Shown here: positions 1 to 64,000 of the stretch, one piece after another
Numbering within the stretch: the stretch's first letter is position 1
Layout: every line of letters begins with the position of its first letter
Source: a virus
Lineage: Duplodnaviria; Heunggongvirae; Uroviricota; Caudoviricetes
Length of the DNA: 64,000 bases
Virus record (IMG/VR): IMGVR_UViG_3300015615_000629
Location: 64,001 to 128,000 of that record
Strand: one strand, 5' to 3'
Notes under the pieces: model-generated
Seen by the model: only the letters and a program-made list of their open reading frames with translations
What the model was told of the DNA's origin: nothing
Databases searched by the model: none
Position numbers and translations under genes: made by a program

Positions 1-25
1 CCCCATGCAGGCAACCCGTCAAGTC

Positions 26-1696
26 TCAAGAAACTTTTTCCAAATCGTCGGCAGAAACACCAACCTCATCGAGGAAATCCTCGAAATCGAATCGGTGATT
101 CAAAGCCTTGTGACGATTGTAGACATTTTCGACGGCCGCCGAAAAATCTTCGGTGCGAACGCCTTGCTTTTTGCGAGTTTTCAGGTCACGACGCATCGCA
201 ATCGACTTTGCTTCGTGAACAATTCCAGCCAACAAAGAACCAGAAATTGTATCGGAAAGATTAAAGTAAACCTTTTTATCGGCCTGGGCCTTGCTGGCGT
301 TTTTGTGCCTGTAAGTCGCAAGAGTCAATTTTTCATTTCGCAATTCTCCGAGAATCGCGGTAATGGCATCATTTACGTTAACGCCACTTAGCGGGACATT
401 ACGCAAATGAATTGCAAGAACCGACTCAGCAGCCTCGTCATCGGGGCGGGGCACTTTGATGTGACGGTCGATACGACCTTCACGAACCATTGCACCGTCA
501 AGGACTTTGCTCCGATTGGTCGCAAAGATGAAAATGCCGTTATGGGCATCCAAACCATCCATTTCGGCGAGCCACATGGCAACCAAAGACGAATGGATAT
601 GGTGATTCACCATATCGGTATTTCTTTCAAACAAAACGGCATCGGCTTCGTCCACAAACGTAACAGCCGGAAAACCGTGTTGTTCAAAATGTTTGCGTGC
701 GGCGGTGAAAATCGAACGAATGTTGCTCTCAGATTCACCAACCCATTTGGACAAAATTTCTGGACCCTTAACGTAATTGAATCCAGAATCGACCATTTCC
801 TTGCCGTGCAATTTGGCAATGCTTGTCGCAGCCGCCTTGCCAAGCATGGTCTTTCCGCAGCCTGGAGGGCCGTACAACAGAACGCCCTTGGGAGGCTTCT
901 GGTTGTAGAATTCAAAAATGTCAGGGCACTTAATCGGCAATTCAATTGCTTCGATTAATTGCTGTTTGGCTTCCGGAATTCCGCCAATGTCATCCCAATT
1001 GACGACAACAGAAGTCTTCGGCTTGTAAGGAGAAACATCCGCAGCCGGAAACTTTTTGATAACGTATTGGCCGGTTTCATCCAAAATTACAGTGTCGCCG
1101 GAATCAACCTTTAACACTAAACTTTTGATGATTTTCTTCATCCCATCGGTTTCGACCTCTAGGTCGCCGCTCGGAAGCACACGGCTAATTACTGCCATTT
1201 TTCCAGCAGTTTCACCAGAAAGCACTTCCACAATTTGGCGACTGCAAGGGTGAACCTTTACGTAATCGCCACAGCGAATCTTTTCGCCACGCGGGCTGTA
1301 AGCGTCAGAAACCTTTCCGTCGTAACTGACGCGAACGTTGCTACCGTCATCTTTACCCAACAATTTAACTTGCTGAGTATCGGTGCCGATGCCGATTTTG
1401 TAGGTCTTATTCCCATCTTCGGTCTTAACATCAAGAGTGTTCTTCTTGGTGTTAATTGAACGAATTTGGAAAATTCGACCAAGATATTCGTCCTGTCGGT
1501 CAATAACTTCAACTTGATCGCCAACCTCAAATCGTGTAATGTCGATTGGGTGACTATCGCCGACCGCGTAACCAAAGCAGTTGGCCTTGGCATAAAACTC
1601 ATCAAGCATTTGATCCTTTTGAAGAATCAAATCCTTGGCGAGAAGCAACGGGTCTTCAACTTGTGGCATGGAGCCAGGGCGGGTAGCACAACTCAT
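26..1696 (-). CDS. AAA+ ATPase, proteasome-associated ARC/Mpa/PAN-like
   Basis: WDDIGG, Walker A GPPGCGKT, KGPEILSKWVGESE, Walker B FVDEAD, REGRIDRHIKVPRPD. N-terminal beta-rich region; no HbYX tail. Confidence 0.85.
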   Translation of the reverse strand: MSCATRPGSMPQVEDPLLLAKDLILQKDQMLDEFYAKANCFGYAVGDSHPIDITRFEVGDQVEVIDRQDEYLGRIFQIRSINTKKNTLDVKTEDGNKTYKIGIGTDTQQVKLLGKDDGSNVRVSYDGKVSDAYSPRGEKIRCGDYVKVHPCSRQIVEVLSGETAGKMAVISRVLPSGDLEVETDGMKKIIKSLVLKVDSGDTVILDETGQYVIKKFPAADVSPYKPKTSVVVNWDDIGGIPEAKQQLIEAIELPIKCPDIFEFYNQKPPKGVLLYGPPGCGKTMLGKAAATSIAKLHGKEMVDSGFNYVKGPEILSKWVGESESNIRSIFTAARKHFEQHGFPAVTFVDEADAVLFERNTDMVNHHIHSSLVAMWLAEMDGLDAHNGIFIFATNRSKVLDGAMVREGRIDRHIKVPRPDDEAAESVLAIHLRNVPLSGVNVNDAITAILGELRNEKLTLATYRHKNASKAQADKKVYFNLSDTISGSLLAGIVHEAKSIAMRRDLKTRKKQGVRTEDFSAAVENVYNRHKALNHRFDFEDFLDEVGVSADDLEKVS

Positions 1697-1735
1697 CTGT
1701 AAAAAATCCTTTTAACTTGACGGGGAATCCACAGA

Positions 1736-2449
1736 TTAATTATTGACCAAGTAGCAACGCGAGCCTTTTGCGAAAGCACGAACTTGAGTTCCAGGCGGCA
1801 ACTTACGTAGTGCCTTAACTGTAACCCTTAAATTCCGGTTCGGGTTGACTGTGTACTGAGTTAATATAGCCTGATTTGCGTCTTTGTCAACCATGCGAGA
1901 AATTACCAAACATGGTTGGCCATTATGTTGATCGGCCACGACAACAACCTCTTCGCCCGACGCAAAGTTTAACGCACGAGTCATGCCTCGCGGCACCGAA
2001 ACACTGCCACGAGCATCCGGACTCAACACCTTATCTCCTGGTGCGGTAACGACTTGTGGCATCGGGATAGATGCTGGAAGTGCCATTGTTGGGGCTGGCG
2101 TTTTATTGCCCCGATCCCTTGGTTGATAATTATCTGGGTCTCCATTAACTGGAAAATACACAAATGCCTTTTCTGGGGCACCGACATCCTTGAGTGTCTT
2201 TTCATACAAACCACTGGAAAGATAAACGGTAATTTCATCGTGAATAAATCTCTTCATTTCACGATGGCGTTCGGTGGGGATGCCAGCAGTTTTTGCACGT
2301 TCCTGAACTTCCACGGAAACGTCGAAAGCGGTAAACATTTCGTCACGGTTGACTTTTTCATCAACCACAGACTTAATTAAATCCAAAGTTGCTTGCGAAC
2401 ACATTTCAGTTTTCTCCAAATTCAGTTTTTGACGGGTTAGCGTGAACAA
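1736..2449 (-). CDS. Hypothetical protein with C-terminal AbrB/MraZ-like swapped-hairpin domain
   Basis: DARGSVSVPRGMTRALNF resembles the AbrB fold. True start may be MCSQ at about 2404. Confidence 0.45.
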   Translation of the reverse strand: MFTLTRQKLNLEKTEMCSQATLDLIKSVVDEKVNRDEMFTAFDVSVEVQERAKTAGIPTERHREMKRFIHDEITVYLSSGLYEKTLKDVGAPEKAFVYFPVNGDPDNYQPRDRGNKTPAPTMALPASIPMPQVVTAPGDKVLSPDARGSVSVPRGMTRALNFASGEEVVVVADQHNGQPCLVISRMVDKDANQAILTQYTVNPNRNLRVTVKALRKLPPGTQVRAFAKGSRCYLVNN

Positions 2450-4029
2450 TCAAATTCAACTACGTAACGAAGGGCAAGTTGCCCTGTGTTGTAAACAATA
2501 TATTCGTTGTTTTGCAACCCACCTGTTTTCCCAATTTTACCCATCACTGAATGGTGCGGTTTGGGTGCTTCTGTATAGCCATGAGAACCCCTTGCAACGT
2601 GAATACTGCCTAAAACAGTATCACACACAAACATAAAGGCCCCGCGACCATAAATTGCACCACCGCCAGAAGCGTAATAAGAACCACTATGACTTGTATA
2701 ACCTACAGATTTACGCCAATCGTCAGCGTTATAAAGTCCGCCGCCGAACATAGCCCCGCTAATGGTAACTCCAACAAGTTGTTTGGGAAGTCTTAAACTT
2801 TCCTTTAAAATACCGCTCAAATTTACGGAGCGTGTCCCGTGAAACAATAAAGAAGTATTTGTTTGCAAATACCTCTTCGCTGCGTCCCGATCCAAATCGG
2901 CTCGCGCGGGTTGATGTAACGGACGCTCGCTAATTGTTGGCTTCGACGCCAAGACCCTATCTTGAGCAGCAGAAAGTTTATTTAAATCGCCTGGACGGTC
3001 AATCGTCCACAGATTCTTGATTTTCAGTTTTCCAATGCCGCCATGAACATTTCGTGATGCCCCTGGCATCCAACCATGAATAAATTCACCAATTGGCTCT
3101 TTAGGAGAAAGCCACTGCAATCGATATGGAAGATTGTAGAAAATATCAGATTTGTCATCTTCCACAATATCAGTGGCGTAAAGGGCAGATTCAAAGGCAT
3201 CCAAATCTTGCTGCCATTGAAAACAGTTGTTTTGTGACAGAATCCAAGTCTCTGGGCCGGCTCCCCTATCTTTTTTCTTGGGAATTCGCCCATACAACAT
3301 TGCTGTTAGATTTTTAAGTTGGACATCATTTACTTGATCGTCCAAATTATGTCCAACGGCTGCAATTCGTTTCAACGCCTCGTTTACAATATCTTTGCAT
3401 TCATCAATAGCAGCCTGTGTCGGGATGCTCTTGTCCGTCATTGCTCCACGAGTATAGGCCGCAACACCAACATTCAAATCCCGCATTAACTTAACCGTTT
3501 CGGGATGAATATCCACAGCGGGTTTTGGTGTTTTTGAAGTTTTTGCAGGAGCAGCAGTTGTTTTTGCTCCCTCGTTAAACTTAATTGTTTTTGCATCTGG
3601 CAAGCCAGTAGAACGAGTGGCTTGCGGACGTACTAAATAGCAGTCTTTTCCGGCTTTGGCCTGAAGAATTCGGCCAAGAGTCGGGTGAGTCACCCATTCG
3701 CCACGACCATCATTTTTAGAATGAAGTTGTTTGGCAAATTCGTTTTGGGCTTCACGCTCACTGCCACATTCAATAAATTGAAATTGTGGGCTTGTGGCAC
3801 CTGTACGGCCCCATTCAAAATAAACATACCACTTGCTATTGATTTTAGATTGGATAATGGCTGCGTGGTAGTATTTATTTGAATCAACATCGCCTTGGGC
3901 AAAACAGCCCATATCGCAGATTTTTACATTATCAAAATCGCCATCCTTGGTAGCGGGTGGCCCAAAACAAGAAAAGTCATTGGGACCGTGACCAGCAGGG
4001 TAAGCGGATTTGCCGAGTTTAGTAGCCAT
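2437..4029 (-). CDS. WGR-domain poly(ADP-ribose) polymerase-like protein
   Basis: SNKYY...VYFEWGRTG (WGR), helical regulatory region (LYGRIP), catalytic LFHGT, GAMFGGGLYNA, KSVGY, NNEYIVY (H-Y-E triad). Confidence 0.85.
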   Translation of the reverse strand: MATKLGKSAYPAGHGPNDFSCFGPPATKDGDFDNVKICDMGCFAQGDVDSNKYYHAAIIQSKINSKWYVYFEWGRTGATSPQFQFIECGSEREAQNEFAKQLHSKNDGRGEWVTHPTLGRILQAKAGKDCYLVRPQATRSTGLPDAKTIKFNEGAKTTAAPAKTSKTPKPAVDIHPETVKLMRDLNVGVAAYTRGAMTDKSIPTQAAIDECKDIVNEALKRIAAVGHNLDDQVNDVQLKNLTAMLYGRIPKKKDRGAGPETWILSQNNCFQWQQDLDAFESALYATDIVEDDKSDIFYNLPYRLQWLSPKEPIGEFIHGWMPGASRNVHGGIGKLKIKNLWTIDRPGDLNKLSAAQDRVLASKPTISERPLHQPARADLDRDAAKRYLQTNTSLLFHGTRSVNLSGILKESLRLPKQLVGVTISGAMFGGGLYNADDWRKSVGYTSHSGSYYASGGGAIYGRGAFMFVCDTVLGSIHVARGSHGYTEAPKPHHSVMGKIGKTGGLQNNEYIVYNTGQLALRYVVEFDCSR

Positions 4030-4046
4030 GTTTATTCCGGTACAGG

Positions 4047-4337
4047 TTAACGAAGTTCGTTATCTTTGTTGTTAAAGAGAAGAACCGGCCCAAGTAAAAC
4101 AGGATCAAATACAGTCGCGTAAGGAAAGGTCTTAATCCATAAATCCGTAGCGTTTTGATTTACCGGTAAGTTCTTAGACTTTCCATCCTCGTCACATAAA
4201 ATGAATTGTTCAGCACTTAAATTAACCTTCTCTACATAGCCTCCAACAAGGCCCTGCAATTCCTCAAGGGTGAAGCCTTCGCCATTAAGCGGCTTTACCG
4301 TCTCAATCTCGCCGTTAGCTTTGTAAAGTGTGGCCAT
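4047..4337 (-). CDS. DUF3846-like phage protein
   Basis: TLEELQGLVGGYVE...DEDGKSKNLPVNQNAT pattern. Confidence 0.7.
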   Translation of the reverse strand: MATLYKANGEIETVKPLNGEGFTLEELQGLVGGYVEKVNLSAEQFILCDEDGKSKNLPVNQNATDLWIKTFPYATVFDPVLLGPVLLFNNKDNELR

Positions 4338-4342
4338 GCGAA

Positions 4343-4978
4343 TTACGGTACAGGTTGAAGAAGGTTGCGAATTATTGGTTCACGTAACCAATGTTGGGAA
4401 GTTTGCACATGCCCTTTTCTTACATACTTCGCCACGTTTTGAGCGTAATCACAATAATTGAAAGAGTTTACGTTTCTAACCACGTACCCCTCTTGAAGCC
4501 CAAAATCTGATTTTCCAGTCCAACAAGCCTTTACCTTGTTTTCGTCCCAAGGGCCTCGGTAAATCTCCGGTACAGATAGAAGTCCGAGAAGATTTGTCCA
4601 TTCAAGTGTTTCGTCCCAAGATAAACACTCGTTCTTATCATTGAATATTGAAAACACGTAAAAATAACTGTTTAAATTCTGGTAGTGAATAGAATGTTTG
4701 GCAAAGACATTTTCCCCGCAAACACGCCAGCCCTCGGGGATTTCGTTTTTAATTCTTTCGTATAACTCTCGAACATAAGCCCTAGAAGGGTGATAAAGAC
4801 TGTCGATTGAGCGAGCATGATGGCGGTCTTGATAGATGCTAGTATTTTCACCATCTAGTTTTTGAGAAACCACAATTTCTAATTTAGCAAAATGCTCTGT
4901 GGATTTCAACAATCTATCGTCACTAGTCGTTCCTGGCGACCAGGGCAAATGGGGGGTTCTAGGGAATTTAAAGTGCAT
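4343..4978 (-). CDS. RNA ligase (nucleotidyltransferase, PRTPHL family)
   Basis: KFPRTPHLPWSPG, motif I KLDGEN, GEN.FAKHSI, EGYVVR, AKYVR. Start set at ATG 4978. Confidence 0.85.
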   Translation of the reverse strand: MHFKFPRTPHLPWSPGTTSDDRLLKSTEHFAKLEIVVSQKLDGENTSIYQDRHHARSIDSLYHPSRAYVRELYERIKNEIPEGWRVCGENVFAKHSIHYQNLNSYFYVFSIFNDKNECLSWDETLEWTNLLGLLSVPEIYRGPWDENKVKACWTGKSDFGLQEGYVVRNVNSFNYCDYAQNVAKYVRKGHVQTSQHWLREPIIRNLLQPVP

Positions 4979-4993
4979 TTTGGTAAGTCCAAT

Positions 4994-5033
4994 AAAAAAC
5001 CGGGCCAAGGAGGGGCAGAACCTTGGACCCGGT
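4994..5033 (-). terminator. Intrinsic terminator-like hairpin upstream of the RNA ligase gene
   Basis: ACCGGG-T-CCAAGG loop CCTTGG-CCCGGT followed by a T-run on the minus strand. Confidence 0.6.
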
Positions 5034-5073
5034 CGGCTTGGAAGCAAGATTACTCTTGCTCTTTGCTTACTCT

Positions 5074-5102
5074 AATTTAGCACAATGGCCGAGATTTGTC
5101 AA
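5074..5102 (-). promoter_or_regulatory. sigma70-type promoter
   Basis: TTGACA-N17-TAAATT with GTGC immediately before the -10. Confidence 0.6.
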
Positions 5103-5482
5103 GTTATATCCCCAGCAAAAGCGCACGCCCAAGCCCAACCACGTTCGGTAGGCTCAAAACGAGCAATCGGAGATATAAACTTTTCGTTTTCTGAAAAATG
5201 TGGGTCTATCGAATTTTGCTCAATTAATTGCTGATAAGTAACGCCTTTAAACACTAATATCTTTTTTCCCTCATAGTTGGTGCAACCCTCATAAGCAATT
5301 TCAACCACCAAAAACTCGCCTATTAAGTTTTCTCTTAAAATCTTATATTTTGAAGGATTTGGGTTTGGTGGAACAATAACAGTTGCCGGAACAACGGTTT
5401 TTATTTCACCTGTTGAAGTTGATGGTGCTATTCCTGGTTGTTGGTAATCGTAGGTCGATCTACTAAAGGGGCTTAATCCCAT
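5099..5482 (-). CDS. Hypothetical phage protein
   Basis: 127 aa ORF in the co-oriented run. Confidence 0.6.
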   Translation of the reverse strand: MGLSPFSRSTYDYQQPGIAPSTSTGEIKTVVPATVIVPPNPNPSKYKILRENLIGEFLVVEIAYEGCTNYEGKKILVFKGVTYQQLIEQNSIDPHFSENEKFISPIARFEPTERGWAWACAFAGDIT

Positions 5483-5484
5483 AT

Positions 5485-5997
5485 TTAATTCATTTCTCCC
5501 CGTGCGTGCTCAAAAATGTTGGCGAATCGGCCCTCTACCTGCCCCTCTCTAGAAAACTCTACAAATGGCAAAAGTTTAGGTTTGCCCGCCGAACGGTCGA
5601 TCTCGGCAGAATGCATAAAATTTCCTAAAGTCTTATGTGAAAGCATTAAATTAACGATTTCTTTCCTCCCTGGTACAAATTCTAGACTCCCTTTGTATTG
5701 ATTGTTAAATATTTTTCTGCGTTCACCGATGTCAATGTCCTCTTCTGTTTCTGTCTTTTGTTCTACCATCCAACTTTCACATATGAAACCAATAGCAACA
5801 AGAGATTTATCGCGTCTTGCAATAAACCTCATAAATTCTACAAGGAGGTCTTTCGTTGCATGGTTTCGAGTAAACTGACCTGGAATAAGGCAAAAATTTA
5901 TCTTTTTGCCGTCAAAAGTCACAATCAATGGAGGAAGTTCCTCCCTGTCTTCAAAAATATTCTTGATAATACCAAGAATTTGTTGAACGAATTCCAT
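5485..5997 (-). CDS. Hypothetical protein
   Basis: 170 aa ORF, translationally coupled to its neighbour. Confidence 0.6.
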   Translation of the reverse strand: MEFVQQILGIIKNIFEDREELPPLIVTFDGKKINFCLIPGQFTRNHATKDLLVEFMRFIARRDKSLVAIGFICESWMVEQKTETEEDIDIGERRKIFNNQYKGSLEFVPGRKEIVNLMLSHKTLGNFMHSAEIDRSAGKPKLLPFVEFSREGQVEGRFANIFEHARGEMN

Positions 5998-6314
5998 TAC
6001 TTTCGTTTCCTTCTTAAAGTCAACAAAGAGGTATCCAACAGTTTCTTTTTCGAAGATTCCACTTTGGAATAATTGGATAAAGCCTGAAAAATCTGTTTAA
6101 TAGCACCCTCGCCAATCGATGGAATCTTAGCCAATTCATCCTGAGTATGATTTAGCAAGTCCTCAAGCGTGTTGATATTGTAAGATGCCAGGATATTCAC
6201 CGTTCTAACCGGCAATCCAGCAATCTCCAAATCCGATACAGTGTCTCCCCTATCAACCGCTACACATAAGATTTTCTTCGTTTCGTCAGATATCTTTGGA
6301 ACAATAAAGGACAT
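5997..6314 (-). CDS. Stand-alone RNA polymerase alpha C-terminal domain protein
   Basis: GLPVRTVNILASYNINTLEDLLNHTQDELAKIPSIGEGAIKQI matches the alpha-CTD HhH fold. Confidence 0.8.
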   Translation of the reverse strand: MSFIVPKISDETKKILCVAVDRGDTVSDLEIAGLPVRTVNILASYNINTLEDLLNHTQDELAKIPSIGEGAIKQIFQALSNYSKVESSKKKLLDTSLLTLRRKRK

Positions 6315-6324
6315 TTATAACCGC

Positions 6325-6876
6325 CTACTTGTTTGGAAACAATAACCTCTCGACCTCCATTATCGAATTCTCAATTAAAGCGACATCAACGCTTTTAATT
6401 TCAGATAACTCCTGTTTCCTTGCCCGAAACGCCTCAAATAAAGCATCGGCTTTTCGGTAGTATTTTACCGCATATGGGTCTTGGTCGTCGTAAAAGTCAC
6501 GAACATTGCAAATTCTATCGGCAACCTTAATTAACAATGCTCTCGACGACTTTGTTGCAAACGAAGCCAAATACTCTGCTTTTGCTTGAGATTTATAGGT
6601 GTCTGGGTCAGATGCGAATTCGAAAGTTAATTCTTTAACTAATCCAGAGACCTTGGGTCCGAAATTTTCTTCAACTATTTCGTGGGTGCAAGGCGTATCT
6701 TCTACAACATCGTGTAAAATGCCAGCTTCGATAACTTCTTGTTCATCTACACCCCAGACAGCAAGTTGTCTCACCACTATCATGGGGTGAATGTAGGCTG
6801 GCATTGTTATGCTGCCATATTTTCTAGTGCTATTATCAAGATGGCGACGTAGAAAATAGTAAGCGATGGTTTTCAT
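6325..6876 (-). CDS. HD-domain hydrolase, SpoT/Mesh1-like (p)ppGpp hydrolase family
   Basis: YIHP, LHDVVEDT, IKVADRICNVRD. Start set at ATG 6876. Confidence 0.8.
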   Translation of the reverse strand: MKTIAYYFLRRHLDNSTRKYGSITMPAYIHPMIVVRQLAVWGVDEQEVIEAGILHDVVEDTPCTHEIVEENFGPKVSGLVKELTFEFASDPDTYKSQAKAEYLASFATKSSRALLIKVADRICNVRDFYDDQDPYAVKYYRKADALFEAFRARKQELSEIKSVDVALIENSIMEVERLLFPNK

Positions 6877-7065
6877 TAAAGTAAAACCTTGAGTACGACC
6901 ACCATTCCAGCACACAGCCCGCCAAAGAAAGCACCTAGAATCAACCCAACCACAAACGCCGTGCCTATGGCAGAAAACACACCGGACGTTCGGGGTTGAG
7001 GTTCTTTCCAGTATCCTTTTAGGCGATTCTGCATACTACTATCATAGCACAATTTTAAAGAAATG

Positions 7066-8316
7066 CTATGCGGCAGAATCAAAAATGCTCTTTTCTCCAT
7101 TCAAAACGTCTGCCGTTAGAATGTAGTGGTTGCCAGCCCCGTGTTCAGGAATCTCATACAAAATGTCTTGCATGATGTTTTCCACAACCAACCGAAGTGC
7201 CCTGGCACCGGTATTTAACTTAATTGCCTTCTTGGCAATCAACCGTGCGGCCTCTTCGGTGACGACGAGATCAGAACCTTCAAAATTGACAAGTTTACTG
7301 TATTGCTTCAAAAGTGCATTTTTTGGTTCTACCAAAATACGCACCAAATCCTCTTCTTTAAGCTGTTCTACAGGTGCAATTACAGGCAACCTACCAATTA
7401 ACTCAGGAATTAAACCAAATTCGCACAAGTCTTCCGGCCCGACCTCTGCAAGTAATTGGTTAATTTCATGAGTAGTGAACAAACTCTGTTCATTAAATCC
7501 AATCCGTTGTTTTCCCATTCTTTTCGACACAATTTTGTCTAGTCCAACAAACGTGCCACCACAAATGAAAAGAACGTTTTTTGTATTTATCTGAATGTAC
7601 TTTTGCTCGGGATGCTTTCTTCCCCCTTGCGGTGGAATGTTAGAAACCGTTCCCTCAAGCATCTTCAATAATGCTTGCTGTACGCCTTCTCCCGACACAT
7701 CTCTTGTTATCGAGACATTGCCGCTAGTTTTTCCAATCTTATCAATTTCATCAATGTAAACAATGCCACGCTCGGCAGCCGATATATCTCCATCAGCAGC
7801 CACAAGCAATTTTTGCAGCAAGTTCTCTACATCTTCACCGACGTAACCAGCTTCAGTTAAAGTAGTTGCGTCACCAATGGCAAAAGGAACATTGAGAAAT
7901 TTGGCAAGAGTTTGGGCGAGAAGTGTTTTGCCTGAACCAGTTGGGCCAATTAAGAGAAGATTACTCTTATCGATTTCTACTTCATCTGGTTTATCGGCGT
8001 TGTCGATTTGGTTTTGAATTCTTTTATAATGGCAAGAAACAGCAACGGCTAATGCCTTTTTTGCTCTGCTTTGGCCGACAATGTATTGGTCCAGATGTTG
8101 AACAATCTGCTTCGGAGTAGGAATTGTCAGACGCTCCATTTTAGATTCTTGGATGGCTTCCATTTGAATCTGTTCGGCAGCCATTCTCACGCAATTAAAG
8201 CAAATTTTGGGCACAACAGGCCCAATGGACACTTCGGCCGCAAATAACTGGCGATCCTCCTCTTCGTTATAATCTGAGCCGCAGAAGTTACAAATCGCAG
8301 TCTTCTTTTTAGCCAT
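7066..8316 (-). CDS. clpX: ATP-dependent Clp protease ATP-binding subunit ClpX
   Basis: N-terminal C4 Zn finger, [47 protein letters not shown] loop. Confidence 0.95.
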
Positions 8317-8415
8317 TCTTTGTTCCTTGTCTAATTTATCACAGCCGCTTCGCTATTGTAACACAGATGTAACATCCGGTAAAGCCGAATTAATCTCAAG
8401 ACTCAAGATATTGCC

Positions 8416-9144
8416 TTATAAGGACTTATCTCCAGAAAGCCACTTTTGTCTGATATAGGCGTGATTATTTTTCAAATGTGGGCTAAGATCAACGGTCTTT
8501 AGGACTTCGGTTACTGTCTTGTTGCTATAGTGGTGAACTAGATTCAGCGACAAGGCATAAATCCTTTTGCCGCGACTTTTGAGCCGAAACGCCAAATCCG
8601 AATCTTCACAATACGCAAAACTCAAATTCTTAGAATCAAAAAGCCCATTTTCCAAATAAGTCTGTCTCGATAAGCACATGCACCAGCCGCAAATATAATC
8701 AGCATCATCGCCTAAAGCACCTTTATAACCCACTCCATATTCATTAAGACAACCACCAAGATAACCACAAAGCGAATAATCGGTGTTTTGCAACCAAGAT
8801 ATCAATGCTTTGTCCCAATTAGGCTTTGTTTCAGTATCAGTGTTTAAAAGAATTAAATAAGGGCTTTTGGCAATAGATGCCAGATGATTATTGGGCTTAA
8901 TAAAACCAATATTTTCTTCAGATCTGATGTAAGTTGCGTCGATACTTTTTAAATAATCTGCGGTTTCTTTATTGCTGGCGTTGTCCCAAATGTATAAGTT
9001 GTAATTACTTGTGGTGTTTTTTATGCCTTCGATGCAATTTTTCACGTAAGGAAGTTGATTGTGAACAACAATCAAAATATCCTTTTCCACTGGTTTATAC
9101 TTGGAAAGTATAGCAATTTCATATCGAATGGTATCTTGATCCAT
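8416..9144 (-). CDS. Glycosyltransferase family 2
   Basis: IVVHN, WDNAS, ENIGF..PNN, LLNTD, YCEDSDL. Confidence 0.85.
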   Translation of the reverse strand: MDQDTIRYEIAILSKYKPVEKDILIVVHNQLPYVKNCIEGIKNTTSNYNLYIWDNASNKETADYLKSIDATYIRSEENIGFIKPNNHLASIAKSPYLILLNTDTETKPNWDKALISWLQNTDYSLCGYLGGCLNEYGVGYKGALGDDADYICGWCMCLSRQTYLENGLFDSKNLSFAYCEDSDLAFRLKSRGKRIYALSLNLVHHYSNKTVTEVLKTVDLSPHLKNNHAYIRQKWLSGDKSL

Positions 9145-9163
9145 GAACTATAAGAGTATCAAT

Positions 9164-9196
9164 AAAAAAAGCCTGCGATTTCTCGCAGGCTTTTTT
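9164..9196. terminator. Bidirectional intrinsic terminator
   Basis: A7-GCCTGCGA-TTTC-TCGCAGGC-T6. Confidence 0.85.
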
Positions 9197-9218
9197 AAAT
9201 CTGATTGGAAATGTTGGA

Positions 9219-9647
9219 TTAACCAACCTTCTTCCACAGTTGATCTTCGCCTTTCGTGACCGTCTTGGCCTCGTTCTGCATCTTGTAGAGCGTCTGATAG
9301 ATGGTGTTGGACAAACCATCCTTCGAACCACGGGACTTGTAACCCGAAGTAATGACTTGACGCAAAACGTCGGCGATTTCCAAACCGGCCGGATTCTTGT
9401 CAAGAATTTCAAGAATCACCTCCTTGAGCTTCATCCGCTTGCCATCCTTGACCTTGGCCGCCTTCGGAGCAGCCGCGACCTTATTCTTGGATCCAGGCTT
9501 GCGACCACGCTTTTTGCCAGTCGGGGCGACGGCAACATGACCATTAGCGGACGAACCGCCACGAATCAGGACTTCCATCTTTCCAACCAATTCCGAACGC
9601 TCGGCATCCAATGCCTCAAGTCGTGTAGCCAAAGTGAGCAAACTCAT
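9219..9647 (-). CDS. Basic nucleoid/histone-like protein (coiled coil, KKRGRKP linker, winged-helix-like C-terminus)
   Basis: Lys/Ala-rich linker and GC-richer codon usage. Has its own promoter (TTTACA-N17-TATAGT, about 9709-9737), SD and terminator. Confidence 0.6.
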   Translation of the reverse strand: MSLLTLATRLEALDAERSELVGKMEVLIRGGSSANGHVAVAPTGKKRGRKPGSKNKVAAAPKAAKVKDGKRMKLKEVILEILDKNPAGLEIADVLRQVITSGYKSRGSKDGLSNTIYQTLYKMQNEAKTVTKGEDQLWKKVG

Positions 9648-9820
9648 GCTCTTACCTCTCCATTTCTAAGACAATTTCTTTCTTGTGGCACTCGCCACAA
9701 CCAACATCACTATACGAACGTAAAACCAGCATGTAAAGGTGCTCACATCAAATTAAATCTATCACTCAATATAAACCTTTACCGCACAACAAGTTACGTC
9801 ACTTAAATTTTTCGACATTT

Positions 9821-10369
9821 TTACGAAACTAGTCGGCCATTTACGTCTTCAATTTCCGAAATTACTTGCTCTAACTCGTTACAGCCAAAGGACTTGTATT
9901 CGATTTTATTGCGATCTAGGAACATGATAATCTCTTGGTCGATTTGTTTGGCTTGTTCGTGGGTTTCGTAGCGACCGTGTGACACATATTCGGCTGGCCT
10001 ATGTAGAAACACATTGATTGGTTTGGTTTTCCCGTTGTGAGATGATTCGTAATCGCTCAGAATGGCCTTTAGGTGAGCAGAGCTAACAAATTTGTATTTT
10101 TCTGCGTAGAAAACCTGTAGGTGCATGGGAGAATCGGTAACAATGTGCTCGACACCGGCACAAAACAACTGATCCTCTTCGTGCAGTTGCTTGGCAAACA
10201 CGTAGCATTGGTCAAAGGATTTGGGAACACGGCTAGAGTAAGCCCATTGCTTGATGTATTCCCGAACCAATTCTATGTTGTAGCCTTTTATTTTTAGTTC
10301 AGAATAGATTCTGGCCGCTATGGTGCTTTTACCACAGCCGGCACCGCCATAAAGGTTAATTCTAGCCAT
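9821..10369 (-). CDS. P-loop kinase, NadR/AAA_28-like
   Basis: INLYGGAGCGKST, ELVREY, IVTDSP. Start set at MARINLY. Confidence 0.75.
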   Translation of the reverse strand: MARINLYGGAGCGKSTIAARIYSELKIKGYNIELVREYIKQWAYSSRVPKSFDQCYVFAKQLHEEDQLFCAGVEHIVTDSPMHLQVFYAEKYKFVSSAHLKAILSDYESSHNGKTKPINVFLHRPAEYVSHGRYETHEQAKQIDQEIIMFLDRNKIEYKSFGCNELEQVISEIEDVNGRLVS

Positions 10370-10421
10370 AAAGGTTAATTCTGTGCTTTGACTTGTGGGT
10401 TCTTCCGCAAGTTGGCACAAG

Positions 10422-10703
10422 TCATATGGTAACTTCTTTTAATAAAGAAATCAATTCATCATGGTTCAAATTCCGCTCTACAACATGAAAATTTAGAAAA
10501 TCAAATTCTGAGTCGGATATTCCGCAGCGAGATGTAAGAGATATTTTATCTTCTAATTTCCAACGGCGTATAAGCCATGCGGTTGCTAAAACCAAGTTTC
10601 TAGAAGAAGTATCAAATACAGAAGGACAATTCTCACAAGATGTAATACCATCTTTTAAAGGCAACTTTAGTTTAAAGCCGCAATTGGGGCAAAAATATAT
10701 CAC
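10422..10703 (-). CDS. Zinc-ribbon protein
   Basis: CPNC...CENC. Confidence 0.6.
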   Translation of the reverse strand: MIYFCPNCGFKLKLPLKDGITSCENCPSVFDTSSRNLVLATAWLIRRWKLEDKISLTSRCGISDSEFDFLNFHVVERNLNHDELISLLKEVTI

Positions 10704-10782
10704 ACTACTATTTATGAATTACGTTATAGAGTATTTTATCCAAAAATAAATTTAATCACTATTGGTTGAATCGGAAACATTT

Positions 10783-11112
10783 TCACTTATTCAGGTACAG
10801 ATGAATTGGCAAAACTAAAGTTTTGTCCGGTTCATCTAAAATTACAGAAACCAGCCCTGGTTTGACAATTAAATGAACCATTAGATTTTTTGCTCTATTC
10901 GGCTCATTCCATTTTTGTTTAGCTTCAACATTTTGATAAACAAAAACTTCGTCATCTGTAACATGTTCGCAAAACGCTTCGGGCCAATACGATTTAACAG
11001 CCCTGATGGCTTCTTTTAAGGGCTCAGCCTCTTGGGTTGGCAGGTCATATTTGTAAAGCGGATCGGTTGGGGGCGGCGTGCAAGGCGTTGCGGGTCTGAT
11101 CGGAAGTTTCAT
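10783..11112 (-). CDS. Hypothetical protein
   Basis: 109 aa ORF with SD GGAG. Confidence 0.55.
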   Translation of the reverse strand: MKLPIRPATPCTPPPTDPLYKYDLPTQEAEPLKEAIRAVKSYWPEAFCEHVTDDEVFVYQNVEAKQKWNEPNRAKNLMVHLIVKPGLVSVILDEPDKTLVLPIHLYLNK

Positions 11113-11123
11113 TCAATTTCTCC

Positions 11124-11162
11124 AAAAAAAATACCTTGTGGAGCCGAAACCCCACAAGGTAT
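11124..11162 (-). terminator. Intrinsic terminator after the ParB-like gene
   Basis: ATACCTTGTGG...CCACAAGGTAT hairpin plus T-run. Confidence 0.7.
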
Positions 11163-11191
11163 CCCAAGGCCAAGGTGCCTTCTCACAGATG

Positions 11192-12343
11192 TTATTCCAC
11201 AGAACGAGCGTGTTTGCGAAGAATCTTGCGAATGTCCTCCTCCGCACGCTCGATACCTTCCAAAACAGCCTTCGTGAGCTTCAGGTCGTTCAACTGAATG
11301 CCGTCGGGAAGGCCATCGCCAGCAGTGTCGAGAATCTTTTGAATTGGAGCAAGATAAAGTTTGCTAATCTTGTTCCAAGTCAAGGGCTTCGCCCCATTCT
11401 CGGCATTACGGACATCTTTGCTGGTTACGCGAGCCTTGGCCGGCACCGCAGCCAATTCCTCAGCCTTCTTGTCAACCGCAGCCGAACGGTCGGCCATTTC
11501 TTTCTTGGCCGACGCAACATCGCCACCGGTCAATTCGGCTTCCACAGCGGCAGCCTTGGAAAGAGACAGTTTATCTCTGGCTTTTTCCAATTGAACCTTG
11601 GCCCGCTGGCGAATCCCATCCAACCGAACAGCCGCATGCTTGGTGGCATCCTCCAACTTTTGGAGCCGTTCTTCAACGTCAGTAATTTTACTGAATTCCA
11701 AGGCAGCCGTTCGATTAATCTCGTCGCGGCATAGAGAATCAAAAGTCTTTTCGTCCAAAGCGATTAGAGCATCGGTATCACGGAGCCAAGTGATGCTCAT
11801 GTTGGTGACGTTCAAAATAGTGTCGTCGTTAACGCCCTTCTCACGAAGGTAGCGAACGAGAACGATTGTGGCAGCGTCACCAATCGGTTTGCTAGTGTCG
11901 TTGCCCGTGTAAGCATATTTAAATGCATCGAGCACGGCCATGTTGGGATAAACGGTCATGGGAACTTCGGCGTAAAGTTCTATCGCCGGAACCCAATCCT
12001 GCTTCATGCGATCCCAACATAAAACATTGTCAGAACGCAACTTATCAATGCAGCGGTAACGGCGTTCACCATCGACCAACTGCAAATCGGAGGATTCTAT
12101 CAGTCGGCCTTCCAACGGCTGGCGAAGCCCTTCCGTGCGAATCGCTTCCCGCAATTCATCCATTTCTTCTTTGGTGAAGCCACGGGCAATTTGCTCACCG
12201 GCAAGAATGTTGCGAGGATTCCCGAAGCACAATTCGGCATCGGTGTCGAAATCGCCCTCTGGGAGCTTAATTTTCTCAAAATTGACTCGATACAAATCTC
12301 TATCAATATGAGTGACGCCTTCGATTTGCAATTCAGTTTGCAT
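11192..12343 (-). CDS. ParB/Srx N-terminal domain protein with C-terminal coiled coil
   Basis: NPR, ELREAIRTEGLRQPL, LVDGERRYR. Start set at MQTELQ. Confidence 0.8.
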   Translation of the reverse strand: MQTELQIEGVTHIDRDLYRVNFEKIKLPEGDFDTDAELCFGNPRNILAGEQIARGFTKEEMDELREAIRTEGLRQPLEGRLIESSDLQLVDGERRYRCIDKLRSDNVLCWDRMKQDWVPAIELYAEVPMTVYPNMAVLDAFKYAYTGNDTSKPIGDAATIVLVRYLREKGVNDDTILNVTNMSITWLRDTDALIALDEKTFDSLCRDEINRTAALEFSKITDVEERLQKLEDATKHAAVRLDGIRQRAKVQLEKARDKLSLSKAAAVEAELTGGDVASAKKEMADRSAAVDKKAEELAAVPAKARVTSKDVRNAENGAKPLTWNKISKLYLAPIQKILDTAGDGLPDGIQLNDLKLTKAVLEGIERAEEDIRKILRKHARSVE

Positions 12344-12424
12344 TATTTCTGGCCTCTTGTTTTGAAAACAACCCCTGGAAAACCGAAAACTAGCAAACGC
12401 CAGTTTGTGTGTCAACCCATGTTT

Positions 12425-13024
12425 TTACAGTCGGCGGCAACGTATTAGCCAAGGAACCTCATATTCCTTTGTGCCAAAATTATCCAGCACAGAATTTCTT
12501 TTCCTAAGCACCAATCCTTCAAGGACTTCCGTTCCGGCTGCTTTTTTGTAAAGATTTTCAAAATCGGAGCCAAAAACTTCGGCAACATAGATGTGTTCAG
12601 TGGCTTTATAGGCAATATCACCTACAGAGTATTCGCCACAAATTTCAAAAAGTTGCCGCAACCGCTCCATTTGATTGACTCGGAACAGATACTTTCCGGC
12701 AAACAAAATGTCATAAAGAACAATTTTGTCTCTGAATCTTGGGTCTGTTAAACGACCGTAAAAAGATTCACCATCAAGCCAATACTCGGTATCCGGTTTA
12801 AACTTAAAAGTAGAAAATTCTACTTTTAGTTGTGGCTCATTACTTAATCGAAGCAAGCCACCATGCCGATTGAAAAATTCGATTTTTCCATTTGGCAAGA
12901 TGTGGACTAATGCCCGATGGCCATTAAACTTGTTCTGTGCAACCCAATCTCCGGTTGCATCGTATTTGGCCAGTTGGCCGGGTGGGAGATTGCCTTTAGG
13001 GCGGGGCGGAAAGATGAATTTCAC
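12425..13024 (-). CDS. ATP-dependent ligase adenylation-domain protein (minimal DNA ligase-like)
   Basis: KFNGHR, WLDGE, LYDIL, EGLVLR. Confidence 0.75.
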   Translation of the reverse strand: MKFIFPPRPKGNLPPGQLAKYDATGDWVAQNKFNGHRALVHILPNGKIEFFNRHGGLLRLSNEPQLKVEFSTFKFKPDTEYWLDGESFYGRLTDPRFRDKIVLYDILFAGKYLFRVNQMERLRQLFEICGEYSVGDIAYKATEHIYVAEVFGSDFENLYKKAAGTEVLEGLVLRKRNSVLDNFGTKEYEVPWLIRCRRL

Positions 13025-13225
13025 TTAACGGCTTTCAATTTTTTCAACAGGCTTTTTAGCCTCTTTGGCTTTAATCTGTTGATAGATTTCGTCGCGGTGA
13101 ACAGGAACATCGCTTGGAGCAGTAATCCCCAACCTTACCTTGTCACCGACAATTTGAACTACGGTAATTTCAATATTGTCGCCGATACGAATGACTTCAT
13201 CACGCTTCCGAGATAATACAAGCAT
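13025..13225 (-). CDS. csrA: Carbon storage regulator CsrA/RsmA
   Basis: MLVLSRK.DE.I.IGDNIEITVV...VRLGITAP.DVPVHR.EIY. Confidence 0.95.
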   Translation of the reverse strand: MLVLSRKRDEVIRIGDNIEITVVQIVGDKVRLGITAPSDVPVHRDEIYQQIKAKEAKKPVEKIESR

Positions 13226-13257
13226 GTCACACTCCGTTGCTGTGGCTAAACGGCTAT

Positions 13258-13285
13258 ATCATAGCACGCAGATGCCCTTTGTCAA
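13258..13285 (-). promoter_or_regulatory. sigma70-type promoter for csrA
   Basis: TTGACA-N16-TATGAT with extended -10 (GTGC). Confidence 0.75.
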
Positions 13286-13290
13286 GGCGT

Positions 13291-13833
13291 TTAATAGGTA
13301 ACTTGGGGAAGGTTGGCAAGGTCTATGATTGAATCCGCCTCAATCGCCAGCGAACTAGAAATCTGGTTTTCAAAAAATGCGATATCGACCCTTAATCCAT
13401 AATCCTCTCTCAACCTATTAACCGTCCTGGCATAATTTGTAAACCCCGACACTAAAACATATTTATCGTAACGAGTAGCCAACCTGACCATATCGTATAT
13501 TATTTCACAAGTCACATTGGCCCGATCTTCCTCGTCTACCTCAAAACCATTCATTATAAAGCCGGCCTTGCTATCAAGGAAATCATAAAGAACAGGATCA
13601 GCACCGTAATGATAGGTATAATAGAACCTAACGTCCGAAGTTCTTCCCTGGGCAATGAATTCCTGCAACTTAAGATAATCCGGCTTTAGGTTGTTCGCCC
13701 TTACAGAATGAAATAAACTTAAATTATCGATAAATATACAAATCTTTTCCTTTTTTCGCTGTAGGCGAGTAAGGGTTTGAATGGCTGCCAACACTCCGTT
13801 TGAATCGTTCCTCAACTTCTCGTTGTCAAGCAT
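13291..13833 (-). CDS. NYN (LabA/PIN-like) domain protein, possibly catalytically degenerate
   Basis: IFIDNLSL, YVLVSG, EADSIIDL. The usual GVD/SGD acidic residues are altered. Confidence 0.65.
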   Translation of the reverse strand: MLDNEKLRNDSNGVLAAIQTLTRLQRKKEKICIFIDNLSLFHSVRANNLKPDYLKLQEFIAQGRTSDVRFYYTYHYGADPVLYDFLDSKAGFIMNGFEVDEEDRANVTCEIIYDMVRLATRYDKYVLVSGFTNYARTVNRLREDYGLRVDIAFFENQISSSLAIEADSIIDLANLPQVTY

Positions 13834-13878
13834 GCTCTACTTCTAAAAACTAAAAATGTGAATTCAGAAACCGAACAA

Positions 13879-13906
13879 ATACTAGCACAACAACCCCGAT
13901 TGTCAA
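13879..13906 (-). promoter_or_regulatory. sigma70-type promoter
   Basis: TTGACA-N16-TAGTAT with GTGC before the -10. Confidence 0.6.
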
Positions 13907-14144
13907 CTGACTGCTCTTTTCTGTTTTTGTAACTCTTTGAACACAAAGGACTTATACATTTTGAAATCCGAAGAACTAAATATTGTAACAAGGAGGTAAA
14001 AATGCGTTGTCGAAAATCGGATGGAACCTACACAACTGTTAGTTGGCGATTCTTCTATGTGTCTTGCCCAAGGATAAATGTACTTTGCAACACAAAGTCT
14101 GGAGCATGGGTAGCAGCGATTACAGTTTGTAATCAATCTTTATT

Positions 14145-14537
14145 TTAAGCCTCACCAACAACACCAATTATTGTAAAATTTGGTATGGGGGCAAATTCCG
14201 TAAAGTGTTTACTATCAGCGGGTTTGCCCCCATTTTGTCTATTTACTGCTATAGTAATGTGCTTAAATTCATTCATACTAGGAGCTTCTGTCTCTACAGC
14301 AGCTGCAATTACTTTATCATTTGCAGCAACTCCTTTAACCACTATTTGGAATTCCTTCCCCATTAAATCCGGAGTTTTGCAAGAGCCTAAATTCATAGTC
14401 ATATGACTAGCAATAATTTCCCATCCTTGGGGGATGTGTTGCCAGAAATGGCCAAGCAACAAATACTTGTTTTTGTCGTCTAAAATCAACCCACAATAAG
14501 AAATGTGGTTTCTCAAAGCAAATTCCCTAAATCTCAT
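14145..14537 (-). CDS. 2H phosphoesterase (cyclic phosphodiesterase, RNA-repair type)
   Basis: Two HxT motifs (SHMTM, KHITI), GGKPADS. Confidence 0.75.
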   Translation of the reverse strand: MRFREFALRNHISYCGLILDDKNKYLLLGHFWQHIPQGWEIIASHMTMNLGSCKTPDLMGKEFQIVVKGVAANDKVIAAAVETEAPSMNEFKHITIAVNRQNGGKPADSKHFTEFAPIPNFTIIGVVGEA

Positions 14538-14540
14538 GTC

Positions 14541-15317
14541 CTATTTATTATAGAGCAGCTTTAAATCACGCAGACAAAGGTCGCGATTCCCCTCAATGAT
14601 ATTTTTGATTTCTGGATTTTCCTTACATACTTCGCCTATTGTAGCACCTCCCTCATGCCGAATCCAACTACGTCCACAAATCGCTTGCCCATATCCAAAC
14701 TTTTTCATCCGATAGGCTAGCTCTTCATCTTCATAACCTCCATAAGGATAAGGCTTTATGAAACCTTGTATTTTGGAAAACAACTCTCTTCTAGCCATTG
14801 CACAATATAAGGGAAGATAGCCTTCAGTGAGAATTATATCTTCGCTAAATTCGTTTTTATTGCTACGAAGTTGTTTAATTGCTCCATCGCCTGGATTATC
14901 GGTCTTGGCAGAGACTAATCCAATATTTTGTTTCTTCAATTTCAATAGAGATTTTCCTAATTCAATCATCCAATTTTTATCTTCAACAAGGCAATCGGAA
15001 TGCATAAACATAACATATGGTTGCTTTGTGGCTTTGAATCCTTCAAACAACGCACCACCAAATCCTAATCGTTCATTGTTTCTTACGGTTTTAATTTGTG
15101 GAGCATCTTTTAAACTCTTAATAAACTCTTCATTTGGAGAACAATCGTCTACTAGTGTTATCTGATAAGGATTGCTGACAACCGAATAAACAATACTGCG
15201 TGCTAGTCGAATTACCTTATTGTAATTTTTGTAAAATGGGATAATGATGTCCACTGGCGATCTGGAGAATTCAGACACTCTGATTGGCTTTGCTTTAATT
15301 TCCGTCTTCATACACAA
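14541..15317 (-). CDS. Glycosyltransferase family 2
   Basis: DIIIPFY, LVDDCS, FMHSD, YEDEE. Confidence 0.85.
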   Translation of the reverse strand: MCMKTEIKAKPIRVSEFSRSPVDIIIPFYKNYNKVIRLARSIVYSVVSNPYQITLVDDCSPNEEFIKSLKDAPQIKTVRNNERLGFGGALFEGFKATKQPYVMFMHSDCLVEDKNWMIELGKSLLKLKKQNIGLVSAKTDNPGDGAIKQLRSNKNEFSEDIILTEGYLPLYCAMARRELFSKIQGFIKPYPYGGYEDEELAYRMKKFGYGQAICGRSWIRHEGGATIGEVCKENPEIKNIIEGNRDLCLRDLKLLYNK

Positions 15318-15756
15318 CTTTTCCTATTTTTTGAATTTCTTCTCTTATGGCTTCGTAATCAAGTTCAGAGAAAAAGCAAATTTTCGCATTAATTCTCTCT
15401 TTTTCATTAAACAATAATGATTTTTCGAAACGATATTGGTGTTTTGGCTCAAACCTGTCTGAAATTATAAAAAGATATTTTTTAAGGTCTTCGCTTTCAT
15501 TTTGCATTAAGCATAAGGATTTTCTAATACCGTGATTAATATCGAAATCGTAATAATCTTGATAATTTGCTAATTGAAATACCGATTTCCCGACCCAACG
15601 TGGGATTTCATCGTGATCTGGGTGATAAATATACCACCTTTGGTCAGTATGGCAGCCGCGAATCGCTTCTATCAAGACATTTTTTAAAGGAACTACATCA
15701 CGAACATCTATTACGATAGAAGCAACAGTTTCATTAAACAATTCAATTGGTTGCAT
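15295..15756 (-). CDS. Hypothetical protein in the glycosylation cluster
   Basis: 153 aa ORF overlapping its neighbours. Confidence 0.5.
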   Translation of the reverse strand: MQPIELFNETVASIVIDVRDVVPLKNVLIEAIRGCHTDQRWYIYHPDHDEIPRWVGKSVFQLANYQDYYDFDINHGIRKSLCLMQNESEDLKKYLFIISDRFEPKHQYRFEKSLLFNEKERINAKICFFSELDYEAIREEIQKIGKVVYEDGN

Positions 15757-16543
15757 TTCGCTTCCTTTTTAATCTGTCGAACTTCCTGATTGGATTGTCG
15801 AAATGCTTTGCCGGATGAACTATACAGGTTTCGGTGTAATTTTCTGTTATTTCCTCCTTCCAACGAATAGGATATTTACGGAAATTACCAGACCAATCAT
15901 TGAAAGCATCGTTCCATCTCGACAAGCTCTTTAATTTTCCACCAAAATGAACAGCCAAAGTTGGTAACAAATTCTCAATAAGGTCATAACCGCCTTGTCT
16001 TATCAACCCAGGAAAAAAACCAGCGTCAAAGAAATTGGTTTTTTGAATAAATTGATCGAAAAACCTTTCTTCTAACACCCTCATGAAATCATTTTTTATA
16101 AAAAAACAACACCCGAGCATATAATGTCCGGATTTAATCTCTTCCCCAAGCATCCGCTCTACTAGGGGAAACTTCATCTTGTGTTCCCTTAAATTAGTCC
16201 CAATCAGCCATTCTCCTGTCAGGTCTTCCCAAAACTCGTCAGAAGTAAAAAGAGCATCATATTCACAATAACAATAATACTCTGCGTCGGGGAAGATTTT
16301 GCCCAATGCTTTTAAGCCAATAACAACATTTCTATAGGGGTTTTTATGATATCCATGTATGACACCGCATATCTTGTAGCAGGGCAATTTTACAGATTTT
16401 CCCCAATTGTCCCAATTGGCACCGTCTACAATAGCCAATATTTGATCAGTTGCATAATACTTCATGGAATCAATAGTATCGAGAACTACATCCGTATTTC
16501 CATGAACCCCCATGCAAATCGCTAATTTCTTAGATTCTAACAC
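15743..16543 (-). CDS. Putative GT-A fold glycosyltransferase
   Basis: AIVDG, CYCEYD (DxD-like), IVHPAK. Confidence 0.55.
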   Translation of the reverse strand: MLESKKLAICMGVHGNTDVVLDTIDSMKYYATDQILAIVDGANWDNWGKSVKLPCYKICGVIHGYHKNPYRNVVIGLKALGKIFPDAEYYCYCEYDALFTSDEFWEDLTGEWLIGTNLREHKMKFPLVERMLGEEIKSGHYMLGCCFFIKNDFMRVLEERFFDQFIQKTNFFDAGFFPGLIRQGGYDLIENLLPTLAVHFGGKLKSLSRWNDAFNDWSGNFRKYPIRWKEEITENYTETCIVHPAKHFDNPIRKFDRLKRKRNATN

Positions 16544-16557
16544 TATTTAATAAAGTA

Positions 16558-17433
16558 ATGGATAAACAAGAAAAAATAATCAAAGTTTTGATGCATGTTA
16601 AGCAAATTCTCGAAATTATCATACCCGATGAAGTTGAAGCAGTTGCCGAACCAATCGACCCTTTAAAATACTTCACAGATTTGAGATTCTTACTCAATTC
16701 CGGTGAATGGCCAACCGCTGTAAATCCAGAAACAATAGTTGATAGATCCTCGGACGCCGAGAAAACAGAAAGAGCGGAAGGAATCATCGAAGTTATGAAC
16801 CTTCCGGATATGAAAGAACTTAAATTTCTAGATTTCGGTTGTGGCGAAGGACACGTTGCTAAGAAAGTAGCAGAAACTGCCAAAATGGCAGTTGGATACG
16901 ATTTAAAATCCAATTTTATACAAGACACGACAGAAAATTTACTTTTCACCACTAACTTTGAAGAAGTCGCCAAATCGGCCCCCTACGACATTATATTAAT
17001 TTACGATGTGTTAGACCACTGTGATGACCCTATTTCTATTTTAAATAATTGTAAAAGCGTTCTAGGGCCTTCTGGAAGGGTGTTTGTCCGCTGCCATCCG
17101 TGGTGTTCACGACATGGAGGGCATCTTTATTTAGAATCCAATCATGCCTTTGCTCATTTGGTGTTTACCGAAGAAGAATTGCAAAAAATGGGTTTGCATG
17201 TGGATTGCAAGCAAAAAGTATTGTTCCCAGGAAAGACATACAGCGATTGGTTTAACGAAACAAACTTCAAAATAGATAAATCAAGTGTAGAAACTACAAA
17301 TGTAGAAGGATATTTTGTTCAACAACTTTTAGTTAAAAATCGAATATTAGAAATATACAGACAAAAAAATGGGTTTCCAACAAAACAACTACAACAGGAT
17401 TTCAGGGATTATGTTCTCGTATTGCCCTCTTAA
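16558..17433 (+). CDS. Class I SAM-dependent methyltransferase
   Basis: LDFGCGEG, YDVLDHCDDP, HPWCSRHGGH. Confidence 0.85.
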   Translation: MDKQEKIIKVLMHVKQILEIIIPDEVEAVAEPIDPLKYFTDLRFLLNSGEWPTAVNPETIVDRSSDAEKTERAEGIIEVMNLPDMKELKFLDFGCGEGHVAKKVAETAKMAVGYDLKSNFIQDTTENLLFTTNFEEVAKSAPYDIILIYDVLDHCDDPISILNNCKSVLGPSGRVFVRCHPWCSRHGGHLYLESNHAFAHLVFTEEELQKMGLHVDCKQKVLFPGKTYSDWFNETNFKIDKSSVETTNVEGYFVQQLLVKNRILEIYRQKNGFPTKQLQQDFRDYVLVLPS

Positions 17434-18051
17434 ATATTCTTTAAGTTCACTTTTTAACTCCGAATTGACCGTTTCCCATTTGAATAATTTCTTTTTTCTA
17501 GTATTGCATTTTTTGTCACAAAACATTGTTTCGCTTGGACTTATATCTAATTTCTTTAATAAAAGTTCTATATTGTCCTCAATTTTGTGGGTTATATGTG
17601 AATATGGGTCAATCATTTTGTTCCATTCAATATAATATCTGAGGCCACGCTCTACAGGAGAGGATTCACCCCAAACCTCTGGCTTGTGTGAAAATATAAA
17701 TTTTTCCCATTTATTCTTTGGTTCCTTGTGTTTAAAATAACCGAAGGCAAATACAAAGGAAGAAACTACATCTAATGGGTTTCGTGTTAATTTGATTATT
17801 GTTGTATTTTTTAAGATTTCGTGACTCAGATAAGGAGCAGCCATATAGCTAGAATCTGCCACTACTTTTCTTGGAATGAATCCCCATTTCTCATGTTTTA
17901 CAGATATAGGACTGGTTTGAGGGCGTGAGACGATACCTTTGAGAGTAAAAACAGATTCATGCCCACACATATAACCGAGACTGGTCATAAGCCTAGCACA
18001 ATAGACGGTTCCACAGCGACCGGTTCCAGTAAAGAGATATTTTAATTCCAT
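17389..18051 (-). CDS. Sulfotransferase-like protein
   Basis: FTGTGRCGT (5'-PSB loop), GHE, LTRNPLDVVSS (3'-PB). Confidence 0.75.
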   Translation of the reverse strand: MELKYLFTGTGRCGTVYCARLMTSLGYMCGHESVFTLKGIVSRPQTSPISVKHEKWGFIPRKVVADSSYMAAPYLSHEILKNTTIIKLTRNPLDVVSSFVFAFGYFKHKEPKNKWEKFIFSHKPEVWGESSPVERGLRYYIEWNKMIDPYSHITHKIEDNIELLLKKLDISPSETMFCDKKCNTRKKKLFKWETVNSELKSELKEYLRGQYENIIPEILL

Positions 18052-19021
18052 GAATTATCCAATAATTGTATTTCCGTCAATAAGAGAAGAAAATGCCAAT
18101 AAATTTATATCTCAATGGCCAGAACATACAGAAATAGTCTGTATTGAGGACAATCCAACCAAAACCTTTAAATTAAGAGAAGACATATATCATTTCGCTT
18201 GGGATGATATTGAAGAAGAACTAGGTGATTATTCTTGGATATTCTCTAAAAGAGACGCCGCTATAAAATGTTTTGGGTTCTTTCAGGCTTATACTTTAGG
18301 TGCTAGTCACATTATAAGCCTGGATGATGATTGCCTGCCACTATCTGGAAATTTTATAAACCAACACATTGAATATTTAGAAAATCAGCCTGTTTGGATT
18401 GATTCTATTCCGCACTTAAGAACTAGAGGAAAACCTTTTAGAAACCTTGGAAATCTACATGGCGTGGTAGTGAATATGGGATTATGGGAAAACCATGCGG
18501 ATCTGTCTGCTGTAGATCAATTAAGAGAAAACCATTCCTATTTCTTTGTTTCTTCAGAACTCGAAGATTCCAGAGTTATGCCTTATGGGCAATATTTTCC
18601 TTTTTGCGGCATGAATTTTTGTTTCCGACGAGAAGCAACCCCATTAATGTATTTCCCTTTAATGGGACAGGATCAACCCTATAGTCGATTTGACGACATA
18701 TGGGCAGGAATTGTAATCAAAAAGATACTAGATCATTTAGGATTATTTATTACTGTGGGGCGTCCGATTGTGAATCACGAAAAGGCTTCTGACCCAATTA
18801 AGAATCTGGTAAAGGAAGCACCAGGAATTGAGATGAATGAAACCTTTTGGGAAATAATTGATGCTATCAAATTGGAGACAGAATGGACACCCGGCTATGA
18901 AAATATTCAGGAAGCATCAAAAAAGTGCATGTTAGAGATTGGAAATGGGTTGCTAAAGACAGATAATGCTTATCTTAAAAAGATTGGCTTGGCTATGAAA
19001 TTGTGGGTTGAGCTATTTTAG
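18050..19021 (+). CDS. Reversibly glycosylated polypeptide / UDP-arabinopyranose mutase (GT75)-like protein
   Basis: KCFGF, LDDDC, GLW...DL.A, PFCGMNFCF, RFDDIWAG..IKKILDHLG, HEKASDPIKNLVKE. Confidence 0.8.
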   Translation: MNYPIIVFPSIREENANKFISQWPEHTEIVCIEDNPTKTFKLREDIYHFAWDDIEEELGDYSWIFSKRDAAIKCFGFFQAYTLGASHIISLDDDCLPLSGNFINQHIEYLENQPVWIDSIPHLRTRGKPFRNLGNLHGVVVNMGLWENHADLSAVDQLRENHSYFFVSSELEDSRVMPYGQYFPFCGMNFCFRREATPLMYFPLMGQDQPYSRFDDIWAGIVIKKILDHLGLFITVGRPIVNHEKASDPIKNLVKEAPGIEMNETFWEIIDAIKLETEWTPGYENIQEASKKCMLEIGNGLLKTDNAYLKKIGLAMKLWVELF

Positions 19022-19031
19022 CCCTATCTTT

Positions 19032-19256
19032 TTAGGATTCACACTTGGACGGCTTTCTTGTAATTTCCATTTTCCAACCTAAAGCGACTAACTCTTCCAG
19101 AGTAATTTTTTTCCTAACTCCATGATCTAAAAAAGTAATCCCAGAATCTTCCATTGAAATAATTGGCAAAGTTTCATTGCCATCCTGGTCTTTTTTTATA
19201 CGAAGTATAATATCAGATGATTCTTTCGGTCGCCAAGGCCAGCATGTTAAAGTCAT
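19032..19256 (-). CDS. Hypothetical protein
   Basis: 74 aa ORF coupled to the helicase stop codon. Confidence 0.45.
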   Translation of the reverse strand: MTLTCWPWRPKESSDIILRIKKDQDGNETLPIISMEDSGITFLDHGVRKKITLEELVALGWKMEITRKPSKCES

Positions 19257-22200
19257 AATTTTTCAACCTTCCTTTGTGTTGGAAACCAATCGGGTCTTAA
19301 TTCTCTTATTTCTTTGTCAAAAACCGCATCGTAACACCCTCGTCCTTTATCACTTGGAAAGATACTAGTGTAAGTATATAAGCAAGCCCTTAATTTAGCA
19401 TCTTTGGGTTTCGGATGTCCATTTTTAGCCATTTCTAATAATTGTTGTTTCTTTAAATCGGATGTGTTTGCAAACCAGTCTGGACGTAAATTGCGGATTT
19501 TGATTGCGAAAACAGGGTCGGTCTTAACAAATCGCTTCAGCCTTGCACCATCTTTTGTACCATATTTTGGCTTAGGCAAACCGTTCTTTGCGATTTCCAA
19601 TAATTTTTCTTTTGAGGCCAACACACATACAACATTCCTAGCTGGTAAGTTTTCAAACCAATCGGGTCTTAATGCTCTTATTTCTCTGTCGAAAACAGGA
19701 TCATAACAGCCTTGTCCTCGGTCGCTTGGAAAAATATTAGTATAAGAAGATAAACATCCGCCCAAATTCCCTCTAGGTCTGGGATGTCCGTTTTTAGCAA
19801 TTTCTAATAATTGTTGTTTACTTCCCGTATTGGGAATGACGCGATTGAACCAATCTGAACGCAGTGTTCTTATTGTAGCATCAAAAACCGAGTCGTAGGA
19901 AGAATGATTCTTGTCTGTGTATCTTTTCAAGCGGCCACCCAACGTCGTAGCGACTTTTGGCTTAGGATTTCCGCTTCTTGCGATTTTCAATAATTTTTCT
20001 TTTGAATCTAACACTCGCTTTTCGTCCCTAGCTGGTAAGTTTTCAAACCACTCTGGTCTTAGTTTCTTCATTTGCTCTGTGAAAACCGCATCGTATGTGC
20101 CTTCTTTGGGGTTGGAATAACGATACATTTTTCTCAAAAGAGAGCCGTCGGGTTTCTCTTTATTGTTTTTTGCCCATAACAATAACTCTTCTTTGCTTTC
20201 ACATGCCGAATCGACAAACCAATCCGGTCTCGCTAATTTTATCGTTTGATAAAAATCCAGATCGAAACAGTCGCTTGACTCCCTGATATACGAACACAAC
20301 CTTTCTCCAATTTTGGTTTTACTGACTGGTCGTGGTCGGCCAGTTTTTGCCATTTCTAATAATAATTTCTTATTTTCCTCCGATGAATTCATAAACCAAT
20401 CCGGTCTGATCTTTTTAAGTTCTAAATCCAACGCAGAATCTCTTCTGCGTAGATTCGACATAAAAGCACCAAGCGGACTCCGAAGAGGTGGCCTGTCGCC
20501 GCCGTTTTTTGCAATTTCAATAATCTGCTTCCTTTTTTCGTGCGAATCAACAAACCAATCTGGGCGAATTATTTTAACTGCTTCAAAAAACTTTTCATCG
20601 TAGGAACCATGATTTGGGCTTGTATAAGAATAAAAACGAATTGCTAAGGAACGGTCTTTGTTAAGATTCGGCTTATCGCCGCCTGAACGAGCAAGTGCAA
20701 GTATTTTCGATTTAGTTTTCTTAACATCTGAGCGCAGTATATCCCGTATAATCTCCCAATCATTGGAGTAAAAGTCTGAGCCGAACATTGATACATTGAT
20801 TTCTTCAAGTCTGTCAAAACCGGATTCACGAAGAAATGCAACGTCTATTCCAGGCATCTTAAGAGCATCTATTTCACGAAGAACTAGACATAAAAGCCCG
20901 TCCTGGACATCTTGCTTGTCCTCTTCAGAAATATCATAACTATCGCATATATCTTCAAACAATTCCTCAATATTTTTATCTTTTTCGTCTGCCAAGTCCT
21001 CAAAACCTTCTATTAAATCTCTACGTGCATTGTCGTATTGATCACCAAAATAATCCGCCAAAGTTAGATCGCCGCCACTGTTGGTTATTTTTCGCTTTTG
21101 CCGTTGAGAAGGCAACTTTGGGATCATTATAGGGTTGAACATTTCCTTAAGTTGCATACAAAACAGCAATGCATTTATGCGATCTGAAAGCAACTCTCTT
21201 TTAGTCATGCCCTTTTTAGGCATTGCGAATTTTTTTACGTAATGAAATACTTTTATTTCTTCTTTACCCTCGAACCTCCTAAATGGACGGCCAAGAGTCT
21301 GTATTGCGAGCGTGATAGAATTTTCGCAGGAAGCATTATGAAGCCTAGAACATGGACACCAATCCGTCCCTTCCCGTCCCAACATACAAACTATTACTAT
21401 ATCGAATTTTGACTTCGATTGTGCATTTTTTGGTTCAGCCAATAAAAGTTTCTTATTATCCTTTTGGGTTCCAGGCGTAACCATATCTAAAATTCTTTTA
21501 CGTGGAAATTCTTCTTTTAATCTCGATATCAACCTTAAATATTCGTTGCCATTAAGACGCCATTTTTGGCCGGTTGATGGGACAGTAATATAGTGCTTTT
21601 CGTTGGGTTCTTCTTTAATCCTAGCGATTATCCGCTCGACCGGATCATCTTCATATTCCTCGTATTGTAAATAAAAACTCTTAATGCCCAAAGAATTAAA
21701 ATGTTCAATCCAATCTAAATTGTATTGAGAAAACTTTGCAAGAACCATTGGCAGTAAGATAGACATACGGTCGCCACGATAAAACGTAGCAGTAACCAAA
21801 TGAAGTTTACATGACTGATCTTTGTTGTTTACAATAAACTTACATATCCGGCCAAGTTCAGTAGCCTCTTGTTCTAGTGCTAATCGGTGCTCATACGTTA
21901 ATTCTTCATCTTCCAAAAAGACATGCTTAATGTGATGTGCTTCATCAACTCTCAACGTTAGGTTCTTAATGGCTAATTGTCGCTCTTTATCACTCAATTT
22001 TTTCCAACATTCCACCAATGCGGAATAAGTACAGACCGCATTTATCCCTCCAATAACATTACCGGTAAAGCCCTTCACTAATTTGCTTGCTGGTATTAAT
22101 AGCCATTTCTTAAGACGCTCAACCCTGTCGGGTCCGTCACAACAATTATGCTCTGGCTGTACGTGCCATTCGTACTTCTCATTATCGGCATGAATTATAG

Positions 22201-22522
22201 ATAAATAAGAGATATCATCGCCGGATTCGGATTTATCGCCCACAAAGCCTTTATGAATATGCTCCTGCGGAACAATAATTAACTGTTTTTGTCTGCGTTT
22301 GCTTTTCAAAATATCATGGATGGCCAACTGAGTCATTAGCAACGACTTGCCACTACCACAAAATGCCTGAACAAGGAAAAAACGTTCGTCTTTTCCTTGT
22401 TCAAATGCATCATTTTGCCACCTAAACATCTTCTTAGAAGTAACATTAGTGGGATACAGATATTGAGGTTCATTGTAGCGGGGATTGTGATGTTCGACGC
22501 TAAAACGTTTTCTGTCGCTCAT
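19253..22522 (-). CDS. SF2 helicase-like protein with eight C-terminal RPDWF repeats
   Basis: WQ, FCGSGKS, VDEAHH, TAT, REGTD, QTLGR..R, followed by about 55-65 aa repeats. Confidence 0.8.
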   Translation of the reverse strand: MSDRKRFSVEHHNPRYNEPQYLYPTNVTSKKMFRWQNDAFEQGKDERFFLVQAFCGSGKSLLMTQLAIHDILKSKRRQKQLIIVPQEHIHKGFVGDKSESGDDISYLSIIHADNEKYEWHVQPEHNCCDGPDRVERLKKWLLIPASKLVKGFTGNVIGGINAVCTYSALVECWKKLSDKERQLAIKNLTLRVDEAHHIKHVFLEDEELTYEHRLALEQEATELGRICKFIVNNKDQSCKLHLVTATFYRGDRMSILLPMVLAKFSQYNLDWIEHFNSLGIKSFYLQYEEYEDDPVERIIARIKEEPNEKHYITVPSTGQKWRLNGNEYLRLISRLKEEFPRKRILDMVTPGTQKDNKKLLLAEPKNAQSKSKFDIVIVCMLGREGTDWCPCSRLHNASCENSITLAIQTLGRPFRRFEGKEEIKVFHYVKKFAMPKKGMTKRELLSDRINALLFCMQLKEMFNPIMIPKLPSQRQKRKITNSGGDLTLADYFGDQYDNARRDLIEGFEDLADEKDKNIEELFEDICDSYDISEEDKQDVQDGLLCLVLREIDALKMPGIDVAFLRESGFDRLEEINVSMFGSDFYSNDWEIIRDILRSDVKKTKSKILALARSGGDKPNLNKDRSLAIRFYSYTSPNHGSYDEKFFEAVKIIRPDWFVDSHEKRKQIIEIAKNGGDRPPLRSPLGAFMSNLRRRDSALDLELKKIRPDWFMNSSEENKKLLLEMAKTGRPRPVSKTKIGERLCSYIRESSDCFDLDFYQTIKLARPDWFVDSACESKEELLLWAKNNKEKPDGSLLRKMYRYSNPKEGTYDAVFTEQMKKLRPEWFENLPARDEKRVLDSKEKLLKIARSGNPKPKVATTLGGRLKRYTDKNHSSYDSVFDATIRTLRSDWFNRVIPNTGSKQQLLEIAKNGHPRPRGNLGGCLSSYTNIFPSDRGQGCYDPVFDREIRALRPDWFENLPARNVVCVLASKEKLLEIAKNGLPKPKYGTKDGARLKRFVKTDPVFAIKIRNLRPDWFANTSDLKKQQLLEMAKNGHPKPKDAKLRACLYTYTSIFPSDKGRGCYDAVFDKEIRELRPDWFPTQRKVEKL
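19280..20730 (-). repeat. Tandem protein repeats (8x, K..LLE.AK.G..P...YD..F...IR.LRPDWF)
   Basis: Eight RPDWF/RPEWF/RSDWF units. DNA identity includes CCTAGCTGGTAAGTTTTCAAACCA at about 19637 and 20027. Confidence 0.85.
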
Positions 22523-23127
22523 TAAACTTTAACCTTATGCATAGCCCAAGTAATCATATTTGTTTTTCCGCTGCAATTATAAGTGTAATTCGGAATCTTA
22601 CTTATCCATTTTTCTAATTCAATCGAACCAACATTGTTTGGTAATTTACGTGCAAATTGATAGGGGTCGAATTGAATGCTGCTCCGAGAATCGTTGAGCA
22701 TCGCGTTCACTAAAAGGACTGTATCTTTCTTGCAAAGATACATGGTAGAAGCGACCATTTTAACTATTTGATCGCGATCTGCGAATTTTGTAACGTCTAA
22801 ATAAACGAGTCCAGGGTCAAAATTATCTACTTCTCGGATTATGTCCAGCCACTCTCCGCAATACCAAAATGCCTCCGGATGCCATTTTGCATTTTTAAGT
22901 ATTATTTCTTCGGACCAATCAACTCCGAAAAACTGGTTTTTAGTTATCAAACCCAAATCCTCCAATTGGACTATCTCAGAACCTTTCTCGTTAGGTTGAA
23001 AATTACATAAAGTCCAATAACCTTTGCATACAGGCAATTTCTCGTTGCCCGTTAGTTCTCTATACAGACGAACATTTTCCTCGCGGGCTTTGATCTTGGC
23101 AGATAAGTTCCAGTATTCCGGTTGCAT
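22522..23127 (-). CDS. Hypothetical protein coupled to the helicase (possible methyltransferase-like fold)
   Basis: FFGVD, LVYLD. Stop/start overlap with the helicase. Confidence 0.5.
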   Translation of the reverse strand: MQPEYWNLSAKIKAREENVRLYRELTGNEKLPVCKGYWTLCNFQPNEKGSEIVQLEDLGLITKNQFFGVDWSEEIILKNAKWHPEAFWYCGEWLDIIREVDNFDPGLVYLDVTKFADRDQIVKMVASTMYLCKKDTVLLVNAMLNDSRSSIQFDPYQFARKLPNNVGSIELEKWISKIPNYTYNCSGKTNMITWAMHKVKV

Positions 23128-23238
23128 CTCCCTAGTATAGCAGAACTTGTGACAAACAGCAAGTGGATAAGTTCAACTCAGAAAGCAACTCAATTTAAAT
23201 TTAGAAAAAATATTCTCAGAACGCTATATAGGTTTATT

Positions 23239-24279
23239 ATGGCGTCTGACTCAAACACTAAATTAATTATTGTCGATCAAAAAGAAGTAGAGACAACATC
23301 AAAAACTTATTTGATACATGTACAATGTCCAACCTGCAAGAAGGTGTTCCGAAGAAAGAAAAATATGGTTTTTAGAAGCGGGGCAAGCTTTTGTTCAAGA
23401 GAATGTGCTTTTGCTTCACGTAGAACGCAAAAAGAAATTAATTGTAAAGGTTGCGGTAAAAGTTTCAAAGTTACACCATGCAGATTCAAAAGAGGAGGAA
23501 ACGTCTCCTGTTCCAAAGAATGTGCCGCAAAACTACCAAAAGAATCTACTCAACAGACGGTCCCGATGGATCGTGCAAGGTTTGAAAATACTAAAATATT
23601 GATTTCAAATGATGATTTTAACAGATTAAGAGGACATAATCTCGTACCGCTTAAGTGCGAGCATTGCGACAAAGAATTCTTTAAAACAAAGACTTCCCTA
23701 ATACGTTCCGTCAAAAAAATAGGAAATAGTGGCTATTGCTCGAACTATTGCATAAACAAAGCCAAAATTAGTCAAATAAAGGTGTCATGTTTAACATGTG
23801 GAAAAGAATTGCTTAGGTCTCCTAGTAGGCTCAAAGCATGTGTAAATTCCTTCTGTTCGCATCGATGCTCAATAATTTACCGAAACAAAAACAAAACATC
23901 GGGAACAATAAGATCGCGCATGGAAGCGTTTATCGAAAATAAAATAATCGAAACCTATCCAAATCTAGGTTTATTATGTAACGACCGCGAGTTGCTACAT
24001 GGACTCGAATTAGATTACTTTTTTCCGTCTCTAAAATTAGCAATAGAATTAAACGGCATAACACATTATGAGCCAATTTATGGAATAGACCGGCTCACAA
24101 GGTCGCAAGACAGCGACAAAAGGAAAATGTTGCTCTGTTATGATAAAGGAATAGAATTAGCCGTAATTGATATATCTTTTATCAAAGATTTCAGTAAAAA
24201 GCGTGGTTTAATGGTTTTTGAAGAAATTAAGAAGATAATTGATCCACTTATACCAACAAATCAAACTCTCCCTTCATAA
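23239..24279 (+). CDS. Zn-finger repeat protein with C-terminal PD-(D/E)XK/Vsr-like endonuclease (putative homing endonuclease)
   Basis: Multiple CxxC...FCS..C repeats; ELDYFFP..KLAIELNGITHY. Start set at ATG 23239. Confidence 0.8.
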   Translation: MASDSNTKLIIVDQKEVETTSKTYLIHVQCPTCKKVFRRKKNMVFRSGASFCSRECAFASRRTQKEINCKGCGKSFKVTPCRFKRGGNVSCSKECAAKLPKESTQQTVPMDRARFENTKILISNDDFNRLRGHNLVPLKCEHCDKEFFKTKTSLIRSVKKIGNSGYCSNYCINKAKISQIKVSCLTCGKELLRSPSRLKACVNSFCSHRCSIIYRNKNKTSGTIRSRMEAFIENKIIETYPNLGLLCNDRELLHGLELDYFFPSLKLAIELNGITHYEPIYGIDRLTRSQDSDKRKMLLCYDKGIELAVIDISFIKDFSKKRGLMVFEEIKKIIDPLIPTNQTLPS

Positions 24280-24970
24280 TTGCTTTAATGTTGCTTGTTT
24301 TCTTTCCTGTAAGGTGGTCGGTAACACGAGATTCTATGAAGTTATAGGTTCGTCGCTTGTTTCCACCTCTGCCACGGTCGCCTAACGATTCTTTCTTAAG
24401 GTTGTTGTAAGAATTAGCCTCTTTTTCTTTCTCTGCTTCGTGAACACGAGCCGTAAGAATTTCGATGGCTTTTTTCTTATTTTGAGCCTGATCACGGCCG
24501 TTTATGAATACAGAAATACCAGTTGGCAGGTAAACCGCTCGACAAGCTGTAGCCGTTTTATTTACATTTTGTCCACCGGCCTTCTGCCTCCCCGTTTGCG
24601 TAGTTATCTTTAAATCCTTTTCAGGTAAAGGTTTATATTCCTTTTCCTTTTTAAGGGGCAAAGCGGCCACACTTATAAAGCTTGTTTGGCGTCTACCTTT
24701 GTTTTCGGTGGGCGGCACACGTTGGACGATATGTTTTCCGGTTTCATTACCGAAATATTTCCACACATCTTTACCGGAAATTTGAAGAACCACATGCCCT
24801 TCTTCAGTCAAAAGAATCTCGGATTTGAAACCGAGAGACTGGGCGTATCGAATGTACGCAGATTCGAGATCATGGACGAACAGCTTGCTGTCGGTCCCTC
24901 CTTCACCGAATTTGATTTCCAGAATCAAATCGGTCAGTCAACTATTAGTAACCTCCTTAACGTTTTGCAC
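24248..24970 (-). CDS. Class I peptide chain release factor, RF1-like, lacking domain 1; start uncertain (in-frame TGA at 24938-24940)
   Basis: LEIKFGEGG, QRVPPTE (PxT motif), GRRQTS, AGGQNVNK, RTYNF..RVTDH. Confidence 0.8.
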
Positions 24971-25001
24971 TTTTTTCTCCTTTTTTAGGGTGTTATCTTC
25001 C

Positions 25002-25029
25002 ATCTTAGCACGCAAATTATGAATGTCAA
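25002..25029 (-). promoter_or_regulatory. sigma70-type promoter for the release factor
   Basis: TTGACA-N16-TAAGAT with GTGC before the -10. Confidence 0.7.
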
Positions 25030-25258
25030 GTGCTTTGAGAATCTTGCTTCGGATTCTCTGGTTTATCCTTTTCATATGCGGCCTCTTCGACATCCGAAAA
25101 CATACCGTAAAGTTCTGCTAGGTCGTCTTGAATTGACTCTACTTTTTTACGGACATCTTCGGGACAATTTTCAATTTCGCTATGGTCGGAAACGTATTGA
25201 AACATTTCACAAACCAAAAAGGTTCTATCCATTAACTCGTGAGCCGATATTTTGTCCA

Positions 25259-25762
25259 TTAAAACCTCACGTTTCCCGTCGCAACCATTAAGATACACAA
25301 CGATTGGGCCAGCGTGTTTCCGCCGCTTCTAATTAATACTTCGGAATTAGCAGGATCGCCTTTATACAAAGCACAAGACCAACTGCCACTGACTTGAGTT
25401 ATTTGAAGTGTATAGTTCTCCTTATTCGGGAGATTGTCATAAATTGATTGCCAAGCCTTTAAAGCTTCGTTGACATCTGTGCTATACCTCGGTACTACTT
25501 CAAAATTAAGGATGCATTCTTTATATTTTTCATAAAATGCTTTGGAGATAGGGTCATCTCCATCGTCCTCTTCATCGTATTCAAAATGATCATATGCTTT
25601 ATAGAAAGGAGAAACTTCGGCTTGAATTGCCCATCCGTCGGCGTCAGTGCCAATCATAATTGACCAAGCACCATCGTAAAGTGTGCAGGTTTCCCAACCA
25701 ACAACTTTATTGCCGAGAACATTAGAAACTTCCGCATCTAGACTTCTCAACAAATCAGTCAT
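25259..25762 (-). CDS. Phage ABA-sandwich-like domain protein
   Basis: LDAEV...PRYSTDVNEA...SLCIL pattern. Confidence 0.5.
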   Translation of the reverse strand: MTDLLRSLDAEVSNVLGNKVVGWETCTLYDGAWSIMIGTDADGWAIQAEVSPFYKAYDHFEYDEEDDGDDPISKAFYEKYKECILNFEVVPRYSTDVNEALKAWQSIYDNLPNKENYTLQITQVSGSWSCALYKGDPANSEVLIRSGGNTLAQSLCILMVATGNVRF

Positions 25763-26450
25763 GTTTTACCCAATCTTTGCGATCTAGCCAATAATCGTGG
25801 TTTACATCCCAATTATCAGGCATAAATTGCGGTTTCATTGTTTCAAGAAAATGCTTTCTGAATTGTTTGATAATACCACAATTGCCATAGAACCTAACTA
25901 ATTCTTTGCCGTAATCAATGGTTGGCCTGTAATAAGGGACTTCCGATAATTCGACTAAATCTTCTTTTGTTGGAACTTTCCCTAAATGTTGTTGAATACG
26001 TCCGATCAAATATTGTTTCTTGTGCTCAGGAATAACATCCCCGTATCGGAGTAGAGTGGACGCCACACGAGGATAATACCCTTGATATACCATGAGAACA
26101 TCATGAGGAATAAGATAACCATTAGAGATAGCCCTACGGCAGTATTTGGGAACAATATGGTGCCTCGAAAGGTCTTTCTCACTTCCACAAACAACACATT
26201 TGTTTTTTCTATTTTGAAAATAAAAATCTTGACAACGGGTAAAGCCCAAGCCGTTTGGTTTAAAGTTGAGTTTGATACATTTTGGTTCGTCCATTGGTTG
26301 GGCGAGATTCTTGCTCAGATACCATTGGGCTTTTTCAGCAGAAAGCCGACACATTTCAATGCCATCTGGTGAAAACATTCGATAATTAGAATAGAACCGA
26401 GTAACAATATGCCTAGTTTTTTCCGTCTTGTGGCGGTTGCGTCTTCCCAT
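25755..26450 (-). CDS. HNH-like protein resembling the C-terminal domain of eukaryotic EXD2
   Basis: YSNY..SPDG..C...KAQWYL.K.LA...LNFKP.G...NKCVVCG...HHIVP...HDVL. Confidence 0.6.
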   Translation of the reverse strand: MGRRNRHKTEKTRHIVTRFYSNYRMFSPDGIEMCRLSAEKAQWYLSKNLAQPMDEPKCIKLNFKPNGLGFTRCQDFYFQNRKNKCVVCGSEKDLSRHHIVPKYCRRAISNGYLIPHDVLMVYQGYYPRVASTLLRYGDVIPEHKKQYLIGRIQQHLGKVPTKEDLVELSEVPYYRPTIDYGKELVRFYGNCGIIKQFRKHFLETMKPQFMPDNWDVNHDYWLDRKDWVKHD

Positions 26451-26663
26451 TAATTGGATTCCGTACTGGAGGCAAATATTTTAATCTCACTCGCATTTTT
26501 GTCAACAAGGAAAATTAGCTGCGAAACTAATCCGATATCCTTGTTTTTCAGCAGAACATCGAATTCTTCTTTATCGTATTTTAGGCGTTCCCAGCATTTG
26601 ATTGATAGTTCCGAAAGGAGCCGATGTGGAATTATGATAGGAACAGATTTGTCGATAACAATA

Positions 26664-26888
26664 TCAAGGTTTTTCCCATCTTCGCTTGGCTTGGGGATGG
26701 TCCCAGTATTTGCAACACATCCGTTCAGTAACCAGTTGATGAACTTCTTTATGCCTGCAAAATTTAGTTTTTTTGTTAAAATATTCACAATTTCCACAAT
26801 TAGTTCCCTCGATAGAGGACGGCAAGGTGATTAAATCAGCGTGTTTGGCTGCTTTTAACTCCTTGTCCCAATCTTTGAATTCGTCCAT
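26664..26888 (-). CDS. HiPIP-like small Cys protein
   Basis: NCGNCEYF...C....V....CCKYW. Confidence 0.55.
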   Translation of the reverse strand: MDEFKDWDKELKAAKHADLITLPSSIEGTNCGNCEYFNKKTKFCRHKEVHQLVTERMCCKYWDHPQAKRRWEKP

Positions 26889-26891
26889 ACG

Positions 26892-27818
26892 CTATTTAAC
26901 ATAGAACGTTTTCAAATTTTCATGACATTCTCGACATTCTATTGTCAAAGTGCCATCTTTCTTATTATAGCATATTTCTGTTCCGGCATCCGGATGGCAT
27001 TCGGGAATATATTCTTTTTCTTCGTGATTACCAAAAACCTCAATAATACCAAGAGGTTGAAAACAAACCGAACAAGCAATGGCTACGGTTCCGGTGTCCG
27101 GATAGGTTCTAGCAAGGGGCGGATCGACAGAATGACAATTTGAATGCAGATACATTGGGCCGTGATCTTCGGTACAGCCCGGCGTAGCACATTGCATAGA
27201 ATCTAGTCTGTCTCGCTTTAATCCCTGCATAATTTCTTTGGCTGCCCTGCAAAACGCATTATAAGCGTCTGTAACCTGTTTTGCTATTGTTCCATCATCG
27301 TCAAGAGCAAAGGCTGATCCAACAGATTTAATATGAACTTTGCCGCCCAAAGGCCCAGAAACAACCTTATCGGCACTTTTGCCATCCAATACATCTTTGA
27401 GTGGTTCCATAATCTTTTTACCTACCTCCATAGCATGCCTAACAGACTCCGTATCTTTGTTGTTTTTTAAATCCTCCATCAACTGGAGATAACGAGTCAT
27501 TGGAGGCGTGGTATCTGTAAGATCCGCAAATTCTTTTGCCTTATCTTTCAATTCTGGCGGAACCTTAAAGATATAGTATTGGAATGTATGATCGCTGCCT
27601 GCTTGTTCTTTCTTAACAAAGCAAGGGTGTTTGGATACCATCTCGTCAATATCGTCATACTCTGACTCGTAGTTTCGAGTCATTACGTATATTAAATCAA
27701 TATTTTCGTCGATACAAACGTCACGATACCTGCCAAGCTGGTTGGCTTTAAGGTTTAGCAAGCCAAGAATTTGGTCGCTGAGTGGGTTTTTGCCCATGAG
27801 CATTTCGTACAATGACAT
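26892..27818 (-). CDS. Hypothetical protein with duplicated C-terminal Zn-binding module
   Basis: CH...CxxC occurs twice. Confidence 0.55.
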   Translation of the reverse strand: MSLYEMLMGKNPLSDQILGLLNLKANQLGRYRDVCIDENIDLIYVMTRNYESEYDDIDEMVSKHPCFVKKEQAGSDHTFQYYIFKVPPELKDKAKEFADLTDTTPPMTRYLQLMEDLKNNKDTESVRHAMEVGKKIMEPLKDVLDGKSADKVVSGPLGGKVHIKSVGSAFALDDDGTIAKQVTDAYNAFCRAAKEIMQGLKRDRLDSMQCATPGCTEDHGPMYLHSNCHSVDPPLARTYPDTGTVAIACSVCFQPLGIIEVFGNHEEKEYIPECHPDAGTEICYNKKDGTLTIECRECHENLKTFYVK

Positions 27819-27819
27819 T

Positions 27820-28080
27820 TTATTCCCTACTTTTCTTGAGTAGAATCGCGGCGTCAGTTAGATACATGTCGTATTCTAACTTAATTCCAAGCAATTCATT
27901 GGCTTTGTTTAATTCTTCATCATTCTCATCGAACATGAAGTGACCGATTCTGGTGCCATCGGTTACAAAAGCGTTCTTAATGCCTGGATTATCCACCGCT
28001 TCGGCGATGGCTGCTAAAACTTCTGCCACCAAATCCGGAAGGTAGTTAACTTCTTCTTGGCTGCCGTAAACGATTTTCAT
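27820..28080 (-). CDS. Hypothetical protein
   Basis: 86 aa coupled ORF. Confidence 0.5.
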   Translation of the reverse strand: MKIVYGSQEEVNYLPDLVAEVLAAIAEAVDNPGIKNAFVTDGTRIGHFMFDENDEELNKANELLGIKLEYDMYLTDAAILLKKSRE

Positions 28081-28703
28081 TGGGTTTGTTTTTGGTGTGG
28101 TAGAGGGGAAGAAAGTTTGTCTAGCGACTGAATGATTGGTTCTAAACTCTCAAGATCGAGTGGTTCAAAAGGTTGAATTTCCTCGACTACAGGAGGTGGA
28201 TTTTCTGGCAAGATTGGCTTGGCTATGTTTGGGTCTAATATTTCGTTATTTTTCCACTTGTGGATAAGACTTGAAAGTTTGTTGAGCCAATTTTTGTTAG
28301 AAAGATCGATTTGTATATAATAGTCCATTTTCGAGATGCTGCGTTCTACACAGAAAAGCTCAGCAGCCGTGAAATATAAACTGTTTACATAAACACCTGA
28401 TCTGGCTCGAATAATATAGCAAGCCCTGTCATTGTGGGTTATTCTAATTGAGGTTATGGTTTTGCCGGTATAATTAACGAATGGCCGTTCCTCCTCATAA
28501 TACGTGGCAGCCTTCCTATATTGAAATTCTAAATCTCTACAAAAAGCGTAGTTATTCCATAACAACAAGGAAATAGGATCGGTTGGTTTCTTCGGAACTT
28601 TAGGTGCTTTTTTAACGAATCGTCGGGACAGGCCGAAACGGTAGCTCAAATAGGCAACAAATGGAAACAAAGCCAACAACACAAAACTCATTGAAACTTC
28701 CAA
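28077..28703 (-). CDS. Hypothetical membrane-anchored protein
   Basis: N-terminal hydrophobic helix. Confidence 0.5.
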   Translation of the reverse strand: MEVSMSFVLLALFPFVAYLSYRFGLSRRFVKKAPKVPKKPTDPISLLLWNNYAFCRDLEFQYRKAATYYEEERPFVNYTGKTITSIRITHNDRACYIIRARSGVYVNSLYFTAAELFCVERSISKMDYYIQIDLSNKNWLNKLSSLIHKWKNNEILDPNIAKPILPENPPPVVEEIQPFEPLDLESLEPIIQSLDKLSSPLPHQKQTQ

Positions 28704-28972
28704 TCAGGGTATTCCAAAGTCACCAATCGCTTCAATTCGGCTAATGCCGAAGCATCATCTTTGTAAATGCGTTTATCCCAATCGCGACCGTTAATTCCAT
28801 TTATTGCGAGCATAACCTCCTGTGGACTCATTCCCCCACGGCTATTCAGTTTTTCGATATCTTGATCGCAATGATTTTTCTTTGCTTGTTCCTCGAATTT
28901 AAGCATGAACTCGAATGGAACATAAGAAGGTTTTTCGGGATAAGATGCCATTATTCGGAAGTGTTTTACCAT
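28688..28972 (-). CDS. Hypothetical phage protein
   Basis: EQAKKNH.Q...LNSRGG motif. Confidence 0.5.
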   Translation of the reverse strand: MVKHFRIMASYPEKPSYVPFEFMLKFEEQAKKNHCDQDIEKLNSRGGMSPQEVMLAINGINGRDWDKRIYKDDASALAELKRLVTLEYPDWKFQ

Positions 28973-29526
28973 TTGTCGAAAGGCTCATCTGGGAAACAGG
29001 GCCAAATTCTGTTGGATTTAACCAATGTATATCCAGGGACTTTTACGATACCGTTGCCCATAAACAGTTGTTTTGGCTTCTTTTTCTTGAACTTGTTTCT
29101 AAACTTTTTAAACTTTTTCTGTTGAAAAAAGAATCTTGTTTGTCTGAGCCTCTTAAAAGTAAGTTTATAAAGGCAATTACTGTAGATGGTTTTGCGTTCT
29201 TGTTTGGTGAGTTTCCTAAAGGATTTCCAACCACCGAGAGCCTTGATTAACAATCTAACGTATTGAAGGTTGTTAAGTTCTGTTACTCGATATTCAGTAA
29301 TTACTTCTCCGTTTGGCAACCTTATTTCACAACCTTTTGTTGTGTTACATGGTTGACACATTATTTGAATATTGTGTTGTTCATAAGTGCCACCAAAAGC
29401 CCCTGGCACTATTCTATCGACCGTAGCTGTATCTGCATTTAATTCGACGCCACAATCGGGACAGGTAATTTTTCCTTTTGAAAGTAATTTTCGAATTAAT
29501 TTTCTTTTGCTGGACGATTGACTCAT
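28966..29526 (-). CDS. HNH endonuclease-like protein
   Basis: CPDC..ATVDRIVP..GG....N...CQPCN.TKG. Confidence 0.75.
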   Translation of the reverse strand: MSQSSSKRKLIRKLLSKGKITCPDCGVELNADTATVDRIVPGAFGGTYEQHNIQIMCQPCNTTKGCEIRLPNGEVITEYRVTELNNLQYVRLLIKALGGWKSFRKLTKQERKTIYSNCLYKLTFKRLRQTRFFFQQKKFKKFRNKFKKKKPKQLFMGNGIVKVPGYTLVKSNRIWPCFPDEPFDKW

Positions 29527-30098
29527 ATTAATTTCCCATATTGCGATAATTCTTTAAGAATGCGATATTGCGAAACTGGTGACAGATCGTATTTTACAAG
29601 TTCCGAATGTCCGAACATGAACCTTAACTTTTTGGTAAGATTAAATTCGTAACTAGAAGTAAAAATTTCGGACGGTTCATCACCATAAACTGTTCGTGCA
29701 AAGTTAGATTCCCAAAAATAAGAGATCGTATCTTTAACTATCTTTTCCAATGAAATATTTTTGGGTCTTTCGTGCCTTGTTGTGTAAAGAGCAGGAAAGT
29801 TTCCCAAACAAACAAAAGATTCACCAATATTTGGGCCGTTAAAAACTTTTTCTTTTCTCGAACTTGAATTTGTTACAAGAAGGTAAGGCCAAGAAGTCTC
29901 TTCTACAACATTGAAAATTAAGTAATAATTTAAAGCAGGAAATCTACAGTATACGTGTTCAAATCTTTCTCGCTCATCATCGCATGTGAACAAATTAATT
30001 GTTCGACTACATGCTCTGGTGTGTGTTTTTGCGAGTAGTCTTACAACACGGCCACCCAAAGCATCCGTATGCGATAGTTTAAAATATTTAATTTTCAT
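29523..30098 (-). CDS. Prokaryotic E2-like paralogue 1
   Basis: RTI, FPAL, PNIGESFVCLG, FWESNF. Confidence 0.55.
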   Translation of the reverse strand: MKIKYFKLSHTDALGGRVVRLLAKTHTRACSRTINLFTCDDERERFEHVYCRFPALNYYLIFNVVEETSWPYLLVTNSSSRKEKVFNGPNIGESFVCLGNFPALYTTRHERPKNISLEKIVKDTISYFWESNFARTVYGDEPSEIFTSSYEFNLTKKLRFMFGHSELVKYDLSPVSQYRILKELSQYGKLI

Positions 30099-31486
30099 TA
30101 TTTCAACAATCTCTCAGCCGTTTCGAGCGTGGTCATTTCCGGAGTATTACCCGAAGCAATAATCGCCTCCATACTTACAAACCCACCAGTCTTTTGTGAC
30201 AAATCAAAATTCTTGTTAATGAAGTCAATCACTTCTTTAGGATCAATACTGTGATGAAACACGATGTTGGGACCGTGTTCATTTAAGTAAACGGCACTAA
30301 GGTTGCCGAATTGTTTTAATCCCCGCGAAGTATTCTGGCCGCAGGCCATGCTACCGCATTCAAATTCACGCTGCGAAACAACCGGAACCTCGGAACCTTC
30401 ACGGATTGGTACATGAGCATGGACGATACAATCATAGCCTGGATGGTCGTTAAATACAATCCGCTGTGATTGTCCTCCAACCGATGGCTTCGCTCCGTAG
30501 GCGATCACCGTATCTGGCCCGTCTGTCTTGACTTTGACCAAACCAATTTCCGAGATTCTGTTGAAATCGGTTTTTCGGATTGACGTAAGAAACGTCTGGT
30601 CGTCCAATTTGCAGGCGAAATGGCCAGCAGTCGAACCACCAAAAGGCTTATACGCACCTTGTTCAATACAGTAATTAACCACTGTTCTCAAAGAATTCGG
30701 AACTAATTCAGAATTCCAAGGAACCGGTTCGCCAGAAACCACAGTTGAGCGTGTAAAGGTAAGGTGTGACCTTAACTTTGCAATTTCTACCAATTCTTGT
30801 AAAGTTCTCTCCCTTACCGTTGAAACTCCATATCTCGCCTCTTCTGGTGTTACAACCATATTAAGTCGTGTAACCGTATCATTAGCCAAAACAAGATTGC
30901 AACTGGCTCTCTTGCACAATTCCAAACCAGCAATGTATTGCTCGTCAGCGGACTTACCAGTAGTTGTTTTAAAGCCAATCAAAAAGATATCTTTACGGGT
31001 TTTTCTTATCTTTGAGATAATCTTTTCGGCAGGTGTGAGCCGCATGGTAGTTTCGCCATCGTTTGTAAGAAGGCGAGTCGCATGCTTATCGCTGATTGTT
31101 TCGCCAATTTGACCATCAAAATCAACCAACGCGGCCGACATAAAGATAATCTTAGTCTTATCATCTTGAGTTAGATGATCCAACAGAATTGAAATATCTT
31201 GATTTGTAATAAGCCTTGCATCGAAATCTTTATCTTTAATTTCTGCCAGGAGTTTAGCAGAATGGCGGTTAAGGTTTTTGCCGGCCATTCGTGTAAGGAT
31301 TGGCACTACATCCATTTTTGAAAAAGATTCTTGACAAATCCTATTCAAAACGCGAGCGGTGCGACCAAAAGCAGGTGCGGCCAGCGAAAGATGGTTCCGC
31401 ACGTGAGAGAAGGTGCCGCCGCCAATGATTACTACTCGTTTATTGTCCACTTGTCTGTCCTTGTGTGTGAAATCCACTCCAACCAT
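30098..31486 (-). CDS. CoaB (phosphopantothenate-cysteine ligase)-like domain fused to a class II aldolase/adducin-like domain
   Basis: IGGGT, MSAALVDF, LIGFK, CNLVLAND; C-terminal GHFA, FLTS, KPS, IVHAH, HG. Confidence 0.7.
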   Translation of the reverse strand: MVGVDFTHKDRQVDNKRVVIIGGGTFSHVRNHLSLAAPAFGRTARVLNRICQESFSKMDVVPILTRMAGKNLNRHSAKLLAEIKDKDFDARLITNQDISILLDHLTQDDKTKIIFMSAALVDFDGQIGETISDKHATRLLTNDGETTMRLTPAEKIISKIRKTRKDIFLIGFKTTTGKSADEQYIAGLELCKRASCNLVLANDTVTRLNMVVTPEEARYGVSTVRERTLQELVEIAKLRSHLTFTRSTVVSGEPVPWNSELVPNSLRTVVNYCIEQGAYKPFGGSTAGHFACKLDDQTFLTSIRKTDFNRISEIGLVKVKTDGPDTVIAYGAKPSVGGQSQRIVFNDHPGYDCIVHAHVPIREGSEVPVVSQREFECGSMACGQNTSRGLKQFGNLSAVYLNEHGPNIVFHHSIDPKEVIDFINKNFDLSQKTGGFVSMEAIIASGNTPEMTTLETAERLLK

Positions 31487-31865
31487 GACAAAATTTAAAA
31501 TCTTTTATAAAGGATTCTTCAATTGGACAAATAGATGTTACCGCATTAGGACCAACAGAATATGAACTTTGAACGGTTTTAGCCCTCATCTTGCCCCAAT
31601 GACAGTGAAAAGTTGTGCCATTGTATTCTGACCAACTTCGACTATAAACTAAACGATCCTTTTCATTAACCCAAACAAAAATAGATTGGCCGATATTCTC
31701 TAGCGGCTCAAAATTTTCTATACCTATAGGTCTTCCGTTACTATCGACCAAGACAACCGGCAAATTCTCCGGATTGTTTTGAATAATCTTTGCTTTTGCA
31801 TCCTTCCCTCCTACGAACGGCAACAAGGACAAAAATCCAGCGAAAGCACGACGAGTTAGTTTCAT
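31440..31865 (-). CDS. Hypothetical protein with twin-arginine-like signal
   Basis: MKLTRRAFAGFLSLL. Confidence 0.5.
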   Translation of the reverse strand: MKLTRRAFAGFLSLLPFVGGKDAKAKIIQNNPENLPVVLVDSNGRPIGIENFEPLENIGQSIFVWVNEKDRLVYSRSWSEYNGTTFHCHWGKMRAKTVQSSYSVGPNAVTSICPIEESFIKDFKFCHGWSGFHTQGQTSGQ

Positions 31866-31886
31866 TGATTTCCTTTCATGTTTTTC

Positions 31887-32489
31887 CTAAGCCGCCTGAC
31901 GTTGACGCATTTCATCCATTGAAAGAAGCGGTTGGCTTCCTGCAACTGTTGTAATTATCGCGGCTGTTGTCAACGCACCCGCCCCAAGAGCAATTACAAC
32001 CAACATAAAGGCAATGAATACGTTTGGAGCGTCATCGTCATCTGATTCAGCCTTTGGCCCCAACACTTCGAAAATTCCCTTTATCGCCGGCCCAAATCCT
32101 TCAATAGCACTCATCGTGTTGTGAACCTGTGCAAAAGTATTATAGGCTGCTACGCCGTAATTGAGAACCCCTCCATTTCGATAGGCTACCGCCCAACTAT
32201 CAATAGTAATCATCAAGCCAGAAAATAAGAGCCCAGGAACCAGCAGAACATAACCGACCTCGAATGAAAACACCATGTATTTTTCATTCAAAAACCCTAA
32301 AGAATGGGCACCAAAAACCAAAGCAATTAGATAGCACCAGCTAAAGCCGGTAGCACTCATAATCGCTCCCATCCAATTCATAAAGTGCTGCCAGCCGCCC
32401 GCACTTTTGGTTTCAGCCCATGCTTTGCCACAAGCAAAGGCGTTCCAAGCAGAAATTGCAAGATTAAGAATGAAAATGAAGATTAGCAT
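31887..32489 (-). CDS. Multi-pass membrane protein
   Basis: About four hydrophobic segments. Confidence 0.65.
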   Translation of the reverse strand: MLIFIFILNLAISAWNAFACGKAWAETKSAGGWQHFMNWMGAIMSATGFSWCYLIALVFGAHSLGFLNEKYMVFSFEVGYVLLVPGLLFSGLMITIDSWAVAYRNGGVLNYGVAAYNTFAQVHNTMSAIEGFGPAIKGIFEVLGPKAESDDDDAPNVFIAFMLVVIALGAGALTTAAIITTVAGSQPLLSMDEMRQRQAA

Positions 32490-32491
32490 TA

Positions 32492-32968
32492 TTATCCCTT
32501 AATGATTACGATGTCGTCTTGGAATTTGATTTCTTTAACAAAGAGACTGAAATCTCTTGTTGTTCGTTTTTCTTTAAGAGAATTGCAATAGAATTTGATT
32601 CCCTTGCGTTTGGCGGACAATTCATCAGCCGCTTTCACAATAATTTCAACCGAATCGCCTTTGAGATCGACAAAATTAAGAAGAAATACTTTATCGGGTT
32701 CTACTACTTTTGCAAGGGGAGCATAAGGAGCAAATTGGTACGGTGTGTCCAATAAAGCGTTTATTTCGTCTACATTTTGGAATTCTGCTGCTTCATTGGC
32801 AAGTTCATAATAGTTTAAGCCCAAATCAACCGCTAGATTGATAAGGTTTTCTACGTATTTGTTTGCGGATACTTCCGATGGGTTCAACACGCCAGGAGGA
32901 TCGTCTAACAAGTCCTCAATCGCTTTAACAAGGGCGATTCGGCAAAATTCACGTGTTTCAGGTTTCAT
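32492..32968 (-). CDS. Hypothetical protein
   Basis: 158 aa ORF. Confidence 0.5.
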   Translation of the reverse strand: MKPETREFCRIALVKAIEDLLDDPPGVLNPSEVSANKYVENLINLAVDLGLNYYELANEAAEFQNVDEINALLDTPYQFAPYAPLAKVVEPDKVFLLNFVDLKGDSVEIIVKAADELSAKRKGIKFYCNSLKEKRTTRDFSLFVKEIKFQDDIVIIKG

Positions 32969-33437
32969 TTGTCAGGACCGGCTTGTACTGAGAAAGCACA
33001 GTGTTAAATTTTTCATATGGAGCAACTAATTTAGTATTAAATCTATTTCTTTCTCCATCATCTGTGTATTTGAACGAATGTTCAAATTTCGTGGCCCAAT
33101 AAGAATTAATACAGTTTTCAACAGCCTCTTCTATTGTGCTGCCGCCGCGAATCATATTGCCAAAACACACCAAATAACCATTAGGAATTGCCGTCGGTGT
33201 ATATTCTTTTCCGTCTACAATCACGTTGACATACATTGAAGTGATTTGGGAATATTTGCCCGGCCGGTAGAATAGGTAAAACAGAAGATCTGGAACATGA
33301 ATAAATTCGCTTTGAGGCCATTCATCAAAACCAAATTGCTCTAGTAAAATTGTCCTTTTGTGTGCCGGAACCCATACTTTGGCCAACTTATATCCGTGCT
33401 GGTGAGGGTGTATGGGTTCAAATAGTTCTATTCTCAT
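32958..33437 (-). CDS. Prokaryotic E2-like paralogue 2
   Basis: KRTI, VPDLLF, PNGYLVCFG, YWATKF. Confidence 0.5.
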   Translation of the reverse strand: MRIELFEPIHPHQHGYKLAKVWVPAHKRTILLEQFGFDEWPQSEFIHVPDLLFYLFYRPGKYSQITSMYVNVIVDGKEYTPTAIPNGYLVCFGNMIRGGSTIEEAVENCINSYWATKFEHSFKYTDDGERNRFNTKLVAPYEKFNTVLSQYKPVLTNET

Positions 33438-34445
33438 TCAGAACTCCTTATAGATGCCCAAATCTCTTGGCTCATCTGAGTTTATTTCATCCTTTATTTT
33501 CTTATCTTTAGCTTCGTAAACCTTGATAGTCGCTTCAAGAGCCTCAGTTAAGACGGCCAAATTTTTCTTTTTGAATTTCTTGCTTTTCTTAAGCAATCCC
33601 ATAATGTCGTCACGAATATGTTTGTATTGTCCGATATTTTCTGAGGCGAAATCGATGATCGTTAAAAGACGATTCATCAGATGATTCAAATCTTTTTTCT
33701 TAGCAGATTTAACAAGGTTTAAATGAATTTCAGATAGTTCCTTAACGGATCTATCCATAGGTATTCCTAAATAAGGGCCTTCCTTATCAGCAAGAATTGT
33801 GCCAATATCTCTGTCTTCGTCGTTCTTATAATGATAATACTCATCATCAAACAGGAGAACGCAAATCCTGTGTAAAATATACGCTTTGGTGAATTCTGGA
33901 TTGTCCACCATAATTGAAAAACATTCGCCCTGTAATGTGCTGATTTTCTTATCAAGATTCAAATAACTTTTAGAAAGTTTGTCTTTGTATCGACGCAGAT
34001 AATAAGTTGTAGTTTCTAATTCGCTAAAAATACGATAAACTAAAGAAAGTGCTCTCCCTTCATAACATCGTTCCAAGAGCCTTGGAATGCTTAATCCTGC
34101 ATCTAGGAAGTTATGCGAATCCATCGGGCGTTCTTCCTGGGTAGAAAATTCCTCTGCTTCGTATGCTAATTTTGGAGCATGTCGTTTTAAAGCAAGTGCC
34201 CAAAGTCCGTTGTCGCTAGCTCTGATAACATTTGTCGAGTCAGAACCAATAATCCAATGTACTCCATTGGATTTAGAACCAATCAAATCATGCCAAATGT
34301 TTTTCAGATTAGACAATATTCGGATTAGATTTCTGGAAAAATATCCTGCTTTCTTCCGCTCTTCGGCCAACTCCTTATAGAGTTTATTTAGCCTATAAAC
34401 AGAAAATGTCATGCCGCCGAGACGTTCTTCGTCCGAGAGTCCCAT
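33438..34445 (-). CDS. Hypothetical helical protein
   Basis: Long ORF; start set at MGLSDEE. Confidence 0.55.
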   Translation of the reverse strand: MGLSDEERLGGMTFSVYRLNKLYKELAEERKKAGYFSRNLIRILSNLKNIWHDLIGSKSNGVHWIIGSDSTNVIRASDNGLWALALKRHAPKLAYEAEEFSTQEERPMDSHNFLDAGLSIPRLLERCYEGRALSLVYRIFSELETTTYYLRRYKDKLSKSYLNLDKKISTLQGECFSIMVDNPEFTKAYILHRICVLLFDDEYYHYKNDEDRDIGTILADKEGPYLGIPMDRSVKELSEIHLNLVKSAKKKDLNHLMNRLLTIIDFASENIGQYKHIRDDIMGLLKKSKKFKKKNLAVLTEALEATIKVYEAKDKKIKDEINSDEPRDLGIYKEF

Positions 34446-34861
34446 TACCAATTCCTGTAAAGTCTTAGTTGGCCTTCGGATAAAACATACTCGCCGTGTC
34501 CATAATCTGTATGTTCGACTCGACCAAGGCAATAAACGGAGTTATCTTTCAAAATAAGAATTGGTGTTAGTCCACCTTCGCCGCGAAAATCCCCGGCTGT
34601 AGTGTGTTGAGCACATTCGTATCGAAACGGACAGTCTGTTGATTCGCAATTAATGCCGCCATATTTGTTGGTTTCTAATTCAATATGGTTGCCACCAATT
34701 GCTTTAGAAAAGTATTGGCGGAAATATCTGGCCTCATCATCATCCAATTCCCATTCCGCCGAAAGACGTTGGATTTCCAATAAAACATCTGTGTCCGGAG
34801 CAATCCTTAAAGTTTGCTCCAACGCCTCGACAAGGGGTTTCATTTTCCTGTCAATGTTCAT
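34445..34861 (-). CDS. Hypothetical protein
   Basis: 138 aa ORF with a Cys cluster. Confidence 0.5.
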   Translation of the reverse strand: MNIDRKMKPLVEALEQTLRIAPDTDVLLEIQRLSAEWELDDDEARYFRQYFSKAIGGNHIELETNKYGGINCESTDCPFRYECAQHTTAGDFRGEGGLTPILILKDNSVYCLGRVEHTDYGHGEYVLSEGQLRLYRNW

Positions 34862-35234
34862 TTTTAATCAACTTGCCAAATTTGATAGTAACCGTGCGTT
34901 CCATATGTCCAACAACAGTAAAGTTTTCCAAATTGGAAGAATAATAATGGGCGTCTTGAACGAAAGTAATTTTCTCGCCCATTGGGTTGTAGGTGTTATT
35001 TGGATTAAGTCTTTGAACCGTTACGTGCCAAACATCTGGATAGACATCCATCGATTGGGCTCGACCGCCACCTGCGAATTCTGCTTCTACAACAAGCCAT
35101 TTGGCGGTTCCACGGCTAGCAGACTTTTTTATCAAATCATATTTGTTAATTTGATAGGATTTAACGCCGACTCGGCTAATGCGATCAGAGAAAGCCGGCG
35201 AAGTGATTACGTCACCAATTTGGAGTAGTTTCAT
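34851..35234 (-). CDS. Hypothetical protein
   Basis: 127 aa coupled ORF. Confidence 0.5.
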   Translation of the reverse strand: MKLLQIGDVITSPAFSDRISRVGVKSYQINKYDLIKKSASRGTAKWLVVEAEFAGGGRAQSMDVYPDVWHVTVQRLNPNNTYNPMGEKITFVQDAHYYSSNLENFTVVGHMERTVTIKFGKLIKNEH

Positions 35235-35554
35235 GATTTTTTACCTACAAGAGTGTACCCCGAAGCAACGGGTATTTCGCCGCCGTGGGTTTCAAAAATA
35301 CAACTCAAACATAAACTTCTCATTTCATCTTCGTCGAGTTTGGTTGGCTTTCCATCGTCATCATTAGCATGAAATAAACCATCTTTATAAACTACTTCCG
35401 TTTCAAATTTCATAAGTGTGGGCACATCCATCTCTTCGCCCATTATATCTTTATTGTAAACAATTCCGCCCACACCATTTTCGACAATTAGGCTATAGGT
35501 CTCATTGATTATGAGGACAGTAAAGCCCTCTTGGACAAACAAAAGATCGCTCAT
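35231..35554 (-). CDS. Hypothetical protein
   Basis: 107 aa coupled ORF. Confidence 0.5.
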   Translation of the reverse strand: MSDLLFVQEGFTVLIINETYSLIVENGVGGIVYNKDIMGEEMDVPTLMKFETEVVYKDGLFHANDDDGKPTKLDEDEMRSLCLSCIFETHGGEIPVASGYTLVGKKS

Positions 35555-35583
35555 TTGTTGTTTTGTAAACTATCTGGAGGTTA

Positions 35584-36495
35584 TTAAGAACTTGAGCACG
35601 TTATCTTCTTTTCGTATTCTCTCTTGGCGATGATAGCCTCTTCTTTAGTATCGAATCGTCCAAGGAACTTACGCTTCCAATGTGCCATCCACTTATTTCT
35701 CTCTTTATCAAAAGAGATATAAGTTTCACCCGATGTATTGCTACACGCTACAGTAAATTTTCTGCCGACATTGGACCTTTTACCACGCAAAATGTCGGAA
35801 ACAGAACTAATAGAGCATCCTAATTTGCCGGCAATTTGGCTTAAATTATTCCCTTCATCAAACATAAGTGGAATAGATTCGATTTGTTCCCGAGTGAGGA
35901 ACTTCGTTTTTGATTCTCTATATTTCAGTTTATAGGTGAAGCAATTAAATGCTATGTGCGGCTTAACCAATTCTATAAAGTCGAAGTAACAACAAGCACG
36001 CACGTTGATTACATTTTGATTGTCGAAATACGATTTTATCCCAAATGTCTCTAACTTGGCAACCAATATTTCGCAATCCTGTGCGGAGAAACAGTAAGTT
36101 GCGAGTTTACACGAACGATTATCTACACAGTTGCTGCCATCGTCACAATACCAAATAGCAATAGACAAAGGATCTAATTTTACATTTGGTGGAACGATTT
36201 TTGTTCCCGCAGGATACCACATTTTTCTCAAATCGGCGAAATAATGATAACTTTTAGTGGTAAATACAGACTTTAAGTATCTCTTACCTTCTGCGAAGTT
36301 TTCGTAAGTACGAACACTAGAAGAAAAAGGCTGTAATTCTGCGTGAGTCCACTCCAGATATTCTATCCGACGAGCCGTTTGCGACTTGCTAAAATACGAT
36401 TTACCATATCTTATCTTGCTGATACTGCCATCGCCTAAAAGTGAACCGATTATAATAGACTTTTGCTGTGTAGAAAGTAAAAGGTCGTTTATCAT
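35584..36495 (-). CDS. LAGLIDADG homing endonuclease with C-terminal HTH and AP2-like domain
   Basis: IIGSLLGDG, AIWYCDDGS, LSQIAGKLGCS, KWMA..FLGRFDTKEEA..A. Confidence 0.85.
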   Translation of the reverse strand: MINDLLLSTQQKSIIIGSLLGDGSISKIRYGKSYFSKSQTARRIEYLEWTHAELQPFSSSVRTYENFAEGKRYLKSVFTTKSYHYFADLRKMWYPAGTKIVPPNVKLDPLSIAIWYCDDGSNCVDNRSCKLATYCFSAQDCEILVAKLETFGIKSYFDNQNVINVRACCYFDFIELVKPHIAFNCFTYKLKYRESKTKFLTREQIESIPLMFDEGNNLSQIAGKLGCSISSVSDILRGKRSNVGRKFTVACSNTSGETYISFDKERNKWMAHWKRKFLGRFDTKEEAIIAKREYEKKITCSSS

Positions 36496-36531
36496 ACACT
36501 ATATGAGTATGATAAACGACCTTTTTACAAA

Positions 36532-37146
36532 TCAATCTTGTAAAGGAACGCTCCAGTAAATCTCCGAGAGGAACGCTTCCCAAGTCTTGGGAATAGTAAT
36601 CCTATCGCCTTTGAACAGCGAGAATGAAGGCTTAGTCGGCTTCTTAAGCAACTTCATTTTAGCCTGTTCTGGAGTTCTGTCTGCTTTACGATGGTTGCAC
36701 TTCGTACATGCAAGTACACAGTTTTCCCAAGTGGTCAAACCGCCCAATGCACGCGGAGTAACGTGGTCAATGGACAATTCAGCCGGCCCTGGCTGGCCAC
36801 CGCAATACATGCAAGTGTAGTTGTCACGCTTGTAAATCGAACGACGACTAAAATTGACTCGCGGACGAGGCAATCTGTCATATTCGGTTAACAAAATGAC
36901 TTCTGGAAGTCTATATTCGCGGGAAAACCCACGAATCACAGGCTCGCCATCTTTCGGCAAAACTTTAGACCAATCGGCCCAAGTGTACGTAGTAAATTCT
37001 TGGCTAGGATCAATAATCCTAGCTTTCGGTTCACCGCTTGCCGTAGTATTAGCCAATAATGTAATGGCACGCTGCATCGTCGCTACCCCGACGGCAGTCC
37101 ATAACTTGTTGAGTACCAAAACCTTATGCCTGTTCTTCAAAGTCAT
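36532..37146 (-). CDS. HNH endonuclease (McrA-like)
   Basis: VLVLN, RDNYTCMYCG, IDHVTPR..GG.TTWENCV.AC..CN.RK. Confidence 0.9.
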   Translation of the reverse strand: MTLKNRHKVLVLNKLWTAVGVATMQRAITLLANTTASGEPKARIIDPSQEFTTYTWADWSKVLPKDGEPVIRGFSREYRLPEVILLTEYDRLPRPRVNFSRRSIYKRDNYTCMYCGGQPGPAELSIDHVTPRALGGLTTWENCVLACTKCNHRKADRTPEQAKMKLLKKPTKPSFSLFKGDRITIPKTWEAFLSEIYWSVPLQD

Positions 37147-37193
37147 TTTGTCACCTTCTATCTAGGCAAAACCTGCCATAGAATTTCCTTTCT

Positions 37194-37793
37194 TTATTTA
37201 GCTTTCTTTCCCAGAAGATTATCGAAAATTGCCGTCAATCCTTCGGTTAATTCTTCATCCGTAATATTTTTCAAACTTTCTTCGTCCTCAAGTTGCCAAT
37301 CCCATTTCAATTCTTTTGGCATATCCTTGCAGCAATCTTCACACCACCAATTTCCTTCTTTATCAGAAGAATGGTAAGTGTTTTTGCCGCATTTACAACA
37401 AACCTCGGACGGTTCAAAAACCATCTGGCTCAAACCACATGTTTTGCAGAAACCCAAACCGTTCTTATAATTTCGGCGGTCGAAATTCTCCGGATTCTCG
37501 TGATCTGCTTTGCAGGCTAGGATTCTCTGGTACTTCTTCCAACAAGACGCCTCTGCCTCGGCAATGGTTCGCCCTTCACCCCGCAAAAAAGTGTCAGGCG
37601 TTCGCGGAAATGCCTCGAAAAAGGCGTTTCTTGACGGAACACTGAAATCGCCGCACTGAACAAAGCAATTATCCGGCCAAGAGTTTTGGCAAGTGTACCA
37701 ATCCTCGTCGGAAAACGAGCCAGTTGGAGCCAAGCGATTGCCAGATTCGTCTTTCCTTAACTTTTGGCGTTCTTCTTGGGTCAAGAAGCCCAT
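37194..37793 (-). CDS. Hypothetical Cys-rich phage protein
   Basis: AFFEAFP...FLRGEG, several CxxC. Confidence 0.55.
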   Translation of the reverse strand: MGFLTQEERQKLRKDESGNRLAPTGSFSDEDWYTCQNSWPDNCFVQCGDFSVPSRNAFFEAFPRTPDTFLRGEGRTIAEAEASCWKKYQRILACKADHENPENFDRRNYKNGLGFCKTCGLSQMVFEPSEVCCKCGKNTYHSSDKEGNWWCEDCCKDMPKELKWDWQLEDEESLKNITDEELTEGLTAIFDNLLGKKAK

Positions 37794-37796
37794 TTT

Positions 37797-38051
37797 TTAC
37801 TTTCTTACAGTGGGGAATTTAGTCCGACCCTCAATATAGGAATTTGCAACCCGTTTGACAAGCGGCTGTTTGCTCAAATACTCGGAAAAGTGCTTTTCCT
37901 TGCCGGCCGGCACTTCTACCGCCCAGCGATCCACTAAAGTTGATACCTGAAAGCCATCTAGGTTGTTATCAACCAGAAATCTTAAAATCTCTTGATACGT
38001 ACTTTCACGAAATGTTACAAACAGGGTGCCTTTTGGTTTCTTTTCAGCCAT
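37797..38051 (-). CDS. Small protein resembling a protease propeptide/inhibitor fold
   Basis: VTF...VEVPAGKE...PLVKRV. Confidence 0.4.
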   Translation of the reverse strand: MAEKKPKGTLFVTFRESTYQEILRFLVDNNLDGFQVSTLVDRWAVEVPAGKEKHFSEYLSKQPLVKRVANSYIEGRTKFPTVRK

Positions 38052-38076
38052 ATTTACCTTTGAATAAATCCTAAAA

Positions 38077-38189
38077 TGAACTATCCCACGTTGGAATTTC
38101 CTGCTTCGCTTACAGTTGCCTTTTGTCTATAATGACAAAATAAGTCTTACACCATATCCACAGGCTTTTTATTTCCGGTCGTTCCGACC
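38077..38189 (-). mobile_element. Orphan IS200/IS605 TnpB-type right end / omega-RNA remnant
   Basis: GGTCGGAACGACCGGAA...GCCTGTGGATATGGTGTAAGAC...GAAGCAGGAA...GTTCA resembles tnpB 3' ends. No tnpB ORF nearby. Confidence 0.6.
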
Positions 38190-38227
38190 TAGAAGATAAT
38201 CTAATCTAGTATAAAATACTCAAAACG

Positions 38228-38815
38228 TCAAGTTAAGTATCGAAATAAATCTACGAGAAATGATTTTAAAAACATAACAATCGCCGCAATTGTTACAAGA
38301 TCAGCCAAGTTAGAATCCTTAAAATCTACCAATTCTAAGGAAAACGAGTTATGCGTTGGTTGTTCTATCACCGTTTTAGTATGAAAAAATTGATTGAATT
38401 CACTTGTCCAAAACCTATTAATTAGGTAAAGATCGAACTTGCTTCTAAAAAAGAAGAAATAAAATTTTGGCAAATCAAATAAGCAAACAACCTTGCAGTC
38501 GGTAAGAATGTTATTGAAATACACTCTAGATTTTAGATCGGTTATCTTGTTGTCTGAAAAAGCCGTTTGAAGAACCGACATAAACTTGTAAAAGCCAAAA
38601 GTTAGCCAAACGATCTTTTTTGCTCTAATCACATAAGCGATATTTGGCACTTCTACTATATTAGTGGCCCGATAGGCGGTGCGTGACCCTTCTGCGTGGC
38701 CACAAACTGTTCTTGTCTTTGGCGGCTCTGTCCAGAAAGTTGTTACAGTGCCAAATGCTCCTAACGTGAAATAATTAACCAAGTTACGTTTGGTTGCTAT
38801 CCTTTTGACTTTCAT
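38228..38815 (-). CDS. Prokaryotic E2-like paralogue 3 with C-terminal hydrophobic segment
   Basis: KTRT, VPNI, VVCL, FWTSEF. Tandem paralogue of 38815-39396. Confidence 0.5.
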   Translation of the reverse strand: MKVKRIATKRNLVNYFTLGAFGTVTTFWTEPPKTRTVCGHAEGSRTAYRATNIVEVPNIAYVIRAKKIVWLTFGFYKFMSVLQTAFSDNKITDLKSRVYFNNILTDCKVVCLFDLPKFYFFFFRSKFDLYLINRFWTSEFNQFFHTKTVIEQPTHNSFSLELVDFKDSNLADLVTIAAIVMFLKSFLVDLFRYLT

Positions 38816-39396
38816 TAAGATAACCAGTATTTAATTGCTAAAACAATAGTTAAAATAATTGAAAACAATACAAAAACTAGTTTTTCTACACACTTTTGGT
38901 TCAAACTAGTTAATATTGTCGCAGAATCAAGTTCTTGTTGAGTTAGGTTTGTCGGCCGTGTGCCAAAGCAAAAATGTGTTGTCCAAAAGTGGTTTATCAA
39001 ATACCTGTCCAGATTTTTTCTGTAAAAATAAAAATAATTAATACCCCTATCTGACAAACAGACATCTCCTGCTTCTGTGTAATTAACACCGAAATGGCAA
39101 AGACCGTCCATAGCGTTTAAACTAACCGATAGCGGCCAAAAGCCCGCATAGAACCAAAAAACCCTAACGGCCTTTATGGTAAAGTTAATTTCTGGCACAT
39201 CTTTGGCAAAATATCGTCCGAATCCATCGTGTAAAGTTCTTGTTTTTTCCGGTTCCGTCCAGAAAGTAGTTACACTGCCAAAGGCCCCCAACGTCAAATA
39301 GTATAAAATACTACGTTTAGAACCAATGTACCTAACAGACCTTGACCGACGTTGAACCGCCCGTTTGGTACGATTTCGAGCCACCAGTTGTAACAT
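38815..39396 (-). CDS. Prokaryotic E2-like paralogue 4 with C-terminal TM helix
   Basis: TLGAFG.VTTFWTEP.KTRT shared with the neighbour; GDVCL, FWTTHF. Confidence 0.5.
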   Translation of the reverse strand: MLQLVARNRTKRAVQRRSRSVRYIGSKRSILYYLTLGAFGSVTTFWTEPEKTRTLHDGFGRYFAKDVPEINFTIKAVRVFWFYAGFWPLSVSLNAMDGLCHFGVNYTEAGDVCLSDRGINYFYFYRKNLDRYLINHFWTTHFCFGTRPTNLTQQELDSATILTSLNQKCVEKLVFVLFSIILTIVLAIKYWLS

Positions 39397-39541
39397 TTGT
39401 TACACAACCTCTTTTTGGAGGGGTAGAAGGGGTTGATGGCGTGTCTTCTCCACAACCACCACAACCGCCGCATTGATTTTTGGGCTTCCAAGAGCCATTA
39501 GACATCCCTGGCCCACGCCCTGTTACTGATGTTGCCGCCAT
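39332..39541 (-). CDS. Small Gly/Cys/Thr-rich protein
   Basis: MAATSVTGRGPG...CGGCGGCG, preceded by an AT-rich late-type motif. Confidence 0.45.
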   Translation of the reverse strand: MAATSVTGRGPGMSNGSWKPKNQCGGCGGCGEDTPSTPSTPPKRGCVTNVTTGGSKSYQTGGSTSVKVC

Positions 39542-39606
39542 GCAACTATATATCGTTAATAATATTCCCGGCAAACTCCATTAATTTGTTCAAAAAGTCC
39601 AACTTA

Positions 39607-39876
39607 TTAGTATTCCTTTTTGATTTCTGGATGGGTATTGATAATGCCTTCCGTATTGGCTGTAATAAAGTAGCTGTGACGAATAGTTTGCGGATCGCCG
39701 CACCAGACATTAACTCGAAAGTGATTATCCCACAAAAGAATACAATCAACTTTACGAAGATCCTTGGGTTTTCCAAGACGTTCACTAACGCATTTGGAAA
39801 CCATATCTGGATTGATCTTTGGTTCGGCAGGCTTCTTTTCCTTGGTTTCCTTCTCTTTTTCCTTAGTAGCAGGCAT
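39607..39876 (-). CDS. Hypothetical protein
   Basis: 89 aa ORF with SD AAGGA. Confidence 0.55.
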   Translation of the reverse strand: MPATKEKEKETKEKKPAEPKINPDMVSKCVSERLGKPKDLRKVDCILLWDNHFRVNVWCGDPQTIRHSYFITANTEGIINTHPEIKKEY

Positions 39877-39895
39877 TATGATTCCTTTTTAAGTC

Positions 39896-40357
39896 CTAAC
39901 GGACTGCTGGGGAAATTCTTCCAACTTTGACAGACTTGATTTCGACGCCTTTGCAGCCTTCGTAAGCAGTTGGAATATCCTTTACTTTTATTCCCTTTCT
40001 AAATTTTTCGAAATATACATGATATTCGGTTGGGGATGCAACACCAATCGCTTGCACCTTACCAAATTGGCTAAAATAATCCCGCATTGCTAGCGTTGTA
40101 TCGCGGCTTTCCGTATTCTCAATTTTGGTTGTGCTAGTAGACAAAAACGAAGGTCTTGCTTCCGGAGCACCAATAAATCCAATCTGTTGGCCGGTTTTCT
40201 TGCTGAATCGACAACCATCCACCCGAATATAAGACTTTGTCACAGATTGAACAATAGCGTTTCTCGAACCAGCATATCCAATAACTGTAATCTTGTCGCC
40301 AGCCTTGAGATGTTCGAAATTGCCGTAAATTATCTTAACCATTTCCGTATTCTCCAT
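39896..40357 (-). CDS. Hypothetical protein; C-terminal domain paralogous to 53899-54336
   Basis: VQAIGV...P..YEG..V..VGRI. Confidence 0.5.
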   Translation of the reverse strand: MENTEMVKIIYGNFEHLKAGDKITVIGYAGSRNAIVQSVTKSYIRVDGCRFSKKTGQQIGFIGAPEARPSFLSTSTTKIENTESRDTTLAMRDYFSQFGKVQAIGVASPTEYHVYFEKFRKGIKVKDIPTAYEGCKGVEIKSVKVGRISPAVR

Positions 40358-41144
40358 CGATTGTTCTAAGTTTTTCCAATAGGGCCTCGTGGCCAGCTAA
40401 TTTTTCTCGATGATTTTCAACAAGTTCTGTAAACCCTTTTACATCATATGCAGGAACTTTGGTTGTTTTACCATTCAGCCAAAGCACAGTAATCGCTCTA
40501 TGCGAGTTGTTGCCGGCGTGCTGACCCTTGTTAAGCGGATCGTGAACAACAACGCCTGGGTTTTCAGGTTCGAGGGCGAGATAAACTTTTCGTCCTGCCA
40601 AATTACCATCAGCGAAAATCTTATTATATCCGTTTTCTCTTTCTTCAATTAAAATATCGATTACTTCTTCCGGCGTGCGGTTTAATTTATCGGCTTTCCA
40701 GTTGTTTTCTTTGTAATATTCTACAATCGCCTCTTTCAAATCCTTTATCTTTTCAAGTTTAACAGGATAGTCATCGGTAAATAAATGAGCAGCAATTAAC
40801 TCAATCTTTCCAAGAGCCATTGCAGACTTAAAGAAACTTTCAGAATTATCGTAATCATAATAGTCTAAATCGGCGGCGGCCCATAATTCAGCCAATAATT
40901 TAGTAGAAACCTCTACTTTTTCTTCTTTTTTAACAGCTGCTTCTTTAATAGAATTCAATATCTTGAGAACTTCGTCCTGAATCTTTCGAACTTTTAGTTC
41001 TGCTTTGGATTGTTTGGAAACCACTTCGTCGAAAATATCTGCTACATGGACGCATTTAGGACAACAAAAAGGTGTCTCCCAATCCTTGGAATCCTCAGCG
41101 GCAAAAAATCTTCGGCCGCAAACTTCACAACCAGGATTGGCCAT
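40335..41144 (-). CDS. Hypothetical protein
   Basis: 269 aa ORF with N-terminal CxxC. Confidence 0.55.
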   Translation of the reverse strand: MANPGCEVCGRRFFAAEDSKDWETPFCCPKCVHVADIFDEVVSKQSKAELKVRKIQDEVLKILNSIKEAAVKKEEKVEVSTKLLAELWAAADLDYYDYDNSESFFKSAMALGKIELIAAHLFTDDYPVKLEKIKDLKEAIVEYYKENNWKADKLNRTPEEVIDILIEERENGYNKIFADGNLAGRKVYLALEPENPGVVVHDPLNKGQHAGNNSHRAITVLWLNGKTTKVPAYDVKGFTELVENHREKLAGHEALLEKLRTIDGEYGNG

Positions 41145-41308
41145 CTTAAAGGCTCTTGGGGTTTTGTGCTATTGGGGCTGGTCTTGGGGGACATTGAGAT
41201 ATTGGGTTGCCCTTACAACGCGGACATATTCTTAAACCAAACAAAACACGACCAACATCATAACAACGATTACAGTAAAAATTCTGCCCGCCTTTATGTA
41301 TTTTAGAT

Positions 41309-41704
41309 TCAGTTATCATCGTTTTTGGGTTGAACATTGATAATGGCAGGATTTAAAACGCCACCAGATTCATTTGCAATTTCGCCTTCATTATGAATCT
41401 GTGTGGCTAGATTGTGATATCTACGCAATTTTTCGCCATGCAACCAAACATGAGCAAGAATTTTCACGGCACAACCGTACATAAAACCGGTAATTCCTTC
41501 GTCATCGGCAGCACGGCCAGCGTTATCGATACATTGTTCTATGGTCTCGCCGGCATCAAGGGCTGCTTCCATTCTGGTTGCCCACTCGCTGCAAAAGCGA
41601 ATTACAGCATCGCCGTAAGGGTCTTGATTGTTTTCTACAGATTTTGCCCAATCGGCTTCGCCATTGGGTTCAACAAACTTCATCGCCGGGGAATGAACTT
41701 TCAT
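41309..41704 (-). CDS. Conserved hypothetical phage protein
   Basis: GITGFMYGCAV...W.HGE.LR..HN...GGVLNPA. Confidence 0.6.
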   Translation of the reverse strand: MKVHSPAMKFVEPNGEADWAKSVENNQDPYGDAVIRFCSEWATRMEAALDAGETIEQCIDNAGRAADDEGITGFMYGCAVKILAHVWLHGEKLRRYHNLATQIHNEGEIANESGGVLNPAIINVQPKNDDN

Positions 41705-41719
41705 GTTTGTTCCTTTAAG

Positions 41720-41801
41720 TGGAAGCCGTGAGATTTGAACTCACATCTACAGAGATCGACTTGCGACTTACTCTGTTATCCTACCGTTGAACGAGGCTCC
41801 C
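41720..41801 (-). ncRNA. tRNA-like RNA with enlarged anticodon arm
   Basis: Acceptor GGGAGCC/GGCTTCC-A, D-loop AACGGT, T-arm GTGAG-TTCAAAT-CTCAC. The ACAGAG/CTCTGT stem closes 16 nt. Confidence 0.7.
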
Positions 41802-42002
41802 AACTAACGCCTTAATGTCGTAACCATTTTTACAATGAGTAAGTTTTTCGAAATCTATTTCAACTTCGAAATCTATTTCTAACTCATGTGCAATTTCTTC
41901 CCAATCAATAGTATCTACCCCAAAATCAGATAAATCACACGACAAATCCCGTACCGACCCCAATTGATCCCGAAGAATACCTAAAACTTTTTCATCCGTC
42001 AT
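41781..42002 (-). CDS. Acyl carrier protein-like (Thr at the phosphopantetheine Ser position)
   Basis: Acidic 73 aa; DFGVDTIDWEEIAHELEIDFEVEI versus canonical DLGADSLD..ELE..F.IEI. Confidence 0.65.
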   Translation of the reverse strand: MTDEKVLGILRDQLGSVRDLSCDLSDFGVDTIDWEEIAHELEIDFEVEIDFEKLTHCKNGYDIKALVGSLVQR

Positions 42003-42372
42003 TGCTGTCTTTCAAAAGTTGAACAATTTCTGTAATAGAACCTAAAGCAGCGGTATCAACAGGCGTCTTAAAATCACCAATTTCGATGCTTTCAACGCCC
42101 AACATGGCCGGCAAATCATTTGCAATCGACAAAGGAAAAATAAGTGAATTCTCAATTTCTTTTATCGCTGCATCCATTTTCTCTTTTTCAGTAAACGGAC
42201 GGGTTCCTATAACTTTTTCTTTTCTGGTTTTTAGCGAATTCTCAAGATATCGAGGTAACACGTATTCTTGTCGAATGCCATCTTCAATAGTTAAATCTAT
42301 ATTGTCGGCAACCCATTTAAAGCCACCTTCAATAAGAATTTCTCGAAGTTCTTCGTAGGTTATTTTAGACAT
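41992..42372 (-). CDS. Hypothetical protein
   Basis: 126 aa coupled ORF. Confidence 0.5.
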   Translation of the reverse strand: MSKITYEELREILIEGGFKWVADNIDLTIEDGIRQEYVLPRYLENSLKTRKEKVIGTRPFTEKEKMDAAIKEIENSLIFPLSIANDLPAMLGVESIEIGDFKTPVDTAALGSITEIVQLLKDSNDG

Positions 42373-42712
42373 GTTTGGGCACTAAATGAATGTAAAATAC
42401 GTAAACTGGTTCGGCATTTACAGAGCCCTTTTTGTTGCCAGTTTGTCGATATTCTACGTCCAGTCGAGTGTTCGGGCCGGTCTCAAAAGGCAAGAAATCC
42501 TTAAGACGGGCAAGCACAGAGCCAATGAACTCAGCCGTGCCAGTAATACGTAACCCGTCATTGTCAAATCGAGTCCCTTTATGTTCAGGAGGAATGGCGG
42601 TTATACGTATAGGCGTATTTGGTTGCAGACTTTGCCAAAAACGAAAAATCTCTTGGCGAGTCGCTTTCCAAAGTTTACGCGGTTCTTTTACAAAATCCTT
42701 AAACCCTTCCAT
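42365..42712 (-). CDS. Hypothetical protein with FKDF N-terminal motif
   Basis: MEGFKDFVKE. Confidence 0.55.
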   Translation of the reverse strand: MEGFKDFVKEPRKLWKATRQEIFRFWQSLQPNTPIRITAIPPEHKGTRFDNDGLRITGTAEFIGSVLARLKDFLPFETGPNTRLDVEYRQTGNKKGSVNAEPVYVFYIHLVPKHV

Positions 42713-42799
42713 TACAAATATCTATGCCGTGCGTTGATAAAATGGGTTCTACCATGAATCAGCACTTGCCCATCATAGCACAAAACAGACGTTTGACAA

Positions 42800-44062
42800 T
42801 TAAGCCCTTTTGTAACGCTTTTTGAAGAAAGCCTTTGCCTCTTCCATATGAGAAAGTCGAGTCGCCCATGCTCTTTTCGCCACCATAACACACATCATGA
42901 ACATCTGACGACTTGGGAAATCTCCAACGCCTGTAACAACCCCATCAGATATCCAAAGCCTCGGATGCTGCTGCTTGGCTAACCATTTTAAAGCTGGGTA
43001 ATCCACGACATTGGAACCGCCAGTTGTGTTTCTCCAATTTTTAACACATCTGCCGTTCTTGGCGATAATTTGCAAGGTTCCTGACTTGGTTTGACCGCTA
43101 TAAGTTGCAATCGTACAACCAGGAGCCAAACGCAGAACTTCGGCAATATCGTAGGAACTTAAAGACATACTTCCACTTACGTCAACTAATACTGTGCCGC
43201 CCTGATGGCGTTTTTTATAGCCAAATATTTTTCCGTCTATGAAATATCTGTTTAAATAACGTGGCAATGTCCCTTCGTCGTTGGCACGCCATTTTCTAGA
43301 AAATTTAGAAGGCGGCATAGTCGCAGAAATATCTTTATGTAATTTAATTTTCATTTCCCCAGGTGGAGCATAACCTTTTCCACCATGTTTAAATTGCATT
43401 TTCATCTGCTCGTCTAAATAACTTGACCCCATTTTAGACTTTTCCGAAGGACTAAGCGGACATTTTCCCTCGCCTTTAATGGCATCTAAAAATTCTTCGT
43501 AAGACATTTCATAGAAGAACTCAACATCGCCAGTCTCATCCGGTTCTTCATCCGCAAAGCCGGAAGTACGAAGAAATAAATCTTCCTTCCGAAAAAATCC
43601 CAATGTCTTCGCACAATCAATCGATGTCTCAATTACTGGGTTTTCTGCAATCCTGTTCAATAAATGACGACCAGTGGCCTTGTACCCATCCACAAAACCA
43701 TAAATTACATCATTGAGAGAATCGTGCTTCGATGCAAGTAATTGCTTCCCTTTCTCGGTAATATCTTCAGTAGTTAAATTAATCCCTAATTTACGTAACT
43801 TGTACGTAATCCTGGCTTGTTCGCAAGCTAATAATGCCTGTGGATCAACGCCGTTGTCGGCGGCTAAATTCTGAATTTCTTCGGAATCATAACCCCAAAG
43901 CATGGAACCCATGACCAGCATCCGGCTGCGGAAAGCAGCCGGATGCGTACAAGCGGTTAATTTGCCATTCTTATAAAAATTCCTGTGTAGACCAGGAGAA
44001 TCGGCGGAAACAATCTCTAAATTCTCATCGGAAATTGCTTCAACTAAAGGATAAACCTTCAT
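42800..44062 (-). CDS. VWA (MIDAS) domain partner protein 1
   Basis: TVLVDVSGSMS (DxSxS), GGSNVVD, WISDG. Confidence 0.75.
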   Translation of the reverse strand: MKVYPLVEAISDENLEIVSADSPGLHRNFYKNGKLTACTHPAAFRSRMLVMGSMLWGYDSEEIQNLAADNGVDPQALLACEQARITYKLRKLGINLTTEDITEKGKQLLASKHDSLNDVIYGFVDGYKATGRHLLNRIAENPVIETSIDCAKTLGFFRKEDLFLRTSGFADEEPDETGDVEFFYEMSYEEFLDAIKGEGKCPLSPSEKSKMGSSYLDEQMKMQFKHGGKGYAPPGEMKIKLHKDISATMPPSKFSRKWRANDEGTLPRYLNRYFIDGKIFGYKKRHQGGTVLVDVSGSMSLSSYDIAEVLRLAPGCTIATYSGQTKSGTLQIIAKNGRCVKNWRNTTGGSNVVDYPALKWLAKQQHPRLWISDGVVTGVGDFPSRQMFMMCVMVAKRAWATRLSHMEEAKAFFKKRYKRA

Positions 44063-45292
44063 TTAAACTCTCTTGTATTTTCGAGTAAATTTCTTTTTCT
44101 TTTTGACCGGAGCAACTGCTTTTGGAGAGTAAATCGGCACACCAGCAGTGCTCAGTCGCAGACCCATACTTGTAATCTTTGCATGAACCTCTGCCAGGGC
44201 AGGTACATTGAAATTACGAATACAAAGAAGTTTCTCCGCAGTCCATCCAACTAAATGCCCAACAGTGGTAATGCCTTCGCCCTCTAGGCAATTGGTTGCT
44301 CTTACCGATAGTCCCAAGTCGGATATGCTGATATTTAATTTATCAGCAGTAGGTTTCTTCGCAGGCGTTTTTGACCGCCCGCCATCAATGGAAACTTTCG
44401 CTCCACATCTTTCCAATTCAGCCTTAATCCCATTGGCACGATCCTCAGAAATGTTTTCCACAAATCTGTTAGGGAGATTTTCAACCAAATCTTTGGTCTC
44501 TTTCAGCCCAAGACCAGTCATCGCCCGTACATACTTAATTACCTTTATCTTATCAGAACCAAAAGATTCCAAGATAACAGAAACAGATGCCGACCCTACA
44601 GAAACTTTGGCACCCCGCAATTTAAACGCCGCCATTACATCCTTATAGCCAGCACCAAAAATGGCTCGTGCTGCCATTTCATCCCCAACTTCCGGACGTA
44701 ATAAAGCAAATTCCTTCCAAGACCTTACAGAAATTCGCCTTTCTTCATCTTTAACCAAACCGGTTCTTTTCGCTAACTCCCGAATGTCATCAGGCAAAGC
44801 CTTCAAAGCACCTGGAGCAACCTCGTCCACATGAATCGTTACAGGAAACCTATCCCTTAATGCAGCGTTCAAATCACTAGGCTCGCCGTTCATTGTCGCT
44901 ACACAATGAAATCCAGGCAAAGGCTTAACCATTTCTCCGCTAGGTAAAGTAATATTGGCGATATCCATATCGTCCAATATGCCCAAGAGAAACGTCTGAG
45001 CGTCCCCAGAGGCTTTCTCCAACTCGTTCAACACAAGTCTAGTGCCTTTTCTCCAAGCGGAGACGCATGGACCGTCCATCCATACGTATTCCCCGCCCTT
45101 TAAACCAAAATGACCCCTTAATTCCGCAGCAGGGGTATCTTCCGTTAAAGAGAAAGAATATACATTATCATAAGCATCTGGTTTGATGCCAAAACGCTTG
45201 CCAGCATAACTCTTACCAGTACCAGATGGACCGTAAAGCAAAACGCGGTCAGTTTTAGTTAAAACTTTAGAAACTACATCCCAACAGCTCAT
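44063..45292 (-). CDS. MoxR/AAA_5 ATPase fused to ribosomal L7/L12 CTD and RNAP alpha-CTD
   Basis: GPSGTGKS, ATMN, ALRDRF; KIKVIKYVRAMTGLGLKETKDLVE...AELERCGAKV (L7/L12); DLGLSVRATNCLEGEGITTV (alpha-CTD). Confidence 0.85.
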   Translation of the reverse strand: MSCWDVVSKVLTKTDRVLLYGPSGTGKSYAGKRFGIKPDAYDNVYSFSLTEDTPAAELRGHFGLKGGEYVWMDGPCVSAWRKGTRLVLNELEKASGDAQTFLLGILDDMDIANITLPSGEMVKPLPGFHCVATMNGEPSDLNAALRDRFPVTIHVDEVAPGALKALPDDIRELAKRTGLVKDEERRISVRSWKEFALLRPEVGDEMAARAIFGAGYKDVMAAFKLRGAKVSVGSASVSVILESFGSDKIKVIKYVRAMTGLGLKETKDLVENLPNRFVENISEDRANGIKAELERCGAKVSIDGGRSKTPAKKPTADKLNISISDLGLSVRATNCLEGEGITTVGHLVGWTAEKLLCIRNFNVPALAEVHAKITSMGLRLSTAGVPIYSPKAVAPVKKKKKFTRKYKRV

Positions 45293-46662
45293 GCTGATTT
45301 TATCCTTTTGAAGAGATTAAAAGCTTCTTTTACGTAAGGAACGCGAATAATACTGTTTCTTTTAACGACATCGAAACACATCATGGTCAACAATGGAAAA
45401 GCACTATCGCCAACTCCTGTGACAATTCCATCCGATACCCATATTCTAGGGCCGGGCATTTTAGACAACCATATGAGAGCGGGATAATCCACTATATTGC
45501 CGCCTTGTTTATAACTTAATTTGGAAGAATACGTTCCATTCTCTGCTAATATCGACAACCTTCCGCTTGACGATTCACCAGAATAGGCCGCCACCGTGCA
45601 GCCAGGAGCAGATTCAGTTATCTTTATTATTTCATCTATCGACAAACCCATACTGCTACTGGTGTCGATTAATACCGTTCCGCCCTGTGCCTTTCTTTTA
45701 ACACCAAAAATCTTACCATCAACAAAGTATCTGTTTAAATATCTCGGATGAGTACCTTCTTCGGCACTTGCCCATTTTTTAGCCTTTTGACCATTTAAAC
45801 GCCTATCCATAGTTTCTTTGCAGATAGACATATTTCCATATGAAAATCCTCCATGATGTACTTTTGACCCCTTATATTGTCCCTCAAAATGATTGCCGTA
45901 GCGGCTGCTATTTAATTCAGCCATCCCCTTCTCAAACGCTTCTTTTTCGTGAGAATTTGAGAATTTAGAATTGTTTTTCAAAAACTCTTCAAAATTGCTG
46001 GTTTCTTCAAGTTCGTCTTTAACTCTTTCCAAAATATCGTGATCTTCCGCCATAGAAGAAGCATCCTTTGCTCCCGTGCAAGTTCCAGCCGGCCGCTTAG
46101 ACGGCTTACCACCACTATCACTACGATCAGAAGATGGCTTGCCCTTCGCTTCCGAGGATTCACCCGGCTTCGGCGTAGACGGATGCTTTATTATTTCTTG
46201 AACATATCTACAAGCCTCTAACAAACAATCTACATTTCCAGACGCCGCAGAAACCATCTCTTTAAATTTAGTAACTACCGGTTCTGTGCTTTCGGCTTCA
46301 AACGCAGAGGAAATAGCAGTTATTAATGGGTTATCGTCAAAACGTCTTGTGGCAGGACATAATTCTATTTCTGTCCTTTTCAAATGATAACCAATTCTAC
46401 CAATCTCACACGCTTCTAAAATTAAAGGATTTAGGGAAAAATTGGTCGCCATATTACGGATTTCTTCATCGGATAATCCCCACTTTATCCGACCTAACGC
46501 AATTATGCGGTTTCGGCGAGCCGATTCCTTCAAATCAAGATTTAAAACCTTCTTCTCAAAATCTAAACTTTCCTTCCAGGGCGTATGATTGATTTCCCAG
46601 CCCTGTCCAAGCAGACCTTCAAACGATTCCACCAATGGGAATATCTTATCGTGCCTCAACAT
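45289..46662 (-). CDS. VWA (MIDAS) domain partner protein 2
   Basis: TVLIDTSSSMG, GGNIVDYPAL, WVSDG. Paralogue of 42800-44062. Confidence 0.75.
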   Translation of the reverse strand: MLRHDKIFPLVESFEGLLGQGWEINHTPWKESLDFEKKVLNLDLKESARRNRIIALGRIKWGLSDEEIRNMATNFSLNPLILEACEIGRIGYHLKRTEIELCPATRRFDDNPLITAISSAFEAESTEPVVTKFKEMVSAASGNVDCLLEACRYVQEIIKHPSTPKPGESSEAKGKPSSDRSDSGGKPSKRPAGTCTGAKDASSMAEDHDILERVKDELEETSNFEEFLKNNSKFSNSHEKEAFEKGMAELNSSRYGNHFEGQYKGSKVHHGGFSYGNMSICKETMDRRLNGQKAKKWASAEEGTHPRYLNRYFVDGKIFGVKRKAQGGTVLIDTSSSMGLSIDEIIKITESAPGCTVAAYSGESSSGRLSILAENGTYSSKLSYKQGGNIVDYPALIWLSKMPGPRIWVSDGIVTGVGDSAFPLLTMMCFDVVKRNSIIRVPYVKEAFNLFKRIKSA

Positions 46663-46710
46663 GCGGGTTCTCCGTAGGTCAGCACTAAAAATGCAGTAAA
46701 AAACCAGAAT

Positions 46711-47517
46711 TTAAGATTTAGAGATATTAAGTGCTGCCAATACTTCCGAATAACGGCTTCCAAAAACCGCTTTGGCAGCAAGAGTAGGATTATGTTCTTC
46801 TCTCAATCGAGCAAATTCATTCCAAGAACGAACGGAAATTCTCCGCTGAGCGTCTTTAACAACGCTACAATTATAAACCACATTTCTAATATCTTCCGGT
46901 AACGCCAACAGTGCGTCCGGAGCAATCCTATCAATATTAATCGCTATCGGAAAACGATCCCTTAATGCCGGATTCAAATCCACATCAGGATCGCCATTCA
47001 TTGTTGCAACACACCTAAAACCAGAATCTGGTCTTACCGTTTCACCAGTTGGCAACGTAATACTAGCAATTCCTGGATCGTCTAGAATCCCTAATAGAAA
47101 TGTCTGAGCATCCCCAGAAGCCTTTTCTAATTCATTTAATACTAATCTGGCTCCCTTACGCCAAGAGGATACGCAAGGACCGTCCATCCATACGTATTCT
47201 CCACTTTTAAGGCCGAAATGACCTCTTAACTCAGCCGCTGGAGTATCTTCGGTTAAAGAGAAAGAAAACACCCGTTCATTAAAATTGATCTTCTCACATA
47301 GTCGCCGTTCGGCCGCTATCCAAAATTCCCTATCTTGACCATCGGGGCAACCACGTTCGGCCCAGATGAGTTTTGCTTCGGCAGCAATTTGCTCCTTAGA
47401 TGGAGCAATTCCTAACCGTTTTCCAGCATAACTTTTGCCCGTTCCTGAAGGACCATAGAGCAAAATGCGGTCAGCAGACGGCAACACCTGTTCAACTATC
47501 GACCAGCAGTCTTCCAT
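46711..47517 (-). CDS. MoxR/AAA_5 ATPase with inserted DUF2934-like domain
   Basis: GPSGTGKS followed by EQIAAEAKLIWAERGCPDGQDREFWIAAERRL. Paralogue of 44063-45292. Confidence 0.8.
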   Translation of the reverse strand: MEDCWSIVEQVLPSADRILLYGPSGTGKSYAGKRLGIAPSKEQIAAEAKLIWAERGCPDGQDREFWIAAERRLCEKINFNERVFSFSLTEDTPAAELRGHFGLKSGEYVWMDGPCVSSWRKGARLVLNELEKASGDAQTFLLGILDDPGIASITLPTGETVRPDSGFRCVATMNGDPDVDLNPALRDRFPIAINIDRIAPDALLALPEDIRNVVYNCSVVKDAQRRISVRSWNEFARLREEHNPTLAAKAVFGSRYSEVLAALNISKS

Positions 47518-47819
47518 GTTTCTTATCTCTCAAAAATCAAAAACCAGTTTTTTCTATGCGGCCACTATACCACAGAATCCGAAAAAGTCACGCATTTAGT
47601 GGCACACCGCCAAAAGAGGTGCGACATTGTGGCACCCCAAGAACCAAATTGACTCACATGAAACCAAGCATACAATACAGAGAAACCAAAAATGCTTCGA
47701 ATTCGTGCAATGCAATACCAAACGCACAAAAATCTATCAAAAACTACTTGGCATGGCAGTTGCTTCTAGTCAGAAAACACTTCTAAGCGGGCTAACACTA
47801 TCTTAGAAAGTTTACTCCA

Positions 47820-48047
47820 ATGTTTCCCGCCACTGATTTCGATACAGACCTGATAAATCAGCAAGATATTGGTGTCCTGTGTGGTCGTTTCGCAGAACTT
47901 CAATCCAGAACTAAAATTCTGCGAAACAACTTTTCGAAAAATCCAATTTGGAAAATAGGCTTAGAAATTACCGGCTTGGAAAAAGACTTTAGAAAAATAA
48001 ATAGCTTAATGCAAATTTACGATCATATACTAACTAATTGTATATGA
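47820..48047 (+). CDS. Small helical protein, paralogue of 49598-49840
   Basis: L.GR..EL..R.K.L..N...EI..LE.D..KI..L alignment. Confidence 0.55.
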   Translation: MFPATDFDTDLINQQDIGVLCGRFAELQSRTKILRNNFSKNPIWKIGLEITGLEKDFRKINSLMQIYDHILTNCI

Positions 48048-48199
48048 AGATCACTAATTTTTTACTTGCCTATGCTACCATGTTTTCAGTAGCTGTAGGA
48101 ACTATTCTTATCGTAAACTGTTTTGCCAATGGATACCTTTATGGAACACCATTGGGAATAGGACTAAGTATACTGTCCTTAAAACTGTTCCTATTTGAA

Positions 48200-48267
48200 T
48201 GACCCTACGGGGATTCACGACTTCCAGATTGAGGGTCTGGCGTCCTCACCCACTAGACGATAGGGCC
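48200..48267 (-). pseudogene. Degenerate tRNA-Glu(CTC) lacking the T-arm 5' strand
   Basis: GGCCCTA...TAGGGTCA acceptor, CCAGA-CCCTCAA-TCTGG anticodon arm, no GGTTC. Confidence 0.7.
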
Positions 48268-48495
48268 TAACTTTAACAATTCTTCCTTCAAACTTGCCTC
48301 TGTCCTATGCTCTTGTGAATATTCAGCAAGTAAAATGTCAATTTGATAAACCAGTTTTTCCGCATCTGGTTCATTATACTTTTCTATATCCCAAGCAATA
48401 GGAGACAACCACTCATCAAGAGATTCTAAAGATATTTGTCCATCGATATAACTATCGACTTTTGCATGAATCTCTTTCAAAATACTCATTACCAA
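48253..48495 (-). CDS. Hypothetical protein ending inside the tRNA-Glu pseudogene
   Basis: 80 aa ORF. Confidence 0.55.
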   Translation of the reverse strand: MVMSILKEIHAKVDSYIDGQISLESLDEWLSPIAWDIEKYNEPDAEKLVYQIDILLAEYSQEHRTEASLKEELLKLGPIV

Positions 48496-48725
48496 TATTT
48501 CCTTAAATCATTGGCAATTGTCGCAGCCTTTTGGAGTAATTCCTTGTCCAAAACAGCAACAACAATATGTTTCTCAATAGAAACAAACTTCTTTGAGCCT
48601 AAAGAAAATGCTTTAGGCTCATGGTCGAGCGTCTTAATGTAAATCTCATCATTCCACAAAAATTGCTCACCATATGGCAATTCTTCAAATGTTAAAGTTT
48701 TGCTAAATGTTAAAGTTTCGTTCAT
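48489..48725 (-). CDS. Small protein, tandem paralogue of 48733-48930
   Basis: LTF.E..YG..FL.N.EI..K.LDHEPKAFS..SKKFVS shared. Confidence 0.6.
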   Translation of the reverse strand: MNETLTFSKTLTFEELPYGEQFLWNDEIYIKTLDHEPKAFSLGSKKFVSIEKHIVVAVLDKELLQKAATIANDLRKYW

Positions 48726-48732
48726 CTTTTCC

Positions 48733-48930
48733 TTATTTCCTTGACCAAGGACCAAATGTCGATACCGCAACCTCTGTCTGATCGGGAACAGAAACAAATT
48801 TCTTCGATTGCCGAGAAAATGCTTTCGGCTCGTGATCAAGCACTTTAAAGTGAATCTCATTGTTTAGCAAGAAATGATCACCATAAGATACTTCTTTAAA
48901 CGTTAAAACTTTTGTGAATGATTCGTTCAT
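48733..48930 (-). CDS. Small protein, tandem paralogue of 48489-48725
   Basis: Shares the LDHEPKAFS motif with its neighbour. Confidence 0.6.
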   Translation of the reverse strand: MNESFTKVLTFKEVSYGDHFLLNNEIHFKVLDHEPKAFSRQSKKFVSVPDQTEVAVSTFGPWSRK

Positions 48931-49145
48931 CTTTTCCCTTCTAATTGCTCTTGACGCTCTTGTCGTGGACTTTTACCAATAAATTTGCCAACAGTTACCC
49001 AGTCTTCACCAGGACGCTTTATTTGAAAATAATCCTCGCCATCTATCGTTATCTCACGATAATGACCACTAGGAGAACCTTCCCAAACCTCAACATGATT
49101 CGAACAACCCGCCAAAATACAAATTATGAATAAGTATCTTTTCAT
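48927..49145 (-). CDS. Small lipoprotein
   Basis: MKRYLFIICILAGC lipobox. Confidence 0.65.
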   Translation of the reverse strand: MKRYLFIICILAGCSNHVEVWEGSPSGHYREITIDGEDYFQIKRPGEDWVTVGKFIGKSPRQERQEQLEGKR

Positions 49146-49597
49146 GCCTTTTCTATCTTAGTAAAAGGAAAAGGCTCCTTCATTAGTTTATCGTAAATTT
49201 CATCTCGCTCTTTTTCAGTAGAAAAATCAAATGACAAGTCCCTTGTCATCGTGGGTAGCCACGTTCCACCAGCACCAGACGGCTTTCCTACCATCTTTTC
49301 AATAATTTTGTCCTTGTCCCGCAACTGCCCTGGTTCCGTCAACTCATAATAGACGTTAAGAAAGTAGGTTTTCATGCTCTCTCCTACAAGTTGCCACAAC
49401 ATGATTATAGCACAACTAGAAACGCCCGTCCAGTTTTCTGAATAATTTGCCAGAAAGCAGCTTGCAATTTACTTCCACTAGTGTAGAATGTTGCGTGGAA
49501 GACTAGGTAAATGGCATCTCAACTTTTGAGGGGCCAGTTATTGCGTAAGCCAATGTTCTAGGTGGCAACTGCCGTCTATTAACGTTGGCTTTTTTTA

Positions 49598-49840
49598 TTG
49601 GAGAATACAATGTTGTTGTTGCTCGATCCAGCCGACACAAGTCCCTACGCAATCCTTCAAGGCAGACTCGATGAATTAGAATGTAGAAGGAAATTGCTAA
49701 AAGGCAACAACATCCCAATGGCATTAATGGTAAAAGAAATCAGAAAACTAGAAATCGATTTGCTAAAAATCGATGGACTTATAGAAATCCTTGAGTATAT
49801 TCTAGTTTTAGAATCTAGTTTAAGTGACCCGTGGATTTAA
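49598..49840 (+). CDS. Small helical protein, paralogue of 47820-48047
   Basis: Alignment with its paralogue; SD GGAG. Confidence 0.55.
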   Translation: MENTMLLLLDPADTSPYAILQGRLDELECRRKLLKGNNIPMALMVKEIRKLEIDLLKIDGLIEILEYILVLESSLSDPWI

Positions 49841-49841
49841 G

Positions 49842-49915
49842 TGACCCTACGGGGAGTTGAACCCGCGATTTCCAGCGTGAGAAGCTGGCGTCCTGAGCCA
49901 TTAGACGATAGGGCC
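49842..49915 (-). tRNA. tRNA-Glu(CTC)
   Basis: Cloverleaf; CCAGC-TTCTCAC-GCTGG; GGTTCAACT T-loop. Confidence 0.9.
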
Positions 49916-50287
49916 TTAATGAAATTCCACATTTTCGTTTTTGCTGTATGCGTCTCTTAAACCATTAATAAACTTTACCGCACTATCATAAACCCAACCA
50001 TGCGGGTGCCAGTAATCCCCTTCCTCTGTCTTTAATTCTTCAAGAATAGATTCTAAATCTTCAGCAATTTCAATTCCATCTTCGGGCGATATCTCTCCAT
50101 CACAGTCAGAGTGATGTAAGAGTTTGTTCAAGCCTCTACTTGGAACTTCATCCCAAGGAATCCCGTTTTCACAATATCCTTCCATTGCCTTTAAATTGAT
50201 ACCTATTTTCTCGGCAATAGTTTTACGCCAAGTCATGAAACTAGAATATGAGCCGTGCCAACAATCATGTGTTGTGTCTAAGCCCAC
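49916..50287 (-). CDS. Conserved hypothetical phage protein
   Basis: MGLD...SYS.F..WR...HSDCDG.I. Confidence 0.6.
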   Translation of the reverse strand: MGLDTTHDCWHGSYSSFMTWRKTIAEKIGINLKAMEGYCENGIPWDEVPSRGLNKLLHHSDCDGEISPEDGIEIAEDLESILEELKTEEGDYWHPHGWVYDSAVKFINGLRDAYSKNENVEFH

Positions 50288-50771
50288 GGGTTATCCTTTA
50301 ATTCTGATATTGTATTTTAGCAAGTTCTCTTCTTAAGCCAACAAATATCTCACATCTCATATCAATCAGAACAATAAAAAGTTCGTCTGAACTATTATCG
50401 GCGGCATACATGGCCGCTCGGCAAAATTTGCCTCTGTTGAGCAAATTGTAAAAATGATCAAGGCGTTTCTTGGTGTCGTCTAAACCCACGGGTAGTACCA
50501 ATTTAATCGAGATTTAGCGATGTTGTAAGCGGCTTGAGCAACCGTTGCTTTTCCTCTGCGACGTTTAATTTTCAGAAATTCTCGAAATAGAATTCCCTGT
50601 TTTCGCCTTCTTTCGGCCATTCGCTTGTTCATGCCGATGCCTGTCCAGTCACACGAAGGTATTCAACTATCTCGTCAAATTCTTCGGCAGTAAATGCCTC
50701 TTTTTCAAGTTTTGCCCATTCCTCGTCTTCGCTTTCCATTATAGTCTAAAACTCCGAATATTTCAAGCAAG

Positions 50772-50842
50772 TGGACTCACTGGGAATTGAACCCAGATTT
50801 TTAGACTGCCAGCCTAATGTCTTCCCGTTTGACGATGAGCCC
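50772..50842 (-). tRNA. tRNA-Ala(GGC)
   Basis: G3:U70; TTAGG-CTGGCAG-TCTAA. Confidence 0.85.
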
Positions 50843-50856
50843 ATAAAACTTTAAAA

Positions 50857-50927
50857 TCAAGGTAGAAGAAATCGAATCTTCGCTTTCGGCTCCCCGAACC
50901 GACGGACTACCATTATCCCATACCCTG
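50857..50927 (-). tRNA. tRNA-Pro(GGG)
   Basis: C1-G72, A73; TCGGT-TCGGGGA-GCCGA (C33 is unusual). Confidence 0.75.
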
Positions 50928-50931
50928 GAAG

Positions 50932-51003
50932 TAGACAGTACAGGGTTTGAACCTGTGACCTTTTCCGTGTCGAGGAAACGCTCTACCACTGAGCTAACTG
51001 TCT
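50932..51003 (-). tRNA. tRNA-Val(GAC)
   Basis: TTTCC-TCGACAC-GGAAA; GGTTCAAAC. Confidence 0.85.
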
Positions 51004-51020
51004 ATAATCTATTTTTAAAG

Positions 51021-51094
51021 TGCGGCTGCGGAGAATTGAACTCCGTCTTCGAACTTGGCAGAATCGCGTGCGAAAACCACTACACTACAGCCGC
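51021..51094 (-). tRNA. tRNA-Gly(GCC)
   Basis: GCGGCTG/CAGCCGC; CGATT-CTGCCAA-GTTCG. Confidence 0.85.
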
Positions 51095-51098
51095 AAAA

Positions 51099-51170
51099 TG
51101 ACCCGTGAGGGAGTCGAACCCTCCTCTGCTGCTTGAAAAACAGCCATCCTGACCGCTAAACGAACGGGCC
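51099..51170 (-). tRNA. tRNA-Glu(TTC)
   Basis: GCTGT-TTTTCAA-GCAGC; GGTTCGACT. Confidence 0.9.
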
Positions 51171-51812
51171 TTGTGTTAATTTCTGAATTTCTTCAATTTT
51201 ATCTCGTGGCGTTAATGCTCTTGTGCAATAAATCCATTCTCCGTCTACTAATTTTAAATGTCTAATTATGTGACAGGATGCACAAACTATTTCCAAATTC
51301 TCTTCACAATTATTCAAATTATTGCCATCAATATGATGAATAAAAAGAAGAAATTTAGCTGTTTCGCCACAACCAACGCATCCTTTTGTTTCTTCGTCCG
51401 ATAATCTTTCTTTTTTTATTCTTTTTGCCAGTTGAGATTTTTCTGCTGTCCCGTAATGTGGTGGCATTATTTCTTTAATACCACCAATACGTTGAGCCAT
51501 ATCCTTGCATTTTCTAGAACAGAATCTAAATCCGGATTTTGAATTTTTAAATTTACAATCGAGCTTTTCGAATTCATCTTTACAATAATCGCAAACTAAT
51601 ATTGTTCTACGTTGTCTTCCTTTATCTGCACATTGCTTACTACAAAATCTTCTTTTACCAGTTAGAATATCTTTTGCTCTAGCCGAAAATAATGTGCCGC
51701 AACCTTCGCACTTTTTTTCCAAACCTTTACGTCTTCTGCCGCCTTCTTCGATAATCCAAATTTCCATTTTATCCTCCACATTACAAGAGTGTGGAGGATA
51801 AAATATTTGCAA
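51156..51812 (-). CDS. HNH homing endonuclease with Zn-finger repeats inside the tRNA array
   Basis: C..C..FCS..C twice; IHHIDGNNLNN...NL...CASCH. Confidence 0.85.
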   Translation of the reverse strand: MQIFYPPHSCNVEDKMEIWIIEEGGRRRKGLEKKCEGCGTLFSARAKDILTGKRRFCSKQCADKGRQRRTILVCDYCKDEFEKLDCKFKNSKSGFRFCSRKCKDMAQRIGGIKEIMPPHYGTAEKSQLAKRIKKERLSDEETKGCVGCGETAKFLLFIHHIDGNNLNNCEENLEIVCASCHIIRHLKLVDGEWIYCTRALTPRDKIEEIQKLTQGPFV

Positions 51813-51840
51813 TGCAAATTAATATTTTCCCAAATTTAAG

Positions 51841-51911
51841 TCCTCCCTGAAGGAGTCGAGCCTTCTACGCTTGCTTGTAATGCAAGAATGATTCCGTTTC
51901 ACCAAGGGAGG
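51841..51911 (-). tRNA. tRNA-Val(TAC), atypical body
   Basis: CCTCCCT/AGGGAGG-A; CTTGC-ATTACAA-GCAAG; T-loop CTCGACT. Confidence 0.7.
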
Positions 51912-51914
51912 AAG

Positions 51915-51985
51915 TGGACCCAGAGAGAATCAAACTCTCGCTTTCGGATTGCAAAACCGACGTACTCTCATTATACTATGAGCCC
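51915..51985 (-). tRNA. tRNA-Ala(TGC)
   Basis: G3:U70; TCGGT-TTTGCAA-TCCGA. Confidence 0.8.
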
Positions 51986-52017
51986 AAATTTAACTTCAAA
52001 ATTTTCAAAGAACAAAG

Positions 52018-52088
52018 TAGCCCGTAGGAGAATCGAACTCCTGTTGAAGCGATGAAAGCGCCTTCGCCTACCACTAGCGGAACGGGCC
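52018..52088 (-). tRNA. tRNA-Glu(TTC)
   Basis: AGGCG-CTTTCAT-CGCTT; AGTTCGATT. Confidence 0.85.
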
Positions 52089-52092
52089 AAAA

Positions 52093-52163
52093 TAGCGACA
52101 AGTGGAATTGAACCACTATAGGGAGCGTATGAAACTCCTGCACTACCGTTGTGCTATGTCGCC
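52093..52163 (-). tRNA. tRNA-Met/Ile2(CAT)
   Basis: GGAGT-TTCATAC-GCTCC; GGTTCAATT. Confidence 0.85.
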
Positions 52164-52424
52164 ATCAAAAACTATTCAACTAAATCGTTGCTATTCATCC
52201 TCTCTGTAAGAGTTTCTAACAGTTTTGGATTTCCAATTAACTTTTTCAACATTTGAACATCCGCATTGCAATCTGCTAAACGGCTTTCAAGTTGTTCAAG
52301 CAGTCGCAACACAAAATCGTTAGCGTCCATTTTCGTATCCTTCTAGAGAAGTGAAACCCACTACCCTATAGGGACACAAAACAGGCTGCTAGCCGCCACA
52401 ATTCCGTGAATTTTCTCCAAAAAG

Positions 52425-52498
52425 TCGGAATGGACGAATTCGAATCGTCGGCCTCTCGCTCCCGAAGCGAGCGCTCTTCCAAACTGAGCTACATTCCG
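52425..52498 (-). tRNA. tRNA-Pro(CGG)
   Basis: CGGAATG/CATTCCG-A; CTCGC-TTCGGGA-GCGAG. Confidence 0.9.
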
Positions 52499-52506
52499 AT
52501 AACTAA

Positions 52507-52577
52507 TCAAGGTAGTTGGAATCGAACCAACGCCCCGAGCTTCCAAAACTCGTAGACTACCACTATCCCATACCCTG
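52507..52577 (-). tRNA. tRNA-Pro(TGG), first tRNA of the array
   Basis: CGAGT-TTTGGAA-GCTCG; GGTTCGATT. Confidence 0.9.
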
Positions 52578-52585
52578 TAAAAACG

Positions 52586-52620
52586 AAAAAACCCGCATCA
52601 GGTTTTATCCTGAGCGGGTT
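52586..52620 (-). terminator. Attenuator intrinsic terminator directly upstream of the tRNA array
   Basis: AACCCGC-TCAGG-ATAAAA-CCTGA-T-GCGGGTT followed by TTTTCGTTTTT. Confidence 0.85.
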
Positions 52621-52685
52621 CCAGTATTAACTTTGAACCAAACTCAGGATTACTTTCCTGAGTTGGTGATTACCAGCAGGAAAGC
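52607..52685 (-). promoter_or_regulatory. Alternative hairpins (1:2, 2:3, 3:4 antiterminator) of the tRNA-array attenuator
   Basis: GCTTTCCTG/CAGGAAAGT; AACTCAGGA/TCCTGAGTT; ATCCTGAG..GGTTC/GAACC..CTCAGGAT. Confidence 0.75.
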
Positions 52686-52689
52686 GCGG

Positions 52690-52761
52690 TTAGGCTGCGG
52701 GGGCTGGACGTTCGCCAGCCGGCATACCTTCGACCATCGCTTCCACTACTGCTAATTTCAT
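52690..52761 (-). CDS. Leader peptide MKLAVVEAMVEGMPAGERPAPAA of the tRNA array
   Basis: ATG with SD AGAAGGA, 23 codons, then TAA. Twenty codons are Ala/Val/Glu/Met/Gly/Pro, the families in the array. Confidence 0.8.
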   Translation of the reverse strand: MKLAVVEAMVEGMPAGERPAPAA

Positions 52762-52864
52762 TGTATTGTTCCTTCTTCTCTTATCTATGCACGTTGCACG
52801 GATTTTTCACTACTACGTAATTGTGCCTCAACCTACGTGTTCTACGCAGGTCGTCACTTCCACC

Positions 52865-52892
52865 AGTTTAGCACGATTTTTTCGATTGTCAA
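52865..52892 (-). promoter_or_regulatory. sigma70-type promoter of the leader/tRNA array
   Basis: TTGACA-N16-TAAACT with extended -10 (GTGC). Confidence 0.75.
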
Positions 52893-52897
52893 GCGAC

Positions 52898-53419
52898 TCA
52901 AGAAAAATTTTCTTCGCACCACTCTTTGAATCCAGCCTTCTTACCATAACGTGTCCGAATGTATTTCTTATAAGCCTCTGGACTCATTTTACCTCTAGGA
53001 CGAGCCTCGGGCCTTCTATAAGGCGAATCCCCAGAACCCATATTTATTGTATCTGGATGTAATACGGTTACGGGATCAACATCCTGCGATGCAGCATAAG
53101 CAACATTTCTTCTGGTTCCAAATCCTTGTTCTTTCTGAAACTGTTGTCTTACAAAGTCTGAGACAATCGTGCCACGCCTAGAAAACGGCATATTCTGGAA
53201 TGAGGGAACTTTTCTTTGAACATAATCATTAACCATCTGAATAAGTTTGTCCCTATTGTCCATAAAATATTGGTAATTATTATGCATCCAATTTGGCTTT
53301 CCTTTACCGTTAAGTGGATTAGATGCATATCTTAGTGCGGAGTCAACAAATTTAGGGACATCCGGTAACATGTCTCTGTCGGCTCGCATAACCATTTCTA
53401 CATATTCTTTGAACAACAT
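52898..53419 (-). CDS. Hypothetical protein with FKEY/FKEW motifs (possible internal virion protein)
   Basis: MLFKEYVEM...GFKEWCEE; CTAAATA just upstream. Confidence 0.55.
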   Translation of the reverse strand: MLFKEYVEMVMRADRDMLPDVPKFVDSALRYASNPLNGKGKPNWMHNNYQYFMDNRDKLIQMVNDYVQRKVPSFQNMPFSRRGTIVSDFVRQQFQKEQGFGTRRNVAYAASQDVDPVTVLHPDTINMGSGDSPYRRPEARPRGKMSPEAYKKYIRTRYGKKAGFKEWCEENFS

Positions 53420-53448
53420 GCAAGTATTTAGGAATTACTTGTCATTAT

Positions 53449-53889
53449 TTAGTATGCGTGCGGGCCAAGCAAATCGAAACTACGTATTTGTCCCTTCTTT
53501 AAACAAGTCTCAAATACATCGATATAACGATTTCGATATCGAACATCAACCATGTAAAAGTGACTTGTAAAAGAAGTTGTCCAAAAACGATCTAAAACTT
53601 TATCGAAAAGAATCTTTTCTTTATTGTCGCCTTCTGATACGGATTCGTCGTAGACGAAATTTCTAAGACAAACTTTTCCGAATTGTTCGATATTTGGCAA
53701 CAGGGGCACACGTTCACTACTTGGCAGCCTAACCCTTAAATCACGGAAGGAGAGAATGGCAGTCTCTCCATTTTCAAAAAACCCGCTATAACCCAATTCA
53801 AATACTAAATCAGGAAAAGCCACAAAATATGGCTTTTCCTGATAAAGAATGGTTCGGTTTCTGCCTTTAACTAAGCGAAGTGTTAACAT
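53449..53889 (-). CDS. Prokaryotic E2-like paralogue 5
   Basis: RTI, FPDLVF, PLLPNIEQFGKVCL, FWTTSFTSH. Confidence 0.65.
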   Translation of the reverse strand: MLTLRLVKGRNRTILYQEKPYFVAFPDLVFELGYSGFFENGETAILSFRDLRVRLPSSERVPLLPNIEQFGKVCLRNFVYDESVSEGDNKEKILFDKVLDRFWTTSFTSHFYMVDVRYRNRYIDVFETCLKKGQIRSFDLLGPHAY

Positions 53890-53898
53890 TATGGAAAA

Positions 53899-54336
53899 TC
53901 ATTCTTTAGAAATGTTTCCAACGACTTCGAAAACTACAGGAACGCCATTTACTTCTGTTGGCCACATGCCAACAGGTTTGGATTCGAGATTAATTTTCAG
54001 TCCATATCCTTCGCCAATACTAGTAATCCCTATTCCACGGACTAAGGCATCAGGGCAAAGCCCCTTAAACGCATCCATAGCGGTTTCTTTGACGGCTCTA
54101 ACTTCATCTAGTGTGAAATTATAGCGTCGGGCTTTTAGTTCATCGGGCTCATATTGATGGTCTAATTGGACACGAACGCCCATATCTTGGAGTTTTGGAA
54201 TAAGATTTGGATCGATATTTTCAACAGCAAGGAGGAATCGATCATCGTTTCTAAGGGCGATATCTATGCCTTCTAGGGCAAGGAGGACTGCGTTGTAGGA
54301 TTCTTGATTTGGGGCGACGATTTTATGTCGGGTCAT
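53899..54336 (-). CDS. Hypothetical protein
   Basis: VRGIGI...PTEVNGVPVVFEVVGNI. Confidence 0.55.
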   Translation of the reverse strand: MTRHKIVAPNQESYNAVLLALEGIDIALRNDDRFLLAVENIDPNLIPKLQDMGVRVQLDHQYEPDELKARRYNFTLDEVRAVKETAMDAFKGLCPDALVRGIGITSIGEGYGLKINLESKPVGMWPTEVNGVPVVFEVVGNISKE

Positions 54337-54345
54337 TTTTTACCT

Positions 54346-54813
54346 TTATCGAGAGTAATCAACATAAAAGTGACAATTCCTGGGAATTGAGCGTACTTTG
54401 TTTTGTTTAAGGTTATGTTCGAACAAGTCGATGTAAACATCTCTGTATTGTGGTTGAACTATAAAAAAGTGATTTGTAAACTCATTTAACCAAAATTTGT
54501 GTAATACAACGTCAAATAGGATGTCAAGAGTCCCGCCAAAAAGTGGATTTATGGCTCCCAAGCAAACTCGTCCGTCAAATTCGATATTTGGCAATAGTGG
54601 AAATCTGGTGAAATCGTCGGCTAGACAAACATTTAATCCGAAATACTCGTATGGAATATAATCATCAGAGTATTTGAGGATAAATCTTAGAGCGGGCAAA
54701 TTCACAAAATACGGTTTTCCGAGGTAGAAAATGGTTCTACCGTGGGCTTTTATGACACGTTCGACAGATTTGCTCATCCAAGACATTCTAGGCAAATAGG
54801 GCTCAAACGTCAA
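54346..54813 (-). CDS. Prokaryotic E2-like paralogue 6
   Basis: RTI, LPALRF, PLLPNIEFDGRVCLG, FWLNEFTNH. Confidence 0.65.
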   Translation of the reverse strand: MTFEPYLPRMSWMSKSVERVIKAHGRTIFYLGKPYFVNLPALRFILKYSDDYIPYEYFGLNVCLADDFTRFPLLPNIEFDGRVCLGAINPLFGGTLDILFDVVLHKFWLNEFTNHFFIVQPQYRDVYIDLFEHNLKQNKVRSIPRNCHFYVDYSR

Positions 54814-54880
54814 TCAAAAAAGGCAAGATGGTCATATAAAGAGTTCTGGGTGGCCTAAATACACGAGACTAGGAGGCATT

Positions 54881-55665
54881 GTGGAAAAGCATTTTATAAG
54901 CAAAGAATTTCCAAAATTTACAGTTTACAGTCCAACTATTGATATTTTCATAAATAGAATTAAAAATAAGAGGTACTTCAATTTTGTTAAAAACAATCAC
55001 TTAATGTGGGATATAATTTGGCGTAACGGCACCTCCCACCTCCCACCTCCCACCTCCCTTCTTGGCTCAAAAAATTAACAAGATCGATTGCTTCTAGCAA
55101 AGACGCTATCTATTGGGGTATGACATACGATTTGTTATTTGAAACGTTATCGTGTTGGTTGCACCCAAGACAAAATTATTTATATGGATATGGAATTAGG
55201 GAAAAAATGTGGCATGTAGAGCATACCACTGTTGAATTTTTTGCCAAAAACAGGGTGCCATTATTTGGTTATATATGGCACGAATATGCGAAGGACAGCT
55301 TCGAAAAATTCTTCTCTGAATTGATTGATTATAATTTTGTATATGTCGGCCCGAAAGAATGGGGGGAGATGGCATTAAAACACCTGCCGAACAATAAAAT
55401 AAAAACAATTTATATTCATCCCAGATTAGCTTCAAAAAATATAGAAGAAACAGCTTCATATATTAATTCTTGCTATGAACCAAATGTTGTATATTTATGC
55501 TCCGCAGGCTGGCTATCTCCATGCTTGTTCCAATCTATTAGACACAAAGATGTATTTGCATTAGACATTGGGACTGGATTTATGCATTGGTTTGAAAAAA
55601 TATACAACAAAAAATGCGACCAAACTGATTTTTGGCATTGGGAACAACTAGAAGGATTTAAATAA
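54881..55665 (+). pseudogene. Putative glycosyltransferase (GT-D-like) split by a frameshift at a 7-nt repeat
   Basis: ORFs 54881-55078 and 55120-55665 fuse in frame with 2 or 5 repeat copies; YVGP, LCSAG, LDIGT motifs. Confidence 0.6.
55031..55058 (+). repeat. (ACCTCCC)x4 tandem heptamer
   Basis: Four exact copies. Confidence 0.95.
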
Positions 55666-55764
55666 TCTAAGTTCTCGGGCAAAACACAGTTTTGTCCGGC
55701 AATATTCTAGCCCAAAAAGGGCAGATGGTCAAGTAAAAAAGGCATTGAACGTCTAAATAGACTT

Positions 55765-58700
55765 ATGGCAACCCTTACAGTCAAAGATATTACGTTTGAG
55801 CAAGCCTTGTATAGCCTTACGACGACAGAAACTATTCAATTATTGCTTGATAACGACTTCATCGATACCTCTAAAACCGGTACTTCTACAGCTGCTGGTG
55901 TAAAAACCGTTATTCAGAACGAAATAACCAATAAAAGGTTTAAGCATTGGGATATTGAAGACTTAACCATTGACGGAATTATGCAGGTTTTATATACGAT
56001 GGTATCCACTTCTGACTCGGATACGGCGGCTGTAATATCATTTTTAACAGCACATCCGACCACCATTAAAGCGACTATAGGAACTAATTTTGCTTTAGAT
56101 AAAAGCACAATTGTTACAGATACAGTTTTAGACAGAATAAACAACGACGATTTTGGAAGCGTAACATCAAACAGGAAAAGGTTTTACGCTTACACATGGA
56201 GAAATAATCTTCAAGCAACGATTGATGATCCTGATGTAGATAATTTGATATCTAAACAAGATTCGTTGGCGAGCGGGGTTGGACGAATAATTCAATATAA
56301 AACCCCATCTTTAAGTTTTACTCAGCCAGTGGATACATTAACCTCTCCTGCGGCTATATGGGATAAAATTAAGACTGAACCTCTTGGGCATCGTGTTGTA
56401 TATCCATTATTCAGTGCGACGATGATGCAGCGTCCGTGTCAGCAACTATTATTTTCAGCTATTCCATCTTCGGGAACTTATACATTAACTTACAATGGAA
56501 ACACAACCGCCACTATTAACTGGAATGATAGCAGAACTACGGTTATAAGCAAGGTTCAGTCAATGGTATCGGTTAGTGAACCAACCACCATTGTGGATGT
56601 GGTTCCTTTTACGGCATCGTCTGCCAACACGTATTTTGTAACGGATTATGCTGGAAATTACCAGCATTGGGGGTTCAGGATATATTTTTACCCAACGAAT
56701 CCTGCTCCTTATGCAGAAGCCGGTCTTAAGACTTTAATGACAGTAACTAACAGTTTAAATGTTAGTGCAACAATGAGTGCTACGTTTACAACTCATCCTT
56801 TTGATGCTTTGGACGAATCCGGTGCCTTGTTTAAGACGCCTACAACTTCTGTTCCTTTTGATGGGCCGTACAGGACAAAATATAAAACTCATATGGCGGC
56901 TCTTTATACGGCGTGGTTTGAGGCGTTTGCAGCATTGCCGGTTGATCCGGTGTATGGGCCGCCTACAATTGATTACGTCATGATTGATCAAGAAAGTGAA
57001 AGTTTGTATCCGTTCTATACATTTAAATTAGACTTCACTAGAACAGGAGATACAAGTTATCAGGATGAATCTTGGAAAGCAATTGGGGCTGATCCTAGAT
57101 TCGCCACAGACCTTGCTCCAAGATTGGGGAATTTTGTAGCAAAAGACGTAACCAATATTGGTTCTTACGCCAGCAACAGTCCTAGATTTTGGGATGGCGA
57201 CGTAAGTGGTGCCTATTACAACGGTTACGACATGGAAAAGATCAAAAAGCACTATGTATGGGATTCTGTAGACATCGACCGATTAGCAGAACACTTGCAT
57301 GAATGCGTTTATTTGCCGTGTAAAGCGGTTTATCCAAATGTAATGGGAAGTAATTATGCTTCTTATCCCAATTCCATTTCTTATCGTTTTAGTAATCTAG
57401 AAGACAGAAATAAGTTCTGGTCGATGGGTGGATTTACAGGCACCAGTGCATCCTCTTACTTTTATGGCGAAGAACTGTCTACCAACTTAACAATTGACGA
57501 ACTTCCTTCTCAGACTCAGGAGCCTGATTCCAATCCTCGTTCTACTACCGATCCTTTGAGTAGGATTAAGATCAAACACATGGTTCGTTCGAATGGCGTT
57601 GTCACACTATCGATTTTTAATTCAAACGACATTGATGATGGCACGGCAGCTAGAAAACGTGGCAACAAGCAATTTTTAACGAATCTTCAAGTTGGGGATC
57701 AATTTACTATAAACGGTGTTATTAATGGACAAAATAATACAAATTCAACGCTTGTAGGTGCCATTGACGCTCGGTTTGCTCCAGCAACCGCTTTCAATTT
57801 TATTGGGTATTTGAAAATGGTAGATTTATTTACCATTACATCTATTACCAACGATCCAGTAACCGACGAGCCAACTATTTTAACTTATAACGATGATAGA
57901 GCCGATCAAACTTACGCCCCATCGGGAAGCGTATCTACAACAAGTTTAAGTTCTTCGCCGACAGCAAATCAGGTTCAAATCAACACATCTACGAATTTAG
58001 TATCAACATATGGTTGGGTTTCTGGTACTACTGTTATTACAGTAGAAGTCAAAGATGTGGTCGGGTGTCCGGAAGCGAATGGCTTATTTTTAGGCTACAT
58101 AAATGGAAACAATTCATTTAGATTAGTTAATTTTAGTTTGCAAGCAGTTACATCTTCCACGACAGGAACAGGTGGCACTTGGGCAGTGGTTACTGATGGT
58201 TTGGGTGGTGGTTTACCACCGCACATATCTACTTATGATTCTTGGAGAAACTTTAATGTTGCCATTCGCAAACTTCGTTCTATATTTGTACCAGCACACA
58301 TTCCTTTGAACATGTGGATTACGACCAAGTTTTATCATGGCTATCCAGAATATAAAGAATCAGACTTATATCAAGAACAATTATATCACATATTATTACA
58401 TTCTAGAGATTTTAGACTTTTGTATTACCAGGAAAATGAAACATTTAGAACTTACACTTATGACAAACTAGTAAGCAATATACTCAAGGAAGCCGATGAG
58501 TTGTTTGGCTATGATGACATCAAACCGCTTCCTGTTAATTACAAAAACATAACTCTAAGAGAAAGTTATATTCTTTCTGGAGTGCAGTGTCACGGCAAGA
58601 AAATTTATAGATTTACGCCTCAATTTGGCTCGGAAGCTCGTCAAGTTGAAGATCCTATTGATGTAACAATGGATAATGTTGTGATAAGTGCAGCTAATCC

Positions 58701-59094
58701 GGTAGCTTTACAGATAAACGACGGAAACATTGTTGTAATTCAAAACGCTAGCATTGTTACTCCAAGTGTTACAAATTCTACTCGTGGGCTTTGGATACAA
58801 CAAAATCCATCTAGTTCTTCTTCGGGAGGAGATGGCGGGGATGGAGGAGATGGTGAGGACGGCGAAGGGCCGACTCCGACACCAGGGCCGACAGACGATG
58901 GCAGTATTACCTCTTCCGCTACTGCTAGTGGATTTGGCTGTGATGACGAGAATCAGTATAGAGGGGTTCCGGTTGGGCCGGGCTGTCAGAAGGGCAACAG
59001 AACGTGTTCGAGCACTAATGGGGCGTTGGTGCCTGCTATTACGGTCTGCACGGCAAGAGATTATTTCCAATCAATTCAACCAAACACAACATGA
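55765..59094 (+). CDS. Large Thr/Ser-rich protein, probably virion-associated
   Basis: 1109 aa, beta-rich segments, Gly/Asp/Pro low-complexity linker and Cys tail; CTAAATA upstream. Confidence 0.55.
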   Translation: MATLTVKDITFEQALYSLTTTETIQLLLDNDFIDTSKTGTSTAAGVKTVIQNEITNKRFKHWDIEDLTIDGIMQVLYTMVSTSDSDTAAVISFLTAHPTTIKATIGTNFALDKSTIVTDTVLDRINNDDFGSVTSNRKRFYAYTWRNNLQATIDDPDVDNLISKQDSLASGVGRIIQYKTPSLSFTQPVDTLTSPAAIWDKIKTEPLGHRVVYPLFSATMMQRPCQQLLFSAIPSSGTYTLTYNGNTTATINWNDSRTTVISKVQSMVSVSEPTTIVDVVPFTASSANTYFVTDYAGNYQHWGFRIYFYPTNPAPYAEAGLKTLMTVTNSLNVSATMSATFTTHPFDALDESGALFKTPTTSVPFDGPYRTKYKTHMAALYTAWFEAFAALPVDPVYGPPTIDYVMIDQESESLYPFYTFKLDFTRTGDTSYQDESWKAIGADPRFATDLAPRLGNFVAKDVTNIGSYASNSPRFWDGDVSGAYYNGYDMEKIKKHYVWDSVDIDRLAEHLHECVYLPCKAVYPNVMGSNYASYPNSISYRFSNLEDRNKFWSMGGFTGTSASSYFYGEELSTNLTIDELPSQTQEPDSNPRSTTDPLSRIKIKHMVRSNGVVTLSIFNSNDIDDGTAARKRGNKQFLTNLQVGDQFTINGVINGQNNTNSTLVGAIDARFAPATAFNFIGYLKMVDLFTITSITNDPVTDEPTILTYNDDRADQTYAPSGSVSTTSLSSSPTANQVQINTSTNLVSTYGWVSGTTVITVEVKDVVGCPEANGLFLGYINGNNSFRLVNFSLQAVTSSTTGTGGTWAVVTDGLGGGLPPHISTYDSWRNFNVAIRKLRSIFVPAHIPLNMWITTKFYHGYPEYKESDLYQEQLYHILLHSRDFRLLYYQENETFRTYTYDKLVSNILKEADELFGYDDIKPLPVNYKNITLRESYILSGVQCHGKKIYRFTPQFGSEARQVEDPIDVTMDNVVISAANPVALQINDGNIVVIQNASIVTPSVTNSTRGLWIQQNPSSSSSGGDGGDGGDGEDGEGPTPTPGPTDDGSITSSATASGFGCDDENQYRGVPVGPGCQKGNRTCSSTNGALVPAITVCTARDYFQSIQPNTT

Positions 59095-59294
59095 TAACAT
59101 TTGAAGAATGGTTCTTTAAAAGAAAAGCAGATAAAACTGCTGTTGGAAGTGACGATGAAACGGTTGTTTTAAATAAAAAACAACCTGGGAAATTGCCTAG
59201 AGTAGGCAAGAAACCGATAAATTTGAGGCCAGGAGATAAGTTTACTAAAACCGACAAGGGCTGGCACGTTCAGGTTAATTTAGACGCGAATTAG
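59091..59294 (+). CDS. Small protein with FEEW N-terminal motif
   Basis: MITFEEWFFK; coupled to the upstream gene. Confidence 0.5.
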   Translation: MITFEEWFFKRKADKTAVGSDDETVVLNKKQPGKLPRVGKKPINLRPGDKFTKTDKGWHVQVNLDAN

Positions 59295-59756
59295 CTTGTA
59301 CTGTCTTTGTAGAATTCCTGAACTGGCCATCCACGACTTATATCTTGTGGCTGTTACAATACCACTTTTCATGTCGTTTATGAATTGGGTTCTGCCAAAA
59401 CTACAATCACTGAAATGATATAGAAATTGGGATTGCCAAAAGTAATTTACAACAGTTTCGCATAATTTATTGATTTCCGAATCCGACTCACGATAAGAAT
59501 ACCCATCTTCTAAGCAAACTAAACCATCGTCTGTTTGATGGGGCAGAGACAAAACGTGTCCATCTTTATTTGTAACATAAAGCGATTGGAAAAAGTAATC
59601 GTCAACACGACCAATCTCAATAAAGAATTTCATCTCAGGAAATTCTAGGTTATGTGTCCTACTATCAACCACAATAGTTCGCTTTTTAGATAGAATCTCG
59701 CAAACTCCAATATAGGAATTCTCATATTCCTTATGTTGATAGATTTCGATCTTCAT
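59280..59756 (-). CDS. Prokaryotic E2-like paralogue 7
   Basis: KRTI, FPEMKF, LPHQTDDGLVCL, FWQSQF. Confidence 0.55.
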   Translation of the reverse strand: MKIEIYQHKEYENSYIGVCEILSKKRTIVVDSRTHNLEFPEMKFFIEIGRVDDYFFQSLYVTNKDGHVLSLPHQTDDGLVCLEDGYSYRESDSEINKLCETVVNYFWQSQFLYHFSDCSFGRTQFINDMKSGIVTATRYKSWMASSGILQRQYKLIRV

Positions 59757-59922
59757 GGAGGAACTTAGAAAGGCCGTAAGTTACTTTTTTGGTTGATTTG
59801 GGCGGCTTTTTATAAGTTCTCTTAGTACGTGGAGCGAGCATTCGTTGACGCCATGCTTCCATTTCTTCTGGCGTGTCAAACTGTCTAGTTTGTCCTCTAA
59901 TTGTCAACTCATATGCTGCCAT
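59731..59922 (-). CDS. Small basic hypothetical protein
   Basis: 63 aa ORF. Confidence 0.45.
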   Translation of the reverse strand: MAAYELTIRGQTRQFDTPEEMEAWRQRMLAPRTKRTYKKPPKSTKKVTYGLSKFLHEDRNLST

Positions 59923-59944
59923 CCTGGCATTATAATATAAAAAC

Positions 59945-60640
59945 TTAGATTTTCAAGTTATTTTTAATTAATTTGTCCGGATTCCAGAATTTGCCTCTTA
60001 CATAATCTGGCCTTACCATTTTATAACGATAAAGCATCTTCTGTCCGTCACCAATTTTGATATAAATTCCTTCTCGTAAGTCCTTTGAATATTCGGACTT
60101 AGAGCCATACATGGCTGCCAATTCTTCATAGGATTTTAATTTACCTTTAAATAAAAGAGGAGGCACAATAAAGCCTCTTTCTTGGAGAATATTCCTTGTT
60201 TGGTTTGGGTCTAGGAAGAATTTATTCTCGTAATCGTACAGATCGAATGCAATAAAGTAATCTGGAAGGTCTGTATAGTCGATGCCATGTTTGGCCCACA
60301 TCCATTCGCCATAGACGACATAAGGCAAATCGACAAACTTATCTTTATTCTCGTAATACCAATTCCAAATAGGAGCATATTGCTTTTTAGCCGCTGTATT
60401 TTTAATATTGCCTTTATTAAGAATTCTATCTTTATTTCGGATAATTGGTGGTTCGCTAAACATAGCGAGAATACCGATATTGGTTCCGTCAACTTTTTCT
60501 TCAACGGTTAGTTCGTGATTAAAAACATCATCATGCTCAACAAGGATATCATCCTTGTCAAGATTTGGATTATATTTGAGGTGTGGTGTTCGTGGGAAGG
60601 GCGGGAGGTAATCCTGCCTTTTCTTTTCGTAATCTTTCAT
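59945..60640 (-). CDS. RNA ligase (second copy)
   Basis: FPRTPHL, EEKVDGTN, YGEW..AKHGI.Y, AFDLY, REGIYIK, KMVR. Confidence 0.85.
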   Translation of the reverse strand: MKDYEKKRQDYLPPFPRTPHLKYNPNLDKDDILVEHDDVFNHELTVEEKVDGTNIGILAMFSEPPIIRNKDRILNKGNIKNTAAKKQYAPIWNWYYENKDKFVDLPYVVYGEWMWAKHGIDYTDLPDYFIAFDLYDYENKFFLDPNQTRNILQERGFIVPPLLFKGKLKSYEELAAMYGSKSEYSKDLREGIYIKIGDGQKMLYRYKMVRPDYVRGKFWNPDKLIKNNLKI

Positions 60641-60646
60641 AGTAAT

Positions 60647-61117
60647 TTACTCGTGATTTAGTCTTAGACATAGTTCTTGATCTATTGCTTCAATTAGTTC
60701 AGACGAGATTTCAATTTGGTCAGGGAGAGTGCTGGGATATTGTCGAGCAGTTTTAACAATTTCATCCCACTGTTTCTGTTGTTTTTCGGATAATTTGGTG
60801 TTAAATGTAGGGGCTTTATCTCTCACATAATCGTTGAATCTGTCACAATTCCTTTTGAATTCAATTTCTGGAGGTAGAATTGTGTTTAATTCAACTTTTT
60901 CTGGCAGGATTTCGGCTAGTTCGCTATGGAACCAGCAAGCGTTGTGTCCTTTTGGCTTGAATATATCACGAACTAAATCCCTTGCCTTTTGGAGGCTTTG
61001 TTTTAGTTCGTCCAGGGACATGTTTTCAATGTCTGGATCACATGACTTGTCTGACATCTTTAATGGTGACTTCAGAGCCATTTGGAAAGTAAAGGGATTT
61101 TGTTCGATAATGAGCAC
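60647..61117 (-). CDS. Hypothetical protein
   Basis: GHNACW...LPE motif; real start probably MSDKS. Confidence 0.5.
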   Translation of the reverse strand: MLIIEQNPFTFQMALKSPLKMSDKSCDPDIENMSLDELKQSLQKARDLVRDIFKPKGHNACWFHSELAEILPEKVELNTILPPEIEFKRNCDRFNDYVRDKAPTFNTKLSEKQQKQWDEIVKTARQYPSTLPDQIEISSELIEAIDQELCLRLNHE

Positions 61118-61292
61118 GTGGTACTACATATTCAATTTCCATTATAAGCCCTTCGTTCACGCATTCATCTAGAACTTGGACAAAATCGATATCTTTTTTG
61201 AAAAACTGTTCTGGGATTTTGGAGATAAGTTCTGTGCCTTTGACGGGGCCAGATTCTTCGACGTAGTTTCTAATCCATTCTTTAATATCCAT
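61038..61292 (-). CDS. Small winged-helix-like hypothetical protein
   Basis: 84 aa ORF. Confidence 0.45.
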   Translation of the reverse strand: MDIKEWIRNYVEESGPVKGTELISKIPEQFFKKDIDFVQVLDECVNEGLIMEIEYVVPRAHYRTKSLYFPNGSEVTIKDVRQVM

Positions 61293-61827
61293 TTTTTAAG
61301 ATTTCCTCTTGCGAAATAGGGTTGCATGGCCAACCTCGCTCTGATTCATATTGGTCAAATTTATAAGTGGTCTCTCCTGCTGCTACCGAGATAATATCCG
61401 GTACAAAATATGTAGACCATAACATGTTAATGGCACTGTTACATAAGGATTCTATGGTGGATTCTCTAATTAAAAACCTAGCATCTCCCAAACAGACAAA
61501 TCTAAAGTTATCAACATGAGACAGACCAATAATGTCCCAAACATGATCGTCGTTCAAATTTTTAAGGAACCCCATTCTAATGCCAGCAAAAATGTATCGC
61601 CGGCTCGTCCCCTGCCTGAGTGGATTTGATCTCAACCAAACTTCATAAAGACATCTTGGAATTTCGATAAACTTAGGGACGACATTATATCCGGTTTGGA
61701 ATAACAATGTACGTTTCTTTGATTCGTCTACAAGGTGACATTTGATATAGAAGTTTTCTTCCGTCTTCACTTGATAGTAGCGTTTAATTTCCATACTATT
61801 CCTCTGCTTTTGACCCACACAAGTCAT
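61282..61827 (-). CDS. Prokaryotic E2-like paralogue 8
   Basis: KRTL, IPRCLY, LSHVDNFRFVCLG, LWSTYF. Confidence 0.5.
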   Translation of the reverse strand: MTCVGQKQRNSMEIKRYYQVKTEENFYIKCHLVDESKKRTLLFQTGYNVVPKFIEIPRCLYEVWLRSNPLRQGTSRRYIFAGIRMGFLKNLNDDHVWDIIGLSHVDNFRFVCLGDARFLIRESTIESLCNSAINMLWSTYFVPDIISVAAGETTYKFDQYESERGWPCNPISQEEILKNGY

Positions 61828-62566
61828 TTAAGGTAATATTTGGAATCAATTTGACAGCGATTTCATCGGCTTTTGCTTGCAGGGCCTCTTTGCCTTCCGG
61901 TGTTTTCAACCAGTCCCAATATGCCCAAACATCAGGAAAAGGATTTTTGCCATCTTCTACTTTAATTTTGTCGGCTGCCAGTAAATCTTCTGCTAAGTGT
62001 TTTGCTCTCGCATTGATTGTTGGCACATGTTCCTTCAAAAGTTTGGATTCATAAGGCAAATGAATTTCTGGAGTTGCCATAAAGAACAAGAATGAGTGGC
62101 TTGGAGTTGAACTTTCTCCCAAAGCTACATCCCATTCTTTACCTCTAGCCTCCCATTGTTTTCGCGTCATTTCTTCTGGATGATCCGTGTTGTTCCAGTA
62201 AGGATAAGGTTCGACGCCTTCGATGCTCTCCCATGCTTCGGTTAAGGTTCTATTGCCGCAAAATAAAAGGGCAAGAATCTTATTTCTGCCCTGTTTGCAA
62301 CCAATTTCACAACGGTAATCATATTCCGATGTTTGACGACCTTGGTGTTCCTTAAGAACCCTTTTCCAAGCCTTGTCTAAGTAACGATCTTTTGTCCCTT
62401 TTAAGGTGTGTCCGTCTAAGTCTCGAACCGCTATCTGGATGATATCTTTCTTTGATTGGTTCTCAGCCATTTCCCTAAGAAAATTGCAATTGTTGTGGAA
62501 GAATTCAGAAAGTTCTTTAAAATTAAAATTGGGCAACTTGTAACCGTTGTAGATTTTAGTGCTCAT
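61796..62566 (-). CDS. Conserved hypothetical phage protein
   Basis: MSTKIYNGY...YWNNTDHPE...W..R..EW. Confidence 0.6.
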   Translation of the reverse strand: MSTKIYNGYKLPNFNFKELSEFFHNNCNFLREMAENQSKKDIIQIAVRDLDGHTLKGTKDRYLDKAWKRVLKEHQGRQTSEYDYRCEIGCKQGRNKILALLFCGNRTLTEAWESIEGVEPYPYWNNTDHPEEMTRKQWEARGKEWDVALGESSTPSHSFLFFMATPEIHLPYESKLLKEHVPTINARAKHLAEDLLAADKIKVEDGKNPFPDVWAYWDWLKTPEGKEALQAKADEIAVKLIPNITLNDLCGSKAEE

Positions 62567-62859
62567 TTTATGTCCGGAACTACTTTTATCCTTGTGGCGA
62601 TTCCGTCGGTGAATCTTATCACGTAACGCTTGAGTCCATTTGAGATAAACATATCCAAATGTGTGTCTTTGATAAGAATAGGTTCTTCAAGTGCCTCGCC
62701 ATCAAACCAACCAGACGACATTTGCCATAGTTTACCGTCTTTGTCGATTTTATAATCAGTAAGCGTGCTATCTAAAGCCTTTGTCTGAAACTGAATTCCA
62801 GCCGGATCGGTCCCATCGGGCAGATCCATTTCAACGGTAACGGTGTCATACATTCCCAT
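62563..62859 (-). CDS. Conserved hypothetical phage protein
   Basis: MGMYD...FQTK.L...Y.I..DG.L...FTDG. Confidence 0.6.
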   Translation of the reverse strand: MGMYDTVTVEMDLPDGTDPAGIQFQTKALDSTLTDYKIDKDGKLWQMSSGWFDGEALEEPILIKDTHLDMFISNGLKRYVIRFTDGIATRIKVVPDIK

Positions 62860-63326
62860 TATAGTTCCAAAATAAGTTCCGGATTATTGTCAAAAACGCA
62901 GAGACTTTCGGAAAAATCTTTTAATTTATGAGTCGGGTATCGCTCCATAAGTTTGGCAACAATCTTGTCGTGCCAATTTTCTTCCCAATACCTGCAACAT
63001 CCGCTATCTTGGTCATTCAAAGCAGCATACATATCTGTCTTGTTTTCCCGAACATATTGTTCAACGATAGAAAAATCTTCCTCCGAAACAGAAAAAACGT
63101 TTCTACATTGAAAATCAATAGGTTTTTCAGCAACCAATAAGGTAAATTCTTCATCAATTGGGAATAACGTAAGACGACCATGTGTTTGTAGGCTTCGCGT
63201 TGCCAAAAAATCACTTACCGAAATCTGACAAGGCAAATCTATCGCTTTGTCAATCGGGTCTCTCTTTTTGAGGCCGACCACCAATGGGATGAGCAAACTT
63301 GTTAGTCCAAAACTTCTGCGGTTCAC
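62859..63326 (-). CDS. Hypothetical protein with twin-arginine-like signal
   Basis: MNRRSFGLTSLL. Confidence 0.5.
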   Translation of the reverse strand: MNRRSFGLTSLLIPLVVGLKKRDPIDKAIDLPCQISVSDFLATRSLQTHGRLTLFPIDEEFTLLVAEKPIDFQCRNVFSVSEEDFSIVEQYVRENKTDMYAALNDQDSGCCRYWEENWHDKIVAKLMERYPTHKLKDFSESLCVFDNNPELILEL

Positions 63327-63580
63327 TTTTCTTGTTCCTTGTTAGCTAGATTCGTGTTGGCATTGATGGCATCGGCAAGACCTTGAAGTTCCGTCGCGTG
63401 AAAGAAGACGTCTTTCAATTGATTAGCAGTCAGTTGTGACAAAACGCTGTTAATACATATCGCCAAATAGCAAGCACCGTCACCACGAATAAAATACCCA
63501 GGCCAGTCGTCGCCAAATTGAACAGCCCCCGTTTCGACGCGGGGCTCAACTTTAGGCATCTGCTGAATTCCCATTATCAC
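63323..63580 (-). CDS. Hypothetical protein
   Basis: RVETG.VQFGDDWPG.FIRGD. Confidence 0.55.
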   Translation of the reverse strand: MIMGIQQMPKVEPRVETGAVQFGDDWPGYFIRGDGACYLAICINSVLSQLTANQLKDVFFHATELQGLADAINANTNLANKEQEK

Positions 63581-63843
63581 TGAACCTCAATTGTCGTATG
63601 TTTCTTAATAGACATTTTCTTCGCTTCATATACGCTTACATTGTCGCCATATCTTTGGATATAAGAAATCACTTCGCCCTTGGTTTTAAATTCACGAACC
63701 TCCTTATATTGTTCGGTTCGTTCCGGATATCCATGACCTGGATTCGTTCTGGATCGCTCATCCCCTGGAATATAAACGCTTACCTCACTCACAACCAAAT
63801 AGATTAGATCGTCAGAATTAACTGGAGTTGGCGGCTCAGTCAC
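63577..63843 (-). CDS. Hypothetical protein
   Basis: IPGDERSRTNPGHGYPE motif. Confidence 0.55.
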   Translation of the reverse strand: MTEPPTPVNSDDLIYLVVSEVSVYIPGDERSRTNPGHGYPERTEQYKEVREFKTKGEVISYIQRYGDNVSVYEAKKMSIKKHTTIEVQ

Positions 63844-64000
63844 AATTCACCTAACGTAAAAAACAGGTGCTTTGGTTGGAAAAGGCAATCGGTAATTATC
63901 CGGCAGCAAATAAGCATGGTCTCGATCTACAGGCACCTTCACTATATCACAAAAACCGTCAGTGACAATTAACAAAGGACCATTAGCTGGGAAATCATTA

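Follow-up and report, generated by a model that had tools for sequence, protein, structure and literature searches.

Motors that pair a MoxR ATPase with a von Willebrand factor A (VWA) protein are common, while their clients are mostly not established. The NorQD complex has been solved and shows a finger of the VWA domain inserted into the pore at the C-terminal face, with the linker remodelled (PMC13036017; structures 9qh4-9qhg). In jumbo phages, a MoxR ATPase is paired with a metallopeptidase-vWA protein, e.g. ASV44729.1 and ASV44728.2 (Iyer et al. 2021, Viruses 13:63, PMC7824862); this pair had escaped the initial annotation of the locus described here. Phages also encode bL12 domains inside larger proteins, in which the contacts to EF-G and EF-Tu are conserved (Mizuno et al. 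2019, Nat Commun 10:752, PMC6375957). Here, we analysed a locus of a giant phage (complete genome, 572-kb) in a stretch of 64,000 nucleotides, hereafter the window. Two ATPase-partner pairs stand in tandem in this locus, and one of the ATPases carries both a bL12 C-terminal domain (CTD) and an RNA polymerase alpha-CTD, which suggests that this motor may target host factors of translation or transcription.

The locus consists of four minus-strand open reading frames spanning positions 47517 to 42800 in the order ATPase-partner-ATPase-partner, with the following features:

46711..47517, minus strand: P0001, MoxR-class AAA_5 ATPase, 268 aa, Walker A GPSGTGKS, Walker B LVLNE
47302..47394, minus strand: DUF2934 insert of P0001, residues 42-72 (Pfam PF11154, E 1.2e-8)
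45289..46662, minus strand: P0002, partner 1, 457 aa, match to phrog_33218, MIDAS DTSSS
44063-45292, minus strand: P0003, second ATPase with C-terminal domain gains, 409 aa
44618..45292, minus strand: AAA_5 core and helical lid of P0003, residues 1-225 (Pfam; PDB sequence matches)
44387..44581, minus strand: bL12 (L7/L12) CTD of P0003, residues 238-302 (Pfam PF00542 Ribosomal_L12, E 8.7e-24)
44174..44353, minus strand: RNA polymerase alpha-CTD of P0003, residues about 315-373 (Pfam PF03118 RNA_pol_A_CTD, E 1.8e-15)
44066..44152, minus strand: C-terminal tail of P0003 rich in Lys and Arg (residues 381-409), read from the translation
42800-44062, minus strand: P0004, partner 2, 420 aa
43727..44062, minus strand: N-terminal domain of P0004, residues 1-112, corresponding to the domain that bears HExxH in homologues
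42803..43378, minus strand: predicted C-terminal VWA domain of P0004, residues about 229-420, MIDAS D294-x-S296-x-S298 (AlphaFold model)

The gene order, initially read as AAA-VWA-AAA-VWA, is correct because the coordinates of the reading frames agree with it, as do their spacings: a gap of 48 nt between P0001 and P0002, a 4-nt overlap of P0002 and P0003 and 0 nt between P0003 and P0004. The four genes are translationally coupled. Within the window, the neighbours are replication-type genes and small, unannotated genes of early type, and a homologue of the anti-Thoeris protein Tad4 (Pfam, E 1.6e-25) follows 1.1 kb downstream, encoded on this strand as well. Counts of promoters and terminators were no different from shuffled expectation, and hence do not allow operon boundaries to be claimed. 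When 50,697 phage records were searched by blastn with the 4.7-kb region, there were zero matches, and none of the four proteins was matched by PADLOC models at E 0.01.

Both ATPases match the AAA_5 profile of Pfam (64.8 bits for P0001 and 64.5 bits for P0003, E 1e-17, cut-off 22), and the core of P0003 has PDB sequence matches to midasin (1.5e-26), NorQ (5e-13) and CbbQ (7e-5). As judged from these matches, both are MoxR-class AAA_5 ATPases with NorQ, CbbQ and midasin as nearest solved relatives, in line with the class assigned in the initial annotation. Its claim of closely similar AAA cores likewise holds: the peptides it quoted are present in both ATPases, and the two cores are 60% identical (BLASTP, E 1e-108). 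Walker A reads GPSGTGKS in both, and its K27 is invariant across 43 sequences. Walker B reads LVLNE in both instead of the canonical hhhhDE, a deviation that had been correctly noticed as LNE in place of DE. Asn89 and the catalytic Glu90 are invariant in the alignment of 43 family members, Asn-Glu is found in 64 of the 75 viral ATPases from IMG/VR loci, and Asn89 is aligned with the Walker B Asp of the fourth matched AAA domain of midasin. The change from Asp to Asn could weaken Mg-ATP handling; the invariance of Asn-Glu across the aligned family speaks for a functional motif, whose hydrolytic activity is putative. By analogy, the ATPase presumably assembles as a hexamer. In P0001, a helical insert follows the Walker A helix, ahead of the next strand; it was described at first as DUF2934-like and is now assigned by Pfam to DUF2934 itself (residues 42-72; 34.9 bits, cut-off 22). 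DUF2934 also occurs within the N-terminal extensions of at least eight homologues; the literature mentioning DUF2934 gives no function for it.

In P0003, an L7/L12 CTD followed by an alpha-CTD had been proposed from the letters of the sequence, and both segments do match the respective Pfam profiles, with 87.3 bits for the bL12 CTD and 60.4 bits for the alpha-CTD in a scan of the phage's own genome. Residues of bL12 known to contact translational GTPases include K65, V66, I69, K70, R73, L80 and E82. Aligned to E. coli 1CTF, the domain in P0003 keeps K65, I69, K70, R73, L80 and E82, and V66 is replaced by Ile. The profile of full-length bL12 (TIGR00855) reaches 72.4 bits, below its cut-off of 84.4, and is covered at positions 50-124 of 125; the N-terminal domain of bL12 for dimerisation and uL10 binding is absent. 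By its sequence, P0003 is thus not a ribosomal protein and carries the bL12 CTD alone, and lacking that N-terminal domain it should have no bL12-style seat on uL10. Since the bL12 CTD is 45-59% identical to bL12 across many phyla and shows no phylum signal, neither a donor nor the host can be named from it, and the label 'host-derived' given to these domains initially was not borne out.

The alpha-CTD is 35% identical to residues 245-319 of E. coli alpha. Of the '265 determinant' (R265, N268, C269, G296, K298, S299), R265, N268 and C269 are kept, while G296 is changed to Asn, K298 to Pro and S299 to Ala, so that half of the putative DNA-binding residues are lost; K297 is replaced as well, and the sigma-contact residue E261 is changed to Gly. 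The rpoA profile TIGR02027 reaches 56 bits (cut-off 227.8) and matches at its C-terminal positions only, the alpha-NTD being absent. The phage's own genome encodes neither a translational GTPase nor an RNA polymerase beta subunit, and any ligand of the bL12 CTD or the alpha-CTD would therefore be a host protein.

The partner proteins are more diverged. None of the Pfam families matches P0002 or P0004, only two of 44 partner homologues touch the Pfam family VWA_CoxE (E 0.04), and PADLOC and NCBIfam hold no family that covers the partner; we ascribe the failure of the Pfam VWA profiles to the divergence of the partner family. The MIDAS residues D294, S296 and S298 are invariant among 44 partner sequences and correspond to DTSSS in P0002. 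In the AlphaFold model of P0004, residues 230-420 have a pLDDT mostly above 90. The best Foldseek match of the model is the VWA domain of NorD (9qh6_G, E 8e-5), the first 18 rows being VWA/I-domains and most of the remaining rows too. VIA-align with the VWA domain of P0004 also placed NorD first (Z 9.4, rmsd 3.7, 149 residues aligned), and the rows listed were VWA/I-domains. In the atlas, the partner has CobT_C and NorD-like proteins as its structural neighbours and falls into sequence clusters that are 89-100% viral. Based on the DxSxS MIDAS and the PDB matches of the AlphaFold model, the partners are predicted to carry a NorD-like VWA fold. The initial VWA call is thus upheld by motif and model, though the domain goes unrecognised by Pfam. 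A complex prediction of three P0003 cores with the P0004 VWA domain scored 0.05, which counts neither way.

The initial annotation had passed over the N-terminal domain of the partners, which carries a peptidase motif in most homologues. In P0002, this putatively zincin-like domain without HExxH is followed by a Ser/Lys/Gly-rich linker and the C-terminal VWA domain. Of 81 viral partners from IMG/VR, 59 have HExxH. It is absent from both P0002 and P0004, where the motif positions are occupied by hydrophobic residues or Gly; P0004 has kept the invariant E81 and R84. The N-domain model resembles SPRTN, ZMPSTE24, jannalysin, PprI, Wss1 and ArdC weakly (Z 3.1-4.0), and a Foldseek search with it found nothing.

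The pairing of a MoxR ATPase with a VWA protein is found in the window and well beyond it: in 75 of 80 IMG/VR loci, the gene immediately upstream of the partner encodes the ATPase, and in most cases its stop codon overlaps the start codon of the partner gene. In several phages (contigs of 40-50 kb), exonuclease and single-strand-annealing (SSAP) genes lie downstream of the module. The two-gene module is thus common in phages, often beside recombination genes. A tblastn search with P0004 against the 50,697 phage records gave zero matches, so that metagenomic viruses and phrog_33218 are the only places where the partner was encountered; the partner profile also had no match in Agrobacterium phage Atu_ph07, which is not the phage of ASV44729.1 and ASV44728.2. 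P0001 and P0003 are sisters in the family tree (support 98/92) and, with their partners, form the only such pairs in the whole phage genome. The two pairs are a diverged tandem duplication.

Our domain survey covered the best 120 of 464 family homologues plus 75 viral loci, and in this set the fusion to bL12 CTD and alpha-CTD is a single case without orthologues. A second protein with both domains was not present among the top matches from 1.84 billion representatives. The idea of swappable adaptor domains, for which a survey of fusion partners had been proposed, therefore stands in part: DUF2934 and unnamed N-terminal extensions recur among the homologues, while the bL12/alpha-CTD fusion does not recur among these best 120 of 464. 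Separately, each domain is widespread outside its usual setting, as non-ribosomal arrays of 2-7 bL12 CTDs and arrays of 2-11 alpha-CTDs are spread over many unrelated proteins, some of them bacterial. Among the 149 best hits (array proteins P0165-P0313, metagenomic and bacterial), none combines the bL12 CTD with the alpha-CTD or has an AAA domain adjoining either. Given these wide tandem arrays outside ribosome and RNA polymerase, both domains may be generic modules with changed specificity. In one metagenomic protein (P0171), a bL12 CTD array is fused to a TIR domain, and alpha-CTD arrays co-occur with other helix-hairpin-helix (HhH) DNA-binding families.

How might such a module work? We propose that its first component is a small MoxR AAA+ ATPase of the NorQ/CbbQ/CobS type, presumably hexameric and with the Asn-Glu Walker B of the family, and that in the second a disordered linker joins a zincin-like N-domain to a C-terminal VWA domain that bears the MIDAS and is of the NorD/CobT type. 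By analogy with NorQ-NorD, the VWA domain would dock at the ring's C-terminal face, the ring would stretch the partner's linker, and this pull would remodel cargo held by the partner's N-terminal domain. From the HExxH motif, an ATP-controlled protease is predicted for most homologues; from its loss in both window copies, an N-domain that only binds is predicted here. After the duplication, P0001 would have acquired its DUF2934 insert and P0003 its flexibly linked bL12 CTD, alpha-CTD and basic tail, and a P0003 hexamer would display six such arms, like the ribosomal stalk. As the most likely effect, host EF-G, EF-Tu, IF2 and RF3 would be tethered to the motor or sequestered during takeover; ligands of the alpha-CTD or nucleic acid might be tethered or sequestered too. 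A duplicated, phage-typical remodelling module whose arms tether or sequester host translational GTPases is our best explanation of the locus, and we consider it about evenly balanced between right and wrong. In a more specific form, the P0003 hexamer would be an ATP-driven mimic of the stalk: its six flexibly tethered bL12 CTDs would draw host translational GTPases away from ribosomes, its alpha-CTDs would capture regulators directed at RNA polymerase, such as NusA or activators, and the protease-dead partner would hand the catch over for remodelling or sequestration. Host translation and transcription would then be attacked by a single phage machine. This version strikes us as unlikely.

Other functions are conceivable. 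The bL12 CTD and alpha-CTD could mimic host components that are sensed by a defence system or toxin, or soak up such a protein, which the motor then inactivates. The Tad4 homologue downstream and the small, early-type neighbours would suit such an anti-defence decoy, and the TIR fusion in P0171 indicates use of the bL12 CTD in conflict-type architectures. However, PADLOC returned no match, to our knowledge no defence system targets bL12 or the alpha-CTD, and the core module is widespread without the added domains in ordinary phages, where it stands beside recombination genes, so that its basic role must be independent of a decoy; we regard this function as unlikely. That same neighbourhood of exonuclease and SSAP genes, directly downstream in several phages, would fit a remodeller of replication or recombination that the helix-hairpin-helix alpha-CTD and the Lys-rich tail anchor on DNA or RNA, with a partner domain related to the DNA-associated proteases SprT/Wss1/IrrE. 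SPRTN, PprI/IrrE, Wss1 and ArdC lead the weak neighbours of the N-domain, P0003 ends in a basic tail, and alpha-CTD arrays keep company with HhH families. Yet the N-domain reaches a Z of at most 4.0 with an empty Foldseek result, the alpha-CTD lacks G296, K298 and S299, and the well-preserved bL12 CTD would be left unexplained, which makes a nucleic-acid anchor quite improbable in our view.

A MoxR-vWA system is reported to build the tails of Acidianus two-tailed virus. A virion-assembly chaperone has also been proposed for the jumbo-phage pair (PMC7824862), and the family found here shares its architecture, with an ATPase gene ahead of one for a protein with HExxH and VWA domains. Against this, the phage contigs of 40-50 kb place the pair by recombination rather than morphogenesis genes, the neighbours in the window are replication-type and early-type, neither bL12 CTD nor alpha-CTD has an obvious role in assembly, and both window partners have lost the peptidase motif that was invoked for the processing of structural proteins; a chaperone of this kind is distinctly doubtful here. 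In cyanophages, related genes are annotated as CobS/CobT-type auxiliary genes for metal chelation or cofactor insertion. Cyanophage CobS proteins are indeed the closest cultured-phage matches (about 30% identity), phrog_249 ('porphyrin biosynthesis') is matched, and the partner counts CobT_C proteins among its structural neighbours. But only the AAA core shares identity with CobS, and at a low level, the N-domain of the homologues' partners has a peptidase-type motif unlike CobT, and the complete phage genome contains neither CobN (PF02514: zero matches, whereas control genomes do match) nor a Mg-chelatase H subunit, and such a role is hardly credible. An assignment of the two ATPases as CobS chelatase subunits was rejected given the absence of CobN, the ~30% identity and the different partner.

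We favour the remodelling module with putative arms for host translational GTPases. The pair is abundant in phages and has neither a curated family nor an experimentally assigned function, and a single motor bearing two domains with well-known ligands, translational GTPases and RNA polymerase regulators, offers a testable handle on its clients. Should EF-G, EF-Tu, IF2 or RF3 indeed be ligands of the bL12 arm, this would be a new viral route to take over translation, distinct from the replacement of ribosomal proteins that is already known. Useful side results are the Walker B with Asn-Glu throughout the family, a peptidase motif that has been lost repeatedly, and the wide non-ribosomal arrays of bL12 CTDs, TIR fusion included.

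Set beside known systems, the locus shares with NorQ-NorD, and also with CbbQ-CbbO and CobS-CobT, an ATPase of AAA_5 type, and with NorD a predicted VWA domain of like fold and a flexible linker between it and the N-terminal part of the partner. It differs from NorQ-NorD in its Asn-Glu rather than Asp-Glu Walker B and in being phage-encoded, from NorD and CobT in a partner N-domain that is putatively zincin-like, and from NorQ-NorD and CobS-CobT in a genome without a metal-enzyme client and without CobN. Like the phage proteins described by Mizuno et al., P0003 holds a bL12 CTD with its factor contacts in a larger, otherwise non-ribosomal protein; those phages are under 80 kb and use other protein backgrounds, none of their cases is reported as fused to a MoxR ATPase or an alpha-CTD, and P0003 has no bL12 N-terminal domain. 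The arrays P0165-P0313 likewise show the two Pfam domains of P0003 outside ribosome and RNA polymerase, but each array is of a single kind, either bL12 CTDs or alpha-CTDs. Closest in its published layout is the jumbo-phage pair, with the same small MoxR ATPase followed by a HExxH and vWA protein. In contrast to that pair, the module in the window is duplicated in tandem, HExxH is missing from both partners, one ATPase has DUF2934 and the other a bL12 CTD with an alpha-CTD, and the context is not morphogenetic. New here are the doubling of the module in tandem, the loss of the peptidase motif and the fusion of a bL12 CTD plus an alpha-CTD to the motor.

The complete virus record spans 572,167 bp and carries direct terminal repeats; the window (its bases 64001-128000) is gene-dense, with the minus strand predominating, and contains 11 tRNA genes. 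From 47517 down to 42800 it is filled by four minus-strand open reading frames (ORFs), encoding two ATPases, each followed by a partner protein:

46711-47517, minus strand, P0001, ATPase of 268 aa
45289-46662, minus strand, P0002, partner of 457 aa
44063-45292, minus strand, P0003, ATPase of 409 aa
42800-44062, minus strand, P0004, partner of 420 aa

A 48-nt gap with GGAG ahead of the ATG separates P0001 from P0002, P0002 and P0003 overlap by 4 nt, and P0003 and P0004 adjoin with a 0-nt gap, so translation of the four genes looks coupled. Sites resembling promoters or terminators occur at chance frequency. The initial annotation had described an AAA-VWA-AAA-VWA series with fused domains; gene order and domain matches bear this out, with corrections regarding the partners, which have no Pfam match. 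Several neighbouring ORFs were recognised as well. On the strand of the operon and 1.1 kb beyond its downstream end, a 131-aa ORF (41309-41704, minus) encodes a homologue of the Type I Thoeris inhibitor Tad4 (Pfam E 1.6e-25; 90 bits, cut-off 25). A 73-aa ORF (41781-42002, minus) weakly matches the phage acyl-carrier-protein group phrog_5934 (E 7e-5), and in a 303-aa ORF (35584-36495, minus) a LAGLIDADG homing-endonuclease region (phrog_11023, E 2e-23) is joined to an HNH region at the C-terminus (phrog_99, E 6e-9).

Both ATPases match AAA_5 in Pfam with about 65 bits each (cut-off 22). The solved structures closest in sequence are those of midasin AAA domains, of NorQ (E 5e-13) and of CbbQ, while the closest matches from cultured phages are cyanophage 'CobS' proteins with about 30% identity. 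The cores of P0001 and P0003 are 60% identical, the family's maximum-likelihood tree (43 members) places the two as sisters (support 98/92), and the complete phage genome encodes no third copy; the pair stems from an old duplication inside the lineage of this phage. Both have a canonical Walker A, and Walker B reads LVLNE, in agreement with the earlier remark that LNE replaces DE. Since Asn89 and Glu90 are invariant in an alignment of 43 family members and Asn-Glu is found in 64 of 75 viral ATPase homologues, this is a trait of the family and no sign of decay in the phage. Asn89 of the phage ATPases aligns with the Asp of Walker B in a midasin domain.

Searches of Pfam, NCBIfam and PADLOC yielded no family for P0002 or P0004; in PHROGs, both fall into phrog_33218, for which no function is annotated. 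The two partners share 45% identity across their last 200 residues and 32% across the first 100, and when they are aligned with 42 homologues from metagenomes, the DxSxS MIDAS motif is invariant. In the P0004 model from AlphaFold, pLDDT is mostly >90 at residues 230-420, and the PDB entries that it matches best are VWA domains, with NorD of the NorQ-NorD complex on top (Foldseek E 8e-5; VIA-align Z 9.4, rmsd 3.7, 149 residues). Structural neighbours of the partner in the atlas include CobT_C and NorD-like proteins, and viral proteins make up 89-100% of its sequence clusters there. The first 110 residues align with a block that is HExxH in most homologues (59 of 81 viral partners) and has an invariant Glu and Arg after it; both His residues and the Glu of HExxH have been lost from P0002 and P0004, as well as from a minority of the related proteins. 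Modelled separately, the N-domain of P0004 reaches pLDDT >80 for residues 40-110. Foldseek returned no match for this model, and its weak neighbours (Z 3.1-4.0) are mostly minimal zincins (SPRTN, ZMPSTE24, jannalysin, PprI/IrrE, Wss1, ArdC). From the motif together with this weak fold evidence, a zincin fold is likely, not proven. Between N-domain and VWA domain, residues 112-212 of P0004 are modelled with low confidence; the inter-domain region of P0002 is rich in Ser, Lys and Gly. Another large phage (115-kb contig, L071:232-2743, plus strand) carries two partner genes in direct tandem, of which one has HExxH and the other lacks it. No ATPase gene separates the two, and since the locus begins at the contig end, an ATPase gene further upstream may be missing from the contig.

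The module is widespread. Its ATPase core has hundreds of homologues, about 240 aa long and with 50-64% identity, and 171 stretches in IMG/VR encode a relative of the partner. Among the best 80 of these 171 loci, the ATPase lies directly upstream of the partner in 75, and in most of these the stop codon of the one gene overlaps the start codon of the next. Many module-bearing IMG/VR contigs measure 40-54 kb, and the module is therefore not special to giant phages. A few relatives occur in planctomycete-type bacterial contigs. One such 254-kb ENA contig (with PSCyt2 and DUF1501 genes) encodes a close ATPase homologue with 59% identity, P0028, after which three unannotated genes (330, 127 and 430 aa) replace the usual single partner.

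Each ATPase of the phage carries additional domains. In P0001, 39 residues inserted behind the Walker A helix and ahead of the next strand, previously called DUF2934-like, are a genuine DUF2934 (Pfam 34.9 bits, cut-off 22), a domain also present within N-terminal extensions of at least eight homologues and given no function in the literature. P0003 consists of AAA core, lid domain, short Gly/Ser/Val linker, bL12 C-terminal domain (CTD), Lys/Pro-rich linker, RNAP alpha-CTD and Lys/Arg-rich tail; Pfam recovers both domains in the order initially proposed (E 8.7e-24 and 1.8e-15, respectively). Compared to E. coli L7/L12, the bL12 CTD keeps K65, I69, K70, R73, L80 and E82 and has V66 replaced by I; these positions have been mapped as the binding surface for IF2, EF-Tu, EF-G and RF3. 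The alpha-CTD keeps R265, N268 and C269 of E. coli alpha, with E261 changed to G, G296 to N, K297 to V, K298 to P and S299 to A, so that half of the determinant for UP-element binding has gone, along with one residue that contacts sigma. Full-length equivalog models for bL12 and RpoA stayed below cut-off on P0003, only the C-terminal parts being matched; P0003 is neither a ribosomal protein nor an RNAP alpha subunit. The genome encodes a second alpha-CTD-like domain as a stand-alone 105-aa protein (5997-6314, minus; PF03118, 38.5 bits, over cut-off), in which the hairpin Gly looks intact and the tail is basic.

Residues 225-409 of P0003, searched against 1.84 billion representative proteins, gave 9,561 matches. 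P0003 aside, the best 149 comprise 119 proteins with bL12 CTDs and 30 with alpha-CTDs, and none with both; uniqueness of the fusion is not proven by this, as a more diverged double-domain protein could score below the listed matches. None of the viral module loci, taken from the best 80 of the 171 in IMG/VR, contains a bL12 or alpha-CTD segment. All 119 bL12-CTD proteins (among P0165-P0313; L095, L096) hold 2-7 tandem copies and have no ribosomal context, among them P0165 from a bacterial genome contig with seven copies and P0171, whose array is fused to a TIR domain; other arrays are fused to LRV repeats. Alpha-CTD arrays reach up to 11 copies. Both domains are widely reused outside ribosome and RNAP, which weakens the assumption of canonical ligands for those of P0003. 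We found no paper on such non-ribosomal bL12-CTD or alpha-CTD arrays.

How might the module work? In the NorQ-NorD complex, the VWA domain of NorD is seated in the NorQ ring at its C-terminal opening and inserts a finger into the pore; the linker of NorD is remodelled by the ring (Kahle et al. 2026, PMC13036017). Our preferred reading is a motor of this NorQD-like type, in which the phage ATPase ring would hold the VWA domain of the partner and pull its linker, thereby acting on whatever the partner N-domain binds. Homologues with HExxH would then be ATP-gated proteases, and P0002 and P0004 protease-dead binders. In P0003, the bL12 CTD, alpha-CTD and tail hang off the C-terminus of the lid, on the face used for VWA docking in NorQD; six arms per ring would resemble the multi-copy ribosomal stalk. 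The phage encodes no translational GTPase or RNAP beta subunit, and whatever canonical ligands these domains have would therefore come from the host. We consider this reading as a whole about as likely as not, and its specific stalk-mimic version unlikely. The initial suggestion of remodellers aimed at host translation and transcription stands in part: the conserved factor-binding residues of bL12 and the missing phage-encoded ligands are in its favour, the half-lost alpha-CTD determinant and the reuse of both domains elsewhere are not.

Other, less likely functions have to be weighed against the NorQD-like motor. The nearby Tad4 homologue speaks for an anti-defence decoy. Regarding a nucleic-acid-tethered helper for recombination or replication on the one hand and an assembly chaperone on the other, the gene neighbourhood is informative: an exonuclease gene (phrog_284) lies just downstream of the module in four of eight loci inspected (L063, L081, L059 and L036; IMG/VR contigs of about 40-50 kb from phages of ordinary size), followed by a single-strand-annealing protein (phrog_3290) in all three loci scanned, which points to an early or DNA-metabolism setting, not to morphogenesis. 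A chelatase subunit is nearly excluded, because CobN is absent.

A MoxR ATPase paired with a vWA protein carrying an N-terminal metallopeptidase domain has been described in jumbo phages of group 2.2, with a proposed role in virion assembly (Iyer et al. 2021, PMC7824862). In phages, bL12 domains that form part of larger proteins and conserve the EF-G and EF-Tu contact residues have been suggested as interfaces for translation factors (Mizuno et al. 2019, PMC6375957). The module itself is of a known kind; new here is that it is duplicated in tandem, with different domains gained by the two copies, that the peptidase motif has been lost and that a bL12 CTD is fused to an alpha-CTD.

Follow-up and report, generated by a model that had tools for sequence, protein, structure and literature searches.

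A short open reading frame (ORF) preceding a tRNA array in a phage genome likely forms part of a transcription attenuator of the ribosome-mediated, leader-peptide kind, controlling entry into the tRNA operon behind it. The correspondence between the codons of this leader and the tRNAs of its array is beyond chance, but translation of the leader, termination and its relief are all inferred, with no RNA or translation data at hand. The window, a 64,000-nt stretch of DNA, is a portion of a complete 572,167-bp phage genome with direct terminal repeats. This genome carries three large tRNA arrays, each located behind a leader ORF and a terminator; these three leader units, one before each large array, are designated L1, L2 and L3, L1 being the unit found in the window.

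Organization of the L1 unit and its tRNA array

The elements of L1 and its array are listed below; unless indicated, tRNA genes were identified by both ARAGORN and Rfam.

52865..52892, minus strand: sigma-70-type promoter TTGACA-N16-TAAACT (10/12 consensus matches, TG extended -10)
52762..52858, minus strand: structured 5' UTR of ~97 nt (RNA fold)
52774-52770, minus strand: ribosome-binding site (RBS) AAGGA, 8 nt 5' of the ATG
52690..52761, minus strand: leader ORF of 23 codons, MKLAVVEAMVEGMPAGERPAPAA then stop, with its ATG at 52761
52579..52622, minus strand: intrinsic terminator (5' arm 52620-52609, loop 52608-52603, 3' arm 52602-52590, T-tract 52590-52579)
52507..52577, minus strand: tRNA-Pro(TGG), first of the array, 1 nt past the T-tract
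52424..52498, minus strand: tRNA-Pro(CGG)
52092..52164, minus strand: tRNA with CAT anticodon (Met; Ile2 if modified)
52017..52088, minus strand: tRNA-Glu(TTC)
51915..51985, minus strand: tRNA-Ala(TGC) (Rfam, 59.3 bits; ARAGORN only on the excised stretch)
51840..51911, minus strand: tRNA-Val(TAC)
51099..51170, minus strand: tRNA-Glu(TTC), copy 2
51020..51094, minus strand: tRNA-Gly(GCC)
50931..51003, minus strand: tRNA-Val(GAC)
50857..50927, minus strand: tRNA-Pro(GGG)
50771..50842, minus strand: tRNA-Ala(GGC)
49841..49915, minus strand: tRNA-Glu(CTC), last of the array and the sole anticodon not sampled by the leader

The promoter, RBS, 23-codon ORF, terminator and 12 minus-strand tRNA genes, as well as the codons of the ORF and the anticodons of the array, had been described in an earlier reading of the sequence (hereafter the original prediction), and all of them held; ARAGORN finds 11 of the tRNAs and Rfam adds Ala(TGC). 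The consensus CGCTTGACAA.CGAAAA...GTGCTAA, which is that of the L1 promoter, also precedes leader 3 (genome 302325). Between the L1 promoter and the first tRNA, the leader is the sole ATG-initiated ORF of at least 8 codons, and its RBS agrees in type and spacing with those of the phage's own genes, AAGGA and AGGAA being the most frequent pentamers 5' of its long ORFs. The entire leader transcript is highly structured, with a folding z of -7.95 relative to shuffles. Its terminator consists of a GC-rich, 12-bp stem (hairpin 52620-52590, AACCCGCTCAGG/ATAAAA/CCTGATGCGGGTT) followed by the T-tract TTTTTCGTTTTT, which stops 1 nt short of tRNA-Pro(TGG) at 52577. A promoter scan found no promoter-like site in the interval separating the L1 terminator from the first tRNA, where there is no space for one, and the gap from terminator to first tRNA ranges from 1 to 22 nt across the leader units, which leaves read-through as the only route to the tRNAs. 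Promoter-like sites do occur within the L1 array (51999-51970 and 50766-50738), and these might conceivably free the distal tRNAs from attenuator control.

Leader codons match their own arrays and divide the genetic code

After the start codon, 19 of the 22 L1 codons can be read by the L1 array under standard wobble (binomial p = 2.8e-8 against the phage's own codon usage, a comparison that the original prediction had called for). The exceptions are AAA, TTA and CGT, the latter (codon 18) being the only unreadable codon from 4 to 23. A Watson-Crick codon is present for 10 of the 11 distinct array anticodons, with only CTC missing, a coverage equalled by 3 of 200,000 random gene windows. The claim that the leader mirrors its array thus held, with the exception of Glu(CTC). 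Neither 200,000 in-frame gene windows nor 20,000 base shuffles yielded a match of the L1 level; among 2,471 short ORFs genome-wide one reached it, L1 itself being counted, and in the other five reading frames of L1 only 3-9 of 21-22 codons match. The codon match of L1 is therefore frame-specific and is not due to base composition, and chance is excluded.

The two other leaders of the genome extend this observation:

genome 342142-342053: L2 leader, MSLMIGTRRDKQHNWCDINTRQGCTIISS, preceding Thr/Cys/Lys/Ile/Arg/Gly/Trp/Asn/Asp/His/Gln tRNAs
genome 302246-302181: L3 leader, MNAMFSLSLSFLSLSLYSDDG, preceding Leu (x5), Phe and Ser (x3) tRNAs

Codons readable by their own array represent 22/28 in L2 (p = 4e-4) and 12/20 in L3 (p = 6e-5, both binomial), and the leader-versus-array matrix is strongly diagonal (19/2/1, 2/22/3 and 3/3/12), with off-diagonal values of 1-3 codons. 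Multiplied together, the p values of the three leaders give ~7e-16, or ~7e-13 when only strict tRNA calls are used. The three units of this single phage split the genetic code among themselves, L1 covering Ala, Val, Glu, Gly, Pro and Met, L2 covering Ile, Thr, Arg, Asp, Lys, Gln, His, Asn, Trp, Cys and Gly, and L3 covering Phe, Leu, Ser and Tyr. Individual isoacceptors are sampled, as illustrated by the three Pro codons of L1 for three Pro anticodons and by the five different Leu codons, used once each, the three Thr and the three Arg codons of the other leaders. Initially, the L2 codons CGA and CGC and the L3 codons AGT, AGC and TCG had no matching tRNA; a relaxed ARAGORN search of both array regions revealed four further tRNAs, Arg(TCG), Arg(ACG), Ser(GCT) and Ser(CGA). 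The leader codons of L2 and L3 thus predicted tRNAs that were found later.

The RNAs following the L1 and L2 stop codons are 77% identical, with segments 2-5 conserved (see below), and their terminators are 92% identical over 38 nt, whereas the two ORFs share nothing; with different ORFs on a homologous scaffold, leader content therefore co-varies with array content. The peptides of L1, L2 and L3 have no common sequence and are low-complexity amino-acid 'checklists', whose composition is set by the arrays. Test codons occur once or twice each, without the runs seen in hisL or pheL, so that a partial shortage might be sensed only weakly.

Alternative folds and proposed mechanism

Minimum free energy (MFE) folds of the L1 leader RNA involve four segments, in addition to the terminator:

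52732..52755, minus strand: segment 0, L1 codons 3-10, pairing with segment 1 when the ribosome is absent from it
52672..52685, minus strand: segment 1 (GCTTTCCTGCTGGT), beginning 5 nt past the stop codon, partner of segment 0 or segment 2
52652..52667, minus strand: segment 2 (ACCAACTCAGGAAAGT), partner of segment 1 or segment 3, its CTCAGGA core conserved in leader 2
52635..52651, minus strand: segment 3 (AATCCTGAGTTTGGTTC), partner of segment 2 or, as antiterminator, of the terminator 5' arm

Two mutually exclusive folds are predicted in silico, the first (fold A) combining the segment 0/segment 1 and segment 2/segment 3 pairings with the terminator, and the second (fold B) combining segment 1/segment 2 with segment 3/terminator 5' arm. 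With a simple ribosome-footprint model, in which only RNA 3' of the ribosome may fold, the predicted probability of the L1 terminator is 0.95 on ribosome-free RNA and 0.87-0.97 with the ribosome at codons 1-3, 23 or the stop, and falls to 0.00-0.39 at codons 4-22; the ribosome-free and stop-codon states together span 0.95-0.97. This antiterminator window approximately coincides with the array-matched codons, the unmatched AAA and TTA falling outside. Folding of truncated L1 transcripts favoured the antiterminator in all ribosome states and hence does not discriminate between them. In L2, a weaker ribosome-dependent switch in the same direction was seen on a truncated transcript, and in L3 the antiterminator is only ~7 bp long and the switch is weak; full-length equilibrium folds of both retained the terminator at every ribosome position. 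This insensitivity is only weak counter-evidence, because the proven E. coli trpL attenuator is likewise insensitive to ribosome position in the same model, which shows the model's limits.

L1 combines a promoter-proximal ORF with an RBS, diagnostic codons, a promoterless terminator-gene junction and, in silico, an antiterminator chosen by the ribosome, which are four of the criteria of an attenuator; a further criterion, read-through that requires leader translation and increases with scarcity of the cognate aminoacyl-tRNA, is inferred only. In the mechanism that we propose, transcription is inferred, on sequence grounds, to begin at the sigma-70-type promoter (52892-52865), and a ribosome would load at AAGGA/ATG and translate the 23-codon ORF, a step for which the codon match is shown and translation is inferred. 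The RNA following the ORF is predicted to adopt either the terminator or the antiterminator fold. If the ribosome never loads, or reaches the stop codon and departs, the polymerase would halt at the T-tract; if a scarce cognate aminoacyl-tRNA stalls it on codons 4-22, segment 0 would be occupied, the antiterminator would form and the polymerase would enter the tRNA genes. Since the products are tRNAs reading the test codons, the circuit would exert negative feedback on decoding capacity, acting as an OR-gate across about ten isoacceptors. The natural trigger might be host tRNA loss or shortage during infection (host shut-off, tRNA-targeting defence or codon-usage mismatch). The original prediction had proposed that the leader gates transcription of the tRNA genes upon depletion of host tRNAs, for example by anticodon nucleases; gating is supported by the L2 and L3 units, the shared scaffold, the lack of a promoter-like site behind the L1 terminator, the L1 folds and unrelated phages (see below), with translation and control of read-through still inferred, and the trigger remains a conjecture only.

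Other phages, rival explanations and known systems

No close relative of the 572,167-bp phage was found in our searches, and hence no conservation test is available for L1 itself. A terminase search led to a distant phage (IMGVR_UViG_3300042467_002158, terminase 26% identical) with a 34-codon leader followed by a terminator abutting a block of 15 tRNAs. This leader samples all 15 downstream anticodons (0/200,000 random windows), 32 of its 33 residues belong to the tRNA block, and a second, complementary leader samples 8/8 anticodons. In the Caulobacter phage phiCbK, a promoter, an ORF and an annotated terminator are found ahead of three tRNA blocks, and for two of these blocks the ORF in front shows a codon match (p = 1.4e-4 and 0.03), representing a weaker version of this layout. 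The original prediction would have been refuted by homologous arrays lacking the leader ORF or codon-anticodon covariation; the leader units found pass, but in another phage family that shares the promoter type the tRNA arrays have neither leader nor terminator, and the device is therefore not universal. Whether such codon-checklist attenuators form a widespread, convergently evolved phage class, monitoring individual tRNA isoacceptors and switching on the matching block when one fails, can be argued equally well either way. If so, they would give phages an inducible means of countering host shut-off and the tRNA-cleaving defences of the host, and decoding capacity would have a natural sensor inside the cell that resolves single isoacceptors.

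Several rival explanations were considered. The translated ORF might control the terminator with the opposite polarity or a different coupling, read-through requiring, for example, a ribosome trailing the polymerase or the blocking of Rho/NusG, so that tRNA genes would be transcribed only when codons are decoded well, as positive feedback or a quality check. Polarity indeed rests solely on in-silico folds, L2 and L3 keep their terminators at equilibrium whatever the ribosome state, and the truncated-transcript test of L1 is non-discriminating. Yet this alternative is improbable: leader stop codons precede the terminator 5' arm by 27-70 nt, so that a ribosome terminating there would be too far away to obstruct the hairpin itself, the L1 folds give the antiterminator at codons 4-22 and the terminator at the stop, with the L2 truncated transcript pointing in the same direction, and it is not obvious what a phage would gain from positive feedback on its tRNA supply. 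Alternatively, the attenuator might be the same but have evolved to sense a lack of amino acids or the overall charging level, like those of trp and his, rather than tRNA loss or shortage. Charging is what classical attenuators read, and a stalled ribosome cannot distinguish an absent from an uncharged tRNA. This is also doubtful, as amino-acid starvation is not relieved by extra tRNA and what the leaders sample is the isoacceptor and not the amino acid, without single-codon runs, a pattern that fits one test per tRNA species.

Two further possibilities appear remote. The ORFs could be chance frames in structured, biased RNA, and the hairpins ordinary terminators or insulators ending upstream units; the L1 ORF does lie in GC-rich, highly structured RNA, the Gly, Ala, Val and Pro codons are GC-rich, and leaderless arrays exist in the phage family sharing the promoter type. 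However, the match is frame-specific and destroyed by shuffling, the three leaders of the genome all show it, each for a codon set complementary to the others (joint p of about 1e-13 to 1e-15), and so do unrelated phages, and the terminators lie within 1-22 nt of the first tRNA with no promoter-like site after that of L1. Finally, the small peptides made from the ORFs could themselves be functional, or the leader RNA left by termination could act in trans as a small RNA, with tRNA adjacency being incidental, as trans functions occur for some attenuator leaders and peptides such as rnTrpL and peTrpL of Sinorhizobium (PMC6614838, PMC7298713), but the three peptides have no common sequence and a composition dictated by the arrays, and a trans role would supplement the cis role rather than supplant it.

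An attenuator of tRNA genes, the reading that we favour, can be compared with several known systems. Large phage tRNA sets are thought to replace or supplement host tRNAs, through codon-usage compensation or as a counter-defence against tRNA-targeting immunity; work on these arrays addresses why phages carry tRNAs, whereas the present units concern control of their transcription. In agreement with the original prediction, which knew of no such system, the literature searched contained no account of a sensor making phage tRNA transcription depend on the decoding of matching codons. Ribosome-mediated attenuation of other genes is known; the novelty, under the inferred mechanism, would be leader-peptide attenuation of tRNA genes. 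In T-box riboswitches, too, a leader RNA responds to the state of tRNA by switching between terminator and antiterminator, but they bind one uncharged tRNA directly (specifier codon and T-box sequence) and without translation, whereas the phage element has a translatable ORF. A T-box identity for L1 was rejected, with no Rfam match in 52300-53000 even at E values up to 10. Curated leader families gave nothing at the Rfam gathering score, the best hit being His_leader with 23.5 bits (cut-off 49, E = 0.17); such scores exclude those particular families and leave the mechanistic class open, because these leaders are analogous, not homologous, across lineages. Leader-peptide attenuation of a component of the translation apparatus has a precedent in E. 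coli, where pheST is attenuated via the pheM leader and charged tRNA provides the feedback; a single amino acid is sensed there, by consecutive Phe codons in pheM, and the gene controlled is that of a synthetase, whereas the phage units would control tRNA genes.

A close likeness is also seen with the enterobacterial attenuators ilvGMEDA (Ile/Val/Leu), thr (Thr/Ile), trpL, hisL, leuL and pheL, in which a promoter-proximal ORF with diagnostic codons is followed by an intrinsic terminator, overlapping alternative hairpins are set by ribosome position and stalling leads to read-through; in ilv and thr, several amino acids are sensed together. In contrast to these systems, which regulate biosynthetic enzymes, the phage units would regulate tRNAs, with an output feeding back on decoding. 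Enterobacterial leaders carry runs for one to three amino acids, whereas in the phage leaders the codons tested, mostly once each, represent between six and eleven amino-acid families and as many as ~15 isoacceptors. L1 and L2 further differ by their five segments, the 5' half of the ORF itself being predicted to serve as an anti-anti-antiterminator.

Organization of the L1 leader unit and its match to the tRNA array

The window covers bases 64001-128000 of its record, a complete virus of 572,167 bp with direct terminal repeats and hence a very large phage; the G+C content of the window is ca. 40%. A leader unit, designated L1, precedes 12 tRNA genes that extend as far as 49841 (ARAGORN and Rfam combined). 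The promoter, ribosome-binding site, ORF, terminator and array described for L1 in the original prediction were all confirmed, and the anatomy of the unit is as follows (window coordinates):

52892-52865, minus strand: sigma-70-type promoter, TTGACA-N16-TAAACT, with a TG extended -10
Between promoter and ORF, minus strand: structured 5' UTR of ca. 97 nt
8 nt upstream of the ATG at 52761, minus strand: ribosome-binding site, AAGGA
52761 (ATG) to 52690 (TAA), minus strand: leader ORF of 23 codons
From stop codon to terminator, minus strand: hairpin-forming RNA of about 70 nt
52620-52579, minus strand: terminator, a 12-bp GC-rich hairpin followed by a T-tract
52577, minus strand: start of tRNA-Pro(TGG), 1 nt past the T-tract
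Anticodons of the array: Pro TGG, CGG, GGG; CAT; Glu TTC (twice), CTC; Ala TGC, GGC; Val TAC, GAC; Gly GCC

The L1 ribosome-binding site is typical of this phage, in which no pentamer is found more often 5' of long ORFs than AAGGA and AGGAA. The leader is the single ATG ORF of at least 8 codons from the promoter to the tRNA, and folding of the whole leader transcript was far above that of shuffled versions (z = -7.95). Translation of the leader is inferred, with no expression data of any kind to document it.

In the absence of expression data, L1 is considered likely to be a ribosome-mediated attenuator: a ribosome stalled at codons cognate to the array would relieve termination before the tRNA genes. 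The interpretation initially put forward, that the leader senses array-cognate codons and gates the tRNA genes, is supported, with translation, switch polarity and trigger remaining inferred. The array of L1 can read 19 of the 22 post-start codons by standard wobble; codons of this kind have a frequency of 0.29 in the phage's own genes (binomial p = 2.8e-8). This match was equalled by none of 200,000 in-frame windows of long ORFs and by 1 of the 2,471 short ATG ORFs of the genome, the leader itself being counted. An exact Watson-Crick codon was found in the leader for 10 of the 11 distinct anticodons, a result reached by 3 of 200,000 random windows. It might be argued that a GC-rich, structured leader favors GNN and CCN codons and hence generates the match, but this explanation was ruled out by the five alternative frames of the leader, in which 3-9 of 21-22 codons matched, and by base shuffles (0/20,000 scoring 19). 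One caveat is that each test codon is present just once or twice.

Two strong promoter-like sites were observed within the array on the minus strand, at window 50738-50766 (11/12 matches) and 51970-51999 (10/12 matches). Distal tRNAs and interspersed small ORFs might possibly be transcribed from these sites and escape attenuator control. Elsewhere in the window, two tRNA-like sequences at 41720-41801 and 48200-48267 (Rfam 45.3 and 35.5 bits) are devoid of a normal anticodon loop and could represent pseudo-tRNAs or tRNA mimics.

Two further leader units in the same genome

Searching the phage genome with the L1 leader DNA located a second terminator copy at genome 341959-341996, which displays 92% identity over 38 nt to that of L1 and abuts a tRNA. 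The 29-codon ORF MSLMIGTRRDKQHNWCDINTRQGCTIISS found upstream is the leader of a second unit, L2 (genome 342053-342142), and the array behind it comprises Thr, Cys, Lys, Ile, Arg, Gly, Trp, Asn, Asp, His, and Gln tRNAs. L2 is located inside a tRNA operon, 3' of tRNA-Met and two odd tRNA-like genes, with the operon promoter at genome about 342619-342590. The third large array (Leu x5 and Phe, then Ser x3) is preceded by the unit L3 (genome 302181-302246), composed of a promoter consensus shared with L1 (CGCTTGACAA.CGAAAA...GTGCTAA), the 21-codon ORF MNAMFSLSLSFLSLSLYSDDG, and a 15-bp terminator ending a few bases before tRNA-Leu. Both the L2 and L3 ORFs terminate with TGA.

Several leader codons, namely CGA and CGC in L2 and AGT, AGC, and TCG in L3, initially had no matching tRNA. 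With relaxed ARAGORN settings, four more tRNAs were recovered from the two array regions, two for Arg (anticodons TCG and ACG) and two for Ser (GCT and CGA). Codon matches between leaders and arrays are presented below, with own-array p values for this final tRNA set and for strict tRNA calls only.

Codons of each leader readable by the arrays behind L1, L2, and L3 (arrays 1 to 3)
Leader; array 1; array 2; array 3; p, final set; p, strict calls
L1 (22 codons); 19; 2; 1; 2.8e-8; 2.8e-8
L2 (28 codons); 2; 22; 3; 4e-4; 2.6e-3
L3 (20 codons); 3; 3; 12; 6e-5; 1e-2

Synonymous codons are dispersed in the leaders rather than repeated: the three Pro anticodons are met by three Pro codons, Thr and Arg have three codons apiece, and five different Leu codons occur once each. 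This pattern suggests that isoacceptors are sampled, and not amino acids. After the stop codon, the RNAs of L1 and L2 share 77% identity and their hairpin-forming segments are conserved, whereas the ORFs have nothing in common. L1 and L2 are paralogous scaffolds whose test genes diverged along with their arrays. Covariation of leader codons with array anticodons, the check attached to the original prediction, therefore held on scaffolds with unlike ORFs.

The two regions also contain other features. In the operon of array 2, a seven-codon micro-ORF (GTG CGT GAA GAA AAA ATG ATT TGA; genome 342440-342470) with a perfect AAGGAGG ribosome-binding site is found immediately 5' of the first tRNA-like genes. 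In the region holding L3, a tRNA-like sequence at genome about 299,900-300,000 was called by neither ARAGORN nor Rfam. Its acceptor stem is good, and it has a T arm and the anticodon loop CTGTAGA (GTA, Tyr), but its D region is aberrant and its variable region long; leader 3 has one TAT codon, which would require a tRNA of this kind.

Alternative folds and comparison with known attenuators

The L1 RNA contains an overlapping chain of alternative pairings. Leader codons 3-10 form segment 0, the partner of segment 1 (GCUUUCCUGCUGGU, from 5 nt past the stop), which can alternatively pair with segment 2 (ACCAACUCAGGAAAGU); segment 2 has segment 3 (AAUCCUGAGUUUGGUUC) as its alternative partner, and segment 3 the terminator 5' arm (segment 4). 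Therefore, the combination of 0:1, 2:3, and the terminator excludes that of 1:2 and 3:4. To mimic a ribosome, all RNA was deleted through 12 nt beyond the A-site codon's first base, after which P(terminator), the probability that the terminator helix forms at equilibrium, was computed. For L1, this value was 0.95 without a ribosome and 0.87-0.97 when codons 1-3, codon 23 or the stop occupied the A site; with codons 4-22 in the A site it fell to 0.00-0.39. The region of low values coincides almost exactly with the array-matched stretch, the unmatched AAA and TTA (codons 2-3) falling outside.

The folds lend only weak support to L2 and L3. In the full-length model of L2, the terminator wins in every state; with transcripts truncated at the terminator loop, its 5' arm is engaged in the antiterminator (P about 0.9) when the ribosome occupies codons 1-25, and the ribosome-free RNA adopts the 2:3 hairpin. 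The L3 antiterminator is merely about 7 bp and no switch was observed. As a control, the proven attenuator E. coli trpL failed the full-length equilibrium test, with P(terminator) of at least 0.92 everywhere, and had its known behavior recovered by the truncated-transcript test (5' arm paired 0.62 on codons 6-12, and 0.01-0.03 on codons 14-15). The negative results with L2 and L3 thus carry little weight, and the L1 result is stronger than that of the textbook case. When pairing across the ribosome was permitted, the terminator prevailed at equilibrium in every state of all three leaders; this test was rejected as uninformative, since a helix that encloses a ribosome is unrealistic and even trpL shows no switch at equilibrium. 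Overall, the models favor a polarity in which stalling would lead to read-through, but thermodynamic modelling of a kinetic process provides no proof, and this polarity is inferred.

Leader-peptide attenuation is a textbook mechanism for amino-acid biosynthesis genes and a few synthetase genes. The multivalent attenuators of the ilv and thr operons and the pheST leader resemble L1 in having an ORF, diagnostic codons, a terminator, and ribosome-dependent alternative folds. No homology to curated leader families was detected in Rfam, the best match being His_leader at 23.5 bits for a cut-off of 49. At gathering thresholds, Rfam returned tRNAs alone, and at permissive thresholds only sub-threshold matches to His_leader, trpB-motif, and isrK, which reflect the terminator hairpin; a T-box, absent even at these permissive thresholds, was ruled out. 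L1 differs from known attenuators in that its leader works as a checklist, sampling many isoacceptors about once each; it is further inferred, without expression data, that the regulated genes would be tRNAs and that the product would feed back on the tested codons themselves. Such control of tRNA genes was not found described in the open-access literature searched, which mostly excludes subscription journals, so that its absence is no proof. Direct feedback from decoding speed, if it is true of L1, is to our knowledge not described for any other natural regulator of tRNA genes.

Distribution among phages and possible significance

No close relative of the phage was found in the collections searched. 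BLAST against INPHARED phages matched tRNA genes only, the L1 terminator pattern was unmatched in IMG/VR and metagenome contigs, no look-alike of the window occurred among other indexed windows, and the upstream 173-aa gene and the 1109-aa gene had zero IMG/VR relatives; the sole 72%-identical homologue of the upstream gene is carried by an 832-bp contig without a leader. Searching IMG/VR with the promoter motif CGCTTGACAANCGAAAA mostly yielded chance matches. One of the matches displays a promoter, a 25-codon ORF, and a terminator, followed about 240 nt further by 22 tRNAs, and was not counted as support since an array covering nearly all amino acids makes the codon match non-discriminating.

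Independent examples do occur in other phages. With the terminase-like gene (genome 480595-482400) as query, distant IMG/VR relatives were identified and the tRNA regions of three were taken blind. IMGVR_UViG_3300042467_002158, whose terminase is 26% identical and whose promoters are of Bacteroidota type, has a promoter, the ORF MKNTLKHMVNCLPSNQWSFSYITRNQSRVFSLMS, and a terminator abutting a block of 15 tRNAs. This leader samples 15/15 anticodons of the block, which none of 200,000 random windows of that phage's genes equalled, and 32 of its 33 post-start residues are amino acids of its own block. The missing Ala, Asp, Glu, and Gly occur in a second leader, MKNLHILLIGGDLAEATFKRRV, which precedes a Leu, Phe, Met, Ile, Gly, Ala, Asp, Glu block and samples 8/8 anticodons (p = 0.004). 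In the cultured Caulobacter phage phiCbK, rho-independent terminators are annotated in GenBank directly 5' of three tRNA blocks, each with a promoter-like site and a short ORF upstream; these terminators occupy 48120-48166, 49745-49769 and 51465-51502. The match to the own block was 21/44 codons for gp083 (p = 1.4e-4) and 11/31 for the ORF at 51341-51439 (p = 0.03), and was not significant for unit 1, before Glu and Asp tRNAs; neither leaders nor attenuation are mentioned in the phiCbK genome paper.

In two distant relatives (G002 and G003), several terminators adjoin tRNAs without a convincing matched leader. A family of IMG/VR phages (L028, L036, L039, L047, L052, L068, and L101) has a conserved Val-Pro-Leu-Ala-Gly-Gln-Ser array and a promoter of the same type as in the 572-kb phage (TTGACA-N12-GTGCTAAGAT, about 155 nt 5' of the array), with neither terminator nor leader ORF before the tRNAs, the latter meaning no ATG ORF of at least 8 codons ending before the first tRNA, an ATG frame entering tRNA-Val being left aside. 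This family is a useful negative comparison. Based on these positive, negative, and uninformative cases, the device is recurrent but not universal.

Attenuation here appears to control tRNA genes themselves, with as many as about 15 isoacceptors each sampled once by a leader. If true, phage tRNA arrays would be conditional, self-limiting modules, which would alter how their part in adapting to codon usage and in evading tRNA-targeting immunity is read; tRNA supply would also be open to direct feedback regulation by decoding speed. The physiological trigger is inferred, with no expression data, to be the loss of host tRNAs rather than charging or codon mismatch. Leaders would also predict array content and be useful for annotation, since four tRNAs missed at default thresholds were predicted, and the units would be compact, modular sensors of decoding capacity usable in synthetic biology. 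The hypothesis is directly testable because a cultured model phage, phiCbK, carries a version of the device.

Other RNA features were observed. In L181 (about 880-910; 361-kb IMG/VR record) and L182 (about 565-600; 222 kb), two large and distantly related phages, the motif ACACATAGGTTT.TAACCACAACATATT is conserved between a 41-43-codon ORF and a terminator, 5' of tRNA arrays, and might represent another leader type. In the 572-kb genome, tRNAs with CTA (amber-reading) and TCA (opal-reading) anticodons are found at 30802-30894 and 286239-286310; stop-codon recoding was considered, and ORF-length statistics gave no sign of genome-wide TAG or TGA recoding. At genome 286150-286890, the promoter consensus of the leader units (TTGACAAACGAAAA) precedes a structured RNA beginning with GGGGAGTGGCAACC, with a tRNA-like T-arm/acceptor at its 3' end (...GGTTCGAATCCAGCATCTCCCGCC), followed by three copies of the motif GTCTCCAAC..GC..TTACAAACA; it is not a leader unit, and a tmRNA-like nature can only be raised as a question. 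Finally, a 100-nt tRNA (genome 321586-321685; Rfam 57.7 bits), whose anticodon is TAT and whose variable region is long and branched, is located outside the gated arrays.

Follow-up and report, generated by a model that had tools for sequence, protein, structure and literature searches.

The block of eleven tRNA genes on the minus strand of this phage genome is very probably gated by a ribosome-mediated attenuator of the his type, in which six alternately pairing RNA segments, modelled from predicted folds, would release tRNAs for Pro, Met, Glu, Ala, Val and Gly when decoding of a short leader open reading frame (ORF) is slow. The virus record is 572,167 bases long, with direct terminal repeats and a Gp23-type major capsid gene, and the nearest named record is that of an uncultured 595-kb phage (LR756511.1), with 70% capsid identity. 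The window, by which we mean the whole 64-kb stretch of DNA that was analysed, is positions 64,001-128,000 of the record. The attenuator lies on its minus strand, flanked by a sigma70-like promoter and the tRNA block. Read from sequence features only, a promoter-like site is followed by a short ORF with a ribosome-binding site, all upstream of the tRNA genes. The parts of this leader, which we call leader A, are as follows.

52865..52892, minus strand: sigma70-type promoter-like site, TTGACA-16-TAAACT, with TG ahead of the -10 hexamer (10/12 match)
52830..52852, minus strand: 5' hairpin upstream of the leader ORF, outside the switch pairing in every fold
52770..52776, minus strand: Shine-Dalgarno-like AGAAGGA in the sequence, 8 nt 5' of the ATG
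52690..52761, minus strand: 23-codon leader ORF, with its stop TAA at 52692-52690
52733..52756, minus strand: segment 0 (his 'A'), inside the ORF at codons 2-10, predicted to pair with segment 1 (52690-52669) when untranslated
52669..52690, minus strand: segment 1 (his 'B'), core 52685-52677 plus the inner TGGT
52652..52667, minus strand: segment 2 (his 'C'), partner of segment 1 (ON) or 3 (OFF)
52635..52650, minus strand: segment 3 (his 'D'), partner of segment 2 (OFF) or 4 (antiterminator, ON)
52607..52621, minus strand: segment 4 (his 'E'), terminator 5' arm
52590..52602, minus strand: segment 5 (his 'F'), terminator 3' arm
52578..52591, minus strand: U-tract of the intrinsic terminator, ending 1 nt before the first tRNA

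A first-pass annotation of this DNA had described a four-segment switch. Every segment that it named is real and lies on the minus strand where it had been placed, with segment 1 beginning at the fifth base past the stop TAA; the description omitted the upstream segment inside the leader ORF (52756-52733), and the 2:3 helix is longer than it had supposed, reaching further via ACCA/TGGT (52667-52637). Both of the helices claimed for the ON state, 1:2 with its inner TGGT/ACCA stem and the 3:4 antiterminator, are present in the MFE structure of 52586-52692 (-44.2 kcal/mol, z -7.2, 0/200 shuffles). The centroid of the same stretch is 2:3 plus the terminator, giving two near-equal states. The helix energies are -15.9 kcal/mol for 1:2, -15.7 for 2:3, -22.0 for 3:4 and -18.9 for the 12-bp terminator hairpin, and the short motifs CCUG/CAGG and UGGU/ACCA alternate in register along the leader.

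The codons of leader A match the genes that it precedes. No fewer than 19 of the 22 stand for an amino acid carried by a downstream tRNA (Ala, Val, Glu, Met, Gly or Pro), against a genome background of 0.31 (P 1.2e-7), and for this match the leader ranks first among 2471 short ORFs, at 0.86, the next being 0.61. There are 17 distinct codons among the 22, none of them for His, and an exact codon is present for 10 of 11 anticodons, the exception being Glu CUC, whose codon GAG is absent. Such a codon set suggests a sensor specific for tRNAs rather than a general one. The downstream features are these.

50771..52577, minus strand: controlled tRNA block (block A), 11 genes, from the window scan with Rfam and ARAGORN
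52002..52014, minus strand: element within block A that we take to be boxA-like, with a second copy 3' of the first tRNA of block C (below)
51156..51812, minus strand: 218-aa ORF inserted in block A, with an HNH-like motif by eye and no Pfam match at E 1e-3
50738..50766, minus strand: strong promoter-like site (11/12) 3' of the last block tRNA, probably starting a separate unit
49841..49915, minus strand: tRNA-Glu(CUC), behind the internal promoter-like site

The genes of block A run Pro UGG, Pro CGG, CAU, Glu UUC, Ala UGC, Val UAC, Glu UUC, Gly GCC, Val GAC, Pro GGG and Ala GGC, and Rfam gave tRNA matches only over the 64-kb window. Since tRNA-Glu(CUC) stands behind a separate 11/12 promoter-like site, it is probably outside the controlled unit. 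A degenerate second copy of it at 48192-48268 (minus strand), without an ARAGORN or Rfam call, is 82% like 49866-49916 over 51 nt and has a shortened T arm. None of the 12 tRNA genes in the region encodes its 3' CCA, and several have atypical D or T loops. Leader A ends in Ala-Ala, and a tmRNA reading of it was rejected: neither ARAGORN nor Rfam gives a tmRNA in the window, and the phage tmRNA lies at genome 182,063-182,419 (minus strand), permuted according to ARAGORN and with its own promoter-like site.

Other genes of the window include an RNA ligase (PF09414; 59945-60640, minus strand), which could repair cut tRNAs, and a gene for a 409-aa protein (44063-45292, minus strand) in which a MoxR-like AAA_5 ATPase is fused with two C-terminal domains, one of ribosomal L7/L12 and one of RNA polymerase alpha. 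This fusion gene adjoins another AAA_5 gene, which also has DUF2934 (46711-47517), and two related ORFs (42800-44062 and 45289-46662) for which no Pfam family was found. The paralogous ORFs 53449-53889 and 54346-54813 have repeats in common (53800-53855 and 54682-54737), and a strong inverted repeat, 53802-53850, sits within the first of them.

How the predicted structure responds to occupation of segment 1 was followed in the RNA past the stop. When segment 1 is free the terminator has a probability of 0.002; blocking 6 nt brings this to 0.82, blocking 9 nt to 0.65 and blocking 10 or more to at least 0.98, so the terminator does not dominate regardless of segment 1, and the switching on which the earlier description depended is seen. 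A four-base in-silico change in segment 1 locks the switch OFF (terminator 0.97). When the RNA between stop and terminator was shuffled with the terminator fixed, the terminator was defeated in 11 of 2000 sequences and the full switch arose in 5 of 2000.

Ribosome positions along the ORF were scanned under two models. In the first, nothing 5' of the ribosome may pair downstream. A ribosome at codons 2-4 (+12/+15 footprints) then gives a terminator probability of 0.70-0.98; stalls that place any of codons 6-22 in the A site bring it to 0.06 or less, and once the stop codon occupies that site it is 0.65-0.99. The logic first proposed, ON when stalled and OFF at the stop, thus holds in constrained folding. 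In the second, segment 0 may pair around a single ribosome, and the switch opens (0.12-0.49) just for stalls near codons 8-13, codons 14-23 staying OFF. Sensing at codons 14-22, which include all three Pro codons, would thus need steric exclusion or a queued second ribosome; queueing has reportedly been proposed for ilvL. A ribosome on the stop codon shields just about 9 nt of the RNA beyond it, at the edge of the switch. Under OFF conditions 3:4 is favoured over 2:3 by 1-5 kcal/mol for about 12 nt of synthesis, with a barrier of 8-11 kcal/mol, and this transient preference makes a leak likely. A truncated-transcript proxy for leader A gives 0.90 both stalled and at the stop, and so no discrimination.

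Segment 0 pairs with segment 1 in a predicted hairpin that encloses the ORF (about -45 kcal/mol, z -5.2). It is stronger than in 500/500 dinucleotide shuffles and 500/500 codon-order shuffles; an OFF outcome alone is common among codon-order shuffles (140/500), and it is the strength of the hairpin that is rare. Because 0:1 forms before segment 2 is made, untranslated RNA would go to 2:3 plus the terminator, and the terminator probability of untranslated leader A is 0.995. The first-pass annotation had held that an untranslated leader would be ON and that a general shutdown of translation would therefore induce the array. Neither is supported: in the predicted folds the 5' half of the ORF sequesters segment 1, and the switch is OFF both untranslated and with a ribosome at codons 2-4 (terminator 0.70-1.00); the switch should thus ignore loss of initiation. 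The 0:1 hairpin is positioned like a pause hairpin, and a consensus pause sequence was not evident by inspection.

The same results bear on whether the leader is instead a general sensor of translation stress, in which any failure to translate it opens the array. A ribosome arrested mid-ORF does give ON whatever the cause, many simpler two-state leaders of other phages capture the terminator arm when untranslated (mean 0.69), and ilvL reacts to stalls at Pro codons that bear no relation to its operon (PMC8384417). Such a sensor is nevertheless quite improbable here, given that leader A is OFF when untranslated or with a ribosome at codons 2-4, that its 0:1 hairpin is far stronger than in shuffles and that the codons track the tRNAs of each block, which a general sensor would not need.

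The his-type attenuator that we favour would then work as follows. In an untranslated leader 0:1, 2:3 and the terminator would form, leaving the block OFF. A ribosome slowed inside the ORF at codons for the block tRNAs would break 0:1 and allow 1:2 and 3:4 to form, giving read-through into the tRNA genes. A ribosome at the stop would cover the start of segment 1, and after its release 0:1 would re-form, leading again to 2:3 plus the terminator; this OFF state after completed translation is probably somewhat leaky. The sequence anatomy, the computed folding states, the codon match and the recurrence of the design are observed; leader translation, termination in vivo, the coupling kinetics and the physiological trigger are the steps that we infer.

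The genome holds two further tRNA blocks, B and C, each with its own matched leader and terminator and with a near-identical promoter-like site upstream.

Genome 302,246: leader B, 21 codons, with terminator; block B carries Leu, Phe, Ser and an atypical Tyr
Genome 342,142: leader C, 29 codons; block C carries Thr, Cys, Lys, Ile, Arg, Gly, Trp, Asn, Asp, His and Gln

Leader C was located via the resemblance of its terminator to that of leader A. The codon match is 14/20 for leader B (P 2e-5) and 23/28 for leader C (P 7e-4), and matches of a leader to another block reach at most 4 codons. All three leaders have an ORF-enclosing hairpin, with z values of -5.2 (A), -4.5 (B) and -7.0 (C) and 0/500 shuffles each. 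The energies in leader C (1:2 -14.2, 2:3 -14.5, 3:4 -18.9, terminator -21.0) are similar to those in leader A, and all 29 aligned pairs of 2:3, 3:4 and the terminator are kept in this paralogue. Between A and C two pairs are changed on both sides and four on one side with pairing preserved, a comparison of two sequences that has no statistical power and for which pair-count shuffles are uninformative; with no orthologue of leader A, covariation rests on this one paralogue. Leaders B and C keep their terminators at equilibrium throughout, with no switching seen, and their control must therefore be kinetic.

The Tyr member of block B is an atypical tRNA-Tyr(GUA)-like RNA at genome about 299,930-300,020 (L004:5432-5520, minus strand), with acceptor, anticodon and T arms and an extra helix replacing the normal D arm; it has no ARAGORN or Rfam call, and a single Tyr codon occurs in leader B. 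The stretch at genome 342,175-342,420 (minus strand; L005:11676-11921), which follows the promoter of attenuator C and precedes the attenuator itself, holds an initiator-like tRNA-Met together with two RNAs that are tRNA-shaped but lack a normal anticodon loop. Block C itself is interspersed with genes of the NADAR-domain and OGFr_N families (L005:8895-9518 and L005:10594-11085, minus strand).

Leader B recurs ahead of Ser/Leu/Tyr blocks in the related huge phages IMGVR_UViG_3300020172_006270 and LR756511.1, its inner hairpin conserved despite changed sequence; a leader is absent at the Ser/Phe/Leu cluster of a third relative and at the main tRNA array of LR756511.1. No orthologue of leader A came up ahead of a tRNA block when viral contigs were searched with its terminator pattern, exact or relaxed; a tRNA-Pro pattern gave 0 matches, and a pattern of terminator plus tRNA in metagenomes gave unrelated matches only. 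The upstream 173-aa protein led to no relative, blastn against phage records matched the tRNA part only, and capsid-linked relatives had B-type leaders only.

A content-blind pattern, a T-run before tRNA-Pro(UGG), found 40 viral loci, many with a short ORF, terminator and tRNA block. Automatic picking of leaders mis-called some gene tails and truncated some blocks. At six two-leader loci of unrelated phages, which we picked for having two credible leaders and two of which are related to each other, each of the 12 leaders matches its own block more closely than the block next to it, and together they cover 96 of 97 block amino acids. Over 23 leaders, the terminator 5' arm is captured with a mean probability of 0.66 when stalled, against 0.21 at the stop and 0.69 when untranslated. 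Many simpler leaders thus open when untranslated, and the logic of the first-pass annotation may fit them, not leader A. Unrelated AT-rich phages carry such two-state leader/terminator units before tRNA blocks (loci L103, L107-L111, L114, L118, L120, L125, L135, L136 and L138), with the antiterminator strand at or just before the leader stop. In bacterial genomes the same pattern gave eleven loci with three or more tRNAs, and inspection found the design in none of them.

The terminator might be bypassed in some other way, by a phage or Nus antitermination protein or by leak, with the leader ORF and helices incidental or vestigial. Blocks A and C do contain a boxA-like element, the predicted transient 3:4 helix allows leak, and the main tRNA array of the relative LR756511.1 has no leader. 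The boxA-like sites, however, are downstream of the terminator, and both the switch (5/2000) and the codon match (P 1e-7) have a very low chance of arising at random, in a design that is repeated three times in this genome and again in other phages. Such a bypass we regard as highly improbable.

The attenuator that we propose has close parallels among known systems. T-box elements also tie terminator/antiterminator control to tRNA status, by binding uncharged tRNA directly; the predicted sensor here is a translated ORF, and the Rfam T-box model, with its stem I/specifier and T-box antiterminator, has no match in the window. The upstream ORFs of whiB7/wblC and vmlR similarly combine an antiterminator and terminator under ribosome stalling, and respond to ribosome-targeting drugs to control protein genes. 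Unlike those of leader A, their codons are not known to mirror a tRNA set. Among multivalent leader-peptide attenuators is pheM of pheST. In ilvL (ilvGMEDA), leuL and thrL, as here, the codons of a short ORF mirror the downstream product and stalls relieve termination (PMC8384417). These leaders, pheM included, respond to between one and three amino acids and have enzymes or a synthetase as their targets, whereas in this phage nearly the whole code is shared out over three leaders, each with its own tRNA block.

The closest likeness is to the Salmonella his attenuator, in which A:B, C:D and E:F alternate with B:C and D:E, the untranslated default is termination and expression remains low under spectinomycin (PMC4046918). 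For his, a further hairpin lying between the first one and the terminator has been proposed to cut basal read-through (PMC1183508), and the 2:3 helix of leader A would be its equivalent, within the same predicted six-segment topology and with termination when untranslated. There are differences, however. In hisL seven His codons stand in tandem and the controlled genes encode biosynthetic enzymes; leader A has about one codon per isoacceptor for six amino acids, its output is tRNA genes and it belongs to a phage genome; there is no sequence homology between them and no Rfam match. Leader A is thus predicted to work like hisL, and is not a hisL. We found no description of the attenuation of tRNA genes by a leader in the literature searched, outside which most subscription papers fell. 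Attenuation of this kind is itself classical; what is absent from that literature, and apparently new, is that a phage applies it to tRNA genes and splits the code over three leaders.

What does such a leader report? Its sampling of about one codon for each isoacceptor makes the supply of working tRNAs the most likely answer. The natural signal could instead be amino-acid starvation, that is, uncharged tRNA rather than a shortage of tRNA. An attenuator cannot distinguish the causes of slow decoding, and all characterised leader-peptide attenuators read aminoacylation (PMC1183508). Starvation is nevertheless improbable as the signal, for the leader samples nearly every isoacceptor codon once, not one codon repeatedly, and tRNA output would presumably not cure a lack of amino acid. 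For the tRNA-supply sensor, the likeliest trigger would be loss of host tRNAs, for example to host anticodon nucleases, or a tRNA-poor host. This choice follows from the one-codon-per-isoacceptor design and from the rescue of phages from tRNA-targeting defences by highly expressed phage tRNAs, as described in the accessible portion of one report (PMC11555353): tRNA-Tyr of T5 and SP15 counters retron-Eco7, tRNA-Lys counters PrrC170, and the level of expression matters for rescue. The defence-countering tRNAs in that portion are driven by a strong promoter, and a leader or attenuator does not figure in it.

It has long been asked why large phages have so many tRNA genes, and two answers are offered, codon bias and the replacement of destroyed host tRNAs. 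A feedback switch that reads the codons of the tRNAs downstream of it would mean that these genes are made on demand, and would provide a direct reporter for the trigger. It would extend leader-peptide attenuation from enzyme operons to tRNA genes, with 4-11 amino acids sensed at once. The attenuator design would also explain the grouping of tRNA genes in blocks, and leaders may predict atypical tRNAs that have been missed. We consider it about an even chance that the three his/trp-type attenuators together amount to a three-channel surveillance of host decoding, in which the matching block would be turned ON when its tRNAs are cut or scarce, an inducible counter-defence that may exist in varied forms in many large phages.
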